Counted from the first letter of the stretch, positions 1 through 63,905 are shown. The stretch is DNA of 63,905 bases from an uncultured virus (IMG/VR IMGVR_UViG_3300007511_000006) (IMGVR_UViG_3300007511_000006), one strand, 5' to 3'. The notes: generated by a model not told the origin, from the letters alone. Translations and numbers: made by a program.

Positions 1-78
1 TAAGTGTGCTAATGTTTTACCTAGAAAATTGGTGCTAAGACCAAATGATGCAGGTACTGTTCTTGTTACTGAAGCCAT
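1..78 (-). CDS. 5' part of a small late (probably virion) protein, truncated by the window edge
   Basis: ATG at 78 preceded by AGGAGA; reads MASVTRTVPASFGLSTNFLGKTLAHL; TATAAATA upstream at 110-117. Confidence 0.6.
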   Translation of the reverse strand, partial: MASVTRTVPASFGLSTNFLGKTLAHL

Positions 79-109
79 TTTAAATCTCCTAATCTAGCGT
101 TGTTATCTT

Positions 110-117
110 TATTTATA
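110..117 (-). promoter_or_regulatory. T4-type late promoter TATAAATA
   Basis: Exact match to the gp55-dependent late consensus, upstream of an RBS and ATG. Confidence 0.7.
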
Positions 118-133
118 TACAAAAATACAAAAT

Positions 134-163
134 AAAAAAGCGGGATATTTCTATCCCGCTTTT
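134..163 (-). terminator. Intrinsic terminator
   Basis: AAAAGCGGGATA-GAAA-TATCCCGCTTTTTT downstream of CDS 217..546. Confidence 0.85.
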
Positions 164-216
164 CTTGGAATCATTTGTTTCTAGCAATGCTAAAAACTGT
201 GATTTTACGCTAATAA

Positions 217-546
217 TTAAGCTAAGCTAACACCTGTGATTGTTTTGACACTTAGTGTTTGTGCGGCAATTGCGTCTAGACGTGCTTCTAGTGCTGTCCA
301 TACTGCGCCTGAACCGGCTGCAATGTGAGCGTGTGCGCCTGAAAGACCTACTACGAAGCCAGCGGCTGTAACTGTGCCTACGAACTCAACTGTACCGTGC
401 TGTGCAATTGCTTCTAGTGCTAGTTGTGCATCTGTATCTGTTGTAAAGTCGCCACCTGTTGAACATACCCATGTAATGTCACGAACACCTGCGTACTCTG
501 AATTATCTTGTGCTGTTGAATAAGCTGGATTTGTATAACCTGCCAT
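217..546 (-). CDS. Small Ala/Thr/Gly-rich late protein, probable virion component
   Basis: 109-aa ORF with AGGAGA RBS, own late promoter (600-607) and terminator. Confidence 0.6.
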   Translation of the reverse strand: MAGYTNPAYSTAQDNSEYAGVRDITWVCSTGGDFTTDTDAQLALEAIAQHGTVEFVGTVTAAGFVVGLSGAHAHIAAGSGAVWTALEARLDAIAAQTLSVKTITGVSLA

Positions 547-599
547 TTTTCTAATCTCCTATATCTTGTAATGTATAGATTTCTCTATACCGTTAATAT

Positions 600-607
600 T
601 ATTTATA
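600..607 (-). promoter_or_regulatory. T4-type late promoter TATAAATA
   Basis: Exact consensus in the intergenic gap. Confidence 0.7.
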
Positions 608-646
608 TCTAATTAGAAAAAATAAACTACGCTATTTCATTGCATA

Positions 647-1336
647 TTATTTATTGGCTAGCCACTTTCCTATTCCTTTGCCTACCACATAACCACCGGC
701 TGTCGCTAGTGCAATTTTTGCTGGTGTACTAATGCCTGTTTTTTCTGGATCTTTAGCACTTTTATCTTCATATCCACCCTTACGCATAAATCCTTCATAT
801 GGGCCGCGTAAATCACTTTTAGGTGTTTTGGCCCTCAATGCCTGTAACAATCTAGTAGTACCTTGCTTGCGCTCAGTACCATATAATCTATTCCAATCAC
901 TTAACAATCTTCTTACAGCACTATACTGCCCATTTCTAATACCTAAATTACGCTCTAAACTCATTAAAAATTGTTTGTCGAAGTTCGGATTAGCCTTACC
1001 TTGTGCCACATCTCTGAGATACCTTTTAAATTGTAATAAAGGCATACTTGCCCTACCAACTGGGCCAATTTGATTTGCGTATCTTTCTGGATTACTAAAA
1101 ACAGCTACCCAGTTGTGTAAATCTGTTGCTGTTGATCTAATATTACTGAAATCTTGATATTGCAAAGTTTTTCTAGCATATTCTGATGCCTGCGCGGCTG
1201 TGCTGGGATCAAATCGCATTGCCTGCAATGATAATACCGTCAAGTAAATACTTTCTGCCACTTGTTCAGCACTAAGATTCAAACCACGCTGGGTGCGTAG
1301 TGCTCGTGCTTCTGTTAAATCTTTAATAAAACCCAT
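647..1336 (-). CDS. Hypothetical phage protein (possible internal head protein)
   Basis: ORF 647..1345; ATG at 1336 overlaps the upstream stop (TGATG); N-terminus MGFIKDLTEA. Confidence 0.6.
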   Translation of the reverse strand: MGFIKDLTEARALRTQRGLNLSAEQVAESIYLTVLSLQAMRFDPSTAAQASEYARKTLQYQDFSNIRSTATDLHNWVAVFSNPERYANQIGPVGRASMPLLQFKRYLRDVAQGKANPNFDKQFLMSLERNLGIRNGQYSAVRRLLSDWNRLYGTERKQGTTRLLQALRAKTPKSDLRGPYEGFMRKGGYEDKSAKDPEKTGISTPAKIALATAGGYVVGKGIGKWLANK

Positions 1337-2679
1337 CAACCCCACTCCTTTTGACTTAAAAAGTTTCTTCTTGAAAACTCCATTCTATCTACTAATTTTA
1401 CGGCATTACCTATTCTATCAATTGCTACAAAACCCTCGGGGTCTGCTACCTCGTAGCCGCCATCTGTTTTATAAAATGTTCCAATACCTTCTACTTTGTT
1501 TAATTTGTTTACTAAGATCATTTTAATCTGTACGATTTGTTTATATATGCCAAGTATTGCTAATAATGTATTACTGTTATCTTCGATAAACTGTTTGTTT
1601 GCTTCTATTTTTTGTACACGCGCCTGTCCTGCAGGCCCTTCAATACCAGTTTTTAGTTTATCAATTTCGGCTTGCATACGATCATCATAATAGTTAATAA
1701 AGTCTTGCAAGAAATTTGTAGCATTGGATACTTGTCCTTCTCCTTGGCGAATCTTTTCGTTAATAAAGATGGGAATATATTTCATAAACTCTTCATTTTT
1801 CAACATTGTGTTGAATTTTGAGGCATTTGTTTTAGATAAAATATCACTCATCTTCTCAACACCGCGCCTTACAGAATCTGTTTCTCTTGCAGTTAATGTA
1901 GCAACGCCTGTTAAATCTTTATACGTAGCATCATCCATCCAAACTTTTTTGTTACCTTCTGGTGCTATTACACCATATTGTGTTTGCATGTCACTAATCT
2001 CAGGCCCGCCAGTATATTGCGTATGCCATACTATACCAAAGTCTGCGGCCAGTAATTGCTGTGCTAATTCACTGCCGACAGGGACAGCATATGTAATTTC
2101 TTGTGGTCTAAAAGCAATATATTTTTCCCCTTCAATAGTTACTGTTTTTAAATCACCTTTAGCAAACATAAAGTCGCCATGCAGTATGCCATCAAAGTTT
2201 AATTTTGGCAATTCTTTTAAAGCCATCTTAAACTTATTACGCAGGCCTGCTCTTGTCTTACCTTTTTCTAAACCAGCATCAGAATGGTTCTTGTCAATAT
2301 CTTTAGGTGTTTTGTTTAATTTAGGATTTTTATTAAAAAAGCCGTGCTTTGTTGCTACAAAAAACTTACCGTCCTTTGGATCAGTGCCAGCAACAATAGC
2401 AGGAGCACCATCCCACTTAGTTGTTATTTTGGTACGTTTGCCTCCGTGTCCGGAAAGCATACCAGCAACGTTGGCCAAATAGTTTAATGCTTGTTTAGCG
2501 CCTTTGTATCCTTGCGTAAATACCAAGTCTTCAAGGTGTGTCATATGTGTGCGGTCTTCTTTTTCAAAAAGCCATTTAGATTCGTTAATAAGATTTCCTT
2601 CGCGGTCTTTGCGTGGTGCACGGTCCTTGCGACGTTTTGCTCTTGCTGGTCGTTCTTCGTGTAGATCAGATATCTTCAT
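1336..2679 (-). CDS. DUF6267-like protein with covalent nucleotidyltransferase (ligase-type) motifs
   Basis: HMTHLEDL, TTKWDGAP (KxDG), LHGDFMF, PEGFVA, VKLVDR in ligase motif order; likely start MKISDL at 2679. Confidence 0.65.
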   Translation of the reverse strand: MKISDLHEERPARAKRRKDRAPRKDREGNLINESKWLFEKEDRTHMTHLEDLVFTQGYKGAKQALNYLANVAGMLSGHGGKRTKITTKWDGAPAIVAGTDPKDGKFFVATKHGFFNKNPKLNKTPKDIDKNHSDAGLEKGKTRAGLRNKFKMALKELPKLNFDGILHGDFMFAKGDLKTVTIEGEKYIAFRPQEITYAVPVGSELAQQLLAADFGIVWHTQYTGGPEISDMQTQYGVIAPEGNKKVWMDDATYKDLTGVATLTARETDSVRRGVEKMSDILSKTNASKFNTMLKNEEFMKYIPIFINEKIRQGEGQVSNATNFLQDFINYYDDRMQAEIDKLKTGIEGPAGQARVQKIEANKQFIEDNSNTLLAILGIYKQIVQIKMILVNKLNKVEGIGTFYKTDGGYEVADPEGFVAIDRIGNAVKLVDRMEFSRRNFLSQKEWG

Positions 2680-2911
2680 TATTAACAATATCCAATAATT
2701 CTGTTATAGCATCACTAAAACGTTTTTTAGTTGCTTCATCAACATCGTCCCAATCTATTTTAATCCAATCATCTACAACGTTTTCTAATTCGCCGGACAT
2801 TTGATCTACAATACCACTTGTTTTACCTGGTGGGAATCTTTTATAACGTGGGGGCGGCCGCCTAGTTAAAACTTTTGAGTCTACGTACGGCGATATTTCA
2901 CTCAGTTTCAC
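2666..2911 (-). CDS. Hypothetical protein
   Basis: ORF 2666..2941; GTG at 2911 (MKLSEIS) gives short overlaps with both neighbours. Confidence 0.5.
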   Translation of the reverse strand: MKLSEISPYVDSKVLTRRPPPRYKRFPPGKTSGIVDQMSGELENVVDDWIKIDWDDVDEATKKRFSDAITELLDIVNNEDI

Positions 2912-3152
2912 TGTCGCCCGCCTTGCGAATACTACGCACAAATTTTTTATTATCTTGTCCGCGTATACTATTAAGAAGTCGTCTTTCTAGTTCAGAAGCA
3001 GTAGCATGGTCATAGTTTTCATAAATATTATTAATAAGATTTACTGCACTGTCAATGATATGTATAGCGCGACTTTCAATAATCGCACTCTTATTTTTCT
3101 CGCTATATAGAGAATTCAATTCTTCAAGTATAGTTCTAGTTTTACGTTTCAT
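2898..3152 (-). CDS. Hypothetical helical phage protein
   Basis: ORF 2898..3164, likely start MKRKTRTILEEL; TAAATA at 3173-3178 upstream. Confidence 0.6.
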   Translation of the reverse strand: MKRKTRTILEELNSLYSEKNKSAIIESRAIHIIDSAVNLINNIYENYDHATASELERRLLNSIRGQDNKKFVRSIRKAGDSETE

Positions 3153-3193
3153 ATTAATATACACTCTGTATATATTTAGTTAAATTTCCACTA

Positions 3194-3682
3194 TTAATTG
3201 TTAAATTTTGCTTTCTTATTAATAGATGTCCAACCAAATCCTCTAACAGAGTAGTAACAAGAAACAACTTTCCAACTTGGAATTTTAGGTTCTGCTGATT
3301 CCATTCCCAATTTGAATATATTGTCTGCTTGTTTTCGAAGGCTTTTGATACTTGTTTTGTCTAAAGCGCCTTGGTCTTTGTGTTTTCTAATAGCACCGTA
3401 AAGAGCATCATGTATAACTGCACCACGGGCAACATCCCACGGAGAAATAATACTCCACATTGCTCTGGATATTGATGCTAAATCTGTTTTATATCCAACT
3501 GGAGCTGTGATCATAATATGATCATCAGTTTCTCTAATTTTTACATCTGTAAGTTTCCAAACTGACATTGAATTAACAATATCAGCAACTCTACTTTTTT
3601 CAATCTCAAATGTAAGAGACTCAGTTAATACCCATTCTCTCGGGCCAAGAAAATCTGCTTGTAAATAATCATGCCACCGCAT
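3194..3682 (-). CDS. DUF1353 family protein
   Basis: PVGYKTDLASI, AVIHDALY and RKQADNIF motifs; TATAAATA at 3712-3719. Confidence 0.75.
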   Translation of the reverse strand: MRWHDYLQADFLGPREWVLTESLTFEIEKSRVADIVNSMSVWKLTDVKIRETDDHIMITAPVGYKTDLASISRAMWSIISPWDVARGAVIHDALYGAIRKHKDQGALDKTSIKSLRKQADNIFKLGMESAEPKIPSWKVVSCYYSVRGFGWTSINKKAKFNN

Positions 3683-3714
3683 AGTATAAATTCCTGTTAG
3701 GTTGTTTATACTAT

Positions 3715-5133
3715 TTATAATTCCTCGTTGTTTCGCATGTTGCTGAGTAGAGAACGAATTTTACTACCACTTGCTTCTGCTGTAACTTTGGGAGCATCAC
3801 CTGCACTACTGACTGTTGCACTTCTGTTAATTTTGTTGAATATGTCTGTTTGGGATCCTGCTGGTGTATATTCTGTGCTTTCATCATTTTGATATGACTG
3901 TGCATCTTCTCCCAGATCTCTAATACGTAAACTTTCCAAATCAAATTCTAGATCAAGTTTTTGGCCAACACCACTACTACTTCTAGTTTTCATAAACTGT
4001 ATTTGATATCTTCCACGCTCACGCATTGCTCTACTTGTAAAAATACCAATAACATTGTCTGCTGTATTAACTTTACTAATACCGCCTGCAATATGTGAAT
4101 GATCAAACTCAATTTCATCCACAGCACCTCTGTTTAACTGCGATGCTGTAACTAATACAGTGTCTAGTTCTTTAGCAAAGTTTCTTAGTTCTTCTGCTAC
4201 ATACTTGTCTTTAACAAACAAATCACTTGGTGCTACTTTAGCACTTACCGGCATACACAGATCTAAGTAATCAATCAAAATCGCATCTGGCTTTATACCC
4301 TTTTGCACACTTAATTCTTTTACATAACTGCGAAAATCATTAATGTTACTTTGTGCTGGCATATACTTAATTTGTAATTTACCCGCCTTCTTAGATACTA
4401 ACTTAATTTTCATTTCAACTGTATCAAGATCTTTAAAAATTTCTTTTGTTGCAATGTTAGATATCATACTGTCAATACGCATTGCTGTAAGTTCTTCGCT
4501 TAATTCCAATGTAAAATATAAAACATTTAATCCGGCCAATACCCAGTTAACTGCTACGTTTTGCATAAACAAACTTTTACCACTACCACTGCCACCTGCA
4601 AAAATATTTAACTCGCCCTTGTTAAAGCCACCAAACAGTTTCTTGTCAAACGTTGGCCAACCTGTGCTCAACTGTCCGTTATTAGATTTTAGCGATAGTA
4701 GTCTTTCTCTTGGATTGTCCCAATAGTCTGTACCCATATCTTTTGTAAGACCAATCTGTACTGCTTTCTTAATTTTAGACTCAACTAGGTTGTAGTCACC
4801 CTTTTCTAATAGATCAGCACTATCTAAAATTGCTCTCTCAAGTTCTTTATGCCTACTAAAAGTTTCAAACTCATCCATTAACCAATTAGTGTGGTCTTCT
4901 GCTACTTCTTCTATAATATTTAATTTAGAACCTGTTTTACTGTTTATTTGTTTTATTTCGGGCAAAGATTTATATTCATTCACATATTCTTTTATAAACT
5001 TTGCTACTGGACGCAAACTTCTATCAAAGTTTTGCGGATTAAAAATGTTCTGTACTCTTACGTATGCTTCCGGATTTGCCACAAGCATTTCAAGATACAG
5101 TTTTTGTAGATCTACGTTATACTCTTTGTTCAT
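3715..5133 (-). CDS. gp41: DnaB-like replicative helicase (T4 gp41-like)
   Basis: Walker A GGSGSGKS, ILIDYLD, TASQLNR, MKTR; adjacent to the primase. Confidence 0.92.
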   Translation of the reverse strand: MNKEYNVDLQKLYLEMLVANPEAYVRVQNIFNPQNFDRSLRPVAKFIKEYVNEYKSLPEIKQINSKTGSKLNIIEEVAEDHTNWLMDEFETFSRHKELERAILDSADLLEKGDYNLVESKIKKAVQIGLTKDMGTDYWDNPRERLLSLKSNNGQLSTGWPTFDKKLFGGFNKGELNIFAGGSGSGKSLFMQNVAVNWVLAGLNVLYFTLELSEELTAMRIDSMISNIATKEIFKDLDTVEMKIKLVSKKAGKLQIKYMPAQSNINDFRSYVKELSVQKGIKPDAILIDYLDLCMPVSAKVAPSDLFVKDKYVAEELRNFAKELDTVLVTASQLNRGAVDEIEFDHSHIAGGISKVNTADNVIGIFTSRAMRERGRYQIQFMKTRSSSGVGQKLDLEFDLESLRIRDLGEDAQSYQNDESTEYTPAGSQTDIFNKINRSATVSSAGDAPKVTAEASGSKIRSLLSNMRNNEEL

Positions 5134-6100
5134 TTAGTCTTTTCTTTGCCATTAAGTTTATCTTGAGACTCGATGTCTCAACATTATCTATTATATTTTT
5201 TAGTGTAAATATTCTACCATATTGGACTATTGCTTCGTTTATATCCTTACAAGTGTCGTGCCACGTTGGAAAACTTACGTCCCAGTTATATTTTAGTGCT
5301 TGCTGTATAAGTTTGTTTCCGGCACTATCGTTATCAGGTACCATTATAACTTGCCTGTTTAAACTCTCAATCAAATCAACCTGTGCATCACTTATATCAC
5401 TGCCTAGTATAGCAACGCCTTCTACAGCAATAGCATCAAATGGGCCTTCTGTCACAATAACAAACTTGCGATCTTCTGTTTGCCCATCCATATTAAACAC
5501 AAACCCCTGTGGTGTGCTAGTAAAATATTTTGGATTACCACGCACAGTTAAACGTGCGGTGTATCCTACAATTTCTCCTTTCCAAAAGAATGGTATTATT
5601 ACACGCCTGTCAAACTTTGTTTCTGTTATTGGCGTCCAATAAAAATTGTAGTCATTAATACTTAGCCCTCTGTTTGCCAAATACTTTACAATTTGGGTAT
5701 TATCGCTTTTTAGCAGGTTGCTTTCTTTTGGAAAATCTTTAAGTTCAAAGTTAAACTCTGTTTCTTCTTCAATAAGATCGTGTTCAATAGCAGTTTCTTT
5801 TAACTGTATTGCTGTTAATACAAGGCGCTTAATATCACCTTCCGGAACACTTAGCCACGACATTAACTGCCGCATTTTTCTGCTTAAATGTCTTCCGGGT
5901 TGCCAGCCTGTTTTATACCCACAGTTGAAACAATTATATGAGATCGCCTCACCGTTGATTATAATACCGCCTCGGCCACGCTTATCTTGTGTTTCTCCGT
6001 TATGTATGCAACAAGGCGCATTAAATGAATTCCAGCCACTAGAACTTTTCTTTACCCTTCCAGGCAAATTGTTCATAATAACTGACTGTACTAAGTTCAT
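5117..6100 (-). CDS. gp61: DNA primase (T4 gp61-like)
   Basis: N-terminal Cys/His zinc-binding motifs, TOPRIM motifs TEGPFDA, PDND, KDINE; start moved to ATG 6100 because the ORF-track start lies inside the promoter. Confidence 0.9.
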   Translation of the reverse strand: MNLVQSVIMNNLPGRVKKSSSGWNSFNAPCCIHNGETQDKRGRGGIIINGEAISYNCFNCGYKTGWQPGRHLSRKMRQLMSWLSVPEGDIKRLVLTAIQLKETAIEHDLIEEETEFNFELKDFPKESNLLKSDNTQIVKYLANRGLSINDYNFYWTPITETKFDRRVIIPFFWKGEIVGYTARLTVRGNPKYFTSTPQGFVFNMDGQTEDRKFVIVTEGPFDAIAVEGVAILGSDISDAQVDLIESLNRQVIMVPDNDSAGNKLIQQALKYNWDVSFPTWHDTCKDINEAIVQYGRIFTLKNIIDNVETSSLKINLMAKKRLNEQRV

Positions 6101-6106
6101 AGTACT

Positions 6107-6135
6107 ATTATACAACCTGATGTGCTATATGTCAA
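6107..6135 (-). promoter_or_regulatory. sigma70-type early/middle promoter of the primase-helicase operon
   Basis: TTGACA-N17-TATAAT, a perfect consensus, 6 nt before the ATG. Confidence 0.85.
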
Positions 6136-6149
6136 GAATCATAATGATA

Positions 6150-7892
6150 TTATTCAATAGCAAATGAATTAGTAATATTTGCTATACCTTCCTGGGAAAA
6201 AGAATGATAAAGATATTGTTCAATAACAAATGAATGACTATATAATTTATTATTAATTTCAATGACGTCTATAAAAAATCCATACTTTTCATTGAAAAAG
6301 TTTAACTTTTTTACTAATTGGTCTGCCATAAACTTTAGAAAATAATAATGCTTATCTAGATAATACGAAAATGGTGCCAAGTCATAGCTATTTTGTTGCC
6401 TCTGCAATTGGTAATGGTTATACAGTGCCGATATGTTCCTAGATAAAAAATAATCTTGTATGTAATTTGTATCCATTATTAAATTTACATCTATCAAATC
6501 TAAATCTACATCTTTGTTTATAATACTTTTATATGTGCTATCAATGCCATTTAATGGAATTTCCTCGCCAAACGAATAACTTGAATTACTAAATTTAATA
6601 AATCTTATCTTAGATAAATTGTGTTTTTTTTGATAATTAATATCATAGGCTGGTGAATTTGGAAGTATTATCCAGGGATGAAGTAATACCAAGTCTATAT
6701 TAACGAGAGAAAATTCTTTAAACATATATATATTTTTTTCTAAGGTGGCGCCTGGTAAGCCATTTATAACCTCTGCTTTTATATATTGTCCTGCTTTTTT
6801 TAATGTTTTTATAAGTTCTTTATTTTCTTCCCAAGTAATACTTGGTCTATTAATATTATCCAAAACTTCTTTATCTATGTGTTGCAAAGAAACTTTAGAT
6901 ATGCTGCCTTTGGGTGTTTTTGAATTTTTGGCTTTATATAACTCAAGTTCTAATACACGATCTTTATGTAATTTTGCATTACTAGGATTTTCAAAATAAT
7001 GGTAATCATTACTAAAATTATCATGGCCAAACTTAACTACATCTACGTCATCTTTAAGTATTCCCACATTTGCATCCGTAATCATAAGAACTACATATTT
7101 AAGTTTTGATAAAAATTTTATTTCTTCCCTCCAATCCAATGTAGCTACATTAACTTTATGATGTAACCCAGAAGACCAGTCGCAAAAAGTACAAGCATAC
7201 GGACATCCTCGGACTCTTTCCCATGGAATAAATATAAACGAATCCGAATTACTGTCATTTTGTTTTGCATCCAGGCCTTTCGCCTCTAACCATTTTACTC
7301 TATTCTTTTTTGCAACTTCATACTCTTGTAGTAGATCTTGTTTTAAATCCAAGTAAGGATTATATGCTAGATGATCTTTAAATTTAAAAATCTTATACCG
7401 GGTTTTAAACTCTTTAGTTATTAAATTAGGAATAGTCTGCTCGTTTATTGGAGTAATAAAACTATCTAATAGCATTTGGAATGTTTCTTCACCATCTCCA
7501 TAACAAACATAGTCAAAATAAGGATTCTTTTTTGCGTATTCTGTGCCCAAAACATGTTCAACTTCAGGACCACCTGCTATTATAATACAATTAGGAAAGA
7601 CCTTTTTAATTTTCTTTGCTAATCGAATCGAATTATTAGAATTCCAAAGATAAAGGGTAAGACAAACAATATCAGGTTTTTTTTCTTTGATTACGTTAAA
7701 CGCTTTATTAACTTGGTTACCTTTTGTGTTGGGGCTGAACCCATTCTCATTCGGTAACCAGGTATAATTTTTATAATGTTTTCCTGTCTTTTTATAAAAA
7801 GATCTTAAACTATAAGAAACTAAACTGATTATGGGGCCGGTGTATCTCGACTGATCCGTGCCTGTATGTAAATTAATAAACTGCACTTTCAT
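6150..7892 (-). CDS. Cobalamin-binding radical SAM protein (class B-like)
   Basis: B12-binding-domain motifs (PDIVCLTLYLWN, IIAGGPE, GDGEE) then RGCPYACTFCDW (CxxxCxxC). Confidence 0.85.
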   Translation of the reverse strand: MKVQFINLHTGTDQSRYTGPIISLVSYSLRSFYKKTGKHYKNYTWLPNENGFSPNTKGNQVNKAFNVIKEKKPDIVCLTLYLWNSNNSIRLAKKIKKVFPNCIIIAGGPEVEHVLGTEYAKKNPYFDYVCYGDGEETFQMLLDSFITPINEQTIPNLITKEFKTRYKIFKFKDHLAYNPYLDLKQDLLQEYEVAKKNRVKWLEAKGLDAKQNDSNSDSFIFIPWERVRGCPYACTFCDWSSGLHHKVNVATLDWREEIKFLSKLKYVVLMITDANVGILKDDVDVVKFGHDNFSNDYHYFENPSNAKLHKDRVLELELYKAKNSKTPKGSISKVSLQHIDKEVLDNINRPSITWEENKELIKTLKKAGQYIKAEVINGLPGATLEKNIYMFKEFSLVNIDLVLLHPWIILPNSPAYDINYQKKHNLSKIRFIKFSNSSYSFGEEIPLNGIDSTYKSIINKDVDLDLIDVNLIMDTNYIQDYFLSRNISALYNHYQLQRQQNSYDLAPFSYYLDKHYYFLKFMADQLVKKLNFFNEKYGFFIDVIEINNKLYSHSFVIEQYLYHSFSQEGIANITNSFAIE

Positions 7893-7926
7893 AACGTATT
7901 ATATATTACATTATTATTTAACAATG

Positions 7927-8697
7927 TTATGAGCGGTAAAGAATTTTTTCCATACTACCTGCAGTTGGTGTGTGTACAAATCGTACTCTGTTATAAACTC
8001 CATTCCAGTTAGTATATGCAATGCCGGTTTTTGATGCCAAAGTTACAGTTTTAATGTCAAAATAATCGGCAGGCGCCACATTATCATTTAATGTTGCTTG
8101 TACTTTGATATCACCACTGTAACCATTTACATAAAATGCGGCAGTATGTAATCCTGTATTTTGGTTTAATTTTGACTCTGCCACTAAAGGATCACTGGTA
8201 TATGTACCGCCTGCTTCCTGGAAGTCTGCTAATTTTAATTCTAGACTTTCTTTTATGTCTGGGAACACTCCATCTAAGATTTGTAATTGGCCAATAACAT
8301 CATATGCGCCGTCTACGTACCCAATCATTTGATTTTCTTCACCGTCTACAACCTTCACTGAATAATTTAGATATTGGCTATCTAAATTTAACAAATCACC
8401 TTCTGTAATAGTAACCTTTGCCTTGCCATTAATACCATCTACAATCGTTGCTGTTTTATTTAAAAGCACACTTGTTCCGTCCGACGAGTTTAGTATACTA
8501 AACGTAATCGTCTTGTCTGTAATGGTTAAAGTTTTTTGGTTATCGTTTTTCAATTGTATTTGTATTGTGTTATCAATACCTTTGTATAATTTAATCGGAT
8601 GATTATACATTTCATACCCCCAATGTTGTTTGTCAGTGTCAACCTTAATTTTCAAATTAATAATTTGGTCATATAAATAGACAGTAGTAACTAGCAT
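7927..8697 (-). CDS. Probable virion/baseplate protein (BppU-like beta-sandwich)
   Basis: beta-rich sequence, IKLYKGIDNTIQIQLKN, late TAAATA upstream. Confidence 0.45.
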   Translation of the reverse strand: MLVTTVYLYDQIINLKIKVDTDKQHWGYEMYNHPIKLYKGIDNTIQIQLKNDNQKTLTITDKTITFSILNSSDGTSVLLNKTATIVDGINGKAKVTITEGDLLNLDSQYLNYSVKVVDGEENQMIGYVDGAYDVIGQLQILDGVFPDIKESLELKLADFQEAGGTYTSDPLVAESKLNQNTGLHTAAFYVNGYSGDIKVQATLNDNVAPADYFDIKTVTLASKTGIAYTNWNGVYNRVRFVHTPTAGSMEKILYRS

Positions 8698-8726
8698 TTT
8701 ATAAAATCCTTTACTATATTTATTTT

Positions 8727-9101
8727 ATGTCTAACATTTATCAAGAACTAACCGAGAAATACCCGTTTATAAGTTATATCAAGTATGTTGATAAAGAGTT
8801 TATTGGCATTATTTTAAATAAAGATGCATCAATTATTAGTATATATGACTATAATGCGCTTCCTAGCATTAAAGTAAAGCAAAAATTTTTAGAATTGGGA
8901 GATGTCTGGTGGTGGGAATCCAATAGATTATTTCCTATTAACGTTTTTCTTAAAAAAGAATTTGTACCTTTCAAACCTTATATTAAAACATTTATGGCGA
9001 AAGATGTAGAAATAGTCCATGGCCCATATGTTAGTATGAATGAACTTGCTCAACGCAGAACAAAACGTAGAAATATTCAATTAGTCCAAAAGGTAAAATA
9101 G
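8727..9101 (+). CDS. Hypothetical phage protein
   Basis: 124-aa ORF with WWWESNR motif; first gene of a plus-strand block. Confidence 0.65.
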   Translation: MSNIYQELTEKYPFISYIKYVDKEFIGIILNKDASIISIYDYNALPSIKVKQKFLELGDVWWWESNRLFPINVFLKKEFVPFKPYIKTFMAKDVEIVHGPYVSMNELAQRRTKRRNIQLVQKVK

Positions 9102-9106
9102 GTAAA

Positions 9107-10420
9107 ATGAGTGATAATGCACATCAAGTACACAATAGATCAATTATTAACACTAAACAGTCTAAATTACAATGTAGATTAAAATGGTCACTTAGCACCA
9201 TATTTTTAACTACAAATACGACTGCAAGTTGCCATAGATGTGATCATAATCCAATTACGGAAGATTTTAATTTTCATAATACTCATCAAAAGGTACATGC
9301 TCGATTGCAGATGTTGCGCGATGAGTGGCCAGAGTTAGGATGCGAACACTGTAGAGTTATTGAGCAGGCAGGAGGAATGAGTGATAGACTCTTACATGAC
9401 GACATGGGATTTGCCCCGTCATCTCCGCCTGAATTATTTGATAATCCAAATGCAGTTCATGTTACTCCAACGCAACTTGAAATATATTTCAGTAATCTTT
9501 GCCAATTATCCTGTACATATTGTGGTTCGTATTTTAGTAGTACATGGGAGGCAGAAGACAAAAAATATGGTGACATACATGATTTCATGTATCCTGATGA
9601 CCACAAGGCCGGCCGGCCTAATTATCAAGAACTTAAATATTTAGATAAAGTATTTGACTGGTTAGATAAAAATGGCCAGCACCTAAGATCATTATACATT
9701 TTAGGGGGAGAACCCTTTATACAACCACAGTCTGATCGTTTGTTAGATTTCATTGCAGGAAATGGTGATAAATTTAAAAATTTAGATTTATTCTTTTTTA
9801 GTAATCTATCAAGTGATAATATAGAACCAAAAATTATTAAATTAAAGCAACTTCTAGAAGAGGGTAGATTACACAATGCTCATATTGTCGGCAGTATTGA
9901 TTGTTGGGGTAAGGAAGCAGAGTATGTAAGATATGGACTAGATATAGAATTATTTGATAAAAACATGAAATATATAATCGACGCCGGACTTGACACTACA
10001 ATAAACATATGTTGGTCTCCTATATCTACTTTTACTATGCCTGATCTTATTGAAAAATATCAAGAATGGAATCAACGACATATTACGAGAGGGAAGGAAT
10101 GGGGTATGAATATTAGTTTAATGCAAGCCTCTGGTAAAGACTGGATGCACCCTTCAATATTTGGTCCGAAAATTTTAGATTGGGGATACAACCAATCAAT
10201 TGACATGTTAATAAATATTGCAAACGAAAATTCTGAAAGCACAACCAGGGAATCTGTCATTGAATATCTTGAAGGAATAAAAAAAGCAATTGAGTCGGAT
10301 ATTCCTAATAAAAAAGCACAACAGGAATTACATAGATATCTAACAGAACTGGATCGCAGGCGTGGAACAGATTATAGAGAACTTTTCCCTATAATCTACG
10401 AAGAGATTCATAAGCAATAA
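9107..10420 (+). CDS. Radical SAM protein with N-terminal Cys-rich (Twitch/SPASM-like) segment
   Basis: CQLSCTYC, LGGEPF; N-terminal SCHRC...GCEHC. Confidence 0.85.
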   Translation: MSDNAHQVHNRSIINTKQSKLQCRLKWSLSTIFLTTNTTASCHRCDHNPITEDFNFHNTHQKVHARLQMLRDEWPELGCEHCRVIEQAGGMSDRLLHDDMGFAPSSPPELFDNPNAVHVTPTQLEIYFSNLCQLSCTYCGSYFSSTWEAEDKKYGDIHDFMYPDDHKAGRPNYQELKYLDKVFDWLDKNGQHLRSLYILGGEPFIQPQSDRLLDFIAGNGDKFKNLDLFFFSNLSSDNIEPKIIKLKQLLEEGRLHNAHIVGSIDCWGKEAEYVRYGLDIELFDKNMKYIIDAGLDTTINICWSPISTFTMPDLIEKYQEWNQRHITRGKEWGMNISLMQASGKDWMHPSIFGPKILDWGYNQSIDMLINIANENSESTTRESVIEYLEGIKKAIESDIPNKKAQQELHRYLTELDRRRGTDYRELFPIIYEEIHKQ

Positions 10421-10435
10421 AACATAAATACAGTT

Positions 10436-12061
10436 ATGCGTTTTAATGAATTTAAATTATTTGAAGCAAATTTATCGTTTGGTGATTTCCATCAAGCTGC
10501 TGAAGAACGATGGGATGTTTTTTTAAATCGCGTCAAAGGAAAGATTCCATGGGACGGCACAATTGCACCTACTTTGGGTGGGCAAGAATATGATTATCCC
10601 AAAGCAAGATCCGGAACGTATCCTTATAATATATACATTGGATACGCAAATGCCACCAGCCAAAGTAAACTTTTAAAGTCAATTCAATCAGGATCCTTCT
10701 ATGGCTATCTAGACGGTAAATCTTGGGTAGTACCGGTTTATGATCCTAAAACTAATACACAATTAGACAATTATAGAATTTCAAATCTCTTTAAAGATCA
10801 TCAATTTGCCGAACCACATCGTATTAAAAGTAAAGATCAAATCGCAAATTTTGGTAATTTAACAGAATCCTTGGCAGGTGCAGGTTTAACAGCAAAATTT
10901 ACTAAACGTGTACAAGGCGGAGTCCAGCCTATCGAAGTTAAAGACATTCTTAAAATAATTTCAAAATTAACAGTAGATAATAGTAGTAGTCAAGAAGTAA
11001 AAATTAATTCAAAAGAATTACACAAAGAAGACGTGGTGTATGCTTCTGCAGAATATAAAAGTAATTTACAAGATAAAATTGTTTGGAGAATTAAAACTCA
11101 AGAACAGGCTTTTAGGGAACTAGTAGCGATTGGAGAAGGGAAGCATTTAGATAATCCAAAACTATTAGGCTTGCTTGGGGCAGTTGCAAATTATGCTAAT
11201 TCTCGATTAATGACGCAATACTCTAGATTTTTTGCAACGAATCTCAAAGTTGATGAGATTATAGTAGATACCGACGGTATAGGTGGTGCCGCTTCCTTGC
11301 AGTCTGGAGGAGGTACTAAAGCAGACCTATTTATAGTTGCTAACGGAAAAAAACTTAGATATGCAAATCTTTCATTAAAAGCCACTAATCCAGATATTGG
11401 ACAACAAGCACTTGTTGGTAAACCACAAGGAAACCTAACAGCAGAAAAACTAAAAGATCATTTGTGGAACAATTTGATAACTTTATGGAAAGGGTTTGAC
11501 GATGGTACAAACTATATCAATGTTGAAAATATACTTTCAAAAGAAGAGTATTTAAATTCCATTGGTATCACTAGTGATATGGATTCTAATCAAATCGAAA
11601 AGGCAATAAACAGCCAATTACAAGCTAGCCAGAAAAAGGTTCGGCCCGGTATACAAAAAATGTTCAGCGCAGTTGCGAACAATATTAAACAAATTTGGCT
11701 TAAAAACGATGATTCACAATCAGAATACGATTTTATACAAGCACTGGTAAACTTTGTTGAATATCATGCAGCCAGAGAAGATAATGTAGAGTTAGTTGAT
11801 TTTAAGGCAACCGGCGATTATAGTGTCCATTCTTTTAAAAACTTATATAAACTACTTAAAGATATAGATTTTGATGTCGGGGAATATAAGACAAACGCGG
11901 GTAACGTAGGATTTAAAGTTTATGATATCAATAATCCAAAAGATGTATTGGTGTCTTTATATTTTCAGCCGAGAGCAGGGCAATCCACATATAAACTGGC
12001 TGTAAAAAAGGGACCTCTACTGAAGAAAGTTACTAATGTGAGTCACAAACGTAATAAGTAA
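10436..12061 (+). CDS. Late protein with PD-(D/E)xK nuclease-like motifs
   Basis: NFGNLTE...TKADLF...NLSLKA; TAAATA-N5-ATG start; N-terminus MRFNEFKLFEA. Confidence 0.5.
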   Translation: MRFNEFKLFEANLSFGDFHQAAEERWDVFLNRVKGKIPWDGTIAPTLGGQEYDYPKARSGTYPYNIYIGYANATSQSKLLKSIQSGSFYGYLDGKSWVVPVYDPKTNTQLDNYRISNLFKDHQFAEPHRIKSKDQIANFGNLTESLAGAGLTAKFTKRVQGGVQPIEVKDILKIISKLTVDNSSSQEVKINSKELHKEDVVYASAEYKSNLQDKIVWRIKTQEQAFRELVAIGEGKHLDNPKLLGLLGAVANYANSRLMTQYSRFFATNLKVDEIIVDTDGIGGAASLQSGGGTKADLFIVANGKKLRYANLSLKATNPDIGQQALVGKPQGNLTAEKLKDHLWNNLITLWKGFDDGTNYINVENILSKEEYLNSIGITSDMDSNQIEKAINSQLQASQKKVRPGIQKMFSAVANNIKQIWLKNDDSQSEYDFIQALVNFVEYHAAREDNVELVDFKATGDYSVHSFKNLYKLLKDIDFDVGEYKTNAGNVGFKVYDINNPKDVLVSLYFQPRAGQSTYKLAVKKGPLLKKVTNVSHKRNK

Positions 12062-12069
12062 GGTATATA

Positions 12070-12639
12070 TTACTTTAATAAATTCATATGCACAACCACT
12101 AAATGTGCATAACCTACTGAGTGACTCTTTTTAAAATAATACGAATTAGGATCAGTTGGTACTTTCCAAACTTCTTGCCCTATTTCCTTCCACGTTCTAT
12201 TTGCTAGATAGCGTTTAGCAGGGCGTATTACTGCTAAAAACATTGCCATTCTAGGAATACTGTCAGGCATCATCTTCTTTATTAAATCATAATGATTGCT
12301 GATATGTATAATCTGTTCAGTATATTCTCTTTCAGCAAGTCTTTCCCACGGTGGCTCTGTAAACATTAAATCTATTAAATGTTCTTCGCTTTGTACTTGG
12401 TTGTATATATTAACATTAAGTAAATCTAATTTAAAGTATCCTCGCTCTTCTGCGTCCTTATGATCGAGTGAGCAAATACCTTTTACTGGGTCTGTTGGAA
12501 CATCAGTAAAATAAACTCCAGTATTATGTTTTATTAGTTCATTATTGCGTATAATAGTCGCAGGAGTATGGTTTTGTAACTTTTCAAGTACTTCGTTTCT
12601 ATTCGCGAAGTCTATATCAATGTCAAATTTAAGGCTCAT
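12070..12639 (-). CDS. Miniature DNA polymerase III alpha (DnaE)-like catalytic core
   Basis: DIDIDF, KHNTGVY, GYFKLDLLN, LAVIRP, FKKSHSVGYA motifs in about 190 aa. Confidence 0.8.
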   Translation of the reverse strand: MSLKFDIDIDFANRNEVLEKLQNHTPATIIRNNELIKHNTGVYFTDVPTDPVKGICSLDHKDAEERGYFKLDLLNVNIYNQVQSEEHLIDLMFTEPPWERLAEREYTEQIIHISNHYDLIKKMMPDSIPRMAMFLAVIRPAKRYLANRTWKEIGQEVWKVPTDPNSYYFKKSHSVGYAHLVVVHMNLLK

Positions 12640-12830
12640 ATTGGTTTCTTGCTCTTGGTACAATTGGTAATGCTAACTAAATTCATAATTGGACGAACAA
12701 TGTATTCATCATTACGTGATACATTTACGCCACCAGGACCACATTTATATCCTAATTTTTCACTTAACCATAACTTATTAAACCATTTATGGTGGTGTGG
12801 GTATTTTTTATAGGCTTCCGAATCATCCAA
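12636..12830 (-). CDS. Short hypothetical protein, possibly a truncated gene
   Basis: 64 aa, overlap-coupled to both neighbours; WFNKLWLSEKLGYKCGPGG...VRPIMNL then an unrelated-looking tail. Confidence 0.5.
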   Translation of the reverse strand: MDDSEAYKKYPHHHKWFNKLWLSEKLGYKCGPGGVNVSRNDEYIVRPIMNLVSITNCTKSKKPI

Positions 12831-13008
12831 ATTTACTTTCCATCCATGCTATTTTATCTTTGAGGTGTAACTTTTCTTTCTTGAGTTCAGTTAACTTTGA
12901 GTGAGTTTCGCCTATGTCATTATTCTCTAGTTTCCAAATTATGTTATCTAATTCTTTATGCCGTTTCTTTAACAATTTTAAATCAAAATCTACTATATTA
13001 TCTGTCAT
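12823..13008 (-). CDS. YdcH/DUF465-like coiled-coil protein
   Basis: LKKRHKELDNII...LKKEKLHLKDKI; AGGAG RBS. Confidence 0.7.
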   Translation of the reverse strand: MTDNIVDFDLKLLKKRHKELDNIIWKLENNDIGETHSKLTELKKEKLHLKDKIAWMESKFG

Positions 13009-13017
13009 CGTTTTCTC

Positions 13018-13719
13018 CTACATGGTTGCTTCACTTAAAATGTGCTTTGCCCATTCTACGTCCGCCGGAAACGCTTCGAAGCGTTTACTCCAGTATACCG
13101 GATCTATGAAGTCATTTATTAATCCTAACTGCTCGTCTGTCATTTTATCGAGCATATCCATTCCTGTATCGCTATGGTATATAACCCATGGACTTATTTT
13201 CCCATTTCTTATTAGTGCTACTGCTTTATTAAAACTTACAAATTTAAAAAAATGATTGAACGAAGAATTGTTATTATTTGCCCAATCCTCCATACTTAAT
13301 ATGCTACGCTCTAATGCATCTCTAGCATTTTCTGTTTTAATATATGGAAGTAAATATTCTTCATACACAGAATCCTTACACCAATTATCTAACTTAATGT
13401 TACTTTTAATAACATAATCAATAAAGTAATCCGGATTGATTACGTTGATGTTTATAATATGTTTGCCAAACTTTACAAACGCATTATAATATTGGCTACT
13501 AGCAAAGTGCTGGTAGTCTTTAAAGTTAGCAGAACCTTGTGTTAGTTCATAAAAACGTTTATAAGCAATGTATCCTATCTGTACATGCTTTTCGTCTTTC
13601 TGTCCGTGTCTACGTTTTTGTTCACATACATGAGCCGCTAGTGTTTTTTCTCTAGCAAAACTCCTGTTACAAAATTTACATTCATAGCCACTGTTTGATT
13701 GACTTATCGTCGTATCCAT
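13018..13719 (-). CDS. C2H2-type zinc-finger protein
   Basis: YECKFCNRSFAREKTLAAHVC at the N-terminus. Confidence 0.7.
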   Translation of the reverse strand: MDTTISQSNSGYECKFCNRSFAREKTLAAHVCEQKRRHGQKDEKHVQIGYIAYKRFYELTQGSANFKDYQHFASSQYYNAFVKFGKHIININVINPDYFIDYVIKSNIKLDNWCKDSVYEEYLLPYIKTENARDALERSILSMEDWANNNNSSFNHFFKFVSFNKAVALIRNGKISPWVIYHSDTGMDMLDKMTDEQLGLINDFIDPVYWSKRFEAFPADVEWAKHILSEATM

Positions 13720-14149
13720 GTTCTATTGCTAATTGTTTGAGTTCCTTTTTATCGCATACTTCTGCATATGCTTCTATGTCACTAAGTTTCCACGACGTAT
13801 ATATTTCTTTGAGAAACCTAGTTTTCTTATTATCTTTTGTTTCTTTTTTCATTGGCAAATACTTGCGTTTAAATGTGCCAATGCTTGGATTGATAGCACA
13901 CAGTATTTTGTAAGTTAAGTCGGGATGCTTACTTACCTCCCAAAAGTTAATGTTTAGTTCATTATTGGTTGCGCGAATCATATACTCCTGTAGATCATTG
14001 GAGCCTGTTGCACTTGCGGAATATTTAAGTTGTAAATATGGGCTAAACGCTTTCTTTTTTTCTGCGCTTAAATTCTTGTACCAGTTGTAATCCTTTTTAT
14101 CTATTGCGTTAAATATTTCGCTTAATGGTAATACTGCTGGCTTAGGCAT
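13682..14149 (-). CDS. Probable clamp-loader small subunit (gp62-like)
   Basis: Size and pattern (KKAFSPY...N...HPDL...YLP) resemble T4-like gp62; replication context. Confidence 0.45.
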   Translation of the reverse strand: MPKPAVLPLSEIFNAIDKKDYNWYKNLSAEKKKAFSPYLQLKYSASATGSNDLQEYMIRATNNELNINFWEVSKHPDLTYKILCAINPSIGTFKRKYLPMKKETKDNKKTRFLKEIYTSWKLSDIEAYAEVCDKKELKQLAIEHGYDDKSIKQWL

Positions 14150-14681
14150 TCTCGAGTCCTTTTATATACTCTTTTATTGTAACATTTTCTAAGTATTTGT
14201 CAAGTTCAAATGGGCAATTATTAGCAATTCTAACAATTCTGCCTTTTCCTCTGTATCTGTTACATACTGCTTTAATGTTATATTGTTCGATAATAAAACC
14301 GCCTGATTCTTTATTACCGCTATAATAGTTTTCTGTGTCGTTATATATATTATTTACCTTTCCACTTGTACTTTCTAAATCAAAACCAATCATATGTATT
14401 TCGTTATGTGTTCGCATTGCTATTATTAATGCAATTAATCCTGAATTCATCATTGGTTCATATTCAGGAATATCTTCTAAATAATGCACATTTGCTACAT
14501 TAACGCCACTTTGTTCAAACTCCTCACGCATTGGTGAATCAAGTATTATTAAGTGATCTGGAATAAACTCTCTATATAAAGCATTGCATCCATAAATTTC
14601 CCACTCGTTTCTTTTAAACAAGTTTAAATCTATTTGCCTACGGCTTTCGCCATTGCCTACTACTAATGCTTTCACCACCAT
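14142..14681 (-). CDS. MptE/DUF115-like (sialyltransferase-fold) protein
   Basis: ALVVGNGESR, YGCNALY, NSG, IHMIGFD; paralogous to 47688..48434. Confidence 0.6.
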   Translation of the reverse strand: MVVKALVVGNGESRRQIDLNLFKRNEWEIYGCNALYREFIPDHLIILDSPMREEFEQSGVNVANVHYLEDIPEYEPMMNSGLIALIIAMRTHNEIHMIGFDLESTSGKVNNIYNDTENYYSGNKESGGFIIEQYNIKAVCNRYRGKGRIVRIANNCPFELDKYLENVTIKEYIKGLENA

Positions 14682-14953
14682 CCTGCCGCTACAACTATTC
14701 CTATTACATTTACAACGGCAAAATAACCTGTTAGTAATACCGGCCAAGCAAGTTTACGTCTGTAATATGCATAAATTCCTGTTATTGATCCTATTAAAAA
14801 GGCCGGATATACTATTAACATATTAGGATCGTCTGCTGTTAATGCCAAATTTAAACTCGCGGCTACAGTAAAAATAAAACTTACTAATTCAAAATAAAAT
14901 GCTACCTTGTCACTGTAGTAAGACTCTTCCCAAAATTTTAAAATTTTACCCAT
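14672..14953 (-). CDS. Small membrane protein (about 3 TM helices)
   Basis: Three hydrophobic stretches; likely start MGKILKF at 14953. Confidence 0.65.
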   Translation of the reverse strand: MGKILKFWEESYYSDKVAFYFELVSFIFTVAASLNLALTADDPNMLIVYPAFLIGSITGIYAYYRRKLAWPVLLTGYFAVVNVIGIVVAAGWW

Positions 14954-16106
14954 TGCCAAATGTGCCAGAAAAGCCAAAGAAAATTCTATTTCTATTAAAG
15001 TCATCTGTAACTATATGAGAAAAATCCATCTCAAAGTTTAATGAGTTATCATCTTTCTCAAACAAATTGAATGTTTTTTTAGTTCCATACATTTGATAGT
15101 TGTCCGTCAAGTCAAACTTTAATTCAAAATCATAACTAGTGTGTAGGTAATAGGCGCCTATAGCAATGGCGGCTATACCTATGACTGCTAGAGCAGTATC
15201 AGAATCACTATTTTTCTTCTTAGGTGCATCTTCATGGCCACAGTATGTTATGTTTCTACCATTGCCTGTACCTACGGCACCCATAGAGCACATTAGATCA
15301 CCTAATGCTTTTGCTTGTGCCGACTCACTGAATAACGAATACTCAGAAACTACTACTGGTTTGCCCAGTTTCAATGCCTCAGTCAACATTCTTTTTGCTG
15401 TCTCTACATCTGATATGTAATCACCTGTAGTATGTCTACCTATTTGTAGATAGATGTAATCTGCATTGGTGTAGTATCGTGTATCGTGTTTGTATCCACC
15501 AACACCATCTGACAAATGTACCGCAACAGGTTTGTCTGTCTTTGACTTTATGAAAGCAACATAATCATTCACTTGTTCGGGTGACCAATACTCATCACAT
15601 TCTAGACAAGCAACATAGGCAGATGCTTGGTCATCATAGAGTCGGATGATTTTCTCCATGAATACCTTGTGGTGGGCGGCATTACCTTTCCAATCCCTGT
15701 GTGCAGATTCGGGTGTCATCCACAATACAGGTTTGAGTCCTGCTTGATTTAGTTCTATAAGTCTTTGCCTAAAGTTATCATTGGGGTCTACTATACCACC
15801 TGGCAAATGACCTCTAGAGGCACGGACATACATATCAATATGTGTATCACCGGTGTTGACTAGTCGTTGTCTAAAGTTTGCTCGTTCTGCATCTGTCCAA
15901 GTGTTAGACAAATACATTAAGGTTGTGTTAAACTTCTTTGACTGATCGCCAGTGTGTGGGCCTATCTTGCCTAATAGAAACGATGATCTTACGCCGTGAA
16001 GTGAATATGTTTTATCGTATGCTTGGCTTACACTTATACCTACTATGCTTAAACAAGAAAGATATATTACTAGTAGCGTGGGCCAAATAATTCGTCGAAT
16101 ATTCAT
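14946..16106 (-). CDS. Exported glycoside-hydrolase-like (TIM-barrel) protein with C-terminal membrane anchor
   Basis: Signal-peptide-like N-terminus; CLECDEY and PVVVSEY as clan GH-A-like acid/base and nucleophile; hydrophobic helix then amphipathic beta strands. Confidence 0.5.
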   Translation of the reverse strand: MNIRRIIWPTLLVIYLSCLSIVGISVSQAYDKTYSLHGVRSSFLLGKIGPHTGDQSKKFNTTLMYLSNTWTDAERANFRQRLVNTGDTHIDMYVRASRGHLPGGIVDPNDNFRQRLIELNQAGLKPVLWMTPESAHRDWKGNAAHHKVFMEKIIRLYDDQASAYVACLECDEYWSPEQVNDYVAFIKSKTDKPVAVHLSDGVGGYKHDTRYYTNADYIYLQIGRHTTGDYISDVETAKRMLTEALKLGKPVVVSEYSLFSESAQAKALGDLMCSMGAVGTGNGRNITYCGHEDAPKKKNSDSDTALAVIGIAAIAIGAYYLHTSYDFELKFDLTDNYQMYGTKKTFNLFEKDDNSLNFEMDFSHIVTDDFNRNRIFFGFSGTFGNG

Positions 16107-16145
16107 ATGAATATTTAGTTGTTTTCATATGAATATTTAGTTGTT
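16102..16145. repeat. Perfect 22-bp tandem duplication
   Basis: TTCATATGAATATTTAGTTGTT at 16102-16123 and again at 16124-16145. Confidence 0.95.
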
Positions 16146-16153
16146 TAGTTTTT

Positions 16154-16654
16154 TTACATAACTTGAGTGACATCAATAACTTCCGATTGTTTATTAATTT
16201 CACTAATAAAATAAGCACATTGTGGCTTAGGACCATCATGTAAAGGAACTGCCAGTAATTGTCCTGTTTTAAGTTTAGGAAAGTACCATTTAACTTCTGT
16301 ATAGATATCTACAATGTCAATTTCCGCATAATTGTGCATATAGCCACTTAGTGGATTGTATAAAAAGGCTTCAAACCCTCTATCATTTACACTAGTAAGA
16401 GGCAACACTTCTAAATCACCTACTTCAGGACTACCTACCACGATATGCCAATCTACAGGCATTGGAATTTTATACTTACCAAGTTGTAGTACTACTGCCG
16501 GTGCGTTAAAAGATTCCAAAAAGATAAGTGGTATAAAAAAGTAATCCGGATCGGCAGGATTACTATTATCTAATATACAAAATCTTACATCATCTACCTT
16601 TTCAGGCATAGCGTTCATTGGGTATGAAACGTCATCTAACGTTAATATTCTCAT
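16154..16654 (-). CDS. Hypothetical phage protein
   Basis: 166-aa ORF in operon context downstream of uvsW. Confidence 0.7.
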   Translation of the reverse strand: MRILTLDDVSYPMNAMPEKVDDVRFCILDNSNPADPDYFFIPLIFLESFNAPAVVLQLGKYKIPMPVDWHIVVGSPEVGDLEVLPLTSVNDRGFEAFLYNPLSGYMHNYAEIDIVDIYTEVKWYFPKLKTGQLLAVPLHDGPKPQCAYFISEINKQSEVIDVTQVM

Positions 16655-16672
16655 TGAGTTTTCTCTTATAAT

Positions 16673-17095
16673 TTAAAATGGTGGATCATCATCAGTAGGA
16701 TCACTAATTTGATCATCTGCTGGTTTGGGTTTGTAATCTGGATTTTTAACTATTTGTTTTGTTCGTGGGTTAATTATATAATATTGGTGTGTTCTGTCTT
16801 TTGATCTAGCCGGAATTGGGTTACCTTTAATTGTAGGGCGTGTAGGATTACCAGCATCATCATAATCCGGAGTAGATGGAGAGCCCGGACCTGTATTCAT
16901 ATATTTTGTATGAACGAGTTTTTCCAGTGAAGCCATCTGCTTTACTAATAATATAATTTCGGATTGTAAATCTTTATTTTCAAGTTTAACCTTATCAATT
17001 TTGTCTATTAGACTTTTGTGTTCTAATTTAATATCGTCTAATTCTTTGATTAAGTCGTGGTACTTTTTATAAAGATCGCTAACTTGTGAACTCAT
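16673..17095 (-). CDS. Hypothetical coiled-coil protein with Pro/Asp-rich tail
   Basis: 140-aa ORF with heptad pattern; TAAATA just upstream. Confidence 0.6.
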   Translation of the reverse strand: MSSQVSDLYKKYHDLIKELDDIKLEHKSLIDKIDKVKLENKDLQSEIILLVKQMASLEKLVHTKYMNTGPGSPSTPDYDDAGNPTRPTIKGNPIPARSKDRTHQYYIINPRTKQIVKNPDYKPKPADDQISDPTDDDPPF

Positions 17096-17108
17096 TGCTT
17101 ATTATTTA

Positions 17109-18560
17109 TTATCCTTGCCAATTCACTTTTTCTACAGTAAATGGATATTCTGCTTCCCTGTAATAACTTTTTCTTTTAGTTAAATGTCGTTTAGCATACT
17201 TGCAAGTGCTAGTTATATCCCAAATTTGTACAAAGTCTTTATCTTCTGCTTTTCTAATACCACGGCCAATACTTTGTATTACTCTAACAAAACTTTTGCC
17301 TGGTTCAATTAATACCAAATTAAATATACGTGGTATGTTAATGCCAACTGCCGCAACGCCATATGTTGCAATAATTATTTTTGCGTCTGCTGTTCTAACA
17401 TCATCATAATGTTCTTTTCTTTCATCTGCCTTAGTAGCACCGCTCACAAATACACTTCCATCTAACCTTTGTTCAAGCAGTTTGCCGGCGCTTATTCTAT
17501 CAACTAATATCAAAGTGTTTCCACTATCTTTAACATCATCAATAAAATTGCCTATGTAATCTATTCTATCTTCGTTGCTTAAAAGATACTTCAATTCACT
17601 CTGATAATTATTATATTCGCCATAATCATTAAGTTGTACTATATTAACGTGGCAATTTGCTAAGACGCCCTTGTCTTGCAGGTCAGCGGCGGCTATTCTA
17701 TTAACTACATCACCAATACTAACTTTTAGTGACATCCATTCATACTTTTCTTTTGGTATTGTGCCTGTTAAACCCCAACGTATAGGCACATTAGCAAACT
17801 GTTGCGTTAGCAATTGCTTCAGCACATCTGCCTTACTCATATGGACTTCGTCTACCATAATACACGCCACGCCCTCTATGAAGTCTTCTATAGTAACATC
17901 TACTTCTGCATTACGTGTTTTCTTTGTAAGTATGTTTAAACTTTGCCAAGTGCAAATGGTATGCGTTCTGCCGTATTCTTTTCTGTCACCATAAAAGACA
18001 CCCACATCAAGTCCTAAGTTTATGTAGTCCTCTTCGGTTTGAGTCACAAGACTTTTGTTTGGCACAATAACTATAGTGCGCCCATATTTCTCGCATATAT
18101 TACTAAGTGCGGCAGTAATAAGTGTTTTGCCTGCGCCAGTCGCGACCTCTTGTATGGACTGTGGATTTTCTAAAAAGCGATTAATTACTTCAACTTGATA
18201 ATCTCGTAATACAATAGACTGTCCTTCATGCGTATGTCCGCTAGGCCATTTGACGTGATTATAACTGTTTACATTTACTTTATCAAAAGTTAGTTCAACA
18301 GGATTCCTATAATCAATTAATTCTATTTTGTAATTGTCGAGTAATGGTAATATATCGCCCAACAAGTTTGTATATGTACTACCACCAAGATTAAAGAAAG
18401 ACGCTTTACCATCCCAGCGTCCTAAACGAACTGCTGGCATAAATCTTGCGTGGGGGATATCAAATTTAAATTTATCGACTAACTTTCGTCTGTCTGTTAA
18501 ATCTAATCCTTCAAATTTACAATTTACTTCGTCTTTTAAATATAACTTACACTTTGGCAT
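17109..18560 (-). CDS. uvsW: UvsW-like SF2 DNA helicase
   Basis: LRDYQ, ATGAGKT, DEVH, GLTGT, QSIGRGIR. Confidence 0.92.
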   Translation of the reverse strand: MPKCKLYLKDEVNCKFEGLDLTDRRKLVDKFKFDIPHARFMPAVRLGRWDGKASFFNLGGSTYTNLLGDILPLLDNYKIELIDYRNPVELTFDKVNVNSYNHVKWPSGHTHEGQSIVLRDYQVEVINRFLENPQSIQEVATGAGKTLITAALSNICEKYGRTIVIVPNKSLVTQTEEDYINLGLDVGVFYGDRKEYGRTHTICTWQSLNILTKKTRNAEVDVTIEDFIEGVACIMVDEVHMSKADVLKQLLTQQFANVPIRWGLTGTIPKEKYEWMSLKVSIGDVVNRIAAADLQDKGVLANCHVNIVQLNDYGEYNNYQSELKYLLSNEDRIDYIGNFIDDVKDSGNTLILVDRISAGKLLEQRLDGSVFVSGATKADERKEHYDDVRTADAKIIIATYGVAAVGINIPRIFNLVLIEPGKSFVRVIQSIGRGIRKAEDKDFVQIWDITSTCKYAKRHLTKRKSYYREAEYPFTVEKVNWQG

Positions 18561-19581
18561 AATATGCTGGGCCAGGACCTAACTGTTTTAATATCTTTTT
18601 ATCCTCATCGCTCAGCGGCGAGTTTACAGTATTATAATAACATACCTTAGGTATTTGGTCAAGATAAATGTTGAATGTTTTTTCATTAACCATTCTTGTA
18701 ACAAATATTAACTGCGGGTTTACTTCGCTTTCTATTAATTCTTGAACGTTATGAGCGTAATAAACTAAGCAGTCTTTTTTACACACTCTTTCTGCTTTGC
18801 CTATAGCATCATCCTTAATAAACTGCTTTATTACTTTAACCACCATCGGTTCAAACTGTGTATCTATCATTACTTGTTGTTTAGTTACGGCCCTCACTTC
18901 ACTGTTTTGTTTAGCAATGCCTGCGTCTACCTTTGGACCAAATAATAAACGCTCTGGTGAATAAAATACTATTGGAAGTCTATTGTATTTCAAAGCATAC
19001 AAAATCATATGCTTTAGTTTCTTTTCCTTGTCTTTTACTGAGCCTGTTAACGACACACGAGTATTGGATGCCATAATATGCTCTACAGAATCGTTAAGCA
19101 ATAGTTTTATTTTATTACTTAAACCATAACCAAGTTCTGCAGACTTGTCTATTAAATCCCAAAGATCAATTATTTCTTTTTTTTCTAAATAATCTAACAA
19201 TGCCTGTGATGCGTTTTTAATATACGGTTTAAAACTATTATCAACACAAAGTTCAACTCTGTATTCATCTTCAGACTGCTTTATTTCGTTTATAGTATCT
19301 AAATATTCTTGTATTTCGTTGCTGTATTCTACTTCGGTAATCTCAAGGCTTTGTAAAAAGTCTTGTATAAAAGTAAAATTAATCTCTGCTAAACTAAAAG
19401 CCCAAGCTTTACGCTCTACATCCCAAGTCAAGTCTGTATTGCTTTGCTTACCGTGTGCGAATAGTCTGCGTGGTATATCTGAAGTGCTAAATCTTTCAGT
19501 AATGTCTAATCCCGTCATTGAAAACGGAAGTTTTAGATAAATCTTTTTGTCGTCTATATAAACTTTGACAGGTTTATTCAT
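18547..19581 (-). CDS. Hypothetical protein
   Basis: 344-aa ORF overlapping the uvsW start. Confidence 0.65.
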   Translation of the reverse strand: MNKPVKVYIDDKKIYLKLPFSMTGLDITERFSTSDIPRRLFAHGKQSNTDLTWDVERKAWAFSLAEINFTFIQDFLQSLEITEVEYSNEIQEYLDTINEIKQSEDEYRVELCVDNSFKPYIKNASQALLDYLEKKEIIDLWDLIDKSAELGYGLSNKIKLLLNDSVEHIMASNTRVSLTGSVKDKEKKLKHMILYALKYNRLPIVFYSPERLLFGPKVDAGIAKQNSEVRAVTKQQVMIDTQFEPMVVKVIKQFIKDDAIGKAERVCKKDCLVYYAHNVQELIESEVNPQLIFVTRMVNEKTFNIYLDQIPKVCYYNTVNSPLSDEDKKILKQLGPGPAYYAKV

Positions 19582-19583
19582 AA

Positions 19584-19614
19584 TAAAAAGAAAGGGGAGA
19601 CACTAGGCCTCCCC
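19584..19614 (-). terminator. Intrinsic terminator of the early ATPase operon
   Basis: GGGGAGGC-CTAGT-GTCTCCCC-TTTCTTTTT. Confidence 0.75.
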
Positions 19615-19622
19615 AAGTGTAT

Positions 19623-19659
19623 TAGATACTTATCGCCGGAGCGAGGCAATAAGTATCTA
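19623..19659 (-). promoter_or_regulatory. 15-bp RNA hairpin with anti-Shine-Dalgarno loop UCGCUCC
   Basis: TAGATACTTATTGCC-TCGCTCC-GGCGATAAGTATCTA on the minus strand (one G-U pair). Confidence 0.6.
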
Positions 19660-19671
19660 TTTTGGCGGGTG

Positions 19672-20736
19672 TTAACGAAGTATGCTAACCTCCGCCATAC
19701 GTCTCCAATTATCTTTGGAGATTTTACGCAAGTCACCAATCTTGAGAGCAGTACGAAGTGACATTTCTCGAACTCGGTCTTTGTTCTTTTCCATGTAGTC
19801 AAGAACCTCGTCTTGCGTTTGTTTATTAAACTTGTATCCGTTGAACAATTCACCGCTTTTGGCAATCTGTTTGATACGCAGGATCTTGTCACGCATTGTG
19901 TCCAACGTAAGGTCCAAGTAGTGGCAACGTGACTGGAGTGCTTCCAAGTGGTCCTGTACTTTCTTAGAGCGTATATTCTCAAACTTCACGTTAGTGATGA
20001 AGATTGCTGACCCGCGGAAGTCAAACGAATTAGGAATGCCTTCTGCACGGAGTTTGACACTGTCAGCATTCCAATGGATTCGGCGTCTCTTACCCGAGTC
20101 CAATGCCGCTTTCAGTATGTTGAGTGACAAGTCATCAAACAATACAGTGTCGCAGTCATCAAACACCAACACGTTGCCTGGATCGCTGTACTCATACAGT
20201 TTCGCGTACAGTCCAAGAGCAGTCATCGCACCTTTTACAACATCGTATCGTGTACGAGTGCCTTTGATTTTGTCGAACAGTGAGGCCTTTTCCAGGGTGG
20301 TCTCTACACCGTAGGACTTACCAACTCCAGGAGGGCCTGTGACAATCATTGCACGGACATCACCATTGATAGTCGCTTCAGTCATTTCGTTGAGGATGCT
20401 GAAACGCTCTTCAATGCGGTTCATGACCTCTTCGTCAGTTTCTTCGACCTTCTCTACAACGGGACTTTTAGACGAGGTATTTCCTGCAGCCATTTTCTTT
20501 GCATATTCCTCGGCTTCACTCTCGCCCACCATTTCAATATGTAGTGGAGACTCAACCTGGATTGCGAATGTATACTGCGGGAATCCCAGCATATCAGTTC
20601 CGTCTACGGTAATCTTGCCGCCGCCTTTAGTAGACGGACGATAATTTTTGACCAGTGGGAAAATGACATTTTCCACATCCTTAGTGGGAGAGTCTTTACG
20701 GTTGATGATGCCTTTGAGGACTTTAATGTGTGACAT
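19672..20736 (-). CDS. P-loop (AAA-like) ATPase, early gene
   Basis: GPPGVGKS, VLVFDDCD, FITN, ALQSR; start MSHIKV with AAGGAG RBS; visibly GC-richer codons. Confidence 0.8.
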   Translation of the reverse strand: MSHIKVLKGIINRKDSPTKDVENVIFPLVKNYRPSTKGGGKITVDGTDMLGFPQYTFAIQVESPLHIEMVGESEAEEYAKKMAAGNTSSKSPVVEKVEETDEEVMNRIEERFSILNEMTEATINGDVRAMIVTGPPGVGKSYGVETTLEKASLFDKIKGTRTRYDVVKGAMTALGLYAKLYEYSDPGNVLVFDDCDTVLFDDLSLNILKAALDSGKRRRIHWNADSVKLRAEGIPNSFDFRGSAIFITNVKFENIRSKKVQDHLEALQSRCHYLDLTLDTMRDKILRIKQIAKSGELFNGYKFNKQTQDEVLDYMEKNKDRVREMSLRTALKIGDLRKISKDNWRRMAEVSILR

Positions 20737-20761
20737 AATTCGCTCCTTATATGTCAGTGGA

Positions 20762-21007
20762 TTAAACTTGGCGGGGGACGTCATATCGTCCCTGCATGGT
20801 GAAGGTGCCGAGGCGCGTGGCATTGCCAGTTGCGGGCCAATGTACTTCGCCCTTGAACGCCTGCACTCTCAACGGAGTATCGAAGCCACTGGTTTTGGGA
20901 TTGGCATTAAACTGCCCAACAGCACCCACCAGCGTGTCGTCGTAAACACAAGTCTCACGCTGAGATCCAGCAATGTTTCGAAAGTTGATTACAAAAGTAT
21001 TACGCAT
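20762..21007 (-). CDS. Small early hypothetical protein
   Basis: 81 aa, AAGGAG RBS. Confidence 0.65.
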   Translation of the reverse strand: MRNTFVINFRNIAGSQRETCVYDDTLVGAVGQFNANPKTSGFDTPLRVQAFKGEVHWPATGNATRLGTFTMQGRYDVPRQV

Positions 21008-21184
21008 CTATCGCTCCTTGTTAGTTGGGTCTGACAAGAAATCATTTATCGCTTCGACAAACATATTCATTACTTCTTGTCTCCAAAGACTAGTATATCC
21101 TATGCCGATAGCATTTCCTACTGACTTTATTTCTTCATCATTGTAAGACTCAAGAAGTTTGTTTACAATTTCTGTTCTAGTCAT
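21008..21184 (-). CDS. Small early hypothetical protein
   Basis: AAGGAGA RBS before GTG-ATG (MTRTEIV); first gene after the promoter. Confidence 0.6.
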   Translation of the reverse strand: MTRTEIVNKLLESYNDEEIKSVGNAIGIGYTSLWRQEVMNMFVEAINDFLSDPTNKER

Positions 21185-21218
21185 CACGTTTCTCCTTGTT
21201 TCTTTAGCGTATATATAC

Positions 21219-21246
21219 ATTATACTGATTTTGTCAGATCTGTCAC
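21219..21246 (-). promoter_or_regulatory. sigma70-type early promoter
   Basis: GTGACA-N16-TATAAT with an upstream A-tract. Confidence 0.6.
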
Positions 21247-21260
21247 TTTTTTTTGTACTC

Positions 21261-21355
21261 TAAGTGCTTGATTTTATTGAAGAATCAACTATTTTTGATA
21301 TTTTGGTAAGTGTTTGAAATCATTGAAGAAAAAAGCCAATAAAATCAATGACTTA
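21261..21355. repeat. Three copies of a TAAGTnnTTGA-based motif (two direct, one inverted)
   Basis: TAAGTGCTTGATTTTATTGAAGAA 21261-21284; TAAGTGTTTGAAATCATTGAAGAA 21307-21330; inverted CAATAAAATCAATGACTTA 21337-21355. Confidence 0.8.
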
Positions 21356-21362
21356 CTAATTG

Positions 21363-22232
21363 CTACTTTTTCTTAGTTTTCTTAGTAGTCTTTTTCTTGG
21401 ATTTTTTAGTGGTTTTTGGAGATTTCCACTTATCTGTAACTTTGCGGATTTTAGTCAAATTATCTATTTTGATGTCAATTTCTTTAGGGTGGGCAAAAAC
21501 GTTGATTACAGCACCTGTGGGATCTACAAAAATACACTCAGAATTTTCAAAGTAATTATCTGGATTAAAATCCGGAGAGGGAAGCCAATAACAGTCATAA
21601 TCCATATCTTTAAAAGTTTGTAGCAATTCTTTTTGGTTTTCTTGGCATTCTGCAATAACAAATGGTCTATGAGTTGAGAATAGCCTTGTACCAGTATGTA
21701 GAACATCTGATTCATTACCTTCTACATCTACTTTAACCAAATTACAATAATCGAGACCAATATCATCTAAATTAAACACCGCGCAACGTTCTACATCATT
21801 GCCTGTATCATTGTCAGATGTTTTTAATGCGCCATGATTCATTTCGTCATCTACTCTATTCAATGGCAAGTATAATGGCCGTTTTGTTCCCACTGCTCCT
21901 TTGACTGGCGTTACGTTAAATGCACTATTAATAGTCAGATTAGTCATTAAGAAAAAATAATTTAAATGGCTTGGTTCAAAAGCATATACTTCTCCTTCCT
22001 TGCCTACTATTCTAGAATAAAACACAGAATGTAATCCTATATTAGCCCCTACATCAATAACTTTAGCACCTGGTCGTAATAATTGTGATGCCAATGCTAG
22101 TTCTGCCTCTGCATATTCACCGTATAAATCTAAACTACGACCGACAATTGTGTCTTTGATATTATATGCAAAATCTCCGTGCTTACACGGCTTAACTCTA
22201 ACATTTTCACATTGTAGTATAGGAAAACCCAT
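21363..22232 (-). CDS. FkbM-family methyltransferase
   Basis: IDVGANIG, AFEP, KVDVEGNE; Lys-rich tail. Confidence 0.9.
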   Translation of the reverse strand: MGFPILQCENVRVKPCKHGDFAYNIKDTIVGRSLDLYGEYAEAELALASQLLRPGAKVIDVGANIGLHSVFYSRIVGKEGEVYAFEPSHLNYFFLMTNLTINSAFNVTPVKGAVGTKRPLYLPLNRVDDEMNHGALKTSDNDTGNDVERCAVFNLDDIGLDYCNLVKVDVEGNESDVLHTGTRLFSTHRPFVIAECQENQKELLQTFKDMDYDCYWLPSPDFNPDNYFENSECIFVDPTGAVINVFAHPKEIDIKIDNLTKIRKVTDKWKSPKTTKKSKKKTTKKTKKK

Positions 22233-22987
22233 TACACTCTACTTCCATAATCAGTAATTGAGCCATTCATCCACGTTAGCATTAACGCAGACTCGTCAAA
22301 ATAACCTTTTGCTTTTATCATATCATCCGTACTTTCAGGCAAGACTTCTCTTTCCATAAGATCTACTGGTCCTAAATCCATTGGATCATCTAGTTCTTCC
22401 CAATCTTGTTTGGGTTTAACAATACCGTAAATATTACGATCATTAAAATTTTTAAGAAAATATCCCTTTCTACAATCCCAGCCTGTTATTGCTAACTGAT
22501 TTATAAATGTAGGTAAGGTATAAAAGTTTCTATCATATCTTCCAAATTTAGTTTTTAGTCTACCAAACTCTGTATCTAATGTTTGTGGAACAGTTATAAA
22601 CAGTAATGAAAAAGGAGTAAGTACTCTACGCATTTCTAATAACCCTTGTATAGGGTCTTTCAATTGTTGTAATGTATAGTGACACCAACCAATATTAAAT
22701 TCATCGTCTTTGTATGGCATATTTAAAATATCGCCACAAGTAAAGTCAAATTTATCAGTTTCCCTATCAATTAAATCAATACCAGAAACTTTTGTGTGAT
22801 TAGCGTATGGTGCAGATTCTTCATATGATGCTTGGTTACACCACCATTCTGTATTAGATCCATCCCCACAGCCAAAATCACATACATGCAACATGTTCTC
22901 AAACAATTGTTTAGAAACTACTTTGAAAACTTCTTGGGCTGATTTTCTTTGTTCGACTAAATCACCATATATAAGTGTTTTATTCAT
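22232..22987 (-). CDS. Class I SAM-dependent methyltransferase
   Basis: CDFGCGDG, GDILNMPY, LLEMRRVL. Confidence 0.85.
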   Translation of the reverse strand: MNKTLIYGDLVEQRKSAQEVFKVVSKQLFENMLHVCDFGCGDGSNTEWWCNQASYEESAPYANHTKVSGIDLIDRETDKFDFTCGDILNMPYKDDEFNIGWCHYTLQQLKDPIQGLLEMRRVLTPFSLLFITVPQTLDTEFGRLKTKFGRYDRNFYTLPTFINQLAITGWDCRKGYFLKNFNDRNIYGIVKPKQDWEELDDPMDLGPVDLMEREVLPESTDDMIKAKGYFDESALMLTWMNGSITDYGSRV

Positions 22988-23439
22988 TATACTGTAACAT
23001 CCTCCATACCTGCTGTGCGAAGTCTTATTACATTACTTACCTGAAATTGCTTAACATCAAGTCCTTTAATAACTCCTAACCATTTGTTGCGAACCAATGC
23101 AACTTCATTAATAACAGTTTCTAGATCAACCACTTCATCTTCGCCGTCTACATATTTTTCAGCGTCACGAGCACTCAAGGCTCTATTATAACTTTCTAAG
23201 TATTTTTTAAAGTGTTTACGTCTAAGTTTGCGTAGTTGAATATTAAGATGTTGCAGGATTGCTTCTAACTCTTGAAGTTGATTAAAGCGATGCTCTACAA
23301 TACCTGGTAACGCTGTTGCATTTTTTTCTAAGACGCCAGAAATTTTGACGTCTTTTTTAGCACCAGTTAATTCGTTCTCGAAATATTCTAGAGCATCCGG
23401 TATATTACCCATGTCTTGGACAATTTTATTATACCACAC
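22987..23439 (-). CDS. uvsY: UvsY-like recombination mediator
   Basis: Helical 150 aa, EKYVDGED, IRLRTAG; next to uvsX. Confidence 0.75.
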   Translation of the reverse strand: MWYNKIVQDMGNIPDALEYFENELTGAKKDVKISGVLEKNATALPGIVEHRFNQLQELEAILQHLNIQLRKLRRKHFKKYLESYNRALSARDAEKYVDGEDEVVDLETVINEVALVRNKWLGVIKGLDVKQFQVSNVIRLRTAGMEDVTV

Positions 23440-23445
23440 TATAAG

Positions 23446-23673
23446 TCACCACTCTGTGTCCTCGTCATAATCTTCATCTTCGTAATCTTCTTCATCTAAA
23501 TCATTTAAAAGTTGTGCAATAGTTGGACAGTTGTTTGCTAATTCATCTATTACTTCAGACATATCTTCATCAGTTAGATAGTTTACTAGTTGTTCTGCGG
23601 CAAGTGGTAACTCTTTTTTCGGAATGTATGCTTTCAACATTTCCCATGTATGAACTAAAACAATTTTATCCAC
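23446..23673 (-). CDS. Small acidic hypothetical protein
   Basis: 75 aa, GAGGA RBS before GTG, Asp/Glu tail. Confidence 0.6.
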   Translation of the reverse strand: MDKIVLVHTWEMLKAYIPKKELPLAAEQLVNYLTDEDMSEVIDELANNCPTIAQLLNDLDEEDYEDEDYDEDTEW

Positions 23674-23703
23674 AAATATTCCTCAAGTTAAAGTTAAGGA
23701 TAT

Positions 23704-24774
23704 TTATGCTTCTGTTTCAGTTTCTTCAAATTCTACATCGGGGTCTGATTCTACATTTTCGCCAATACCACCTGACATTACATCACGCATAACGCGATCT
23801 AATTTCTCGCCAGTCCATCCTTTTCTAAACTCTAGAATTTCAGTACCATCTTTACATGTATAACCAAGTCTATTGCCGGTTTTCTTAACCCAGCCTTGTG
23901 CTTCAAACATTTCTATCAAGCCACTATAAGGATCCATGCCTGTTTCATAAGGAATTTTAACTTGAACACCTTCAAATGGTTTGGCATAGCGTGTTTTCAT
24001 TACCTTACAACCTGCCCTAATACCATAGACTTGTGATGTTTTGTTGCCATCTGCATCTTCTTTAAGTTTTAACTTTTTCATAGCAATAACGATAGAACTT
24101 GCGTAGATAAAGCCTTGACCCCCTGAAATCTTATCATCTGGATCAAACATATCTTGAGATGCATAAGTGTGGTTTGTTGCTACTAATCCTACATTGTGTC
24201 CGCCAAACATATTAACGCAATTGCGAACAAGTGCGGTTAATGCTTTAGGTTTGCGGCCCATATCACCTTTTAGATCACCTTTATCAAATTGATCTACGTC
24301 TGTGGGAGTAAGTAACATACCTAAAGAGTCAATAACAAAAAGAACTTTAGGGCGTTCTTCCTCTTCCATTGTCTTGTAGTCTTTCATAAAGACGCTGATA
24401 GTTTTAGCAACGTCATCAATCATACTCATAGACAAGCGAAGTAGTTTTTCTTCGCTAGTATCAACACCTAGTCTTTCTAACCACTCCTTATCTAGAGCAG
24501 ATTCAGAGTCGATCAAAACTACAAAAATATCTTGTTTTTGTGCTTCTTTAACGATATTCCCAGAAGCAATATAAGATTTGCCTGAGCCTGATTCTCCTGC
24601 TAATACAGTGACTCTTCCTAATGGAATGCCTTTGTAAAAGTCTCCACTGACAAGATAGTTTAAACAATAATTACCTACAGAAATCCAATCGGTAGGATCG
24701 CTAAAGCCTACTGACAAGCCGTCAATAGACTTTGTAATATCTTTTCTAAATTTTGCCACGTCAAACGGTCTCAT
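23704..24774 (-). CDS. uvsX: UvsX/RecA-like recombinase
   Basis: AGESGSGKS, IDSE, VIDSLGML, TNHTY, SGGQG. Confidence 0.93.
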   Translation of the reverse strand: MRPFDVAKFRKDITKSIDGLSVGFSDPTDWISVGNYCLNYLVSGDFYKGIPLGRVTVLAGESGSGKSYIASGNIVKEAQKQDIFVVLIDSESALDKEWLERLGVDTSEEKLLRLSMSMIDDVAKTISVFMKDYKTMEEEERPKVLFVIDSLGMLLTPTDVDQFDKGDLKGDMGRKPKALTALVRNCVNMFGGHNVGLVATNHTYASQDMFDPDDKISGGQGFIYASSIVIAMKKLKLKEDADGNKTSQVYGIRAGCKVMKTRYAKPFEGVQVKIPYETGMDPYSGLIEMFEAQGWVKKTGNRLGYTCKDGTEILEFRKGWTGEKLDRVMRDVMSGGIGENVESDPDVEFEETETEA

Positions 24775-24920
24775 TTCTTCCTCCCGTTTTCGCCATATCT
24801 TTTTCTACGTGTCTCCCAACCTTTTGATGCATTTTTTCTTTGTATTTCTTTACGCCATTCAGGCATGGGTCCCCTTGGGCCTCGCATCTTTTCTTTTGTT
24901 TCATTAGTATGTTTCCATCC
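24771..24920 (-). pseudogene. Remnant of a homing-endonuclease C-terminus (NUMOD3-like)
   Basis: Open frame GWKHTNETKEKMR...KGWETRRKRYGENGRKK, preceded directly by TAA; stop overlaps the uvsX ATG. Confidence 0.55.
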
Positions 24921-24940
24921 TTATAATTTTCCTCTAATAG

Positions 24941-24972
24941 AATAAAGACGGGGCGAGCGTTAACCCGCCCCT
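24941..24972 (-). terminator. Probable intrinsic terminator after gp32
   Basis: GGGGCGGG-TTAACG-CTCGCCCC-GTCTTTATT. Confidence 0.65.
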
Positions 24973-24983
24973 ATTACTTTATA

Positions 24984-25928
24984 TTACTGGCCCTGTCTAG
25001 CACGGATAGTTGCTAAAATATCCTCTGCTTTGGAACCACCACTACTCTGCGGAGTTTCGGAGACTACCGATTCTTGTTTTTCTTCCTTAGGTTCAGAAGC
25101 GGTAGTGGTTGCTTTTGAATCGTTGGAAGTTGTTTCTGGTTTGTACATACCTGCTGGACGGAAATATTGTCCATAAAGATCTGGATCATACTGCTTTCCG
25201 TCTACAGATGCTTCAAACATATCTTTAATAACATTGACCGCCGTTTCATCCGGTTTGTTAGGAAGGAAACTGCTAAGATCAAACAAGCCATATTGTGAGA
25301 TTGCATCCATTTCTTCTTTGTCAAGAGCACGTTCGCGTCTTGCCCAAGTAGATGTTGAATAATCAGCATATCCACCTTTAGTTGTTTTTGTCAAACGGAA
25401 GTCCAATCCATTTGTATAATCAGTTGGAAGTTCCTCCAGTTCAGGATCCATCAATGCCGCTTTAAGTAATTGGAAAATTTGTGGTCCAATAATAAAACGA
25501 CGAATTGGATTTTCCGGAACAGTATCCTCAGCAAGTGGACTATCCAATACAAATCCTTGGAAAATGTAAGAACGCTTTTTCCAGTACTTACGACCCATAT
25601 CTTCTAGTGCTGGGTCCTTAAACCAAGTGCGAACCTCGGTCAAAACTGGACAAGTTTCGTTCCACATTTCCATACACGGAACCTGTACGAAAGTATTCTT
25701 AGAATCACTATCGCCTTTAATTCCGCTAAATGGAAGTCTAATCATAAGTCTTTCTACCCAGAAAAACGGATTACTTTCATTACCGTCGGGTAAAAACCTT
25801 AGTACTGCTGTGGATTGTTCTGGAATATTCCAGAAAGGATAAATGGCGTTGTCGCCAATAAATGAAGAACCGCTACCTTTGTTTTCTTGAGCCTGTAGCT
25901 TAGCTCGTATATCTGCTAATGATGCCAT
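24984..25928 (-). CDS. gp32: Single-stranded DNA-binding protein (T4 gp32-like)
   Basis: LRFLP, CPV, YWKKRSY, GYADYSTS; acidic/polar tail. Confidence 0.9.
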   Translation of the reverse strand: MASLADIRAKLQAQENKGSGSSFIGDNAIYPFWNIPEQSTAVLRFLPDGNESNPFFWVERLMIRLPFSGIKGDSDSKNTFVQVPCMEMWNETCPVLTEVRTWFKDPALEDMGRKYWKKRSYIFQGFVLDSPLAEDTVPENPIRRFIIGPQIFQLLKAALMDPELEELPTDYTNGLDFRLTKTTKGGYADYSTSTWARRERALDKEEMDAISQYGLFDLSSFLPNKPDETAVNVIKDMFEASVDGKQYDPDLYGQYFRPAGMYKPETTSNDSKATTTASEPKEEKQESVVSETPQSSGGSKAEDILATIRARQGQ

Positions 25929-25982
25929 AATAATTTGCCTCTTGTTGTTTGCCTAAATTTGTGCCTAAAACACATACTATAT

Positions 25983-26011
25983 AGTATATGATAAAGTATT
26001 TAGTTTGTCAA
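25983..26011 (-). promoter_or_regulatory. sigma70 promoter of gp32 with an embedded late TAAATA
   Basis: TTGACA-N17-TATACT; the spacer contains CTAAATA. Confidence 0.8.
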
Positions 26012-26033
26012 GTAAAAAAGAGGGATTTTATGG

Positions 26034-26834
26034 TTAACCTGATAGTCCCAGGGCATCATTCGGATTCGCAAGGAGTTCTTTGGCTTTTTCTACTTCGGAT
26101 TTTCTTTTACTTTTTGTACTAGTGGAGTCACTGCCTGAGTTGTTTTTATCTTGATACCAATTATAGATATCCCAAACATCCCAACCTAATGCAGCCGCGT
26201 TAGTTGCCCAGGAGAGAAATCCGCCACCAAGTAATGTTGCGGCCGCGTGCCTTGCGGCTATTTTTGATGCGATATTGGCTGCTTTCTTTTTTGCTGGTTT
26301 GACCTTTTCAGGATCGAATTTATTGTCAGGATATTTCTTGTTCCAGTCTTTAACGTTATCATCAACGTTGGCTTGGGCTCGCTTCGCAGCATCGGCCTGG
26401 GCGGCAGTTATACTGCCTCTTGTTCGTAGCTTGTTTGATTTAGCATTCTGTCCAACTTCAGATCCTATGGCTTTTGCATTAAGTTTTGCTTTTTTTAATA
26501 CCCCGCGCTTGGTTCTCGGAGTCGTTTTGTTTACCAATTGGGCTCTTTTCTGATTCAATGCATGGCCCGCCGCTCGGCGCATTTTATTTGCAGCTCTATA
26601 AGCCAACACGGCACTAGTGGCCGCCGGCATGCCCCCTGGCACATTGGCAAGGATGCCTGACTCATCTTCTCCTTCTCCTTCTCCTGACCTTTTTTCTGGG
26701 TGAAGATGAAATGGATTTGTTTCTACTAATATGAATGATTCAAAAACATAATCGCCTATATCTTCAGGCGTGAGTTTATTAAGAACTTCTAACATTTTTG
26801 TATCATTATCATTAAAAAGTTCTTCTAAAAGCAT
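26034..26834 (-). CDS. Hypothetical Ala/Lys-rich protein (possible internal/ejected protein)
   Basis: 266 aa; acidic N-terminus MLLEELF, basic middle, hydrophobic segment near the C-terminus. Confidence 0.55.
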   Translation of the reverse strand: MLLEELFNDNDTKMLEVLNKLTPEDIGDYVFESFILVETNPFHLHPEKRSGEGEGEDESGILANVPGGMPAATSAVLAYRAANKMRRAAGHALNQKRAQLVNKTTPRTKRGVLKKAKLNAKAIGSEVGQNAKSNKLRTRGSITAAQADAAKRAQANVDDNVKDWNKKYPDNKFDPEKVKPAKKKAANIASKIAARHAAATLLGGGFLSWATNAAALGWDVWDIYNWYQDKNNSGSDSTSTKSKRKSEVEKAKELLANPNDALGLSG

Positions 26835-26835
26835 T

Positions 26836-28203
26836 TTAGTAACCTTGTGTAATTTCGTCTGCCCATTCTTCTACTAGATCTGCTTCATCTTTAAATGACT
26901 TGCTTTCTACTGCGTGAGTATATCTTACACGTTGAGTATATTCTTCATCTTCGTTAATACGGCCCAAGTCGCTTACATATTTCTTTGCTAGTTGTACTGC
27001 TAATGCACCTTCCTCTGATTCGGAAAGTTCTGCACCAACAAACTTATGTGCAAACTCTCTAACAATGTCATTGTCAACAATACGATTGCTGATATCTTCT
27101 AGAGCAGTGCTCACTAAACTTCTTACATCATCGTGCTGAACTGAACGAGCAAATTGATCTGTATCAACTGAACTCTCTAATACTAGATCACCGCTTTCAA
27201 TAAACTCTCTGATTTGGTTTAGTTTGTTTGCTTTATTTTCCATAGCAGTTTTGTAAATGCTATTAATTAATGGTAGGGACTCAAATACGCTTTCATCAAA
27301 CTTCTTAACTGTAAAGAAGTCTTTCATTTCATCTAAGTTTTCTTCGGATAGTGTTTCTTCTTGTGCTTCAAAACTTTCTGCAAATGAGGTGTATCCACGT
27401 GCTGTTGAGATACGTGCTAAACTGCTCCTAATACCATTGTAAGCATCACGTACACTTTCTACAATGTCTGCTGTATCTTCATTTACTAAGCTATTGCGTC
27501 TGCTGTATGCTACAAAGTTCTTTAATTGGCCTAATTGGTTAACATTGTTAACAATGTGTGTGCCAATGTCATCATGCAAGTTGCCACCTTCACTAATGTG
27601 CCTTGCAACTGCTCTTGCACCTAGTAAGTTAGTAAATGGAAGTAGTGTTCTTTCACCGCTTGTAGTTTCAACAAAAATTTTGCTAATATTTCTACTGCGT
27701 GATCCTCTAACTTCTTCATCTACTGGGCGTCTATGTCTGACAATAATTCTTGCAGTCTCACCTAAATCTTGGTAACTACTTTTAATGCTACCATACATTT
27801 TTGACTCGTTCATATCACTATCCTTAAATTCTGCTTGCTGATTGCGTAAAAATTCAAAATCTTTTCTTTCCAAATTGGACTTATTAATATCTCTTACATC
27901 AAACGTCAACATTCTGCGTTTTGCAAATTGACGCATTTCTTTTAAAAAATTATACCATTGCTGTTTACTATCACCCAAACTTTCTACTAAATCATTACCA
28001 TAGTAAACTTTAAATTTGTCGTCTACTAAACTAATAGTAACTGTGCCAACGTCTGTACCATTGTCTTCAAATACAAAATCAAAGAAGCGGGCTTCTCTTG
28101 GCTCAAGTGTTTTCATTGCACTTGCATCACCAATTGTTAGTGTTGGATAAACTGATCTTAATTTATTAAAAAGATCTTCAGCAATTTTTTCAATATTTTC
28201 CAT
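26836..28203 (-). CDS. Late hypothetical protein, probably head-associated
   Basis: 455 aa, TAAATA-N6-ATG, follows the terminase. Confidence 0.65.
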   Translation of the reverse strand: MENIEKIAEDLFNKLRSVYPTLTIGDASAMKTLEPREARFFDFVFEDNGTDVGTVTISLVDDKFKVYYGNDLVESLGDSKQQWYNFLKEMRQFAKRRMLTFDVRDINKSNLERKDFEFLRNQQAEFKDSDMNESKMYGSIKSSYQDLGETARIIVRHRRPVDEEVRGSRSRNISKIFVETTSGERTLLPFTNLLGARAVARHISEGGNLHDDIGTHIVNNVNQLGQLKNFVAYSRRNSLVNEDTADIVESVRDAYNGIRSSLARISTARGYTSFAESFEAQEETLSEENLDEMKDFFTVKKFDESVFESLPLINSIYKTAMENKANKLNQIREFIESGDLVLESSVDTDQFARSVQHDDVRSLVSTALEDISNRIVDNDIVREFAHKFVGAELSESEEGALAVQLAKKYVSDLGRINEDEEYTQRVRYTHAVESKSFKDEADLVEEWADEITQGY

Positions 28204-28218
28204 TGTTAGTATTTATGC

Positions 28219-29802
28219 TTAAACCACAATAAACGGCATTGGCATATCTTGTTCAGAATCAATATCATCCTTTAATCTATCAAATAATCCAGTATCCCAT
28301 TGCCTTACTTCATAACTCATTCGAACTATCAACAATGTAGCAGATACTAAATCATCTGTTTCGCCGTCTTTTGCGGCATAACTTTGCCCTCTTGCTATAT
28401 ATGTTTTTAGTTCAGAGATTAAATTTTTACTTTTTATTTCAATTTTATCTGTTTCAATTAGGTTTTTTAATCTACTACATGCTAATAACTTTGATTTATG
28501 CGTAGTATTAAAACCTTTTCTAAATCTACGCGAATTGCCGTGCTTTTTAGTCTCAGATAAAAATATACCTTTAAACTGTTCTTCACCTAGATCATCTATA
28601 ACGACTAATGCCGCTTCGCCTAGTGTATTATTTTCTATACTAAACCATATTTGTGGTGTATCTAAATTCTTTGCACCTATTTCTTCTGCAATATAATATG
28701 TAATATCTCTTAATATTTTTATTTGTCCTTGTACTGGTGTTTTATTATGCATCCACTCTGCTACTTGTTTCATTGTAGGTATTTCAAATACCTGTATAGC
28801 GGCATTGTCTCCACCTGTGCCTAAACTTGGATCCAATGCTATTAAGTAATTGTGTCCTTTTTGTGGCTTGGTGTACCATTTAACTTGACCGTGTTTTTCC
28901 AATACATGTATTGGACGTAATGATGCCAATACGCGAGAGTCAATTAATGTCTCGTCGTTAATAACAAACTCGCAATCATGTTCGCGAGCAAAGCGTTCTG
29001 CACCAATGCGTCCTAGTTCTTCCTGTCGCCACTTCTCATCACGCTCTGGATGTTCGTTCCAATATGCTCTAAACGCAAAAAAGCCATTGCGTCCTACGTC
29101 TGTTTCATTACCGTAATCATCAATAGTTTTATTTGCGTCTCTCCAAATCATAGCAAACTGGTCTTCATCACTGTTTGGCGTTGAGGTAATAATAGCACCA
29201 CCGCCTGTTGCTAGTGTTGGAGATATGGACGTCCAGAATTCTTTCGCAATGCTAGGCTTTACAAACGCAAACTCGTCTAAGTATAGTAGTGAGATGGACA
29301 AACCACGTCCTGTGTTTTCTGTAGTAGTTGTGCTAACAATTCTACTACTGTTATCAAAGTCTATACTACCTTTATTATATGAATAAACACCCGGACGAAT
29401 AAAATCAGGAACGTCTTCATATGAATATCGTATGCGTTGCATAATCTCTTGTGAGCCAGCATACTTGTGCGCCGCAACAAGTATTGTGCTATCTGGAATA
29501 AACATAGCATGCCATAACAAATATCCTGCCGCGGTGGTAGTTTTACCAGTTTGCCTAGGCATTAGATTAACACTAAATCTATGTTTGTGATAACTGTCCA
29601 ACAAACGTGTTTGATATTCATACGCATGGTATTTTATTCTACCTCTGCGTGGATGTTGTATCCAAAAATAGTTCTCTAAAAAATAAGCAGGGCCGGTGTC
29701 AGGATCAGCACATTTTGCCAGTTCCAATAACTGTTCATCTGTGTATGATTCTCTAGTGTGTGCTTTTTTGACTAAATTGCCGTCAAGTGATTTATTGGAC
29801 AT
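28219..29802 (-). CDS. gp17: Terminase large subunit (gp17-like)
   Basis: PRQTGKTT, LYLDEFAF, ITSTPN, ALDPSLG, DDLV. Confidence 0.95.
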   Translation of the reverse strand: MSNKSLDGNLVKKAHTRESYTDEQLLELAKCADPDTGPAYFLENYFWIQHPRRGRIKYHAYEYQTRLLDSYHKHRFSVNLMPRQTGKTTTAAGYLLWHAMFIPDSTILVAAHKYAGSQEIMQRIRYSYEDVPDFIRPGVYSYNKGSIDFDNSSRIVSTTTTENTGRGLSISLLYLDEFAFVKPSIAKEFWTSISPTLATGGGAIITSTPNSDEDQFAMIWRDANKTIDDYGNETDVGRNGFFAFRAYWNEHPERDEKWRQEELGRIGAERFAREHDCEFVINDETLIDSRVLASLRPIHVLEKHGQVKWYTKPQKGHNYLIALDPSLGTGGDNAAIQVFEIPTMKQVAEWMHNKTPVQGQIKILRDITYYIAEEIGAKNLDTPQIWFSIENNTLGEAALVVIDDLGEEQFKGIFLSETKKHGNSRRFRKGFNTTHKSKLLACSRLKNLIETDKIEIKSKNLISELKTYIARGQSYAAKDGETDDLVSATLLIVRMSYEVRQWDTGLFDRLKDDIDSEQDMPMPFIVV

Positions 29803-29829
29803 AACTGTATTTAACAGTTTTTAAGGGGG

Positions 29830-29982
29830 TTATTTCTTTTTCTTTTTGTTATGCTGTGACCAAGCAATGGCGTATGCGGCGGGACAATCGTCATCCCCGC
29901 CGCACATCTTTTTCTTTAACTTCTTAACTTACTTCTCTCTACCTGGAGGTGCTTTTTCGAGAAGTAGTTCGGAAATACGCAC
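29830..29982 (-). pseudogene. 50-codon gene with an internal TAA
   Basis: MRISELLLEKAPPGREK*VKKLKKKMCGGDDDCPAAYAIAWSQHNKKKKK; GTG abuts the upstream stop; fills the gap exactly. Confidence 0.6.
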
Positions 29983-30879
29983 TTAGGCTACTACACCCCA
30001 GGTTTTTCCTTTACCGTCGTCTTTCTTTTCTGGTGCTTTTTTTGCCTCTTCAGGCTTTTTCCGTTTTCCTGCGGCTTCATCCAAACCTGCTAGTTGTCTA
30101 ATACGATTAACATCTTCTTCTACATTTGCTTTATATAATGCATCTTGTACAGCATCATCATTTAAAACATCTTCACCATAAGCATCTTTAATTGCAGCCC
30201 ACGCACCATCGTAATCGCCTGCCATATCGTGTACTACTTTTATTGCGGCTTTGATTGCATCTTCTTTCCAACCCGGTTTTACACCTTTAGTAGGAAACTC
30301 CATGTTATCTATTTCTTTACTTTTGGCCCATCCAGCGGGTGTTTCATGAACTTCTTCTACTTCTTCTTCTACCTCTTCTTTTTCTAAAGGTTTTCTAGCA
30401 CGGTGAGGAACTTCTTTCTTTGTGCGGTAATTGACTCTAATTGCCTCTTCAACTTCCTCAGCTTCTTCTTCACTTTCAGCAATAAACTCGTCATACGCAT
30501 TGCGTAATTTATTTTCTGCAGATTCCAATGCCATTGGATTGTCACCGCCTGCTACTGGAGGATAACTTTTCTTTACCCTATGCAAGTCGTCACCTACTTT
30601 AAAAACTTCTTCTGGTGAATGAACTGTTGCTTCTGGCTCATTATCCCAACTTTCGCCTTCTGTCATACCGCAACCACATGGTGAATCACCACAGTCTGGG
30701 CATGGAGCATCATACTCTTCTTCAGGACTTACATTTAATGCTACAGGATGAGATTGGCTCATGCCTGCTAAATTTAGCAACTCTGCTAGTTTGTTTGCAT
30801 CTGTAGTAGAAATTGATGTTGTTGCGTTATCACCGTTCTCTCCAGATGTTGTAATATTTAGGTTATATTTTGTTTCCAT
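29983..30879 (-). CDS. Acidic prohead-core-like protein
   Basis: Very Glu-rich, with LLNLAGM and IRQLAGL motifs like the scaffold C-terminus. Confidence 0.55.
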   Translation of the reverse strand: METKYNLNITTSGENGDNATTSISTTDANKLAELLNLAGMSQSHPVALNVSPEEEYDAPCPDCGDSPCGCGMTEGESWDNEPEATVHSPEEVFKVGDDLHRVKKSYPPVAGGDNPMALESAENKLRNAYDEFIAESEEEAEEVEEAIRVNYRTKKEVPHRARKPLEKEEVEEEVEEVHETPAGWAKSKEIDNMEFPTKGVKPGWKEDAIKAAIKVVHDMAGDYDGAWAAIKDAYGEDVLNDDAVQDALYKANVEEDVNRIRQLAGLDEAAGKRKKPEEAKKAPEKKDDGKGKTWGVVA

Positions 30880-30880
30880 T

Positions 30881-31483
30881 TTAATTAGTTCCTACTGGTG
30901 ATGTAGTACCCATCGGTGCTTTCAAAAATTCGTCCGGCTCGTGCTCAATTTCACTACTTGGATCTTTTGCAAAATTAACCATATCAAACAATCTACCTTT
31001 GCGTTTTTCATCTTCATCTGCAAGCATCTTATCTGTGTGTTCTTGTCCAGCAGGTAAGTCGCCTTCTGATTCTGGATAATCACTATCTAATAGTGATTCT
31101 GGTTTAGCATCTGGATCCTTTTCGTCTAGTTCCTTTTGGTCTTTGTCATTTTGAACTTCTTCTGGATGATCTGGACTACGAACAACAATATGACTTTCAG
31201 GAATTCCTAACATGCTATGAATATAATTTTGTAATACGTTGGGAGTAGTAGGATATTCTAATACAATATCTACAATATAAATTTCACCAGCTCCTAAATT
31301 ACCAAAATCCATTGGATGTTTTTGCATAATTGTTTTGTTTGCTTTAGATACGCTTTTAACGCCGTATCTATTCAAACATCCTTCTAGGCGATCTAAGTGT
31401 TCGTCTGTAATATCTACAGCAAACTTCAATCTAAAAGGATAATCTGTTTTTGCTTCTGTAATGTATTGTTTTAAACTTTTCAT
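30881..31483 (-). CDS. Late hypothetical protein
   Basis: 200 aa, N-terminus MKSLKQYITEA, TAAATA upstream. Confidence 0.65.
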   Translation of the reverse strand: MKSLKQYITEAKTDYPFRLKFAVDITDEHLDRLEGCLNRYGVKSVSKANKTIMQKHPMDFGNLGAGEIYIVDIVLEYPTTPNVLQNYIHSMLGIPESHIVVRSPDHPEEVQNDKDQKELDEKDPDAKPESLLDSDYPESEGDLPAGQEHTDKMLADEDEKRKGRLFDMVNFAKDPSSEIEHEPDEFLKAPMGTTSPVGTN

Positions 31484-31529
31484 AAGGGTACTCTTTTAAG
31501 TTTTATATTACTTATTTATTTAAATCACA

Positions 31530-32021
31530 CTATTTTTTATCTTTGCTGTCTTTATTTTGATCTAGGATTTGCTTAATTAGTTCGTTGCGATCTGCTACAA
31601 TAGTTGCTTCTGCTTCTATTTCTAGTCCGCCAACATCCCTTTCTTGTTGATCTACACGTTGCTTCTTAATTTGCAATTCAACCATACGCAATTTCTTATC
31701 AATTTTTGCGGCTTTAGCATCAATGGCGTTCTTCATCATAGTGCCTGCTACTTCAAATATCTTACCTGCGTATCGTGCTTCTACATTCATGCCCAAATCC
31801 ATTAGATCATTAAATGTTGTTATGGACTTTTCAGCAATGTTGTCCATTTCTTTATCATTAGATTCTAAATCTCTAACTAGTGGTAATGCACTATCAATTT
31901 TATCTACATCGCTTAATACTGACTGTAGTTTTGTTGCTTCTTCGGGTTTAAAGTCCGAGGGCTTCTCTTCTTCTTGCTCTGATTGTGCTAAATCAAAAAG
32001 TTCTTCTAGTTTTTTTGTCAT
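31530..32021 (-). CDS. Possible terminase small subunit (gp16-like)
   Basis: Helical/coiled-coil 163 aa, late TAAATA-N5-ATG, upstream of the large terminase. Confidence 0.4.
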   Translation of the reverse strand: MTKKLEELFDLAQSEQEEEKPSDFKPEEATKLQSVLSDVDKIDSALPLVRDLESNDKEMDNIAEKSITTFNDLMDLGMNVEARYAGKIFEVAGTMMKNAIDAKAAKIDKKLRMVELQIKKQRVDQQERDVGGLEIEAEATIVADRNELIKQILDQNKDSKDKK

Positions 32022-32025
32022 AACG

Positions 32026-32979
32026 TTATTTAATCACTCCGCATACTTCTAAACATGTCTTTCGATACAATCCTTGGGAAAATTCTTTTGCTATGTTTAA
32101 AGTTTCAATATCATAAACTTCTTTTCTTTCATCTTCCCAAAAACAGCAAGGATGAATTACGCCATCTGCGCTTATAAAAAGTTGATAATGCTCATCATCG
32201 TCAGAGCACTGTAAATGATCACAAACATTTGGATCGACATAATTATTGGAAATAATCTTATCTAAATAGGCTTTTTTATCTACTTCATTTGAAATTGCTG
32301 TGTTTTCGAATACTTGAGTCTTTACTGAGTCATATGAATTATTATCTTCATCAGGAAACTCTAATAAATATCTTTCATTAGTTTTCCAATGAAATGCCTC
32401 TGGCACATAGGGCAATTCTGTATAAAATTCTGAAAACCCTAATTTATGAGACAATTCCCTTGCCTCTTCAACTTGGTGCTGGTTATGTTTAAACGTTAAA
32501 AATTTCCACACCGCGTGGCCGCCGGCGTCGATATATGCCTTTGCATTATCTATTATTTTATTAAAATTTGTGCCTTGTCTATAGATATGATTTGTATCCT
32601 CTAGTCCATCAATTGAGAAAGTAACTTCAAGTTGATTGCTTTTATAACTTCCTAAATCGGCCCACCAAGTCGTAGATCTTAAACTACCGCTTGTGTGCAT
32701 TGAAACAAAAAATTCTCTGTTATCGAATGATACCAATCTTAAAAGATCTTTAAGATGCTTATAGGCTGCAGGGTCTCCTCGATTTCCACATAAATGAATA
32801 TTTTTTAATATATTACATTTATTAACAAAATCAATAAAAAAATCTAGATCAAGATCAATTAATTCAAAATTGTCTTTAAGTCCATATCCATTATTATTGC
32901 GCGGACATCCTGGGCAACTAGCATTACATTTGGTTGTTGGCTCTACATGAACAATTGTTATTTTATTCCATATTTCCAT
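32026..32979 (-). CDS. Radical SAM protein with C-terminal Twitch/SPASM-like cysteines
   Basis: CNASCPGC, CGNRGDP, FSIDG, HPCCF...CLEVCG. Confidence 0.85.
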   Translation of the reverse strand: MEIWNKITIVHVEPTTKCNASCPGCPRNNNGYGLKDNFELIDLDLDFFIDFVNKCNILKNIHLCGNRGDPAAYKHLKDLLRLVSFDNREFFVSMHTSGSLRSTTWWADLGSYKSNQLEVTFSIDGLEDTNHIYRQGTNFNKIIDNAKAYIDAGGHAVWKFLTFKHNQHQVEEARELSHKLGFSEFYTELPYVPEAFHWKTNERYLLEFPDEDNNSYDSVKTQVFENTAISNEVDKKAYLDKIISNNYVDPNVCDHLQCSDDDEHYQLFISADGVIHPCCFWEDERKEVYDIETLNIAKEFSQGLYRKTCLEVCGVIK

Positions 32980-33766
32980 ATAATTTTCTTAAATTTTGTG
33001 CCAATTTAATGCTATGTTTTTGTAATCGTTCGATATCAAAATTTATAGTAGTAAAATAGTCATTTAATATTGGTATTATATATTTAACATAAAAATCAAT
33101 TTGAAACGCACTGTTGGGTGACATATATCTTGCATCTTTATCAAATACGTCTAATTCAAACTCTTCACTTTCTTTATAAATTTCATATATTGGTTTTGGC
33201 GTTATAAACTTATTCCAATTTATATTATAATATAAATGCTGTAATTCAGGTGTCTCTTTTATAAAATCAAAATTAAAAGCATAGCCAAAGAAAAAATAAT
33301 ATGGAATTCCATGCAACTCACACAATGTTTGTATATCTAATATTTGCTCTAGATCTTTCATGTGCTCATATATATTAGATTTAAAAACATCGTTGTAAAC
33401 TTCTTTAATTACGTTATCATCACTGCTACTGCTCGCCCAAAAACCTCTTCCATCGACGACATTAGCATCCATATCGACAATAAAATTTCGTAAATTAAAG
33501 TCTTTTATTTGAGAAAGTATTTCTTCGTTCTCTACAAATAAATCAAGTTTACCAATACTAGTCCATTGTATAATAACTGCTTCAACATCTAAGTTTTCTA
33601 ATATATGTTTTTTGCAAGTGCGGCCAATATACTCATTGCCCACTGCTGGGCCGCCAATAGAAATGTGTTTTAATTTGTGCGTAAGTGTGGGAAAGTGTAC
33701 CCAAATTGGATAATGTTTAAAGTCTCGCTGGCTAATACCACAGCCGGCTGTGATTAATTTACTCAT
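32963..33766 (-). CDS. Hypothetical protein, SGNH-hydrolase-like fold
   Basis: LITAGCG, VGNEYI, VIIQWT pattern. Confidence 0.45.
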   Translation of the reverse strand: MSKLITAGCGISQRDFKHYPIWVHFPTLTHKLKHISIGGPAVGNEYIGRTCKKHILENLDVEAVIIQWTSIGKLDLFVENEEILSQIKDFNLRNFIVDMDANVVDGRGFWASSSSDDNVIKEVYNDVFKSNIYEHMKDLEQILDIQTLCELHGIPYYFFFGYAFNFDFIKETPELQHLYYNINWNKFITPKPIYEIYKESEEFELDVFDKDARYMSPNSAFQIDFYVKYIIPILNDYFTTINFDIERLQKHSIKLAQNLRKLYGNME

Positions 33767-34650
33767 TTTATTTTATTATATTCTTTCCTTGTAATAACAT
33801 TTCCGAGTGCATAATGATCATATTCAATCTCTTGCGAATTACTGCTACATGCTCTACATGCTACTGGATCTGGTTTATATATATTTCCTATAAACTTATC
33901 TAAATCGCTATTATAGTCTAATCCAGTATTTAAGTATGGTGCCCATTGTTCTTCGTTCTCTTTACCAAAAACTCTTAATGTATCTTCTAGGTTAGCAATT
34001 GCAGGGCATTTATATAATTTATTTTTATATATTGTTGGAGAATTTGGTGATCCACATACTCTATGTGCTCCTATATAATTGTCGTTATTTGCTGGATATA
34101 TATTCGCACCTTCTCCCATGAACGGACGCCTAAATTCTCCAAACAAGTTCATATGCCATTTAATATTAGTATTCTTATCAATTAATTTAATAAGTTTATC
34201 AGGCGGATCAAACGGTATGCCATCTATTTTCCAATCAGTTTGACTTAAAAAGAATTTAATACTATCTATATATTTCTCAGGAGGAGGGCGATAGTGTAAA
34301 CTAGTTTGTATTAATACATTATTAACTTCTTTACACCATTGGTATAACGCCGGACGAGACTTATAATGGAATCCATTGGTAATAAACTTAATACGAGATT
34401 TTGGAAAGTACTCCCTTACGCCATATAACCATTGTTGGAAATCTTTGTTTAGTAGTGGTTCACCTCCCATTAGATTGATTTCTTTTGGTTTAATGCGTAG
34501 ACTCCACTCCCTTAACCATTGTTCGCCCTCCTTCCAAGAAACATGTCCTTTACGATCATAATTAGACAACGTAATACAACCCTTGCAAGATAAACTACAT
34601 GCATACTGTACCATTATATCAATATAATTTAGATCATATTTTTTCATCAT
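33763..34650 (-). CDS. Radical SAM protein
   Basis: CSLSCKGC, MGGEPLL, ITNG, LYKCP, ACRAC. Confidence 0.85.
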   Translation of the reverse strand: MMKKYDLNYIDIMVQYACSLSCKGCITLSNYDRKGHVSWKEGEQWLREWSLRIKPKEINLMGGEPLLNKDFQQWLYGVREYFPKSRIKFITNGFHYKSRPALYQWCKEVNNVLIQTSLHYRPPPEKYIDSIKFFLSQTDWKIDGIPFDPPDKLIKLIDKNTNIKWHMNLFGEFRRPFMGEGANIYPANNDNYIGAHRVCGSPNSPTIYKNKLYKCPAIANLEDTLRVFGKENEEQWAPYLNTGLDYNSDLDKFIGNIYKPDPVACRACSSNSQEIEYDHYALGNVITRKEYNKIK

Positions 34651-35362
34651 TTTGTATTTTTTCTTGTAATTCTATTTGCATTTTTTCTGTAATAGTAATG
34701 TCTAAGTATTTTCCAATTTGTTCTAAACTATTAATAATATTTTCATATTCAATACACAAGTTGTTATCTTTTTTCTTATGCTTTGTTTGTAAATCATTAT
34801 TCCAATCATTTTCAAGTTGTTCTCTATTCTCATCAGTTAGTTCTTTTCCTTGAGATGCTAGAAGTATGTCAATTGTGTTCATTGAAAAGTGTGTATTAAC
34901 AAACCAATCTCTATTGCCTACATCCTTTTCCAATTGCTGAAGCATACCAAAGAATTCCAACTGAGTAGGTTGGGGCTGCATCCAAACTTTATCTTTAATA
35001 TTACACAAAACTCTTTTGTGGCCTTCTTCTGTTCTCGGATATAAAATGTTTACAAACTTATAATTCTTAAAATATTGTCCTACGGCATCTTCCCTGTAAT
35101 GTGTAGGAACTACAACATACTTGCTGTCATCTATTCCAGTCAAATCGCCATTATCACCGTAATCATTAAAACAACGATCAATACTAAAATCCATTCTAAG
35201 CATATGCTGATTAAAAATGTCATGTACTTTTGTACGATTGCCAACTTTTCGTCGCACTAATGTATTACATTCTTCTGCTTTGCTTATAATGTATGATAAA
35301 AATTCGCCGCCGCCGCCGTGTGGATAGCAGACAAAAATATATTTAAAACTATTGAAGGACAC
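34634..35362 (-). CDS. Hypothetical protein, sulfotransferase-like P-loop fold
   Basis: YPHGGGGEFL at the N-terminus, PTH, IEYENI near the C-terminus. Confidence 0.4.
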   Translation of the reverse strand: MSFNSFKYIFVCYPHGGGGEFLSYIISKAEECNTLVRRKVGNRTKVHDIFNQHMLRMDFSIDRCFNDYGDNGDLTGIDDSKYVVVPTHYREDAVGQYFKNYKFVNILYPRTEEGHKRVLCNIKDKVWMQPQPTQLEFFGMLQQLEKDVGNRDWFVNTHFSMNTIDILLASQGKELTDENREQLENDWNNDLQTKHKKKDNNLCIEYENIINSLEQIGKYLDITITEKMQIELQEKIQNDEKI

Positions 35363-35373
35363 ACTATTACTTA

Positions 35374-35808
35374 TTAGCGTTTGCGGCCTTGATGAAAAAT
35401 ATCATCCTCTGTTACGATACGAAATTGTATGCCTTGTCGTTGACACCATTTATAGGCTGCTTCCCATTTTGCATGGTTAACTGCGACACTTGCTTGATTA
35501 TATTTACTACGGCCGGCGCGTTCTTTCAATGTTTGGCTTTTGGGTTTTATTTCTATTAATTCTGCGCGTCTTCCGCTTTTGCCTTCGTATATGATTAAAA
35601 AATCTGGAACATAAACAGTTTGTCTGCCTGTTAAAGGATTACGATATGGAATCTTCATTGGTTCGCTTGCCCATTCAGTTACTGACGGGTGGTTGTCACA
35701 GAATTTCATAAAGGCAAACTCCCAACCACTTCTATAAGTTGGTGAACCTTTTCCTACATATTTTTTATTATTTTTGGGAATGAATTTCCCTTGGGCATAT
35801 TTTGCCAT
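35374..35808 (-). CDS. Head-completion nuclease (T4 gp4-like, TnsA-like)
   Basis: KYVG, YRSGWE, WASE, YVPDF, IEIKP, KWEAA. Confidence 0.85.
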   Translation of the reverse strand: MAKYAQGKFIPKNNKKYVGKGSPTYRSGWEFAFMKFCDNHPSVTEWASEPMKIPYRNPLTGRQTVYVPDFLIIYEGKSGRRAELIEIKPKSQTLKERAGRSKYNQASVAVNHAKWEAAYKWCQRQGIQFRIVTEDDIFHQGRKR

Positions 35809-35811
35809 AAT

Positions 35812-36219
35812 TTAAGCCAGTATTGTTCTTTTTACTGTACTATTTATTGAGCCATCTTTTTTAAAACCTAACACACTTGTTCTATTTCTTGTAGTATTAC
35901 ATAATATGCATAGAAGAGTATTTAATTTTATAGAATCTTTTACTTCTTCAAGTTGATTTATTAAATCTACTATATTTACATCCTGTTCTACAGCGATTTC
36001 CATTAATGTAATTGATAAATTTCTTTGAACAGATTCTTCATAACCTCTTCCCTTTAAAAAACCGATAACAATATCATATTGGGCCGGATCAACTGATTGA
36101 ACTTTTGTATAATAATTATTAAAGAACTTTTGCCTTTTGTCGTCAACACTTAATTTGCCTGAACTAGTTTCATTTATAGGTTGTGCTGTATTTTTATAAT
36201 AATTTGTATAATTAGGCAT
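35812..36219 (-). CDS. Hypothetical virion-module protein
   Basis: 135 aa within the tail operon. Confidence 0.6.
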   Translation of the reverse strand: MPNYTNYYKNTAQPINETSSGKLSVDDKRQKFFNNYYTKVQSVDPAQYDIVIGFLKGRGYEESVQRNLSITLMEIAVEQDVNIVDLINQLEEVKDSIKLNTLLCILCNTTRNRTSVLGFKKDGSINSTVKRTILA

Positions 36220-36224
36220 TGTTA

Positions 36225-37235
36225 TTAACCTTTAATTCCTTTAATTATTTCCTGTGCTTTTCTAACGGTGGCAGTAGGAAATGCGTGTGATGCGTTTTTA
36301 ACAACCTGCTCTATTGTAGACGGCAAAGAAGACCCAAATGCAGATTGTATTAAATTCTGACTATCAAATGCTTCAATTTGTGCCGCGGTTTGTACTGCTG
36401 TATTTAATATATCATATGGATTTTTATCAGGAATAGAATCTAATACTCCACGCAACCCTGATATTATTGATTCACTGCTTGCTCCAAGTCCGTCTGCAGT
36501 GGATCCTGGAAGTCTGTCATAACCAGCAGCCCCAAAATTTGGAATCTGTGCCACGGGGATATCTGCATATGTATACGCATCATAACTTATAGCAATATTA
36601 CTTTCCTTGGGACCAGAGCCGTCTGATTGATCATGGGACCCATGAGAGAATTGGGTTACGATAGGATTTTTTAAACTATATCTACTTCCTATTCCTTTTG
36701 ATAAAGAATATATTTGTATTTCTTTAATTAAATTTGTTCCTTGCAAAGTAAAGTTAGAATCTAAACCCCAACTCAATAATGCACTTGAACTTGCTTCCTG
36801 ATAGGTGTCTTTTAATCCTGATGTTCTAATACCATATTCACCATCGGCCTTATTCCCGTCAGAAGTGTAGTGGTTATAAACATTTGAAAGAAAGTTTCTA
36901 ACATTATTTGCGTTATCATCATGAAATACGATGTTTACACCGTTATACGCAACACCTGTATAATTAAAAGACTTTCTATTGTATTGTTTAAGTTCCTCTA
37001 CATCAAAACTAACACCTGGTAGATCAACAGACTTTACCATAAAGCCTACTTCATTGTCTTGATAATTTAATGTCTTTGCAGAACTATCTAAAATAAAAAC
37101 ACAATGATATAAAAATCTAAACTTAGGTGAAAGTCTGTAATTAGAATGTGTGTAAAGGTTACTTGCGTGGCGGTAGTCCTTCATAAAACCGCCGGCCCCA
37201 ATACCACGCAAATAATTGTTAAGATACGATGCCAT
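36225..37235 (-). CDS. Tail-tube-fold baseplate/tube initiator protein (gp54/gp48-like)
   Basis: VKSVDLP...QYNRK...IVFHDD tube-like motifs; follows the tail tube. Confidence 0.6.
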   Translation of the reverse strand: MASYLNNYLRGIGAGGFMKDYRHASNLYTHSNYRLSPKFRFLYHCVFILDSSAKTLNYQDNEVGFMVKSVDLPGVSFDVEELKQYNRKSFNYTGVAYNGVNIVFHDDNANNVRNFLSNVYNHYTSDGNKADGEYGIRTSGLKDTYQEASSSALLSWGLDSNFTLQGTNLIKEIQIYSLSKGIGSRYSLKNPIVTQFSHGSHDQSDGSGPKESNIAISYDAYTYADIPVAQIPNFGAAGYDRLPGSTADGLGASSESIISGLRGVLDSIPDKNPYDILNTAVQTAAQIEAFDSQNLIQSAFGSSLPSTIEQVVKNASHAFPTATVRKAQEIIKGIKG

Positions 37236-37239
37236 TAAA

Positions 37240-37848
37240 TTAGCCTGTCGCTACTGAACCTGCTCCTCTTGATACGGGCGCACCAACACCATTACCAATC
37301 GGTGTGTTCAATGCGTTATCATATCTAATTGACATTGTAATTGTTGCTGGGTCACTTGCTGTATAAGTCAAGTCATTATAGTTTACGTTTTCAATATAGC
37401 AACCGTACAATTCCCATGTTTCTAGAACACCCGGGGCTGTCGCACCGTTACCACCGTCAAGTACTTCGTACTTTAGTGTAAACTTGTAATCAATACCAGA
37501 TACTGAACTCATTTGCTCGAAGAAGTCGAACTGCTTCTGCATTTGTTCACCTACTCGGCGAGTCATCTCACCGTTTACATCATCACGTAGATTAATTGTA
37601 ACTGGTTCCCATGTATGTTTACCAAGAACATTAATTCTTGAGTTGTAAACATCTATAATTTGATTCTCAAAGGATGCTGTTGGTCGAGTAATATCCATTA
37701 CATTCTTTGTGATTTCTGATCTCGGAGTAGTAACGCCAAAGTTTTCCATTATCGCTCTAAAGCGATATTTCAATTTCGGCATCAAAGTACCTTGAGATCC
37801 GGCTCCACTAATTGGAACTGTGAATTTTGTTAATGACGCTACGGACAT
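37240..37848 (-). CDS. gp19: Tail tube protein (gp19-like)
   Basis: PKLKYRFR, GKHTWEPVTINLRDD, WELYGC, IRYDNA; directly after the sheath. Confidence 0.85.
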   Translation of the reverse strand: MSVASLTKFTVPISGAGSQGTLMPKLKYRFRAIMENFGVTTPRSEITKNVMDITRPTASFENQIIDVYNSRINVLGKHTWEPVTINLRDDVNGEMTRRVGEQMQKQFDFFEQMSSVSGIDYKFTLKYEVLDGGNGATAPGVLETWELYGCYIENVNYNDLTYTASDPATITMSIRYDNALNTPIGNGVGAPVSRGAGSVATG

Positions 37849-37880
37849 ATTATTCTCCTATTTCTTTTATTTATCTATGT

Positions 37881-37908
37881 ATTAGGGGTGGTTTTTGCCA
37901 CCCCTAAT
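37881..37908. promoter_or_regulatory. 11-bp stem-loop between the sheath and tube genes
   Basis: ATTAGGGGTGG-N6-CCACCCCTAAT, no clear U-tract; followed on the minus strand by TAAATA. Confidence 0.55.
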
Positions 37909-37921
37909 CATTGTTTAAACT

Positions 37922-40900
37922 CTATAGAGCCGCGATTTCTCCTGTATTCTTCAATCTTACTGGAATATAAATGAACTCTAACGCCTTAATTGGCTCAATT
38001 GCTACGTCAACGTATAATTCGTTACGATCAATTCTAGCCGGGGTGTTATTAGTTTCATCACATACTACCAAGTAATCACCAATTGCTCGCTTAGCCAATA
38101 GTTCATTACAAAATGAATCAATTACACCCTTAATTTCGTTACGGGTTAATTCATCATTGGGTTCGAAAATAAATGGTTTTGCGATAAGATCTAGTTGACG
38201 TCTCATGTAAGACACGAGTCTTGAAACGTTAACTCTATCAATTGCGGAAGATGTAGAAGAGCGGGTCTTATTACCAAAGTTCATCAAACCACTGCCATTA
38301 ATAAATGTTAATGGATTAATGTTATCAGTATATAATACGTCACGTAGTCCTTCTCTAACTGCAATGCTGTTAAACTCTCCTGATCCATCAATATAACCAA
38401 TTGCTGTAGCATTGGAAATTTTTCCTCTGTTTGTGCCTGCGGCCGCAAACCATGGATAACCGACACTATCATTATAAGCAAATGTGCGTAATACCATATG
38501 ACTTGCCGGAACAACAATTTTGTTACCTGCTAGGTCATTTGATAACCCTGATGGGTAGTAAACTGACATATATTCATTATTAGTTACTAGGCCATCTTCA
38601 CCGTTATCTTCGGCTGCATTAGAGTTTTTACTCCATACTTGAATTTTCGCAGAATTATCTGCTAAACGGAACGGAGTATCACCAATAACGTGAGCAGTTT
38701 CTTTTCTATCTACGTTCAATGTAGTCATATTTGATAGCAATTCTGGATATCCAGGGGCGGCAAGTAAGTTAAATTGACGTTGCTCTTCACGAATATCTGT
38801 ATTTGCATCAACCGCTGATTTCATTGCGGCAACAACGACTGCACGTTGGGCCTTGCGACCTGCGTATAGTGTTCCATTAGATTTTGTGCCTGACTTGTTT
38901 GTCCAACGATCTGGATAATAAGTAGCAACAGATTCGCTTGACATACGTGGGTTACCTGAAGAATATTTTGATGTTGTAACAAAATCTTTCTTATATTCTT
39001 TTACTGTATAACCACTGCGTCTTGTATTCCATAGCAACATACCACGTGGATATGACGCAGGATCTGGAGCATCCGGATCTAGGAAATCATCGCTTAATAA
39101 ATCTGCAATACTTGATGCAGTACCAGCGCCTGTGCCACTTACTTTAGCGGCGGCCGCTGTTTGCCATCTTGCATCAGCAAATAAAACACCATTTGATGAT
39201 GTTTGATCTGTTGTATCAATTAGAATCCATTCACCACCTTGTCTACGATAAATCTTAGGATAATTATCTAAGTCAGATGTGTTGACCCAAATATCACCAT
39301 TTACAAGTGCTGTTTCATCAGATTGTGTTAGTGGTTCAGCGGCTGCAAAAATTGGGCCAGCTGGATCTGTTACACTTAGATCATATCCACGATAATCTGT
39401 TGAAACATTTTGGTAACCTTTCCATGTTGTACCATCATGAACCATGATGTCAGCAACAAGTGTTGTGTCATACCATAAATCACCTTCAGCAGGATCTGTT
39501 GTAGGTGTTGTTAATGATGCTTCATATGTTAACTCTTCCCAGTTTGTACCAATTAGGTCACCATTTGGCAGCGTATATACATTAGATAATGAAGCAGAAA
39601 TACTAGCATCTGCCACACCCGTTAGTGGTGTGCCTGATGTATCGCGTAGTACTAAGTCACCACCTTTAGCATGAATTAGTGACACTGCACCTGATGTTTC
39701 AATTTTAGCCGAAACATCTGTAATACCTGCGGCGCTGACTGCTGTTACAAAAGCTGTTGCAGTAGTGCCAGTCAAAGTTACAGTTGTACCATTAATAGTG
39801 AATGTTTCTGTAGATGTGAATGTTGGTGATGTGTTAGTACCAGTAACAACAAGCTCGCCGGCCGACTTGCGTCGATATGGTTTAAATGTTACTTCATCCA
39901 CTGAATCAACATCAGTATCAACCATTATCGAGCCTACTGTTATAGTTCTTGGATCAGTACCACCTAAACTTGTTGTAGCGACTGTTATACTATCATAAAC
40001 GCTTGGGGCTTTTGCTTCCCATAACCCAGTTGTTGATGAATATACTCTAAATTTAATATTATTACCGTTAGATCCGCCTAAATTGCCATCAAGTTTAACC
40101 CACATACTACCAGTCGGTGCTTCGTTTGCGGCGCCTGGTGTCCAAGGTGGCGGAGATGTATATGATGCTTCGCTCATCAACGGACCAAAATAGGTATCGG
40201 CAGTTATGCCCATGTCTGCAAGTGCAGTACCTGAAACGTTTGCAAAAATAGCAGATCTATCAGCGGATCCGCCTGCGGCTGATGAACCAATAATATATAT
40301 TTCTAAAACACCACTATTGTTATATGCCTGAACACCCTTTCTTGCAGTTGCAAGACCGTCAAACGTGGTATTAATATTGTTAACAATATCAGCAACGCCT
40401 GTACCAGTAAATGTAATAGTTGTACCATTGATACTAAACGCGTCACCAATGTTCACCGCACTTGGTGTAACTGAAATTGCTGGGAAACTTGATGCCCATG
40501 ATGCATTTCTTGTTGCTTCAGAATGTGGAGAGTCAGTTGCAGTACCTGAACCAACTGCTACCCATGTGTTACTGCTATTTTTATAATATACAGCATTGTT
40601 TGTTGTTGCTGTAACAATTGCGTAATCACCTATAGAACCAAATGAAGCATTTGGAATATAGGATGGACTACCTGTGTGCTCTGTAGCACAAATTTTAGGT
40701 ATTGTATATGTAAATGTATCTGTTGTGGCATTCCATACATGTAAACCCCACACTGTATTTGTTAAATTTAACCAATGTGTGCCGTTAACTGGGGTACCTG
40801 TTGGCGCCGTTGCAGAGCCTGTTAATTTGCTTAAATCAATATCTGCTCTTAACACGTATGCTCTATTAGCAATACCTAAATATGAATACGCGGCATGTAA

Positions 40901-41179
40901 GCCGTATTCGTTTAATTCATAGCCATGCAACATTGTTCCAGAAGTACTACTATAAAAAGTAGGAGTACCATATGTTGTAGCTAATTCTAGTTGTGAAGTA
41001 AGTAGCTGAACCTTGCCGGCATTCGCCGCTGTTGTTCCGGATGCTGTGCCTGATCCAGAAGCTTGTAACTTATTTTGTGCAGTTGCTACTAATATTAGTG
41101 GAACTGTACCTGGATCTGATGTAACATACGCGGATTCATTGGTTACAGTAACTTCAACACCTGGAGATACTAAAGCCAT
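37922..41179 (-). CDS. gp18: Contractile tail sheath protein (gp18-like), extended
   Basis: MALVSPGVEV, PWFAAAG, RVNVSRL, FIFEPND, EFIYIP. Confidence 0.93.
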   Translation of the reverse strand: MALVSPGVEVTVTNESAYVTSDPGTVPLILVATAQNKLQASGSGTASGTTAANAGKVQLLTSQLELATTYGTPTFYSSTSGTMLHGYELNEYGLHAAYSYLGIANRAYVLRADIDLSKLTGSATAPTGTPVNGTHWLNLTNTVWGLHVWNATTDTFTYTIPKICATEHTGSPSYIPNASFGSIGDYAIVTATTNNAVYYKNSSNTWVAVGSGTATDSPHSEATRNASWASSFPAISVTPSAVNIGDAFSINGTTITFTGTGVADIVNNINTTFDGLATARKGVQAYNNSGVLEIYIIGSSAAGGSADRSAIFANVSGTALADMGITADTYFGPLMSEASYTSPPPWTPGAANEAPTGSMWVKLDGNLGGSNGNNIKFRVYSSTTGLWEAKAPSVYDSITVATTSLGGTDPRTITVGSIMVDTDVDSVDEVTFKPYRRKSAGELVVTGTNTSPTFTSTETFTINGTTVTLTGTTATAFVTAVSAAGITDVSAKIETSGAVSLIHAKGGDLVLRDTSGTPLTGVADASISASLSNVYTLPNGDLIGTNWEELTYEASLTTPTTDPAEGDLWYDTTLVADIMVHDGTTWKGYQNVSTDYRGYDLSVTDPAGPIFAAAEPLTQSDETALVNGDIWVNTSDLDNYPKIYRRQGGEWILIDTTDQTSSNGVLFADARWQTAAAAKVSGTGAGTASSIADLLSDDFLDPDAPDPASYPRGMLLWNTRRSGYTVKEYKKDFVTTSKYSSGNPRMSSESVATYYPDRWTNKSGTKSNGTLYAGRKAQRAVVVAAMKSAVDANTDIREEQRQFNLLAAPGYPELLSNMTTLNVDRKETAHVIGDTPFRLADNSAKIQVWSKNSNAAEDNGEDGLVTNNEYMSVYYPSGLSNDLAGNKIVVPASHMVLRTFAYNDSVGYPWFAAAGTNRGKISNATAIGYIDGSGEFNSIAVREGLRDVLYTDNINPLTFINGSGLMNFGNKTRSSTSSAIDRVNVSRLVSYMRRQLDLIAKPFIFEPNDELTRNEIKGVIDSFCNELLAKRAIGDYLVVCDETNNTPARIDRNELYVDVAIEPIKALEFIYIPVRLKNTGEIAAL

Positions 41180-41327
41180 AATCTTTTTCCTCGTATAAAA
41201 TTTTAATTAAAATTCTACATCTATATAGATGTATTTGTTACCAATATTTATTTAGATTTCCGGAATTTAGTGCCATACGAAGGTGCCCAAAGGGCAAAGA
41301 AAAGGGTTCATAAAAATAAATACTCTC

Positions 41328-41684
41328 GTGAAACATAGCGAAAGACCGCTCTGTCGTTGCGGTATGCGACCAGTAGCAATAAATTATTATAAAAAAGGCA
41401 ACCCGCATTACAGATCAAGGTGTGATAAGTGCGCTCGAAAAGCAAAAAAACTTCGAACCACACCCAAGACAAATTGGAAGTCTAGTGGATATAATAAAAA
41501 AAACTACTGTGAAAAGTGTGGCTTTAAAGCAGACCACACAGTACAACTAGATGTTTATCACCAAGACGGAGATAGGAAAAATAATAATTGGAAGAATTTA
41601 AAAACAGTTTGCGCTAACTGTCATAGATTATTATACGCTACTGGTAAGGGATGGAAGCAGGGTGATTTAATTCCTGATTTCTAA
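41328..41684 (+). CDS. HNH endonuclease with zinc-binding cysteines
   Basis: CEKCG...VYHQDGDRKNN...NLKTVCANCHR; TAAATA-N5-GTG start at 41328. Confidence 0.8.
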   Translation: MKHSERPLCRCGMRPVAINYYKKGNPHYRSRCDKCARKAKKLRTTPKTNWKSSGYNKKNYCEKCGFKADHTVQLDVYHQDGDRKNNNWKNLKTVCANCHRLLYATGKGWKQGDLIPDF

Positions 41685-42311
41685 ACACAATGCTTTAACT
41701 GATTCTTCAAGCGATTGCAGAGTGCTATTGTTTTTAATAGTATAATCCAAATCACACCCAACCCAAGAATATTCTGATGCATGTACTTTTGGATACACTA
41801 ATGGCATCATTAACTCATGCATAGGTTCATCACGCTCTGCATTATCTGCAACTGCTGTACTCCACCATTCGGGCTCTGTACCGCGTTTTACACGTATTAT
41901 CTTTCCATCTAGTCTTTTTATTAGATCAATCTCATTGGGAAAGCGTGTATCAGTAATAATAACGTTGTGTTCAGCAGTAGTTAGTTTCTTTTCTAAACTT
42001 AACAACCATATATCGTCGTGAAACTTATTACGCCATAAATCTGTGCCGCATACTTGTAGAGCAAGTCGTGGAGTAAAGTCAGGCATGTCTAGTTTATTTG
42101 CCCACCATTCGTCTACTGTTTCGCGCCATTCTCTGCTTTCTTTCGTGTCGCCTTCTAGCATGGCACGATCCCATTGGAATACAGAGGCAAGTGAATCTTT
42201 TAATGAGTCAGCAAAACTTCCTCTAATCCATGTTTCTCTACTATTATCGATAAGATAATTTGCGACAGTGTCTTTACCACAGCCTTTGAATCCTACTAGT
42301 CCTATAATCAT
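41667..42311 (-). CDS. Deoxynucleoside monophosphate kinase (T4 gp1-like)
   Basis: GFKGCGKDT, SFADSLK, PRLALQVCGTD, DTRFPNE, HASE. Confidence 0.9.
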   Translation of the reverse strand: MIIGLVGFKGCGKDTVANYLIDNSRETWIRGSFADSLKDSLASVFQWDRAMLEGDTKESREWRETVDEWWANKLDMPDFTPRLALQVCGTDLWRNKFHDDIWLLSLEKKLTTAEHNVIITDTRFPNEIDLIKRLDGKIIRVKRGTEPEWWSTAVADNAERDEPMHELMMPLVYPKVHASEYSWVGCDLDYTIKNNSTLQSLEESVKALCLEIRN

Positions 42312-42322
42312 ATGTTTAAATG

Positions 42323-42400
42323 TTATTGTGTTTTATTGTGAATGTAGAGTGTTGCCGCTACGAGTGCGACTACTACCATGATAAAAATCACGGTTCCCAT
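42323..42400 (-). CDS. 25-aa single-helix membrane peptide (absent from the ORF track)
   Basis: AGGAGA RBS; MGTVIFIMVVVALVAATLYIHNKTQ; fills the intergenic gap. Confidence 0.6.
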   Translation of the reverse strand: MGTVIFIMVVVALVAATLYIHNKTQ

Positions 42401-42427
42401 CTGTGGTTCTCCTGTGTGTGTGTAATA

Positions 42428-43189
42428 TTATCCAATGACGAATGACATCGGTGTGCCACCATCTTCAAAGTTTTGTAATTGTAATGCTAGATCAACCATC
42501 TCTTGTTGGCCTTCTGCTTTTAATTCACTACCATTCATCGTTGTACCACCTTGTGGTCCAGCGATTGTAGCAAATTTGGAACGTGCTTCGCCGAGTATTT
42601 GCTTGCACATTGCGAGTGTATAATCTTCTATCCATTTCTTTGTCATATGGTGTTGAATTATATTTTCAAGTGGTTTTTGGTTATATAACCAAAGTAATAC
42701 GCTTTCAGTGTCACCGTCAACTTTACGAACGATTGTAAGTTTTTTAGTTACTGAATCCCATGTATAATTAATAAATCCACCAAACATTCTTGATGCTGTT
42801 TCTTGATATCCAGCAAATAATTCATATGTTGCTAAACCACCTACTCTACCTGCCTGTAGCATATACATATTCATGTAACCTGCTTCGAATGGCTCAAAGT
42901 TTGAAGCACCTTCACCACTTGTGCTACCAATAGTTCTTCTAAATATTTGTCTAACTTCTAAAATATTATCGTCTAAAAAATACTCTTGTTTATTTTTCTC
43001 TAATGTTAAAAAGCCATAAGACTCTTCAACACTGTTAGCACTCATTTGACGATATCTGTTAACAGCATTGTTTAATGCTACTTCCAAATGCTCGTTGTCT
43101 AGTTCAATATCAATGATTCTCTCACCTAAACGTAATCTAACATTTGTGAATAACGCATTTTTAAGTTTGGTTAATTCTTTTGTTGCCAT
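42428..43189 (-). CDS. Neck protein (gp13-like head-tail adaptor)
   Basis: LRLG...IELD, LGEARSKF, GGTTMNG, FVIG end. Confidence 0.8.
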   Translation of the reverse strand: MATKELTKLKNALFTNVRLRLGERIIDIELDNEHLEVALNNAVNRYRQMSANSVEESYGFLTLEKNKQEYFLDDNILEVRQIFRRTIGSTSGEGASNFEPFEAGYMNMYMLQAGRVGGLATYELFAGYQETASRMFGGFINYTWDSVTKKLTIVRKVDGDTESVLLWLYNQKPLENIIQHHMTKKWIEDYTLAMCKQILGEARSKFATIAGPQGGTTMNGSELKAEGQQEMVDLALQLQNFEDGGTPMSFVIG

Positions 43190-43200
43190 ACATATATTTA

Positions 43201-44433
43201 TTAGATTACCTTAAGTAATATAGTATCAGAGTTTACCCTCCCGTTAAGTTTCGTGTCTGTGGTGGTCAATTCATCTAAGAACTTGCGTAAAGCAACCTTG
43301 CCCGCACTCTTAAACTCTTTTAGCGAGTCTTCTGGCTTACGCAATGTTTTTTGTCTGCTTAACTTCTCGTCAAAACCTATAATAGTAGTGCCTTTAATGC
43401 TTAACCCTGTGCCATCCCTAGCCATACCCTTTGGATCAATGTTAGAGGCAACATACTTGCCAATCTTGCGATTCTTTGTGTTGTAAACCCAAAGTTCGTT
43501 AGCACCAATTATGTCTTTTGGATCTATCGAGACAAGTTTTAGTTTTTCGTCCTGTATTTTATACTTAATCTTGCCAATCAACTTCTCTTTGCTTAGTGCT
43601 TTCTTCTTACGCACCTTGCGAGTTGCTTTTTGTAGATTAGCATGATGCTCAGCGTCTGCAACAATAGCAGAGTAAAAAGCAAGTAACTTCTTTAACTCTG
43701 ACTTTTTATATGGATAGCCTTCTAATAATTGTGCTTCCATCTCATCTTCTTTATCTACACCATTAATTAATAGTGTAAGATCCGCAATCTCATTCTCAAA
43801 CATCCTAGGAATAAGTCCGGCCGCTTTGCCAGATATGTTATGTGTTTGTAGCAAAGTGGACAATTTGAAATCTGACTTAAAGCCATTGGCAATCATGTCG
43901 TCAACAGCACCTTCAATGTACTCGCCAACAAAATTGTTTATTTTCTCTATCATGCGATCCTGAATAGAGATAACTTGAGCCGCTTTTGGTTTCTCTTTTG
44001 GCTTTGCGGTATCCTCTCCCCAGCCTTGTGGATTTTCAATAGACTCGACAATTATGCGAATTCTCTTTTTAAGTCCAGCGAGAAGATTATCCATTGGCGG
44101 AGCGCCTTTGAGTAGCATACGAGCAACGGAGCCGGCAGTAATACCAATTTGGTAATCTGGCGCATCCTTTATTGCCGCAATTGCCACTTTATCAACAACC
44201 TTTTGCGATTTCATCCATTCAATAAGCGGTTGCTTACTGTCCTTGAACGTGTGGTGATAATTATAAAAATTGAGGCCTTGCGTAATACGCAGGTTAATTT
44301 CAGTTTTTATTTCGTCGTCCAAATCTAGTATTTCTTCAGACGTAAAACTTACATCATCCCACGTAGGCTCTGCAAATGCTCCGTCAACTTTTTTAGATAC
44401 TCGTTTCTTTGCTTTTTTCTTTTTAGCGGCCAT
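43201..44433 (-). CDS. Early hypothetical protein
   Basis: 410 aa; WVYNTKNRK, QKTLRKP; own sigma70 promoter. Confidence 0.7.
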   Translation of the reverse strand: MAAKKKKAKKRVSKKVDGAFAEPTWDDVSFTSEEILDLDDEIKTEINLRITQGLNFYNYHHTFKDSKQPLIEWMKSQKVVDKVAIAAIKDAPDYQIGITAGSVARMLLKGAPPMDNLLAGLKKRIRIIVESIENPQGWGEDTAKPKEKPKAAQVISIQDRMIEKINNFVGEYIEGAVDDMIANGFKSDFKLSTLLQTHNISGKAAGLIPRMFENEIADLTLLINGVDKEDEMEAQLLEGYPYKKSELKKLLAFYSAIVADAEHHANLQKATRKVRKKKALSKEKLIGKIKYKIQDEKLKLVSIDPKDIIGANELWVYNTKNRKIGKYVASNIDPKGMARDGTGLSIKGTTIIGFDEKLSRQKTLRKPEDSLKEFKSAGKVALRKFLDELTTTDTKLNGRVNSDTILLKVI

Positions 44434-44472
44434 AATTTTACTCCATAATATGAATATATAGTGCTAAATAGT

Positions 44473-44501
44473 ATTATATAGACAAATCCGAAAAAAGTCA
44501 A
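44473..44501 (-). promoter_or_regulatory. sigma70-type promoter
   Basis: TTGACT-N17-TATAAT. Confidence 0.75.
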
Positions 44502-44545
44502 TAAAATACACTATATAAGTGTTTAATTAATAAGAGTTTTTTATA

Positions 44546-45748
44546 ATGCCAAGATTATCGCTATGGAAACCGACCAAAGGTAACGATTTTAAGTTCATGG
44601 ATAATCGCATCCGTGAGCAATTTATCATTGGTGGCACTGGAGTTAATGTTCACAAATACCTAGGTCCAGTTAACCAAGGCAACACAAAGAAGGCTGATCA
44701 ACCATTATACGAAAACCAATCCGTATCTAACATACAAGATCTATTGTTTATGGAAAACAGAGATCGAAAATATGAAAAAGACGTTAATTTTATGAAGGGA
44801 CTCTATAACGTACAAGATATAGATTTTGATTTATCTCAATTTGGCTTGTTTTTGCAAAACGATACTATATTCATTACGTTCCATCTTAATGATATGGTTG
44901 ATATTTTAGGCAGAAAGTTAATTAATGGCGATGTTATTGAACTTCCGCATCTTCAAGATGATCATGCCTTAGAAGATGAAGAAGTTGACAAAGTATACGA
45001 AAGTTTAAAACGATACTACGTAGTTCAAGATGGAAACCGAGCCGCAGAAGGGTTTAGCCAAACTTGGTATCCTCATTTATGGCGAGTTAAATGTACACCA
45101 CTTGTTGATGCACAAGAATACAGAGATATTATTGGCGATATTACTTCAGGCGTCGATGGAGAGGATGATACACTAAAAAGTATTTTAAGTGATTATAGTA
45201 AGAACTTAGAAATTAATGATGCCGTAGTTAAGCAAGCAGAAGCAATGGCTCCATATGTACAAGATGTAGTAGACGGTAGAAGTGGTTACGACACAACACG
45301 TTTTTGGATTGCGCCATCGAAAGACGACGGATCTATATTATTAGTTTCTGCAGATGATGGTTCACTTACTTCTGATGCTGAGAAAGAAAGTGCTGACGTA
45401 TTTTATGGAATGTCTGAAGAAAAAATTAGTCATTACTTGGCAGGCGACGGGGTGCCACCAAATGGAGCGCCGGCGACACTTTTAACAAGTTTCCCTGCTA
45501 CTCCTGTTAAGGGAGAATACGTATTACGTGTAGATTATATGCCTAATAGATTGTATATTTTTAATGGCAAAAAATGGGCATTCGTTGAAGATAATGTTCG
45601 TATGCAAATTACTAACTACACAGATCGTTATACATATAGAACTAAAACGTTTAATGATAAGACTTCTATTACTTTAGCAGACGGCAGCGAAGTAAAAGCA
45701 CGCCAAAGTTTATCTAATGTACTACGTGCAAGAGAGGATGAAGAATAA
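44546..45748 (+). CDS. Neck/head-closure protein (gp14-like)
   Basis: MPRLSLW, DLSQFGLF, GDVIELPH; context between gp13-like and gp15-like genes. Confidence 0.65.
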   Translation: MPRLSLWKPTKGNDFKFMDNRIREQFIIGGTGVNVHKYLGPVNQGNTKKADQPLYENQSVSNIQDLLFMENRDRKYEKDVNFMKGLYNVQDIDFDLSQFGLFLQNDTIFITFHLNDMVDILGRKLINGDVIELPHLQDDHALEDEEVDKVYESLKRYYVVQDGNRAAEGFSQTWYPHLWRVKCTPLVDAQEYRDIIGDITSGVDGEDDTLKSILSDYSKNLEINDAVVKQAEAMAPYVQDVVDGRSGYDTTRFWIAPSKDDGSILLVSADDGSLTSDAEKESADVFYGMSEEKISHYLAGDGVPPNGAPATLLTSFPATPVKGEYVLRVDYMPNRLYIFNGKKWAFVEDNVRMQITNYTDRYTYRTKTFNDKTSITLADGSEVKARQSLSNVLRAREDEE

Positions 45749-45827
45749 TGCATATCTATAAAAGAGTATGGTTTAAAAAGGAGGATAAGTAGTTGGATTT
45801 TTTTACGATGGGCAAATAAGACGATAC

Positions 45828-47246
45828 ATGGCCCAATTCATTCGTCTCTTATCTCACTTTTATGTTGAAACCGGAAAAGACTCAGATGGTAACTCTGCGT
45901 TAATAAGAGTTCCTGTTACATACGGTGATATCTCAAGACAGGTAGCAAGCATTATTCGCAAAAATAGTGAAAACGCACTTAATACTGTTCCGCGTGTTTC
46001 TTGTTATATCACTGGTATACAGTATGATCGTGATAGAATAATGGCTCCTTCTCATGTAGATAAAATTCACATTAAAGAACGATTTTATAACAAAGACACA
46101 GGCAAATATGCAGCTGGGCCTGGAGATAGTTATAGTATTGAACGTAGTATGCCAAGTCCATATAAATTAACAGTTAATGCTGACATATGGACAAGCAACA
46201 TGGAACAAAAACTGCAACTTACAGAGCAATTATTTTACATGTTTAATCCAAATCTAGAAATACAAACGACAGACAATTATGTAGACTGGACTTCTATATC
46301 ATATGTTGAACTTACTGATATTAGTTTTAGTAATAGAACTGTTCCTGTAGGTACTGAAGATCAAATTGATATTGCTACACTAACATTTGAAATTCCTGTA
46401 TGGGTTAATCCTCCGGCTATTATTAAACGCCTTGGTGTTATTTCTAAGGTTGTTATGGGTATATTTGATGGTAGCGGAAACTTAGCAGATAGTGTACTTG
46501 ATGAAACAAAACTAATGGGTAGCAGACAATATTTTACACCACTCAATTATGGTGTATTATTATTAAACGGCGAACTTAAAGTATTAAGTGTTGGCGAACC
46601 AATAAGCGGAGACACAAAAGAAGATGTAACGTTTGATCATATTCCAATAAAATACGGTGACGATATTCCATGGAAACAAGTTATATCGCAATTTGGTGAT
46701 CTTAAAGACGGTATTAGCCAAGTTAAATTATTAACTAATTTTCAAAACACAACCGGAGGAGTTGATGATTTCTCAGAAATTGTTGGTACTGTAGAATACG
46801 ATTCAGATGATGACTATATATTAAAATTTACTGTAGACACAGATACTATTCCAACAAATACACAAACTGCTATTAATGCAATTATTAATCCTCTTAAAAA
46901 TGTTCCTGGTGGTGGTTTACCTGCCGCAACTACAGGTCAGCGTTATCTAATATTAGAAGATATTGGTGACTCTGCTAATACGGACGGTGCTGATGGTTGG
47001 AAGGGCGCAGCCGATTTAGTAGCAAGTAAGTTTGATATTATTCAATATGATGGCACAAACTGGGTTGTAAGTTTTGATGCTAGTGCTAATAAAGGCATAC
47101 ACTATGTAACAAATACTAAAACAGGCATTCAGTATAAGTGGACAGGTGCTATTGACGAGGATATTCCTACAAATACAGGTGAATGGATTAAATCATACGA
47201 AGGTGAATACACCGCAGGATTGTGGTCTATTTTACTGTTACCATAA
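45828..47246 (+). CDS. Tail sheath stabiliser / tail terminator (gp15-like) with C-terminal extension
   Basis: RVPVTYG, PSPYKL, QKLQLTEQ, FNP; true start probably TTG 45793 across a frameshift (see findings). Confidence 0.7.
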   Translation: MAQFIRLLSHFYVETGKDSDGNSALIRVPVTYGDISRQVASIIRKNSENALNTVPRVSCYITGIQYDRDRIMAPSHVDKIHIKERFYNKDTGKYAAGPGDSYSIERSMPSPYKLTVNADIWTSNMEQKLQLTEQLFYMFNPNLEIQTTDNYVDWTSISYVELTDISFSNRTVPVGTEDQIDIATLTFEIPVWVNPPAIIKRLGVISKVVMGIFDGSGNLADSVLDETKLMGSRQYFTPLNYGVLLLNGELKVLSVGEPISGDTKEDVTFDHIPIKYGDDIPWKQVISQFGDLKDGISQVKLLTNFQNTTGGVDDFSEIVGTVEYDSDDDYILKFTVDTDTIPTNTQTAINAIINPLKNVPGGGLPAATTGQRYLILEDIGDSANTDGADGWKGAADLVASKFDIIQYDGTNWVVSFDASANKGIHYVTNTKTGIQYKWTGAIDEDIPTNTGEWIKSYEGEYTAGLWSILLLP

Positions 47247-47268
47247 TATATAACTAATAATTATTATT

Positions 47269-47691
47269 ATGAAGCAAGTTACCGGGGCCGGCGGTATTTT
47301 CTATTGTCGCGATACAAAACAATTTTTATTTCTATTACGAAACGACACAAAATATAAACACAAATGGGGATTTCCAGGTGGCAAAATAGAAGCAGGGGAG
47401 AGCACCATTGATGGATTACAAAGAGAACTTACTGAAGAAATAGGAATAGTACCTGCTATAGAAAAAATTATTCCCATAGAATTTTTTACTTCGGATGACG
47501 GACACTTTTTCTACCATACTTTTATACTAATTGTTGAAACCGAGTTTATACCGAATTTAAATAATGAACACTGTGGGTATGCTTGGGTAACTATGGAAGG
47601 ATGGCCAGCACCATTGCATCCGGGTGTTTTCTCTACATTAAAATTAGACTCTATTAAAGACAAAATTAAAGTTATAGTAGAAACTATTTAG
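47269..47691 (+). CDS. Nudix hydrolase
   Basis: Nudix box GGKIEAGESTIDGLQRELTEEIG. Confidence 0.92.
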   Translation: MKQVTGAGGIFYCRDTKQFLFLLRNDTKYKHKWGFPGGKIEAGESTIDGLQRELTEEIGIVPAIEKIIPIEFFTSDDGHFFYHTFILIVETEFIPNLNNEHCGYAWVTMEGWPAPLHPGVFSTLKLDSIKDKIKVIVETI

Positions 47692-48434
47692 ATATCAGCC
47701 TCGATAATAAATTGCTTTAAATGTATTTGTCTAAGATTTCGATGCCATTTCCATTCATCTGGCATTACTTCTTCCATACCCGCAACAGTTACTCTAATAA
47801 AATCTACGTCTGTATACGTATTAAAAACTCTAGACATATTATTAATCCAAACCGCATCGCCAGGATTTTCATCTGTTGGTCCATAATGCTGAGTGCCAGC
47901 ATATACATTATTATTGATTGTAGCATCCGTAGATTGATTATCAAATCCTAACATATATATTTTTTTGTGGCCATGAAAACAAGCAAGATATACTGCGGTT
48001 GCACCACAATTCATACGAGGATCATGTGGAATAAGAGAAACATGTTCAGGATGTCTTAACAAACAGGATGCTCTGCCAAACACTACATTGTTTTCTGCAT
48101 AGCCTTCATCAATTATGTCATTAATGATATCAGAATTTGTTGCTACTAAAAAATCTGGAGACCAATCTTGATATATTTTATTACAACCATAGCATTGCCC
48201 TTTATTTTTACCCAAATGTCCACCGCCCGCTGTTGAAAGATAGCTTAACTTAAATGTTGACATTGATGTTCTTGATTTTCCATTGCCTACAACATAAGCA
48301 ACACTATTGTGATCACTATTAGGAATTGTATTAGGAATCCAAAATCTATCTTGGTGTTTTCTGCCATTTTTAACTGTAACACCAGAAACAATATATTCAC
48401 CATCATAATCATCAATGTAACGAGCAACCGACAT
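47688..48434 (-). CDS. MptE/DUF115-like (sialyltransferase-fold) protein
   Basis: YVVGNGKSR, YGCN, PDFLV, IYMLGFD, NNVYAGT. Confidence 0.6.
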   Translation of the reverse strand: MSVARYIDDYDGEYIVSGVTVKNGRKHQDRFWIPNTIPNSDHNSVAYVVGNGKSRTSMSTFKLSYLSTAGGGHLGKNKGQCYGCNKIYQDWSPDFLVATNSDIINDIIDEGYAENNVVFGRASCLLRHPEHVSLIPHDPRMNCGATAVYLACFHGHKKIYMLGFDNQSTDATINNNVYAGTQHYGPTDENPGDAVWINNMSRVFNTYTDVDFIRVTVAGMEEVMPDEWKWHRNLRQIHLKQFIIEADI

Positions 48435-48467
48435 GCTAAATCTCCTATATTATATTATTTATATTAC

Positions 48468-48498
48468 AAAAAGTAAGGGGGACTTTCGCCCCCCTTAC
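48468..48498 (-). terminator. Intrinsic terminator after the long fibre gene
   Basis: GC-rich stem GTAAGGGGG...CCCCCTTAC with GAAA loop, followed by TTTTT. Confidence 0.85.
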
Positions 48499-48538
48499 CA
48501 TACAACTTAAAAATGTAAGTTAAAACTAATAATGTAAC

Positions 48539-51500
48539 TTATAGTCTGCCTACAACAACTTCGATGATACCTGAAGTACCGTTGAAGTCTTCTAGTGCCT
48601 TACCAATGACTGAACCTAAACGTGGGTTTGCTTCAGCTTTAGCATAGCCTTCGCCTGCGGAAACTAGCATGTCACCCTTACGGATTGTGCCTGTTACCTT
48701 AACAGGTACACGACCTGTTAGTGCTACTGCTACGTTTGTGCCTTCCAAACCTTCGTTCATTAGGAAGCCTGGGTTTGTACTTACTACACCAGCAATACGT
48801 GAATCCATTGAATCAGATGTCATTGTTACTTCTGCGTCGCCGCCGAAGGAAACAACAGTACCTGGCTCGTAGATTACGTCACTTGTGTAACGTTCTGCCA
48901 AGTCAGCGTATTGTGCTGATGTTGAAATACCGTTGAAGGTTGTTGCATAAACTGTTGCAAACTTATTATCAGACTGACCGACATCACCTACACCGTTTGT
49001 ACCACTCTTAGTAATACTTTTAATCTCATTAGCAGCTGGTGTTGTCCCATCACTCTGGAAAACTTGTAGAGTGTTTGAACCGCTATCTTTAAGTACTAAG
49101 TCACCAAAGTATATTGAATCTCCCGAAAGATAAAGGTCACGCCACTTGTCGCTTGAGCCACCTAGGTCAAACCCTGTTGTTCCATTAGAGTCAACACTAG
49201 GTAGTAGAGCAGAACTTGTTAAAGTCATGATCTCTGTGCCACCTACGTCAAAGCGGATGATATCTTCGTCTGAAGACTCTTCTACTTGGACCTTAGTATC
49301 ACCGTCAGCATCTTCTAATGCGTTAACAGATGTTGTTGTAGTGATTTCACGAATTTCAATTGCATCACCATTAGCAGGTGCTTCTGTAAATGTAATTGTT
49401 GTTCCGCTAATACCATAAGCTGTTGTTGGTAATTGTACAACACCATTAACAGTAACAATACAACCAGCAGTTGTAAGATCTGAGTTTAGACCTGTAAAAT
49501 CTGTTGTTGTGCCGTCACCAGTTTTGGTTTCACTTCTTACGACTGTAAATTCAGTTGTAGCACCTTTCCATGAAGAACCATTATAATATTCAAAATTACT
49601 GTTTGTTGAATTATAACGGAACATACCAGCGGCTGGTGAGCCTGGACGCTGTGCAGTTGTACCTGAAGGTAGTACCATTGATTCTGTTGAAGAACTCATA
49701 TCAAGTACTGAACCTGCGTTAGGTGTTGCTGTTAACAAGCCAATTGCGTCGTTACCAGCGTCAAGATAGAACATGTTAGCATTGCCTGATGATTCAATAC
49801 GGAAGTCGTTGTCACCACCACTCTCGTTAAAGACAGCGGCATCGTCAACACCAAATGTTGTGCCATCATAAGTAATGTTTGCTTCTGCTTGTACTGCTGA
49901 AGTACCATTACCTGTTAGTAGGCTGTTAGCGGTTAAGGATGTTGCGCCTGTACCACCTTGGTCTACTGCTACAGTAGTACCTTCCCATGTACCTGAAGTA
50001 ATTGTACCAACAGTTGCTAGTGAACTTGCTGATGTAACGTTGTTCAATGTGTCAAGTGCTGTTTCGAAGTATGTCTCGAAATCTGTTAGTGCTACTTGAA
50101 CCATTGTGCCACCGTCATTGACAACTACACGGTCTGCGTCTGCTAATGTTGTAGAAGTTGCAGCTGTGTCACCATCAGCGGCCGCTGTAAGTTCAGCGGC
50201 TGTAGGTGTTACACCTAATGTTACTAATTGTGCGGCTGCATTGGCGTCATCCAACAATGCTTTACCAGCTGCTGTTAGGTCATATACTGCGGCTGTGCCG
50301 GAACCAGTAAACTGGATACCTTTATCAGCTGCGGAAGTTAGACCTGCGATTGCGGCTAGTTCTGCGTCATATGCCTGTACATGTGTACCAATTGTTAAGC
50401 CTAGTGAAGCACGAGCAGTTGCGCCTGTTTCTGCTGTCCAATTGGAGCCATCACCTACGATGATGTTACCGTCTGTTACAGCCAAGCCAGCAATGTCTGC
50501 AAGACCTGCGTCATATGCTTGTACATCTGAACCAATTGCTACGCCCATGGTTGTACGTTGGGCGGCGGCATCAGCATCGTCTAACAATGCTTTACCAGCT
50601 GATGTTAGGTCATATGTTGAAGCAGTGCCTGAACCAGTAAATTGGATACCTTTATCGGCTGCAGATGTTAAACCAGCAATGGCCGCCAATTCAGCGTCAT
50701 ATGCTTGTACATCTGTACCAATTACTAGACCCAATGTTGTACGTTGAGCCGCGGCGTCAGCGTCATCCAACAACGCTTTACCTGCGGAAGTCAAGTCATA
50801 TACTGCGGCTGTACCACTACCTGTGAACTGAATACCTTTATCAGCGGCTGATGTTAAACCAGCAATAGCAGCTAGTTCTGCATCATATGCCTGTACATCA
50901 GAACCAATAGCAACACCTAGGTTTGTACGTGCGTCGGATGCTGTTGAAGCACCTGTACCACCGTGTGCTACACCTACGTCTGTGCCTTCCCATGTACCTG
51001 TACCAATTGTACCAACGGATGCTAGACTTGTTGCAGATGTAATACTGTTTTGTGCGGCTGTTGTAATTGTACCTTCGACGTTACCAAAGATTACATTACC
51101 TACTGTACCAGAAGCAACCTCGCCTGAGATTGTTGCGTCAGGGATAAATGTAAACTTGCTTACGGAATCGTCGTAACCGAAGAAACCAACTTTAGCGGTT
51201 GAACCATTGTGCCATCTAAACTCAATACCACGGTCCTTGTCATCATCTGAACCAGGAGCAGTATCACCACCTAATGTCATAATTGGATCATCTAGTGTTG
51301 TAACTGTGGAGTTTACAGTTGTTGTTGTACCGTTAACTGTTAAGTCACCGGAAATAACAACGTCACCTGTACCATCTGGTGTAAGTGTAATGTTACCATT
51401 TGTGTCTGTTGAACTAATAACGTTTCCATCAATACGGATGTTATCAGCATTCAACTGACCTGAACTTAGTGCTGTTAGGCCTGATACTGTTGCGTCTAAT

Positions 51501-53353
51501 GCGACACTAATATCATTATCAGATACTGTTGTAGTAATGTTATTACCACCAGTAAAGGTTAGTGTATCTGTACCAACTGTTACACTATCATCTGAACCTG
51601 AATCAGCGGCAACTGTTAATGTGGCTGAACCAACTTGTGAATCAACATATGCTTTAATTGATTGTTGTGTAGCAAGTGCTGTTGCACTGTCACTACCCAT
51701 TGCGTCCTCATCTAAGATTGATGACACTGTAGCACCTGAAGCAAGTGTTAAGTCTTCGCTAATTACTACTGAACCGTCGGAAGCGATAGTAAATTTATCT
51801 GTACCGTCGGAAATTTCAACAGTTATTAGGTTTGCTGTTTGTGAGCCTACACCTTTAACTGCTAGTGTAATCTCGTCTGTTGTATCACCAGTGATTGTTG
51901 CACCGGCGGCTACTACCAACTGATCGTTGGCTGTTAGTGTTGTAAACGTACCAGCTGCTGGTGTTGATCCACCAATTACTGAGTCATTTACTGTTCCACC
52001 ACTAATAGTTAGGTCATTGTCAACGTATGCATCAGCAATTGCTGTGCCGTTCCATACGCCTGTACCAATTGTACCAACTGTGGCTAGTGATGAAGCGGAA
52101 GTTACATTATTTAATGTATCTAGTGCGCTTTCGAAATATGTTTCGAAATCTGTTAGGGCAACTTGTACCATAGTACCGTCATCGTTAACAACTACACGAT
52201 CAAACAATTCAAGTGTTGTTGCTGTTGCGGCTGTGTCGCCGTCTACGATATTCAACTCTGCGGTTGTTGATGTGATATCATCTAAAGTATTAAGTTCAGC
52301 TGCGGTTGCTGTTAAGCCAAGTGTTACTAATTGAGCGGCTGCGTTAGCATCATCAAGTAGCGCCTTACCTGCGGCTGTTAAGTCGTAAGTAGCGGCTGTA
52401 CCTGAGCCTGTAAATTGGATACCCTTGTCGGCCGCTGATGCTAAACCAGCAAGAGCTGCTAGTTCTACATCGTATGCCTGTACGTCTGTACCAATTGCTA
52501 GGCCTAGTGATGTTCGTGCTGTTGCACCTGTTTCTAATGTGAAGTTAGAACCATCACCAACGATAATGCCGCCATCTGTTACTGCAAGACCTGCGACATC
52601 TGCTAATTGTGCGTCATATGCCTGTACATGTGTACCAATTGTTAAACCTAATGATGCTCTTGCTGTTGCACCCGTTTCTAATACGAAATTAGAACCGTCG
52701 CCAACAATAATGCCACCGTCTGTTACAGCAAGACCTGCGACATCTGCTAATTGTGCGTCATAGGCTTGTACATCTGAGCCAATTGCTAGGCCTAGGTTTG
52801 TACGTGCGTCAGAAGCTGTTGATGCGCCTGTACCACCAGCTGCCACAGCAACGTCAGTTGCTGACCAAACACCTGTGGTAATTGTACCTACAGATGCTAG
52901 TGATGTAGCAGATGAAATAGTATTTTGAGCCGCTGTTGTAATAGTACCTTCAATATTGCCAGCAATAATGTTTGCTTGACCTGCAACGGATATGTTACCT
53001 GCGGTACTACCAGTTTCTGTTGTTGTGATAAAGTTAAATTTATCTGCGGATTCGTCCCAAATTAAACCTACGTTGGTATCGTCACCACGTTCTACAACAA
53101 AACCTGAGTCAACTGCGCCTGAGCCAGAAGCGTTTGCACTGAATACTAATAGAGGATCTTCAATAGACATATTTGTAGTGTCAACAGTTGTTGTTGTACC
53201 ATTAACAACAAGGTTGCCAGAAACAGTTAGGTTTGATCCGTAAGTCATGTCATCTTCTAACTTACTACCAGCGATAGCGGCAGAAGCTGCGATTTTGGCA
53301 TTACTAACGGCACCATCCGTAATCTGATCTGTATCTATTCTAGTTAAAGCCAT
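48539..53353 (-). CDS. Long repeat-rich tail fibre/appendage protein with C-terminal autocleaving-chaperone-like domain
   Basis: 1604 aa, Ala/Gly/Thr-rich, seven VQAYD modules; C-terminal ADLAERY...EPGTVV...GVVST.P...GRVPVKV...GKALE. Confidence 0.8.
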   Translation of the reverse strand: MALTRIDTDQITDGAVSNAKIAASAAIAGSKLEDDMTYGSNLTVSGNLVVNGTTTTVDTTNMSIEDPLLVFSANASGSGAVDSGFVVERGDDTNVGLIWDESADKFNFITTTETGSTAGNISVAGQANIIAGNIEGTITTAAQNTISSATSLASVGTITTGVWSATDVAVAAGGTGASTASDARTNLGLAIGSDVQAYDAQLADVAGLAVTDGGIIVGDGSNFVLETGATARASLGLTIGTHVQAYDAQLADVAGLAVTDGGIIVGDGSNFTLETGATARTSLGLAIGTDVQAYDVELAALAGLASAADKGIQFTGSGTAATYDLTAAGKALLDDANAAAQLVTLGLTATAAELNTLDDITSTTAELNIVDGDTAATATTLELFDRVVVNDDGTMVQVALTDFETYFESALDTLNNVTSASSLATVGTIGTGVWNGTAIADAYVDNDLTISGGTVNDSVIGGSTPAAGTFTTLTANDQLVVAAGATITGDTTDEITLAVKGVGSQTANLITVEISDGTDKFTIASDGSVVISEDLTLASGATVSSILDEDAMGSDSATALATQQSIKAYVDSQVGSATLTVAADSGSDDSVTVGTDTLTFTGGNNITTTVSDNDISVALDATVSGLTALSSGQLNADNIRIDGNVISSTDTNGNITLTPDGTGDVVISGDLTVNGTTTTVNSTVTTLDDPIMTLGGDTAPGSDDDKDRGIEFRWHNGSTAKVGFFGYDDSVSKFTFIPDATISGEVASGTVGNVIFGNVEGTITTAAQNSITSATSLASVGTIGTGTWEGTDVGVAHGGTGASTASDARTNLGVAIGSDVQAYDAELAAIAGLTSAADKGIQFTGSGTAAVYDLTSAGKALLDDADAAAQRTTLGLVIGTDVQAYDAELAAIAGLTSAADKGIQFTGSGTASTYDLTSAGKALLDDADAAAQRTTMGVAIGSDVQAYDAGLADIAGLAVTDGNIIVGDGSNWTAETGATARASLGLTIGTHVQAYDAELAAIAGLTSAADKGIQFTGSGTAAVYDLTAAGKALLDDANAAAQLVTLGVTPTAAELTAAADGDTAATSTTLADADRVVVNDGGTMVQVALTDFETYFETALDTLNNVTSASSLATVGTITSGTWEGTTVAVDQGGTGATSLTANSLLTGNGTSAVQAEANITYDGTTFGVDDAAVFNESGGDNDFRIESSGNANMFYLDAGNDAIGLLTATPNAGSVLDMSSSTESMVLPSGTTAQRPGSPAAGMFRYNSTNSNFEYYNGSSWKGATTEFTVVRSETKTGDGTTTDFTGLNSDLTTAGCIVTVNGVVQLPTTAYGISGTTITFTEAPANGDAIEIREITTTTSVNALEDADGDTKVQVEESSDEDIIRFDVGGTEIMTLTSSALLPSVDSNGTTGFDLGGSSDKWRDLYLSGDSIYFGDLVLKDSGSNTLQVFQSDGTTPAANEIKSITKSGTNGVGDVGQSDNKFATVYATTFNGISTSAQYADLAERYTSDVIYEPGTVVSFGGDAEVTMTSDSMDSRIAGVVSTNPGFLMNEGLEGTNVAVALTGRVPVKVTGTIRKGDMLVSAGEGYAKAEANPRLGSVIGKALEDFNGTSGIIEVVVGRL
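49960..52800 (-). repeat. Intragenic module repeats (two module types, order A-A-B and B-B-A-B); approximate bounds
   Basis: A = LGxxIGxxVQAYDAxLADxAGLAVTDGxIIVGDGSN...; B = ...VQAYDxELAAxAGLxSAADKGIQFTGSGTA... Confidence 0.9.
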
Positions 53354-53377
53354 TTATTTTTCTCCATTCCTATAAAA

Positions 53378-53506
53378 AAGTCTTATATAAGACTTAATAT
53401 ACCATATATACATATTATGGAATGATTCTGTCTGCAATTGCAGACAGATCCTTTAAATCTAACGTTATTGAGAGATATAAAGGTCATCTATATGCTCGAG
53501 CATATA
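53378..53506. repeat. Cluster of three loop-less perfect palindromes
   Basis: AAGTCTTATATAAGACTT 53378-53395; TCTGTCTGCAATTGCAGACAGA 53427-53448; TATATGCTCGAGCATATA 53489-53506. Confidence 0.9.
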
Positions 53507-53651
53507 CAGTATGCCTATATTTAAATGGATTTATGGAGAAATAGTGTTAGCACATATATACTAACTAAGGCGTTTAAATTAACGATTTTAGTAGCATATA
53601 ACTATTATAGTAGCATATTATTTTCATTTTACGTGCAAGACTAGAGTTATT

Positions 53652-54719
53652 TTAATATAAATCAGATGATATATCGAAGGCGCATGTTGAACTAGAACGA
53701 TTTCTAAAACTCTTTATAAACTCAGATTGTAAATTAATATGTGAACCGTATTGAAATATTAACCGTTCCATTTGAAAACAATTACTAAGCCAAAAATATG
53801 TATTATGTTTGTTTTTTGTATGTTCCAAAAGTTCCTCAATGTGTTCATTATTAAAAAGATCTAATTGTTTATATACTACATTTAACTTTAAAAACTTATT
53901 CCAGTATTGTTTTAGTTCTAATGATGTAATATTGTTTTCACTAATATATTTTTCAATTGTGCGATCGCCGTCTTGAATTCCTACTAAATTTGGATTTGCC
54001 TTTACGAATTTATTTGTTAAAAGTTTAAAGGATTCTATTTCACCATCCCAGTTATTTTTTAGATATTGTTGCCACTTTATTGCGGCAGGACTAATATCAA
54101 ACATTAAAACATTTGTGTTGTCTGTAAAATAATCCTGTCCTAACAAAATATAAGTTTTTAATCCACCACATACGCCTATATAATTGTCAAACTTATATGC
54201 AAACTTATGTGATATATTAACTTCTTCTGTGTTTATAATGTAGTATCCATCTGTTAAATTTCTCACAGCTTCACGTAATTCAAATGCGAATGGTTCTACT
54301 TCTTGAGGCATTGGATTATCTAAATTTTCCATTAACCTTTTTATATCACTGTAGTAGTTTTCTGGGTAGCAATATGCTTTTAATATTTCTATTTTATTAG
54401 AAAATGTTTTTGTTGGTATATACGCTTCTTTATCAGTTTCGAGTAGTTTACAATTAATTAAAAACCAATTTTCATTTCCTATTACTGCTTCGTTTGATTC
54501 GTCAATGCATTGGTCAAAAATTGATCTATCCCAAAACACATGCCCTGCTTTTATAACAAAAATATAATCTTCATCTGCTTTAACAATAGGGTCTGTATCA
54601 TTTTGCAAGTGTATAGGATATCTCTGCTGAACACAAAATTCTGTAAAATCACATAATCTGTCTGCTATATTTTTACAATTTTTATCTGTAATTCTAAGCA
54701 ATATTAATTTGACTTTCAT
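53652..54719 (-). CDS. Hypothetical protein (very AT-rich)
   Basis: 355-aa ORF overlapping the hydroxylase stop. Confidence 0.65.
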   Translation of the reverse strand: MKVKLILLRITDKNCKNIADRLCDFTEFCVQQRYPIHLQNDTDPIVKADEDYIFVIKAGHVFWDRSIFDQCIDESNEAVIGNENWFLINCKLLETDKEAYIPTKTFSNKIEILKAYCYPENYYSDIKRLMENLDNPMPQEVEPFAFELREAVRNLTDGYYIINTEEVNISHKFAYKFDNYIGVCGGLKTYILLGQDYFTDNTNVLMFDISPAAIKWQQYLKNNWDGEIESFKLLTNKFVKANPNLVGIQDGDRTIEKYISENNITSLELKQYWNKFLKLNVVYKQLDLFNNEHIEELLEHTKNKHNTYFWLSNCFQMERLIFQYGSHINLQSEFIKSFRNRSSSTCAFDISSDLY

Positions 54720-55377
54720 AACTGGTTAAAACAATATTATTAAATTGATCTGTTTCTGCACCATGTACAATAATATGATATCTATCTTCACTACTATTGT
54801 TTATAACACAATGGTCATATGCAATGTTAAAATGAATTATACTGCCTGTGTTTTCAAATGGAACTATTCCATTTTCTGTAATTAGATGACAGTCTTTTGG
54901 GTGATTAAGGCTGAAGTTAACTGCTCTACTAGGATTATCTTCTCTAAGTCCGTCATAATGCACATCAACATATCCGCCGGGCTCAAGTAACATAATTCTT
55001 AATCTATCATATGCACTAAAAGGAAATGTATTTTTAAAATAATTTGTTGTTATAGGACAATGATTAGATGCGTTTGTCCACACTCTAAGAGTGTCGTTGC
55101 TATAGCCATGATCTTGCGGTGGTCCAGTTATGTGATCATCAATTCCGTGTAAACAAATACTTTTCCAGCCTTGTGACTGATCATCGCGATGTTCTACAAA
55201 CATATGTTTTATGTTCTTTGCTTCTTCAAGCATTTCTTTAAACGGGGCATCTATTTGTAGTTTTAACCATGGATATTTACATTCCCAATTAACCCAATTG
55301 ACAGGATCTTTGTCACTTGGAATCGGTTCGTAATTCCATACTTTGTCTTTATTTTGTAAGTAGAATTCTTTTATCAT
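54694..55377 (-). CDS. Aspartyl/asparaginyl beta-hydroxylase-like 2OG-Fe(II) oxygenase
   Basis: RIMLLEPGG, HYD, HCVINNS, RYHIIVH. Confidence 0.8.
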   Translation of the reverse strand: MIKEFYLQNKDKVWNYEPIPSDKDPVNWVNWECKYPWLKLQIDAPFKEMLEEAKNIKHMFVEHRDDQSQGWKSICLHGIDDHITGPPQDHGYSNDTLRVWTNASNHCPITTNYFKNTFPFSAYDRLRIMLLEPGGYVDVHYDGLREDNPSRAVNFSLNHPKDCHLITENGIVPFENTGSIIHFNIAYDHCVINNSSEDRYHIIVHGAETDQFNNIVLTSYESQINIA

Positions 55378-55402
55378 AGAACATTTAAATATTTTTATTA
55401 AC

Positions 55403-56680
55403 TTATATTAAGTCTGCCCAAGATCCATTTTCATAGCCTTGGAATTTGTTATCTGTAGTATTGTAAATAATCATACCGTTGGCAGCCGATAATGAGTTTC
55501 TTTGTGTTGTTGTCATGCTTGCTAATTGTACCGCATTAGCAAAAACTGTTGCACCAGTAGTCATCGTAGCAACTTCGGTACCGGCTGTCGCAAAACGAAT
55601 TGTATCTTCGTCAGTACTTGCTTCTACTCTTATTCTTGTATCATTATCAGCATCCGCAATTAAATTTTGTGTACTAATTAATGAAGTACTAAAAATTCTT
55701 ACTTCTACAATGTCATCAGTGTGTGGTGCTTCTACCATTGTAAGCGTTGTGCCACTTACACTATATGCTGATGTAGGTTGTTGTAAAGCACCGTTAATAT
55801 TAACGATAGTACCGTTTGTTGTTGCTGACGAACTCAGTGTAAATGCAGTTGTTGTACCGTCGCCAGTAAATGAGTCACTTGATACTAATGCATAATTACT
55901 TGCTTCTAAATCAACCCAAGAAGTACCATTATAGTATTCCATTTTATTACTAGTGCTGTTATAACGAAAATCGCCCGCTGATGGTGATCCTGGTCGTTGT
56001 GCTGTGGTGCCATTTGGCATTGCTATAGAATTTGTGCCTACAATTTGTAATTGTCCTGTTCCATCTGGATCAATTTGTATATTACCGTTTGTTGTGCTTG
56101 TTGACATTACATTTGTTGAGAATGTAAAATCTCCCAAGTCACCGCCTACGCCAAAGTCACCTGTGTATCTCGCACCACTAATATAAACACTCTTGCCTGT
56201 AAAACTTACGCCATTAGGCAAGTTTGTACTAATAAAGTGTAATACGCCACTTTGATAATCAAAAAACCATTCGTCGTTATTACCAGAACCTGTAGCAAAT
56301 ACCTGTGTGCCTCCAGACGCGGCAGATCCAGCACTACTGCTAGTGTGTATATAAGCTTTTACTTGGTATGTTGAACCAATTTCAGGTGATATCCAATCTG
56401 TTAGTCCTGTTTTCCAAGTTCTATTCGCTGTTGATGTAATATCTTCTGTGCATTCTTGTGGGGCACTTGTCGTGTATACAGTTACAACCTCGGAGCTTGA
56501 TCCTGGTATTGTGCTAGGAATACTTGAAGCCTCCTTCCAAACTTTGTCGCCACGTAGCAACAACGAACTTGAAATCGCTTCGTTAGGCGCCTTTTTAAGT
56601 GCGTTTGTATCTGTTTTGGTAGCACCGTAACCTAGTTTTTTCCATAGGTAGTCAATTTTTTGGCTATCTGAAATGGCCAT
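55403..56680 (-). CDS. Virion structural protein (fibre/baseplate-associated)
   Basis: Ser/Thr/Gly-rich; shares GTTAQRP, TGDGTTT and DADxDT modules with the long fibre. Confidence 0.7.
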   Translation of the reverse strand: MAISDSQKIDYLWKKLGYGATKTDTNALKKAPNEAISSSLLLRGDKVWKEASSIPSTIPGSSSEVVTVYTTSAPQECTEDITSTANRTWKTGLTDWISPEIGSTYQVKAYIHTSSSAGSAASGGTQVFATGSGNNDEWFFDYQSGVLHFISTNLPNGVSFTGKSVYISGARYTGDFGVGGDLGDFTFSTNVMSTSTTNGNIQIDPDGTGQLQIVGTNSIAMPNGTTAQRPGSPSAGDFRYNSTSNKMEYYNGTSWVDLEASNYALVSSDSFTGDGTTTAFTLSSSATTNGTIVNINGALQQPTSAYSVSGTTLTMVEAPHTDDIVEVRIFSTSLISTQNLIADADNDTRIRVEASTDEDTIRFATAGTEVATMTTGATVFANAVQLASMTTTQRNSLSAANGMIIYNTTDNKFQGYENGSWADLI

Positions 56681-59600
56681 TATGAAGCCTCCCCTATGCT
56701 TATCGCAGTCACTGATTCACCGCTTGCTAGTGCTATTCTTACCAATACGACATTGCCTGTAGCATTGGACATATTCTCTGAGCCAAGTGTCATTGTATAG
56801 CCACCACTTAGTGATGTGCCTGTTGCAATTCTGTCACCTGATGTAAACGCACAGCCATTACTGCCGTTACCGCCATTGCCTGTATCACTGCCCGGAACAC
56901 CACTACCACCATATGTTGTACTTGAATCTATCCATCCATTTAGTCCACTAGCACTATCAATTGCAGTGCCTGGTGCGGCAATCCATAATCCACTTATGCC
57001 TGAACTTGATGTAATGTTAATATCAAAGTTAGCAACAACTTGTCTACGGAAAGCAAATGTAAAGTATTGTGTTCCCGTATCAGCACTACGATCAGGTCCT
57101 ACTGGTAGGAAGCCTGAACTATAATCTGTTACATCGTATTTTAAAACACCAAGTCTAATTGTTGCTTCTTTTGTTCCACTAACACCTGGATCACTATTTT
57201 CAGAATATAAATCGTTAGTATAAAAATTTGTTGCACCGTTAAAACTAGGTGTGTTTGTTGTGTCGGCATTAAAATCAAATACACGTTTGCCATCATCTGT
57301 ATACGTGCCGTTGCCTAAACTATCTGCTACAGCAATGGTCTGTTCAACAATACCACTCTGTGATGATCTGTGTACTTGAATATTAGTTGTGTTTTCAACA
57401 TAACTACTTGTTCCGTTACAGTTGGATGCTCTTACTTTTACTCTGTCAACTGTTCTTACGCTACTTGTTGTAATAGGTACTGAAAGAGATCCTATCGTGT
57501 ATGCAGACGCAACGCCAGTATCAGCATTTGGTATACCGCCTGTTAGCATTGAACTTGCACCATCAATTTGTGCGTAAGTATAGTTTGAATTAGTAGTTGC
57601 CGCGCTACTTGTACTTTCTTGGTTTGTTCCGTTATCTACTTCAACGACTGATGACGTATCTCGGTAGGCTTGTCCTGTTAAATCACTAACCTGTACACCA
57701 GTTAAAGTAAGTGTTGGACTTCCTGTGTTATAATATGGTATACCAGAAACATATCTTTTTGTGCCGCCAGTTCCTTCAGACAATGTGCCAGAATCATCTA
57801 TAGTAGGCGTTGCTGTTATATCATCATATACAACAGAAACATAGTTTGTATTACCTGTTGCACTGTGTTCTAATCTTTCGTCATTTACACCTACTGTATA
57901 ACTTGCAAGTGCTTGCGTAATTTTGGCATCAAACGTTTGATAAAATCCTGTTGGATAAGTTGCTGAACTAATTGTGTCGTTAGCATCACGTTGGTCACTT
58001 ACAACAAGCGAGGTAAATGTTCCATTCTCGTTCAATGCTGTTGTAAATGTTTTATTACCTTTATCAACGCCGTTAACAGTTGCAGTTAGTGTTCCACTCA
58101 AACCATTGTAAGCATTAGCAATAACATTTGTGTCAATTGTGCCACTTGTATATCGTCTTGCTGTAGTTGTAGTCAACGCCGCGCCCGCAACCAATGGATT
58201 ACTCGTACTGTTATCTGCAAATCCAGCACAAAGTTTTGGACTTGAGCCTTGGTATGAATCACTCAACGTTAGCGATTTAGTACTCAAATTCGCTGGTGCA
58301 GATGGCGTTGCATTCATTTGGAACACAATACTTGAATCTGAATCTGACTGTAATGTTAAATCAGGAGTTCCGTTTGCTGTAAAGGCTAATGTGTAATTGC
58401 CTGCTGATTCACCTGCATAATCATGATCTAATGTTGCGCCTATAGAACCAGCACTTACACCATCTTCAGTAGGAGTGTCGTTTGTACTACCATCACCCCA
58501 ATTATATACATAATCATCTGCGTTTTGTGATGTGTTTGTTGCTCTTACTAATGCTCTATTATTTCCATTGTAGTCTGTGTAATCATAAATGTCATATTGA
58601 TTGTCACCAGATCTATCACTTGTTGTTACTGCTGTGGCCGCAATGTTTGCTCTAACATCTGGTTCAACGTGAACTGTAAAGTTAGAACTAATAAATGGAC
58701 TACTTGTATGATTACTAATAACTCTCAAGTTACCAGTATAATTTCTTGCTGTTCCTGATGCTTGGTCGCTTGGACTCAACGCAAACGTGTGACTAATAGT
58801 GTTACCAGTGTCACCACTTCCGCCTGTACCAACATTTACTGTTGTATCTGAAGTTCCATCGCCCCATTGGTATTCATATTGAATACCATATGTTGCATAA
58901 CTGCCAATTGTTGCTTCAGTATTATTAGTAAAGGTAATCGGTAATCCACTAGTACTTTCTTCGTTAATACCTGTTGTCGCACTTAATGATACTTCAGGAG
59001 TATGTGTGTCATAAATTTTATATGCGACATTGTCACTAGTTGGTATTACTGATGGATCAGCAGTATTATGACTGTCTAGTGTTAGTATAACTGTTCTTGT
59101 TATTTCTTGTTCTGAAATTTCCGTAAACGTATGGTCAAGTCTTGCGCCGGCAGAACCACCTGCGGCACTATCACTTGAAATAACATTGTCGCTACTACCA
59201 TCGTCCCAATCCCAAGTGTATTGAATTGTAGCACCGCCAATGTTTGTTGTATTATTATCAAAGTAAACTTGGTCACCGTCATCCCAATATGTAATTGGAC
59301 TACCGCCTGATGAAGCGGCATATGCGGCAAAACTAACAACCGGGTTAGCAGTATAGATAATAATATATCCCGCTCTTAATTTAGTTGCGGTGCTTCCTGT
59401 TCCACAGCCACTATTGTTATATGCAGTGACCTCTACATCAAATGGTGATCCTACGTTAGAACTATATGTATGTGTTGGAGTACTGTCTGTTGTTCCTGTT
59501 GTTGTGTTACCATCGCCCCAATCAATAGTGTATCTATTTGCGTTTCCTGTGGCAGTAATAGTTAGTGTTACAACAAGTCCTGCACCACCTACTGTTTGGT

Positions 59601-60126
59601 CAGCAGTAAAGTCTACTTCCTTAACAAAAGTACTATTACGAATGTTTTCAACAACTTCGTTTAAATCATCAATAGCATCTACAACTAATGTAGACGATGT
59701 CCAATCTAAATACGCACTGCACGTTGTTAAGCTGCCATCTGTTGGTGTACCTAATGTAAGTGTGCCACCGCCTAGGCCTGCTATTTGAGTATCTACATAT
59801 GCTTTGTTTGCCGCATCTGTACCTGCTACCGGAGTTGCTACATCTTCAACTACTTTACTAGAAACAGAAATAATACCCGTGCCGTTAGCATTTAGTATTA
59901 AATTACCATTTGTATTTGTTGTAGTGATTGTATTGGTATCAATTTCAATGTTACCAACTTGTAGATCGCCGGCAATATCCAACGAGTACCCCGGGGCAGC
60001 TTCGTTAATACCAATACGTGAGTTAGTTACATCTAGATATAATAAGTCTGTTTCAAATGCCAAGTCAGTGCCTTGTCTGACTAGATTTGGTTGTAACATT
60101 GGTCCCGAGACGCGACCTATAGCCAT
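56680..60126 (-). CDS. PKD-domain-containing virion protein
   Basis: Four PKD-like WGDG/WDDG...H repeats; 1148 aa. Confidence 0.75.
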   Translation of the reverse strand: MAIGRVSGPMLQPNLVRQGTDLAFETDLLYLDVTNSRIGINEAAPGYSLDIAGDLQVGNIEIDTNTITTTNTNGNLILNANGTGIISVSSKVVEDVATPVAGTDAANKAYVDTQIAGLGGGTLTLGTPTDGSLTTCSAYLDWTSSTLVVDAIDDLNEVVENIRNSTFVKEVDFTADQTVGGAGLVVTLTITATGNANRYTIDWGDGNTTTGTTDSTPTHTYSSNVGSPFDVEVTAYNNSGCGTGSTATKLRAGYIIIYTANPVVSFAAYAASSGGSPITYWDDGDQVYFDNNTTNIGGATIQYTWDWDDGSSDNVISSDSAAGGSAGARLDHTFTEISEQEITRTVILTLDSHNTADPSVIPTSDNVAYKIYDTHTPEVSLSATTGINEESTSGLPITFTNNTEATIGSYATYGIQYEYQWGDGTSDTTVNVGTGGSGDTGNTISHTFALSPSDQASGTARNYTGNLRVISNHTSSPFISSNFTVHVEPDVRANIAATAVTTSDRSGDNQYDIYDYTDYNGNNRALVRATNTSQNADDYVYNWGDGSTNDTPTEDGVSAGSIGATLDHDYAGESAGNYTLAFTANGTPDLTLQSDSDSSIVFQMNATPSAPANLSTKSLTLSDSYQGSSPKLCAGFADNSTSNPLVAGAALTTTTARRYTSGTIDTNVIANAYNGLSGTLTATVNGVDKGNKTFTTALNENGTFTSLVVSDQRDANDTISSATYPTGFYQTFDAKITQALASYTVGVNDERLEHSATGNTNYVSVVYDDITATPTIDDSGTLSEGTGGTKRYVSGIPYYNTGSPTLTLTGVQVSDLTGQAYRDTSSVVEVDNGTNQESTSSAATTNSNYTYAQIDGASSMLTGGIPNADTGVASAYTIGSLSVPITTSSVRTVDRVKVRASNCNGTSSYVENTTNIQVHRSSQSGIVEQTIAVADSLGNGTYTDDGKRVFDFNADTTNTPSFNGATNFYTNDLYSENSDPGVSGTKEATIRLGVLKYDVTDYSSGFLPVGPDRSADTGTQYFTFAFRRQVVANFDINITSSSGISGLWIAAPGTAIDSASGLNGWIDSSTTYGGSGVPGSDTGNGGNGSNGCAFTSGDRIATGTSLSGGYTMTLGSENMSNATGNVVLVRIALASGESVTAISIGEAS

Positions 60127-60178
60127 ATTATTCTCCGTTTAAAAATACTTTATACCGTATTTATATAGAGTTTAATTA

Positions 60179-60610
60179 TTAAACTGTGTCGAATCCGCTT
60201 AATGCTACAATAACATGACTGTTAGGCGGGGCAGATGTAAATGTAATAGTTGTTCCTGATACTGTGTAAGCAGAATCTGGTTCTTGGAAAATGTTATTAA
60301 TAAAAATAAGAATATTGTTTTCGTCAGCAGGCGCAGAGGATAACATATTAAATGCCGTTGTTGAGCCATCGCCAGTGTCTGTATCTTTAGTAATAGTCGT
60401 AGTGCCGTTAATTCTTATTTGATTCCAAGTGCCTAAATGATATGTTTCTAATCCACCTGTTGTGACATTAAATCTAACCATCCCAGAGTCTGCTATAGCA
60501 GATCCTGGTCGTTGATTCGTAGTTCCTATAGGAATTCGTATGGCATTTGTTCCACCAAGATTGAATAATTCCTGAGTAAAGTATTCTGGATTTGTACGAT
60601 CAAATGGCAT
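60179..60610 (-). CDS. Small virion structural protein
   Basis: GTTNQRP and TGDGSTTAF modules. Confidence 0.65.
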   Translation of the reverse strand: MPFDRTNPEYFTQELFNLGGTNAIRIPIGTTNQRPGSAIADSGMVRFNVTTGGLETYHLGTWNQIRINGTTTITKDTDTGDGSTTAFNMLSSAPADENNILIFINNIFQEPDSAYTVSGTTITFTSAPPNSHVIVALSGFDTV

Positions 60611-60614
60611 AATA

Positions 60615-61013
60615 TTATAAACTCATATAGTTAACAAAAACATTTACAGGTACTGTCGCCGGCGAACCAGACCAATTGGTAGATGAGTTACTTGCATCAT
60701 CTAAATCAATATAAAATTTATCACCATTTGTTAATAGCCACTTATTGGCAGTAAATCCTGTTATAGTGTTTACATGTAAATTTGATCCAGTAGAGATAGG
60801 AACTGCAAAACCTCCCGCTTTGGATGAATCATATAATAAATTATTAACTGTTACAGAGTCACCGCTGGGAACTAAATTCAATGCCCAATTAAAAAATGAG
60901 TCGGCGTGACTATCCGTATTAAAAATAATTATATCTGTAACAGCAACATTGCCTGATGCAGTAAAAATTGCTGTTGAAGAATTGTTTGTTACATTTGTTA
61001 TTGTGACTGCCAT
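60615..61013 (-). CDS. Small beta-rich virion protein
   Basis: 132 aa in the structural operon. Confidence 0.6.
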   Translation of the reverse strand: MAVTITNVTNNSSTAIFTASGNVAVTDIIIFNTDSHADSFFNWALNLVPSGDSVTVNNLLYDSSKAGGFAVPISTGSNLHVNTITGFTANKWLLTNGDKFYIDLDDASNSSTNWSGSPATVPVNVFVNYMSL

Positions 61014-61016
61014 AAA

Positions 61017-61898
61017 TTATCCACCAAATACTAAAGCATAAGCAATTGCTTTACTCTTACTTATCATTTCTCCACTTGTTGTGTTATTTACGAAATATAG
61101 TCCTGTGCCACCACCGCTTGGTGTTTTGGAATAAATTTTATTAACAGATACTGTAGCACCTGGATCACCGCCTTGATCAGTAAAATCTAACTGTACTGAA
61201 ACGCTGGCCGCTTTGGATAATACAATATTACCCGTTCCATTTGGCGTAAGAGTAATATTACCATTTGTGTTAGATGAAATAATATCATTTGCATTAATAT
61301 TAATATTATCTACACTAAGTTCACCTGTTATAGTAACAGCATTTGTTCCATTATCAAATACAATGTTTGAACTACCAGCAAGAGTTCCACTATTATTATA
61401 TTGAATATTAGTATTAGCACCACCTGGGGTTGGTGACCCTGCCGCAGTATCTACATATGCTTTGATAGATTGTTGTGTTGCTAAAGCAGTAGCACTATCA
61501 CTTGCCATATTATCTTCATCTAATATGTCGCTAATAGTAACACCATTAACAGTTAAATCACCTGTTGTTGTAACAGAAAGTGCTTCTAAGTCTGCTAATC
61601 CCGAGCCGAGTTTAAAACTCCATTTGTCTGTAGTTTCATTCCAAATCAATGATGTATCGTCAGAAGTGCCTCTTTCAATTACAACACCTGCTGTTCCAAG
61701 CGTAACACCTGCTCCTGATTCATTCTTGTTTAATACAATTGTATTATCTTGAATGTCTAAATCTGTTGTATTAACCGTGGTAGTAGTTCCAGTAACAACT
61801 AAATTGCCTGTTACTTGAAATGCATCTGCTGTAATATTAACATCATTTGAACCAACGTTGATATTATAATCGCTGTTAACTCTTAATTCCTTTGCCAT
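61017..61898 (-). CDS. Short fibre-like virion protein
   Basis: GNLVVTGTTTTVN, ERGTSDD, SDSATALATQQSIKAYVD shared with the long fibre; TATAAATA upstream. Confidence 0.7.
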   Translation of the reverse strand: MAKELRVNSDYNINVGSNDVNITADAFQVTGNLVVTGTTTTVNTTDLDIQDNTIVLNKNESGAGVTLGTAGVVIERGTSDDTSLIWNETTDKWSFKLGSGLADLEALSVTTTGDLTVNGVTISDILDEDNMASDSATALATQQSIKAYVDTAAGSPTPGGANTNIQYNNSGTLAGSSNIVFDNGTNAVTITGELSVDNININANDIISSNTNGNITLTPNGTGNIVLSKAASVSVQLDFTDQGGDPGATVSVNKIYSKTPSGGGTGLYFVNNTTSGEMISKSKAIAYALVFGG

Positions 61899-61941
61899 AT
61901 TTCGTGATTTCCAATGTTATATTATTTATACAAATTTTAGA

Positions 61942-61968
61942 ATAGAAAAGGGGCCGATGGCCCCTTTC
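61942..61968 (-). terminator. Intrinsic terminator
   Basis: AAAGGGGCC-ATC-GGCCCCTTTTCT. Confidence 0.8.
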
Positions 61969-61992
61969 CTGTATTGATCGTAAGAATATCAA

Positions 61993-62454
61993 TTAAGCGT
62001 CTTCTGTCCAATCGTCGTCGTCTACACCGACTAGTGTATTGTCGTCGCCTGCTTCCTCGACTTGTGCCGCACCGTCTGTTAGATCTACTGTGAAGTTCCA
62101 TGGAACTTTACTGCCATCATATGCGTTTGAACCTGTAGCAGTCGGAGCTGCTAATGTTGCTGTACGGCCAGAAATTTTACTTGCTAGGTATGTTTCACCA
62201 TCATCCATTTTAAATGAAATTGACATCTCACCTGATGCTAGGTTTGCTGGTAAATCATCCCAAGTTAAAGTACAAGTATGTAATCCTGCTGTTTCGATTT
62301 CTTCAACAACAAAACGTTTACTTGCTTTTTGTTTAACAATATAACCTTCTTTAACACCGCCGCCGCTGTTAAAGTTAACTTTGATTTCGTTACCGCCGGC
62401 TGTTGGGCCTACGCCCGCGACACCGAAGTATCTTTTATTAAGTGGTCTACCCAT
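61993..62454 (-). CDS. Late protein immediately downstream of the capsid gene (probable head component)
   Basis: 153 aa MGRPLNKRYFG; strong RBS; own late promoter and terminator. Confidence 0.65.
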   Translation of the reverse strand: MGRPLNKRYFGVAGVGPTAGGNEIKVNFNSGGGVKEGYIVKQKASKRFVVEEIETAGLHTCTLTWDDLPANLASGEMSISFKMDDGETYLASKISGRTATLAAPTATGSNAYDGSKVPWNFTVDLTDGAAQVEEAGDDNTLVGVDDDDWTEDA

Positions 62455-62545
62455 TTTATTTCTCCTTTTAGAAGTCCGTTGCGGGTTTTAACCGCTACGA
62501 GGAAGGTTAATCCCCATAAACTTACTACCCATTAGTAAGCATTAC
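62455..62545 (-). promoter_or_regulatory. Structured 5' leader (candidate cis-regulatory RNA)
   Basis: Several stems between TAAATA (62546-62551) and the RBS. Confidence 0.45.
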
Positions 62546-62554
62546 TATTTAGTC

Positions 62555-62583
62555 AAGAAAAACCCCCCAAATAATGGGGGGTT
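62555..62583 (-). terminator. Intrinsic terminator of the major capsid gene
   Basis: AACCCCCCA-TTATT-TGGGGGGTT-TTTCTT. Confidence 0.85.
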
Positions 62584-62606
62584 ATCTTTACAAAAAATTC
62601 TAAACC

Positions 62607-63779
62607 TTATGCAAATGATAGGTTTGATACTGCAATTGTTTGTAGGTAGTCGCCAGCATTACCTAGTGATGATGCTGTGTTTGTTAGTGCAACATAACCA
62701 TAACGTGTCATGAAGCCTACGACTGGCTCGAATGTATCTGGATCTAGTACTGTACCAGATGACATTAGAGGAATGTATGGGCAGTAGAAAGCAGCTGCGT
62801 CTGCTTCGCTTGAACCCTTGTAGCCTACTAGTACTGCTGTATCATCAGCTGCGTATGTATCAACATAGATCTTCATTGTACCATTTAGTGTGCCAACCAT
62901 CTTTTGGTTAACTGGTGCTTCGAATGAACCTTCTGTTGTACGTGCAAATGCACTTGTTGAAGCGGATTGGATAACTGTTAGTGCTTGTGGTGAAACGACT
63001 GCCCAGTTACCTGCACCACGACGTGTGCGTTGTGCAATTGTGTTGGCTGCGCGGTTCATTAGAACTGCTAGAGCGGCGTGCTCGTCACCAACGTATGTTG
63101 CTGTACCTGATACTGCGTTTTGATCATATGGATCACCTGCTGTTGCGATACTACGTAGTGAACGTAGGATCTCTTGATCAATTTCTGCAGTAATTTCTTG
63201 TGCTAGTGCTGACATGATTTCTGCTTCCATGTCAATACCGTGCATTGAGTTAGCATCTTGAGCAGCTTCGAAAGTCCAACGTGCTGATAGCTTACGTGTC
63301 TTTGCTTCAACTGGTTGCTTCAAGATTTGGATGCTTAGACGGTTACCGCCTGTGCCTTCGTTAGCAGATGTTGAACCTGCTGTATCAGCAGATGCAACGT
63401 TACCTGAGTAACCTTCAGCAACTTTGAATGGGCTTAATGCTTCTTCGCCTGCTGTTGTGTTACCACCTGCGTTACCTGTGAATGCATCAGCGTAACGTAC
63501 TCTCAATGTGTGAATTTGTCCTACTGGACCTGCCATTGGTTGAACACCAACGATTTCGTTAGCAATTACTGATGGCATTACGCGGCGGATTACTGGTAAA
63601 ATTACGCGGTTAAGTGTAGCAACATTACCTGATGTTGATGCGCCGGCTGTAGCAGCCTCTGTCAAATAGCCTTTTGTATTCTCTAGAGTTACTGCCATTG
63701 TACTACGAGTTGAACCTGAAAGACCTTCTAATAGTGCGTCTTTAGTTTCACTCCAGTTTTCATTTAATAGTTCTGACAT
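62607..63779 (-). CDS. gp23: Major capsid protein (gp23-like)
   Basis: VGVQPMAGPVG, TRKLSARWT, EITAEIDQE, FYCPYIPL, FMTRYG. Confidence 0.95.
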   Translation of the reverse strand: MSELLNENWSETKDALLEGLSGSTRSTMAVTLENTKGYLTEAATAGASTSGNVATLNRVILPVIRRVMPSVIANEIVGVQPMAGPVGQIHTLRVRYADAFTGNAGGNTTAGEEALSPFKVAEGYSGNVASADTAGSTSANEGTGGNRLSIQILKQPVEAKTRKLSARWTFEAAQDANSMHGIDMEAEIMSALAQEITAEIDQEILRSLRSIATAGDPYDQNAVSGTATYVGDEHAALAVLMNRAANTIAQRTRRGAGNWAVVSPQALTVIQSASTSAFARTTEGSFEAPVNQKMVGTLNGTMKIYVDTYAADDTAVLVGYKGSSEADAAAFYCPYIPLMSSGTVLDPDTFEPVVGFMTRYGYVALTNTASSLGNAGDYLQTIAVSNLSFA

Positions 63780-63810
63780 TTTTAGTCTCCTAAACTCCTT
63801 AATTATAAAT

Positions 63811-63905
63811 TTATAATCCTGCTAACTTCTTGATATCAACAATGTTGGAAGTGTTTGGTGTTTCTTCAACTTGCTTTTCAACAGGTTGGCGATCACCAGT
63901 TACTT
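63811..63905 (-). CDS. 3' end of prohead scaffold/core protein (gp22-like), truncated by the window edge
   Basis: ...VTGDRQPVEKQVEETPNTSNIVDIKKLAGL* immediately upstream of gp23. Confidence 0.6.
   Translation of the reverse strand, partial: VTGDRQPVEKQVEETPNTSNIVDIKKLAGL

Follow-up and report, generated by a model that had tools for sequence, protein, structure and literature searches.

The minus-strand operon described here ends in a hairpin whose loop mirrors the ribosome-binding site (RBS) of an ATPase gene in the same operon. By comparing related loci we show that, in diverged jumbo phages of aquatic origin, a predicted open loop at the operon end, on the mRNA strand, has been kept complementary to the Shine-Dalgarno (SD) sequence of the ATPase gene and the spacer next to it. 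Conservation of the loop and its covariation with the ATPase RBS lend good support to RNA-RNA pairing, and we hold it to be highly probable that the two pair as RNA. The pairing is regarded as real; its function is predicted, and is most likely that of a built-in brake on translation. The stretch of DNA analysed (63,905 nucleotides, hereafter the window) is part of the genome of an uncultured aquatic (marine) jumbo phage. The ORFs around the operon resemble T4-type UvsX, UvsY, gp32, UvsW and terminase (named by eye from their translations), and neither tRNA nor tmRNA genes were found in window positions 1-63905. Two overlapping records of the same phage, G001 and G002 (57% and 50% complete), served as stand-ins for the whole genome.

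The operon consists of a sigma70-type promoter, ORFs of 58, 81 and 354 aa, the hairpin and an intrinsic terminator, all on the minus strand. The promoter at its head (21219..21246; GTGACA-16-TATAAT) was assigned by its match to the consensus at 11 of 12 positions, from which we infer early transcription; a host-type promoter is also listed for the homologous gene of phage PA5oct in supplementary table S3 of PMC7318152. The 58-aa ORF (21008..21184), of unknown function and without a family match, is restricted to near-identical records, and its RBS, AGGAGAA (21190-21196), pairs with only four loop bases. The 81-aa ORF (20762..21007, ATG at 21007) was without a PHROG, Pfam or NCBIfam family, the best score in a further family search being 0.84. 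The 354-aa product (19672..20736, ATG at 20736) is an AAA ATPase of phrog_1250 with a weak AAA match, and a homologue of NrdC.10, sharing 35% identity with the T4-type NrdC.10 of Acj9 (nrdC.10) and 51% with the PA5oct protein; the search returned neither a solved structure nor an NCBIfam family for it. NrdC.10 has been noted as an AAA ATPase-like ORF that is conserved but has no known function (PMC1524935). The GC3 values of the 81-aa and ATPase genes (0.54 and 0.50) lie above those of five flanking genes (0.24-0.30).

Several further features were observed around the operon. In RNA contigs of relatives from three studies, the 81-aa stop and the ATPase start are separated by a spacer (20737-20761 in the window) that varies by small insertions. 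Just upstream of the promoter, at 21261-21355, lie three repeats of the type TAAGTnnTTGA, two on the plus strand and one inverted. Similar copies cluster again in G002 at about 201,100-201,200 and occur in G005 at 52,747, 181,078-181,113 and 187,191-187,227; such a repeat precedes the ATPase gene in 12 of 215 distinct loci and is possibly an operator or a recombination site. An FkbM-type methyltransferase gene (21363-22232) adjoins the operon upstream, in a gene order shared with G005.

The features reported in the first-pass annotation, namely a 15-bp hairpin with the loop UCGCUCC, a terminator and the sequence GGAGCGA at two RBSs, are all present as described. The hairpin occupies 19623..19659, positions 19659-19645 pairing with 19637-19623 in a minus-strand stem that includes one U-G pair and shows two-sided changes in relatives. 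Its loop (19638..19644) has a predicted probability of 0.96 that all seven bases are unpaired. The terminator (19584..19614) combines an 8-bp stem within 19614-19594 with a U-tract, and the 106-nt tail as a whole folds with -35.6 kcal/mol (z = -6.1), as good a value being reached by none of 200 shuffles. The ATPase RBS (20740..20746), the conserved target, and the RBS of the 81-aa gene (21011..21017), a lineage-specific complement of the loop that overlaps the last codons of the 58-aa ORF, both read GGAGCGA, preceded by AA and followed after 3 nt by ATG. All seven bases are unpaired with a predicted probability of 0.74 in the former and 0.07 in the latter, which is thus mostly paired. The two RBSs and the loop account for all three matches to GGAGCGA in the window, a number at chance level (shuffle mean 2.38; at least three in 43 of 100 shuffles), so that the evidence lies in the placement of the motif and its covariation in relatives, not in its count. 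RNA contigs (ten runs listed with a best share of 0.06, four of them compared, mostly representing relatives) cover parts of the ATPase and 81-aa genes; none reaches into 19567-19663, which is uninformative either way.

The ATPase loci collected numbered 372, of which 342 were usable and 215 distinct; 95 representatives were separated by a tree distance above 0.15. Loci were left out for want of a hit (1), a complete 3' end (10), a start (14) or a sufficiently long tail (5), and start codons were chosen by a simple SD score, a few probably wrongly (e.g. L328 and L358). Natural classes of the ATPase RBS include GGAGCGA, GGAGCUAGA and GGAGUUCA, and the RBS and 3' motif occur in matched versions: GGAGCGA with UCGCUCC, GGGAGUA with UACUCCC, AGGAGCUAGA with UCUAGCUCCU, GAGUGAGA with UCUCACUC, and AGGAGUUCA with UGAACUCCU. 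A complement of at least 7 nt to the locus's own RBS was found within the first 110 nt after the stop in 61 of the 95 representatives, compared with a mean of 20.7 and a maximum of 37 when RBSs and tails were shuffled (10,000 permutations that ignore relatedness). Pairs of RBS and tail taken from the same class showed such a complement in 69% of cases, pairs from different classes in 6.6% of 4,656. Five matched classes (GGAGCG, GGAGCT, GAGTGAG, GGAGTT and GGAGTA), defined after the data had been seen, agree between RBS and loop in 75 of the 77 representatives on the maximum-likelihood tree that could be classed at both ends. Of the two disagreeing loci, L367 is a true mismatch and L404 a mis-pick with its motif at +203; a further 18 representatives are unclassed at one or both ends, and 11 of these, the GGGGGUA-RBS lineage among them, are without any element. 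By parsimony the RBS changed 6 times on the tree, the loop likewise 6 times and the two jointly 7 times, equivalent to about five shared events, and an independent-pairs test cannot reach significance here because each class offers only one to three pairs.

The comparative outcome named in the first-pass annotation as speaking against the idea did not occur: the loop is conserved in relatives and tracks the ATPase RBS. The match exceeds the GGAG core, extending into the non-SD spacer and changing along with it in five classes. Among 363 other GGAG-led gene models only seven (1.9%) are followed by a complement of at least 7 nt, none with seven unpaired bases, whereas all four ATPase genes subjected to the same test have one with seven to eight bases unpaired; the gene models came from a simple script of our own applied to five records, of which G001 and G002 overlap. 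The RBS has drifted under an unchanged loop in L367, L371, L071, L374, L377 and L410. A joint loss was also observed: the lineage of L052, L055, L056 and L058-L070 has no anti-RBS hairpin and its ATPase RBS has turned into GGGGGUA, and the sister lineage (L054, L057, L229 and L231) keeps both RBS and hairpin.

As judged from these comparisons, the conserved partner of the loop is the ATPase RBS. The first-pass annotation had named two targets, of which the ATPase RBS is upheld by the covariation of the loop, whereas the match of the 81-aa gene is lineage-specific and its RBS predicted to be mostly paired. The homologous RBS matches the loop in the window lineage, L153 and L159, and lacks the match in L014/L015/L158, L157, L008, L016 and L163; it is likely a second, optional target in the window lineage. 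In G007 the ATPase gene has its own promoter and appears monocistronic, and no further gene led by its 10-nt loop match, AGGAGCTAGA, was found in that genome. Where genes have been inserted after the ATPase gene, the motif lies further on, at the apparent operon end (+239, +325, +1214 and about +790 to +930). The set of other genes led by GGAGCGA that had been envisaged for this phage is not large: the 7-mer occurs seven times in the 202 kb of G002, against six for a control pattern, and only two of these are RBSs, G001 adding one and G005 a few. Other candidate targets, late genes included, have homologues that do not track the loop class across clades.

On balance, we think that the tail is a cis-acting anti-RBS element that would lower initiation on the ATPase gene once the 3' end exists. 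Host RNA polymerase would transcribe the operon early from the sigma70 promoter, and ribosomes would have free access to the ATPase RBS for as long as synthesis of the 1.1 kb up to the hairpin takes. In the finished tail the loop, which would never be crossed by elongating ribosomes, may dock on the RBS through a 7-bp loop-strand helix that competes with the 16S anti-SD; docking would lower further initiation and probably also expose the mRNA to decay, and ATPase would then be made in one brief burst per transcript. Nested early transcripts with many GGAGCGA sites would be capped by this loop in the freshwater relatives. The RBS-loop match comprises only 7 bp in the window, with a duplex energy of -12.4 kcal/mol compared with -8.5 kcal/mol for a 16S anti-SD, and docking in cis is estimated at about -5 kcal/mol after a rough loop-closure cost. 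Folding of the whole mRNA cannot show the interaction because it is a pseudoknot, and the locally open ATPase RBS (0.74) argues against co-transcriptional silencing.

Distal anti-SD sequences do repress in vivo in Bacillus subtilis (PMC12697547), as does a 3'-UTR anti-SD motif in icaR (PMC3868564). In the B. subtilis reporters of Gill et al. (2025; PMC12697547), anti-RBS sequences of 8-12 nt pair with an SD that lies hundreds of bases upstream of them, which blocks initiation and accelerates decay, and we propose such distal folding, by analogy, as the physical basis of the phage mechanism. Those anti-RBS sequences were synthetic insertions that natural coding sequences avoid, whereas the phage sequence is kept by selection and lies in a loop. 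In the same study the repression weakens with distance, and anti-RBS 8-mers placed between pairing segments or hairpins in the 3' UTR lost most of their effect; structure around an anti-RBS can cancel its action, which counts against a naive reading.

We regard it as rather unlikely that the main action of the tail is in trans. On that reading a stable piece of about 85 nt comprising hairpin and terminator, or else the 3' ends of abundant full-length mRNAs, would accumulate and block every GGAGCGA-type RBS, so as to shut down a set of early genes and perhaps restrain some late membrane genes. Two strong hairpins would leave a nuclease-resistant remnant, loops are fixed where the ATPase RBS has drifted, and tandem loop copies exist. 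In G010 the ATPase gene closes a 12-kb cluster and is followed by two anti-RBS loops. The freshwater clade, the only one with a large early set led by GGAGCG, provides many candidates. Its early region is an array of promoter-RBS cassettes, and GGAGCG accounts for 15 of 134 GGAG-type RBSs in G010 and 16 of 135 in G011, and for 10 of 23 and 6 of 20, respectively, of the promoter-fronted GGAG genes, among which no class is more frequent. GGAGCGA also leads genes that are situated downstream of the element or well away from it (G011 16853 and 19218; G012 163880 and 169447; G013 80754 and 82691). A CsgF-like gene (named by eye) in three freshwater genomes (L487 / G013 9271; G010 3526; G012 106766) has the RBS GGGAGCGAA, which in G013 is a 14-nt complement of the loop region; the G013 RBS may itself fold over the start codon. 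Against action in trans stand the two motif RBSs in G002 and the one more in G001 that make up the set in the window lineage, the failure of the other candidates to follow the loop class, and the rough estimate that a 7-bp duplex needs about micromolar RNA (-3.9 kcal/mol at 1 uM, -1.1 at 10 nM). A promoter-like site within the operon (19736-19708) matches 9 of 12 consensus positions, which is at chance level, and G013 has two separate early clusters, each capped by its own element (73488 and 80313), as would be expected of a cis arrangement.

The freshwater cassettes, in which near-consensus sigma70 promoters with GGAGC-type RBSs drive small unknown genes interspersed with tRNA-like sequences, resemble PeSL early regions and extend over 10,400-21,400 in G011 (L465 and L466), 87,000-99,200 in G010 (L449 and L450) and 69,000-84,000 in G013 (L485). 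At about 21,322-21,375 in G011 (L466), ACTCCTTTT precedes the terminator of the second early cluster and is complementary to AAAAGGAG, which is common to several RBSs of that cluster; it may be a second form of the element or due to chance. Two further sites were rejected as elements, G013 133562 for lying within a long coding sequence and G006 193258 for being on the wrong strand for the candidate targets.

The covariation supports pairing and not the sign of its effect on translation. The pairing could instead close the mRNA into a circle that protects the RBS from nucleases at times of ribosome scarcity, or hold the terminating ribosome close to the start so that it reloads, and in this way sustain ATPase output, a reading that would fit selection for high output as suggested by the near-consensus promoter, the open RBS and the high GC3, and a 7-bp helix that is easily displaced. 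We consider it improbable, since occlusion of the SD lowers translation and stability in the cases tested (PMC12697547; PMC3868564) and the GGAG core lies within the helix, joined in one clade by the AUG.

In 13 loci of the window clade the stem is 92.7% paired, 4 of 14 pairs have changed on both sides and CGCUCC is invariant, figures that derive from related sequences and do not amount to a probability. Stems from different clades bear no relation to one another. The motif is present nearby in 69 of 95 representatives, where it is unpaired at 0.75, compared with 0.43 for the region; one freshwater clade has it in single-stranded sequence ahead of a hairpin and not in a loop. In the GAGTGAGA clade, loop pairing across the SD, AUG and codons 2-3 can reach about 19 bp (at most about 19-22, interrupted). 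The long loop of the GAGUGAGA clade can pair with the SD and a second time over the AUG and codons 2-3; the AUG-spanning match uses a U.G pair that is possible only in sense-strand pairing. The 5' half of the GAGUGAGA-clade loop also matches the RBS of an upstream gene (ACAGAGGA) in several loci. Many tails of this class (L073-L080 and L233-L312) were observed to carry an extra first hairpin, whose loop often carries a partial repeat of the anti-RBS (TTCTCACTTAC or ACTCACTC) and gives up to two or three docking sites.

That the opposite strand or the DNA is functional, the GGAGCGA loop being a decoy for an RBS-binding protein or the sites being inverted binding or recombination sites flanking the cassette, is highly improbable in our view. 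The antisense strand folds better in 46 of 69 cases and gives the better duplex in 50 of 70, a bias we put down to its G-rich loop, and some freshwater internal loops would be wobble pairs on that strand. The strand tests are mixed, three of them not supporting the mRNA strand, and the earlier statement that a G-U pair favours it is supported by a strict count of isolated wobbles, but neither by a loose count (72 G.U against 52 A.C, p = 0.09) nor by fold and duplex energies. The strict count covers closing stems and follows a rule chosen after the other strand tests; for the mRNA strand it finds 25 G.U and 4 A.C among 74 stems, and 15 and 2, respectively, among the 48 stems of representatives. 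The sense-only U.G pair of the GAGTGAGA clade also speaks against the opposite strand, as do the lack of an antisense promoter pointing into the hairpin in the stretch scanned and searches for CsrA, which returned no match in five records while the control was detected. An antisense gene led by the reverse strand of the loop was rejected on inspection because its start codon is inconsistent. Chance or descent of a relic, suggested by the resemblance of CUCC-rich loops to the anti-SD, the chance-level count of the 7-mer in the window and the mere five or so independent joint changes, is largely refuted by a match that takes in part of the non-SD spacer and follows its changes through five classes in spite of rewritten stems, by the 1.9% background in other genes and by the general depletion of anti-SD 8-mers from bacterial coding sequences (PMC12697547).

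Among known systems, the cis-acting brake we favour is closest to icaR of Staphylococcus aureus, in which a pyrimidine-rich 3'-UTR anti-SD is complementary to the SD of the same mRNA (PMC3868564), as is the loop of the phage element to its own SD. The icaR mRNA has a long 3' UTR and relies on a stretch of about 40 nt as an RNase III substrate (PMC3868564), whereas the phage UTR is about 85 nt long with a match of 7-11 nt, and its duplex of 7 bp in the window, or about 19-22 interrupted bp in one clade, falls short of such a substrate. The phage element also differs in being a dedicated hairpin before the terminator, in belonging to a lytic phage, and in the joint change of RBS and loop across lineages. 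The element would work like icaR, with which it shares no sequence homology. Rfam gave a best score of 24.3 bits against a cut-off of 50 for window positions 19300-21500 and no matches in 14 related loci. Fold-back of the 5' and 3' ends is also a feature of the small-toxin type I mRNA aapA1 of H. pylori. Inhibition by fold-back is described for the hok mRNA, and a delay linked to the 3' end for RNAIII/hld; these encode small toxins or haemolysin, hok remaining silent until its 3' end is processed (PMC3868564); the phage product is instead a 354-aa AAA ATPase, and its RBS, predicted to be open during transcription, implies an order of on first and off later, unlike hok. Neither a small toxic peptide with an antisense antitoxin nor any evident antitoxin RNA was found in the operon; the 58- and 81-aa ORFs have no family match, and their loop match is not kept.

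In T4, RegB inactivates early phage mRNAs at GGAG SD sites (PMC3014915), and the phage element may, by analogy, do by RNA what this protein endonuclease does by cleavage. Searches for RegB and RegA each gave no match in five records, the control genome likewise being without one. The PeSL cassettes of T4-type phages (PMC4122927; PMC2839356) share with the freshwater relatives their arrays of sigma70 promoters and common RBSs. Their stem-loops lie just upstream of the promoter (PMC4122927), whereas the phage element ends the transcript and mirrors the RBS, and the window hairpin is single and at the operon end; the word 'complementary' is absent from PMC4122927. Like 3'UTR-derived sRNAs, the tail has an exposed C/U-rich seed loop upstream of an intrinsic terminator. 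Candidate targets on other transcripts are few in the marine lineages and many in the freshwater clade.

The tail had no relative among cultured phages, apart from one 37-bit chance match. Seven of eight cultured NrdC.10 homologues (Acj9, T2, RaK2, BF, MA9V-3, PVA8 and D508) were without an RBS complement of at least 7 nt within 500 nt of the stop; the eighth, PA5oct, has an 8-nt complement at +23, but this is hidden within a stem and does not vary among its 11 records. The 9-bp hairpin concerned (L502 9890-9934; PA5oct 249,889-249,933) follows the NrdC.10 homologue, its 3' arm being complementary to the RBS (8 Watson-Crick and 2 G.U pairs) and its 5' arm RBS-like. It is a lead only: a cultured phage could here possess the element in a sequestered or switchable version. 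No expression timing for this gene was found in the text or spreadsheet of the PA5oct paper, and a scan of viral contigs with the PA5oct protein returned no relatives. Genome contigs yielded a single locus, in a Gammaproteobacteria MAG; this copy, of the GAGTGAGA class, is not enough to identify the host.

Few natural long-range interactions between 3' UTR and RBS have been reported for bacteria, three being cited in PMC12697547, and we found neither a phage case nor this element in the open-access literature, although supplements to comparative-genomics studies may list the motif. The natural compensatory variants provide a ready design for testing whether the tail limits the number of translations of its own mRNA, and as a portable 40-nt module it could serve as a tunable expression limiter. 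A broader idea, conceivable but doubtful, is that a large group of aquatic jumbo phages end their early phase by RNA alone, anti-RBS loops at early-operon terminators reading, in cis on nested transcripts and in trans as stable 3' fragments, a phage-private extended SD code (GGAG plus 3-6 lineage-specific bases), silencing the set of early genes and sparing most host and late RBSs; if true, this would be an RNA counterpart of T4 RegB, with an address code that co-evolves with its reader. The element is also relevant to how large phages bring early protein synthesis to a close, and it singles out NrdC.10, an uncharacterised ATPase, as a protein for which dose or timing is important.
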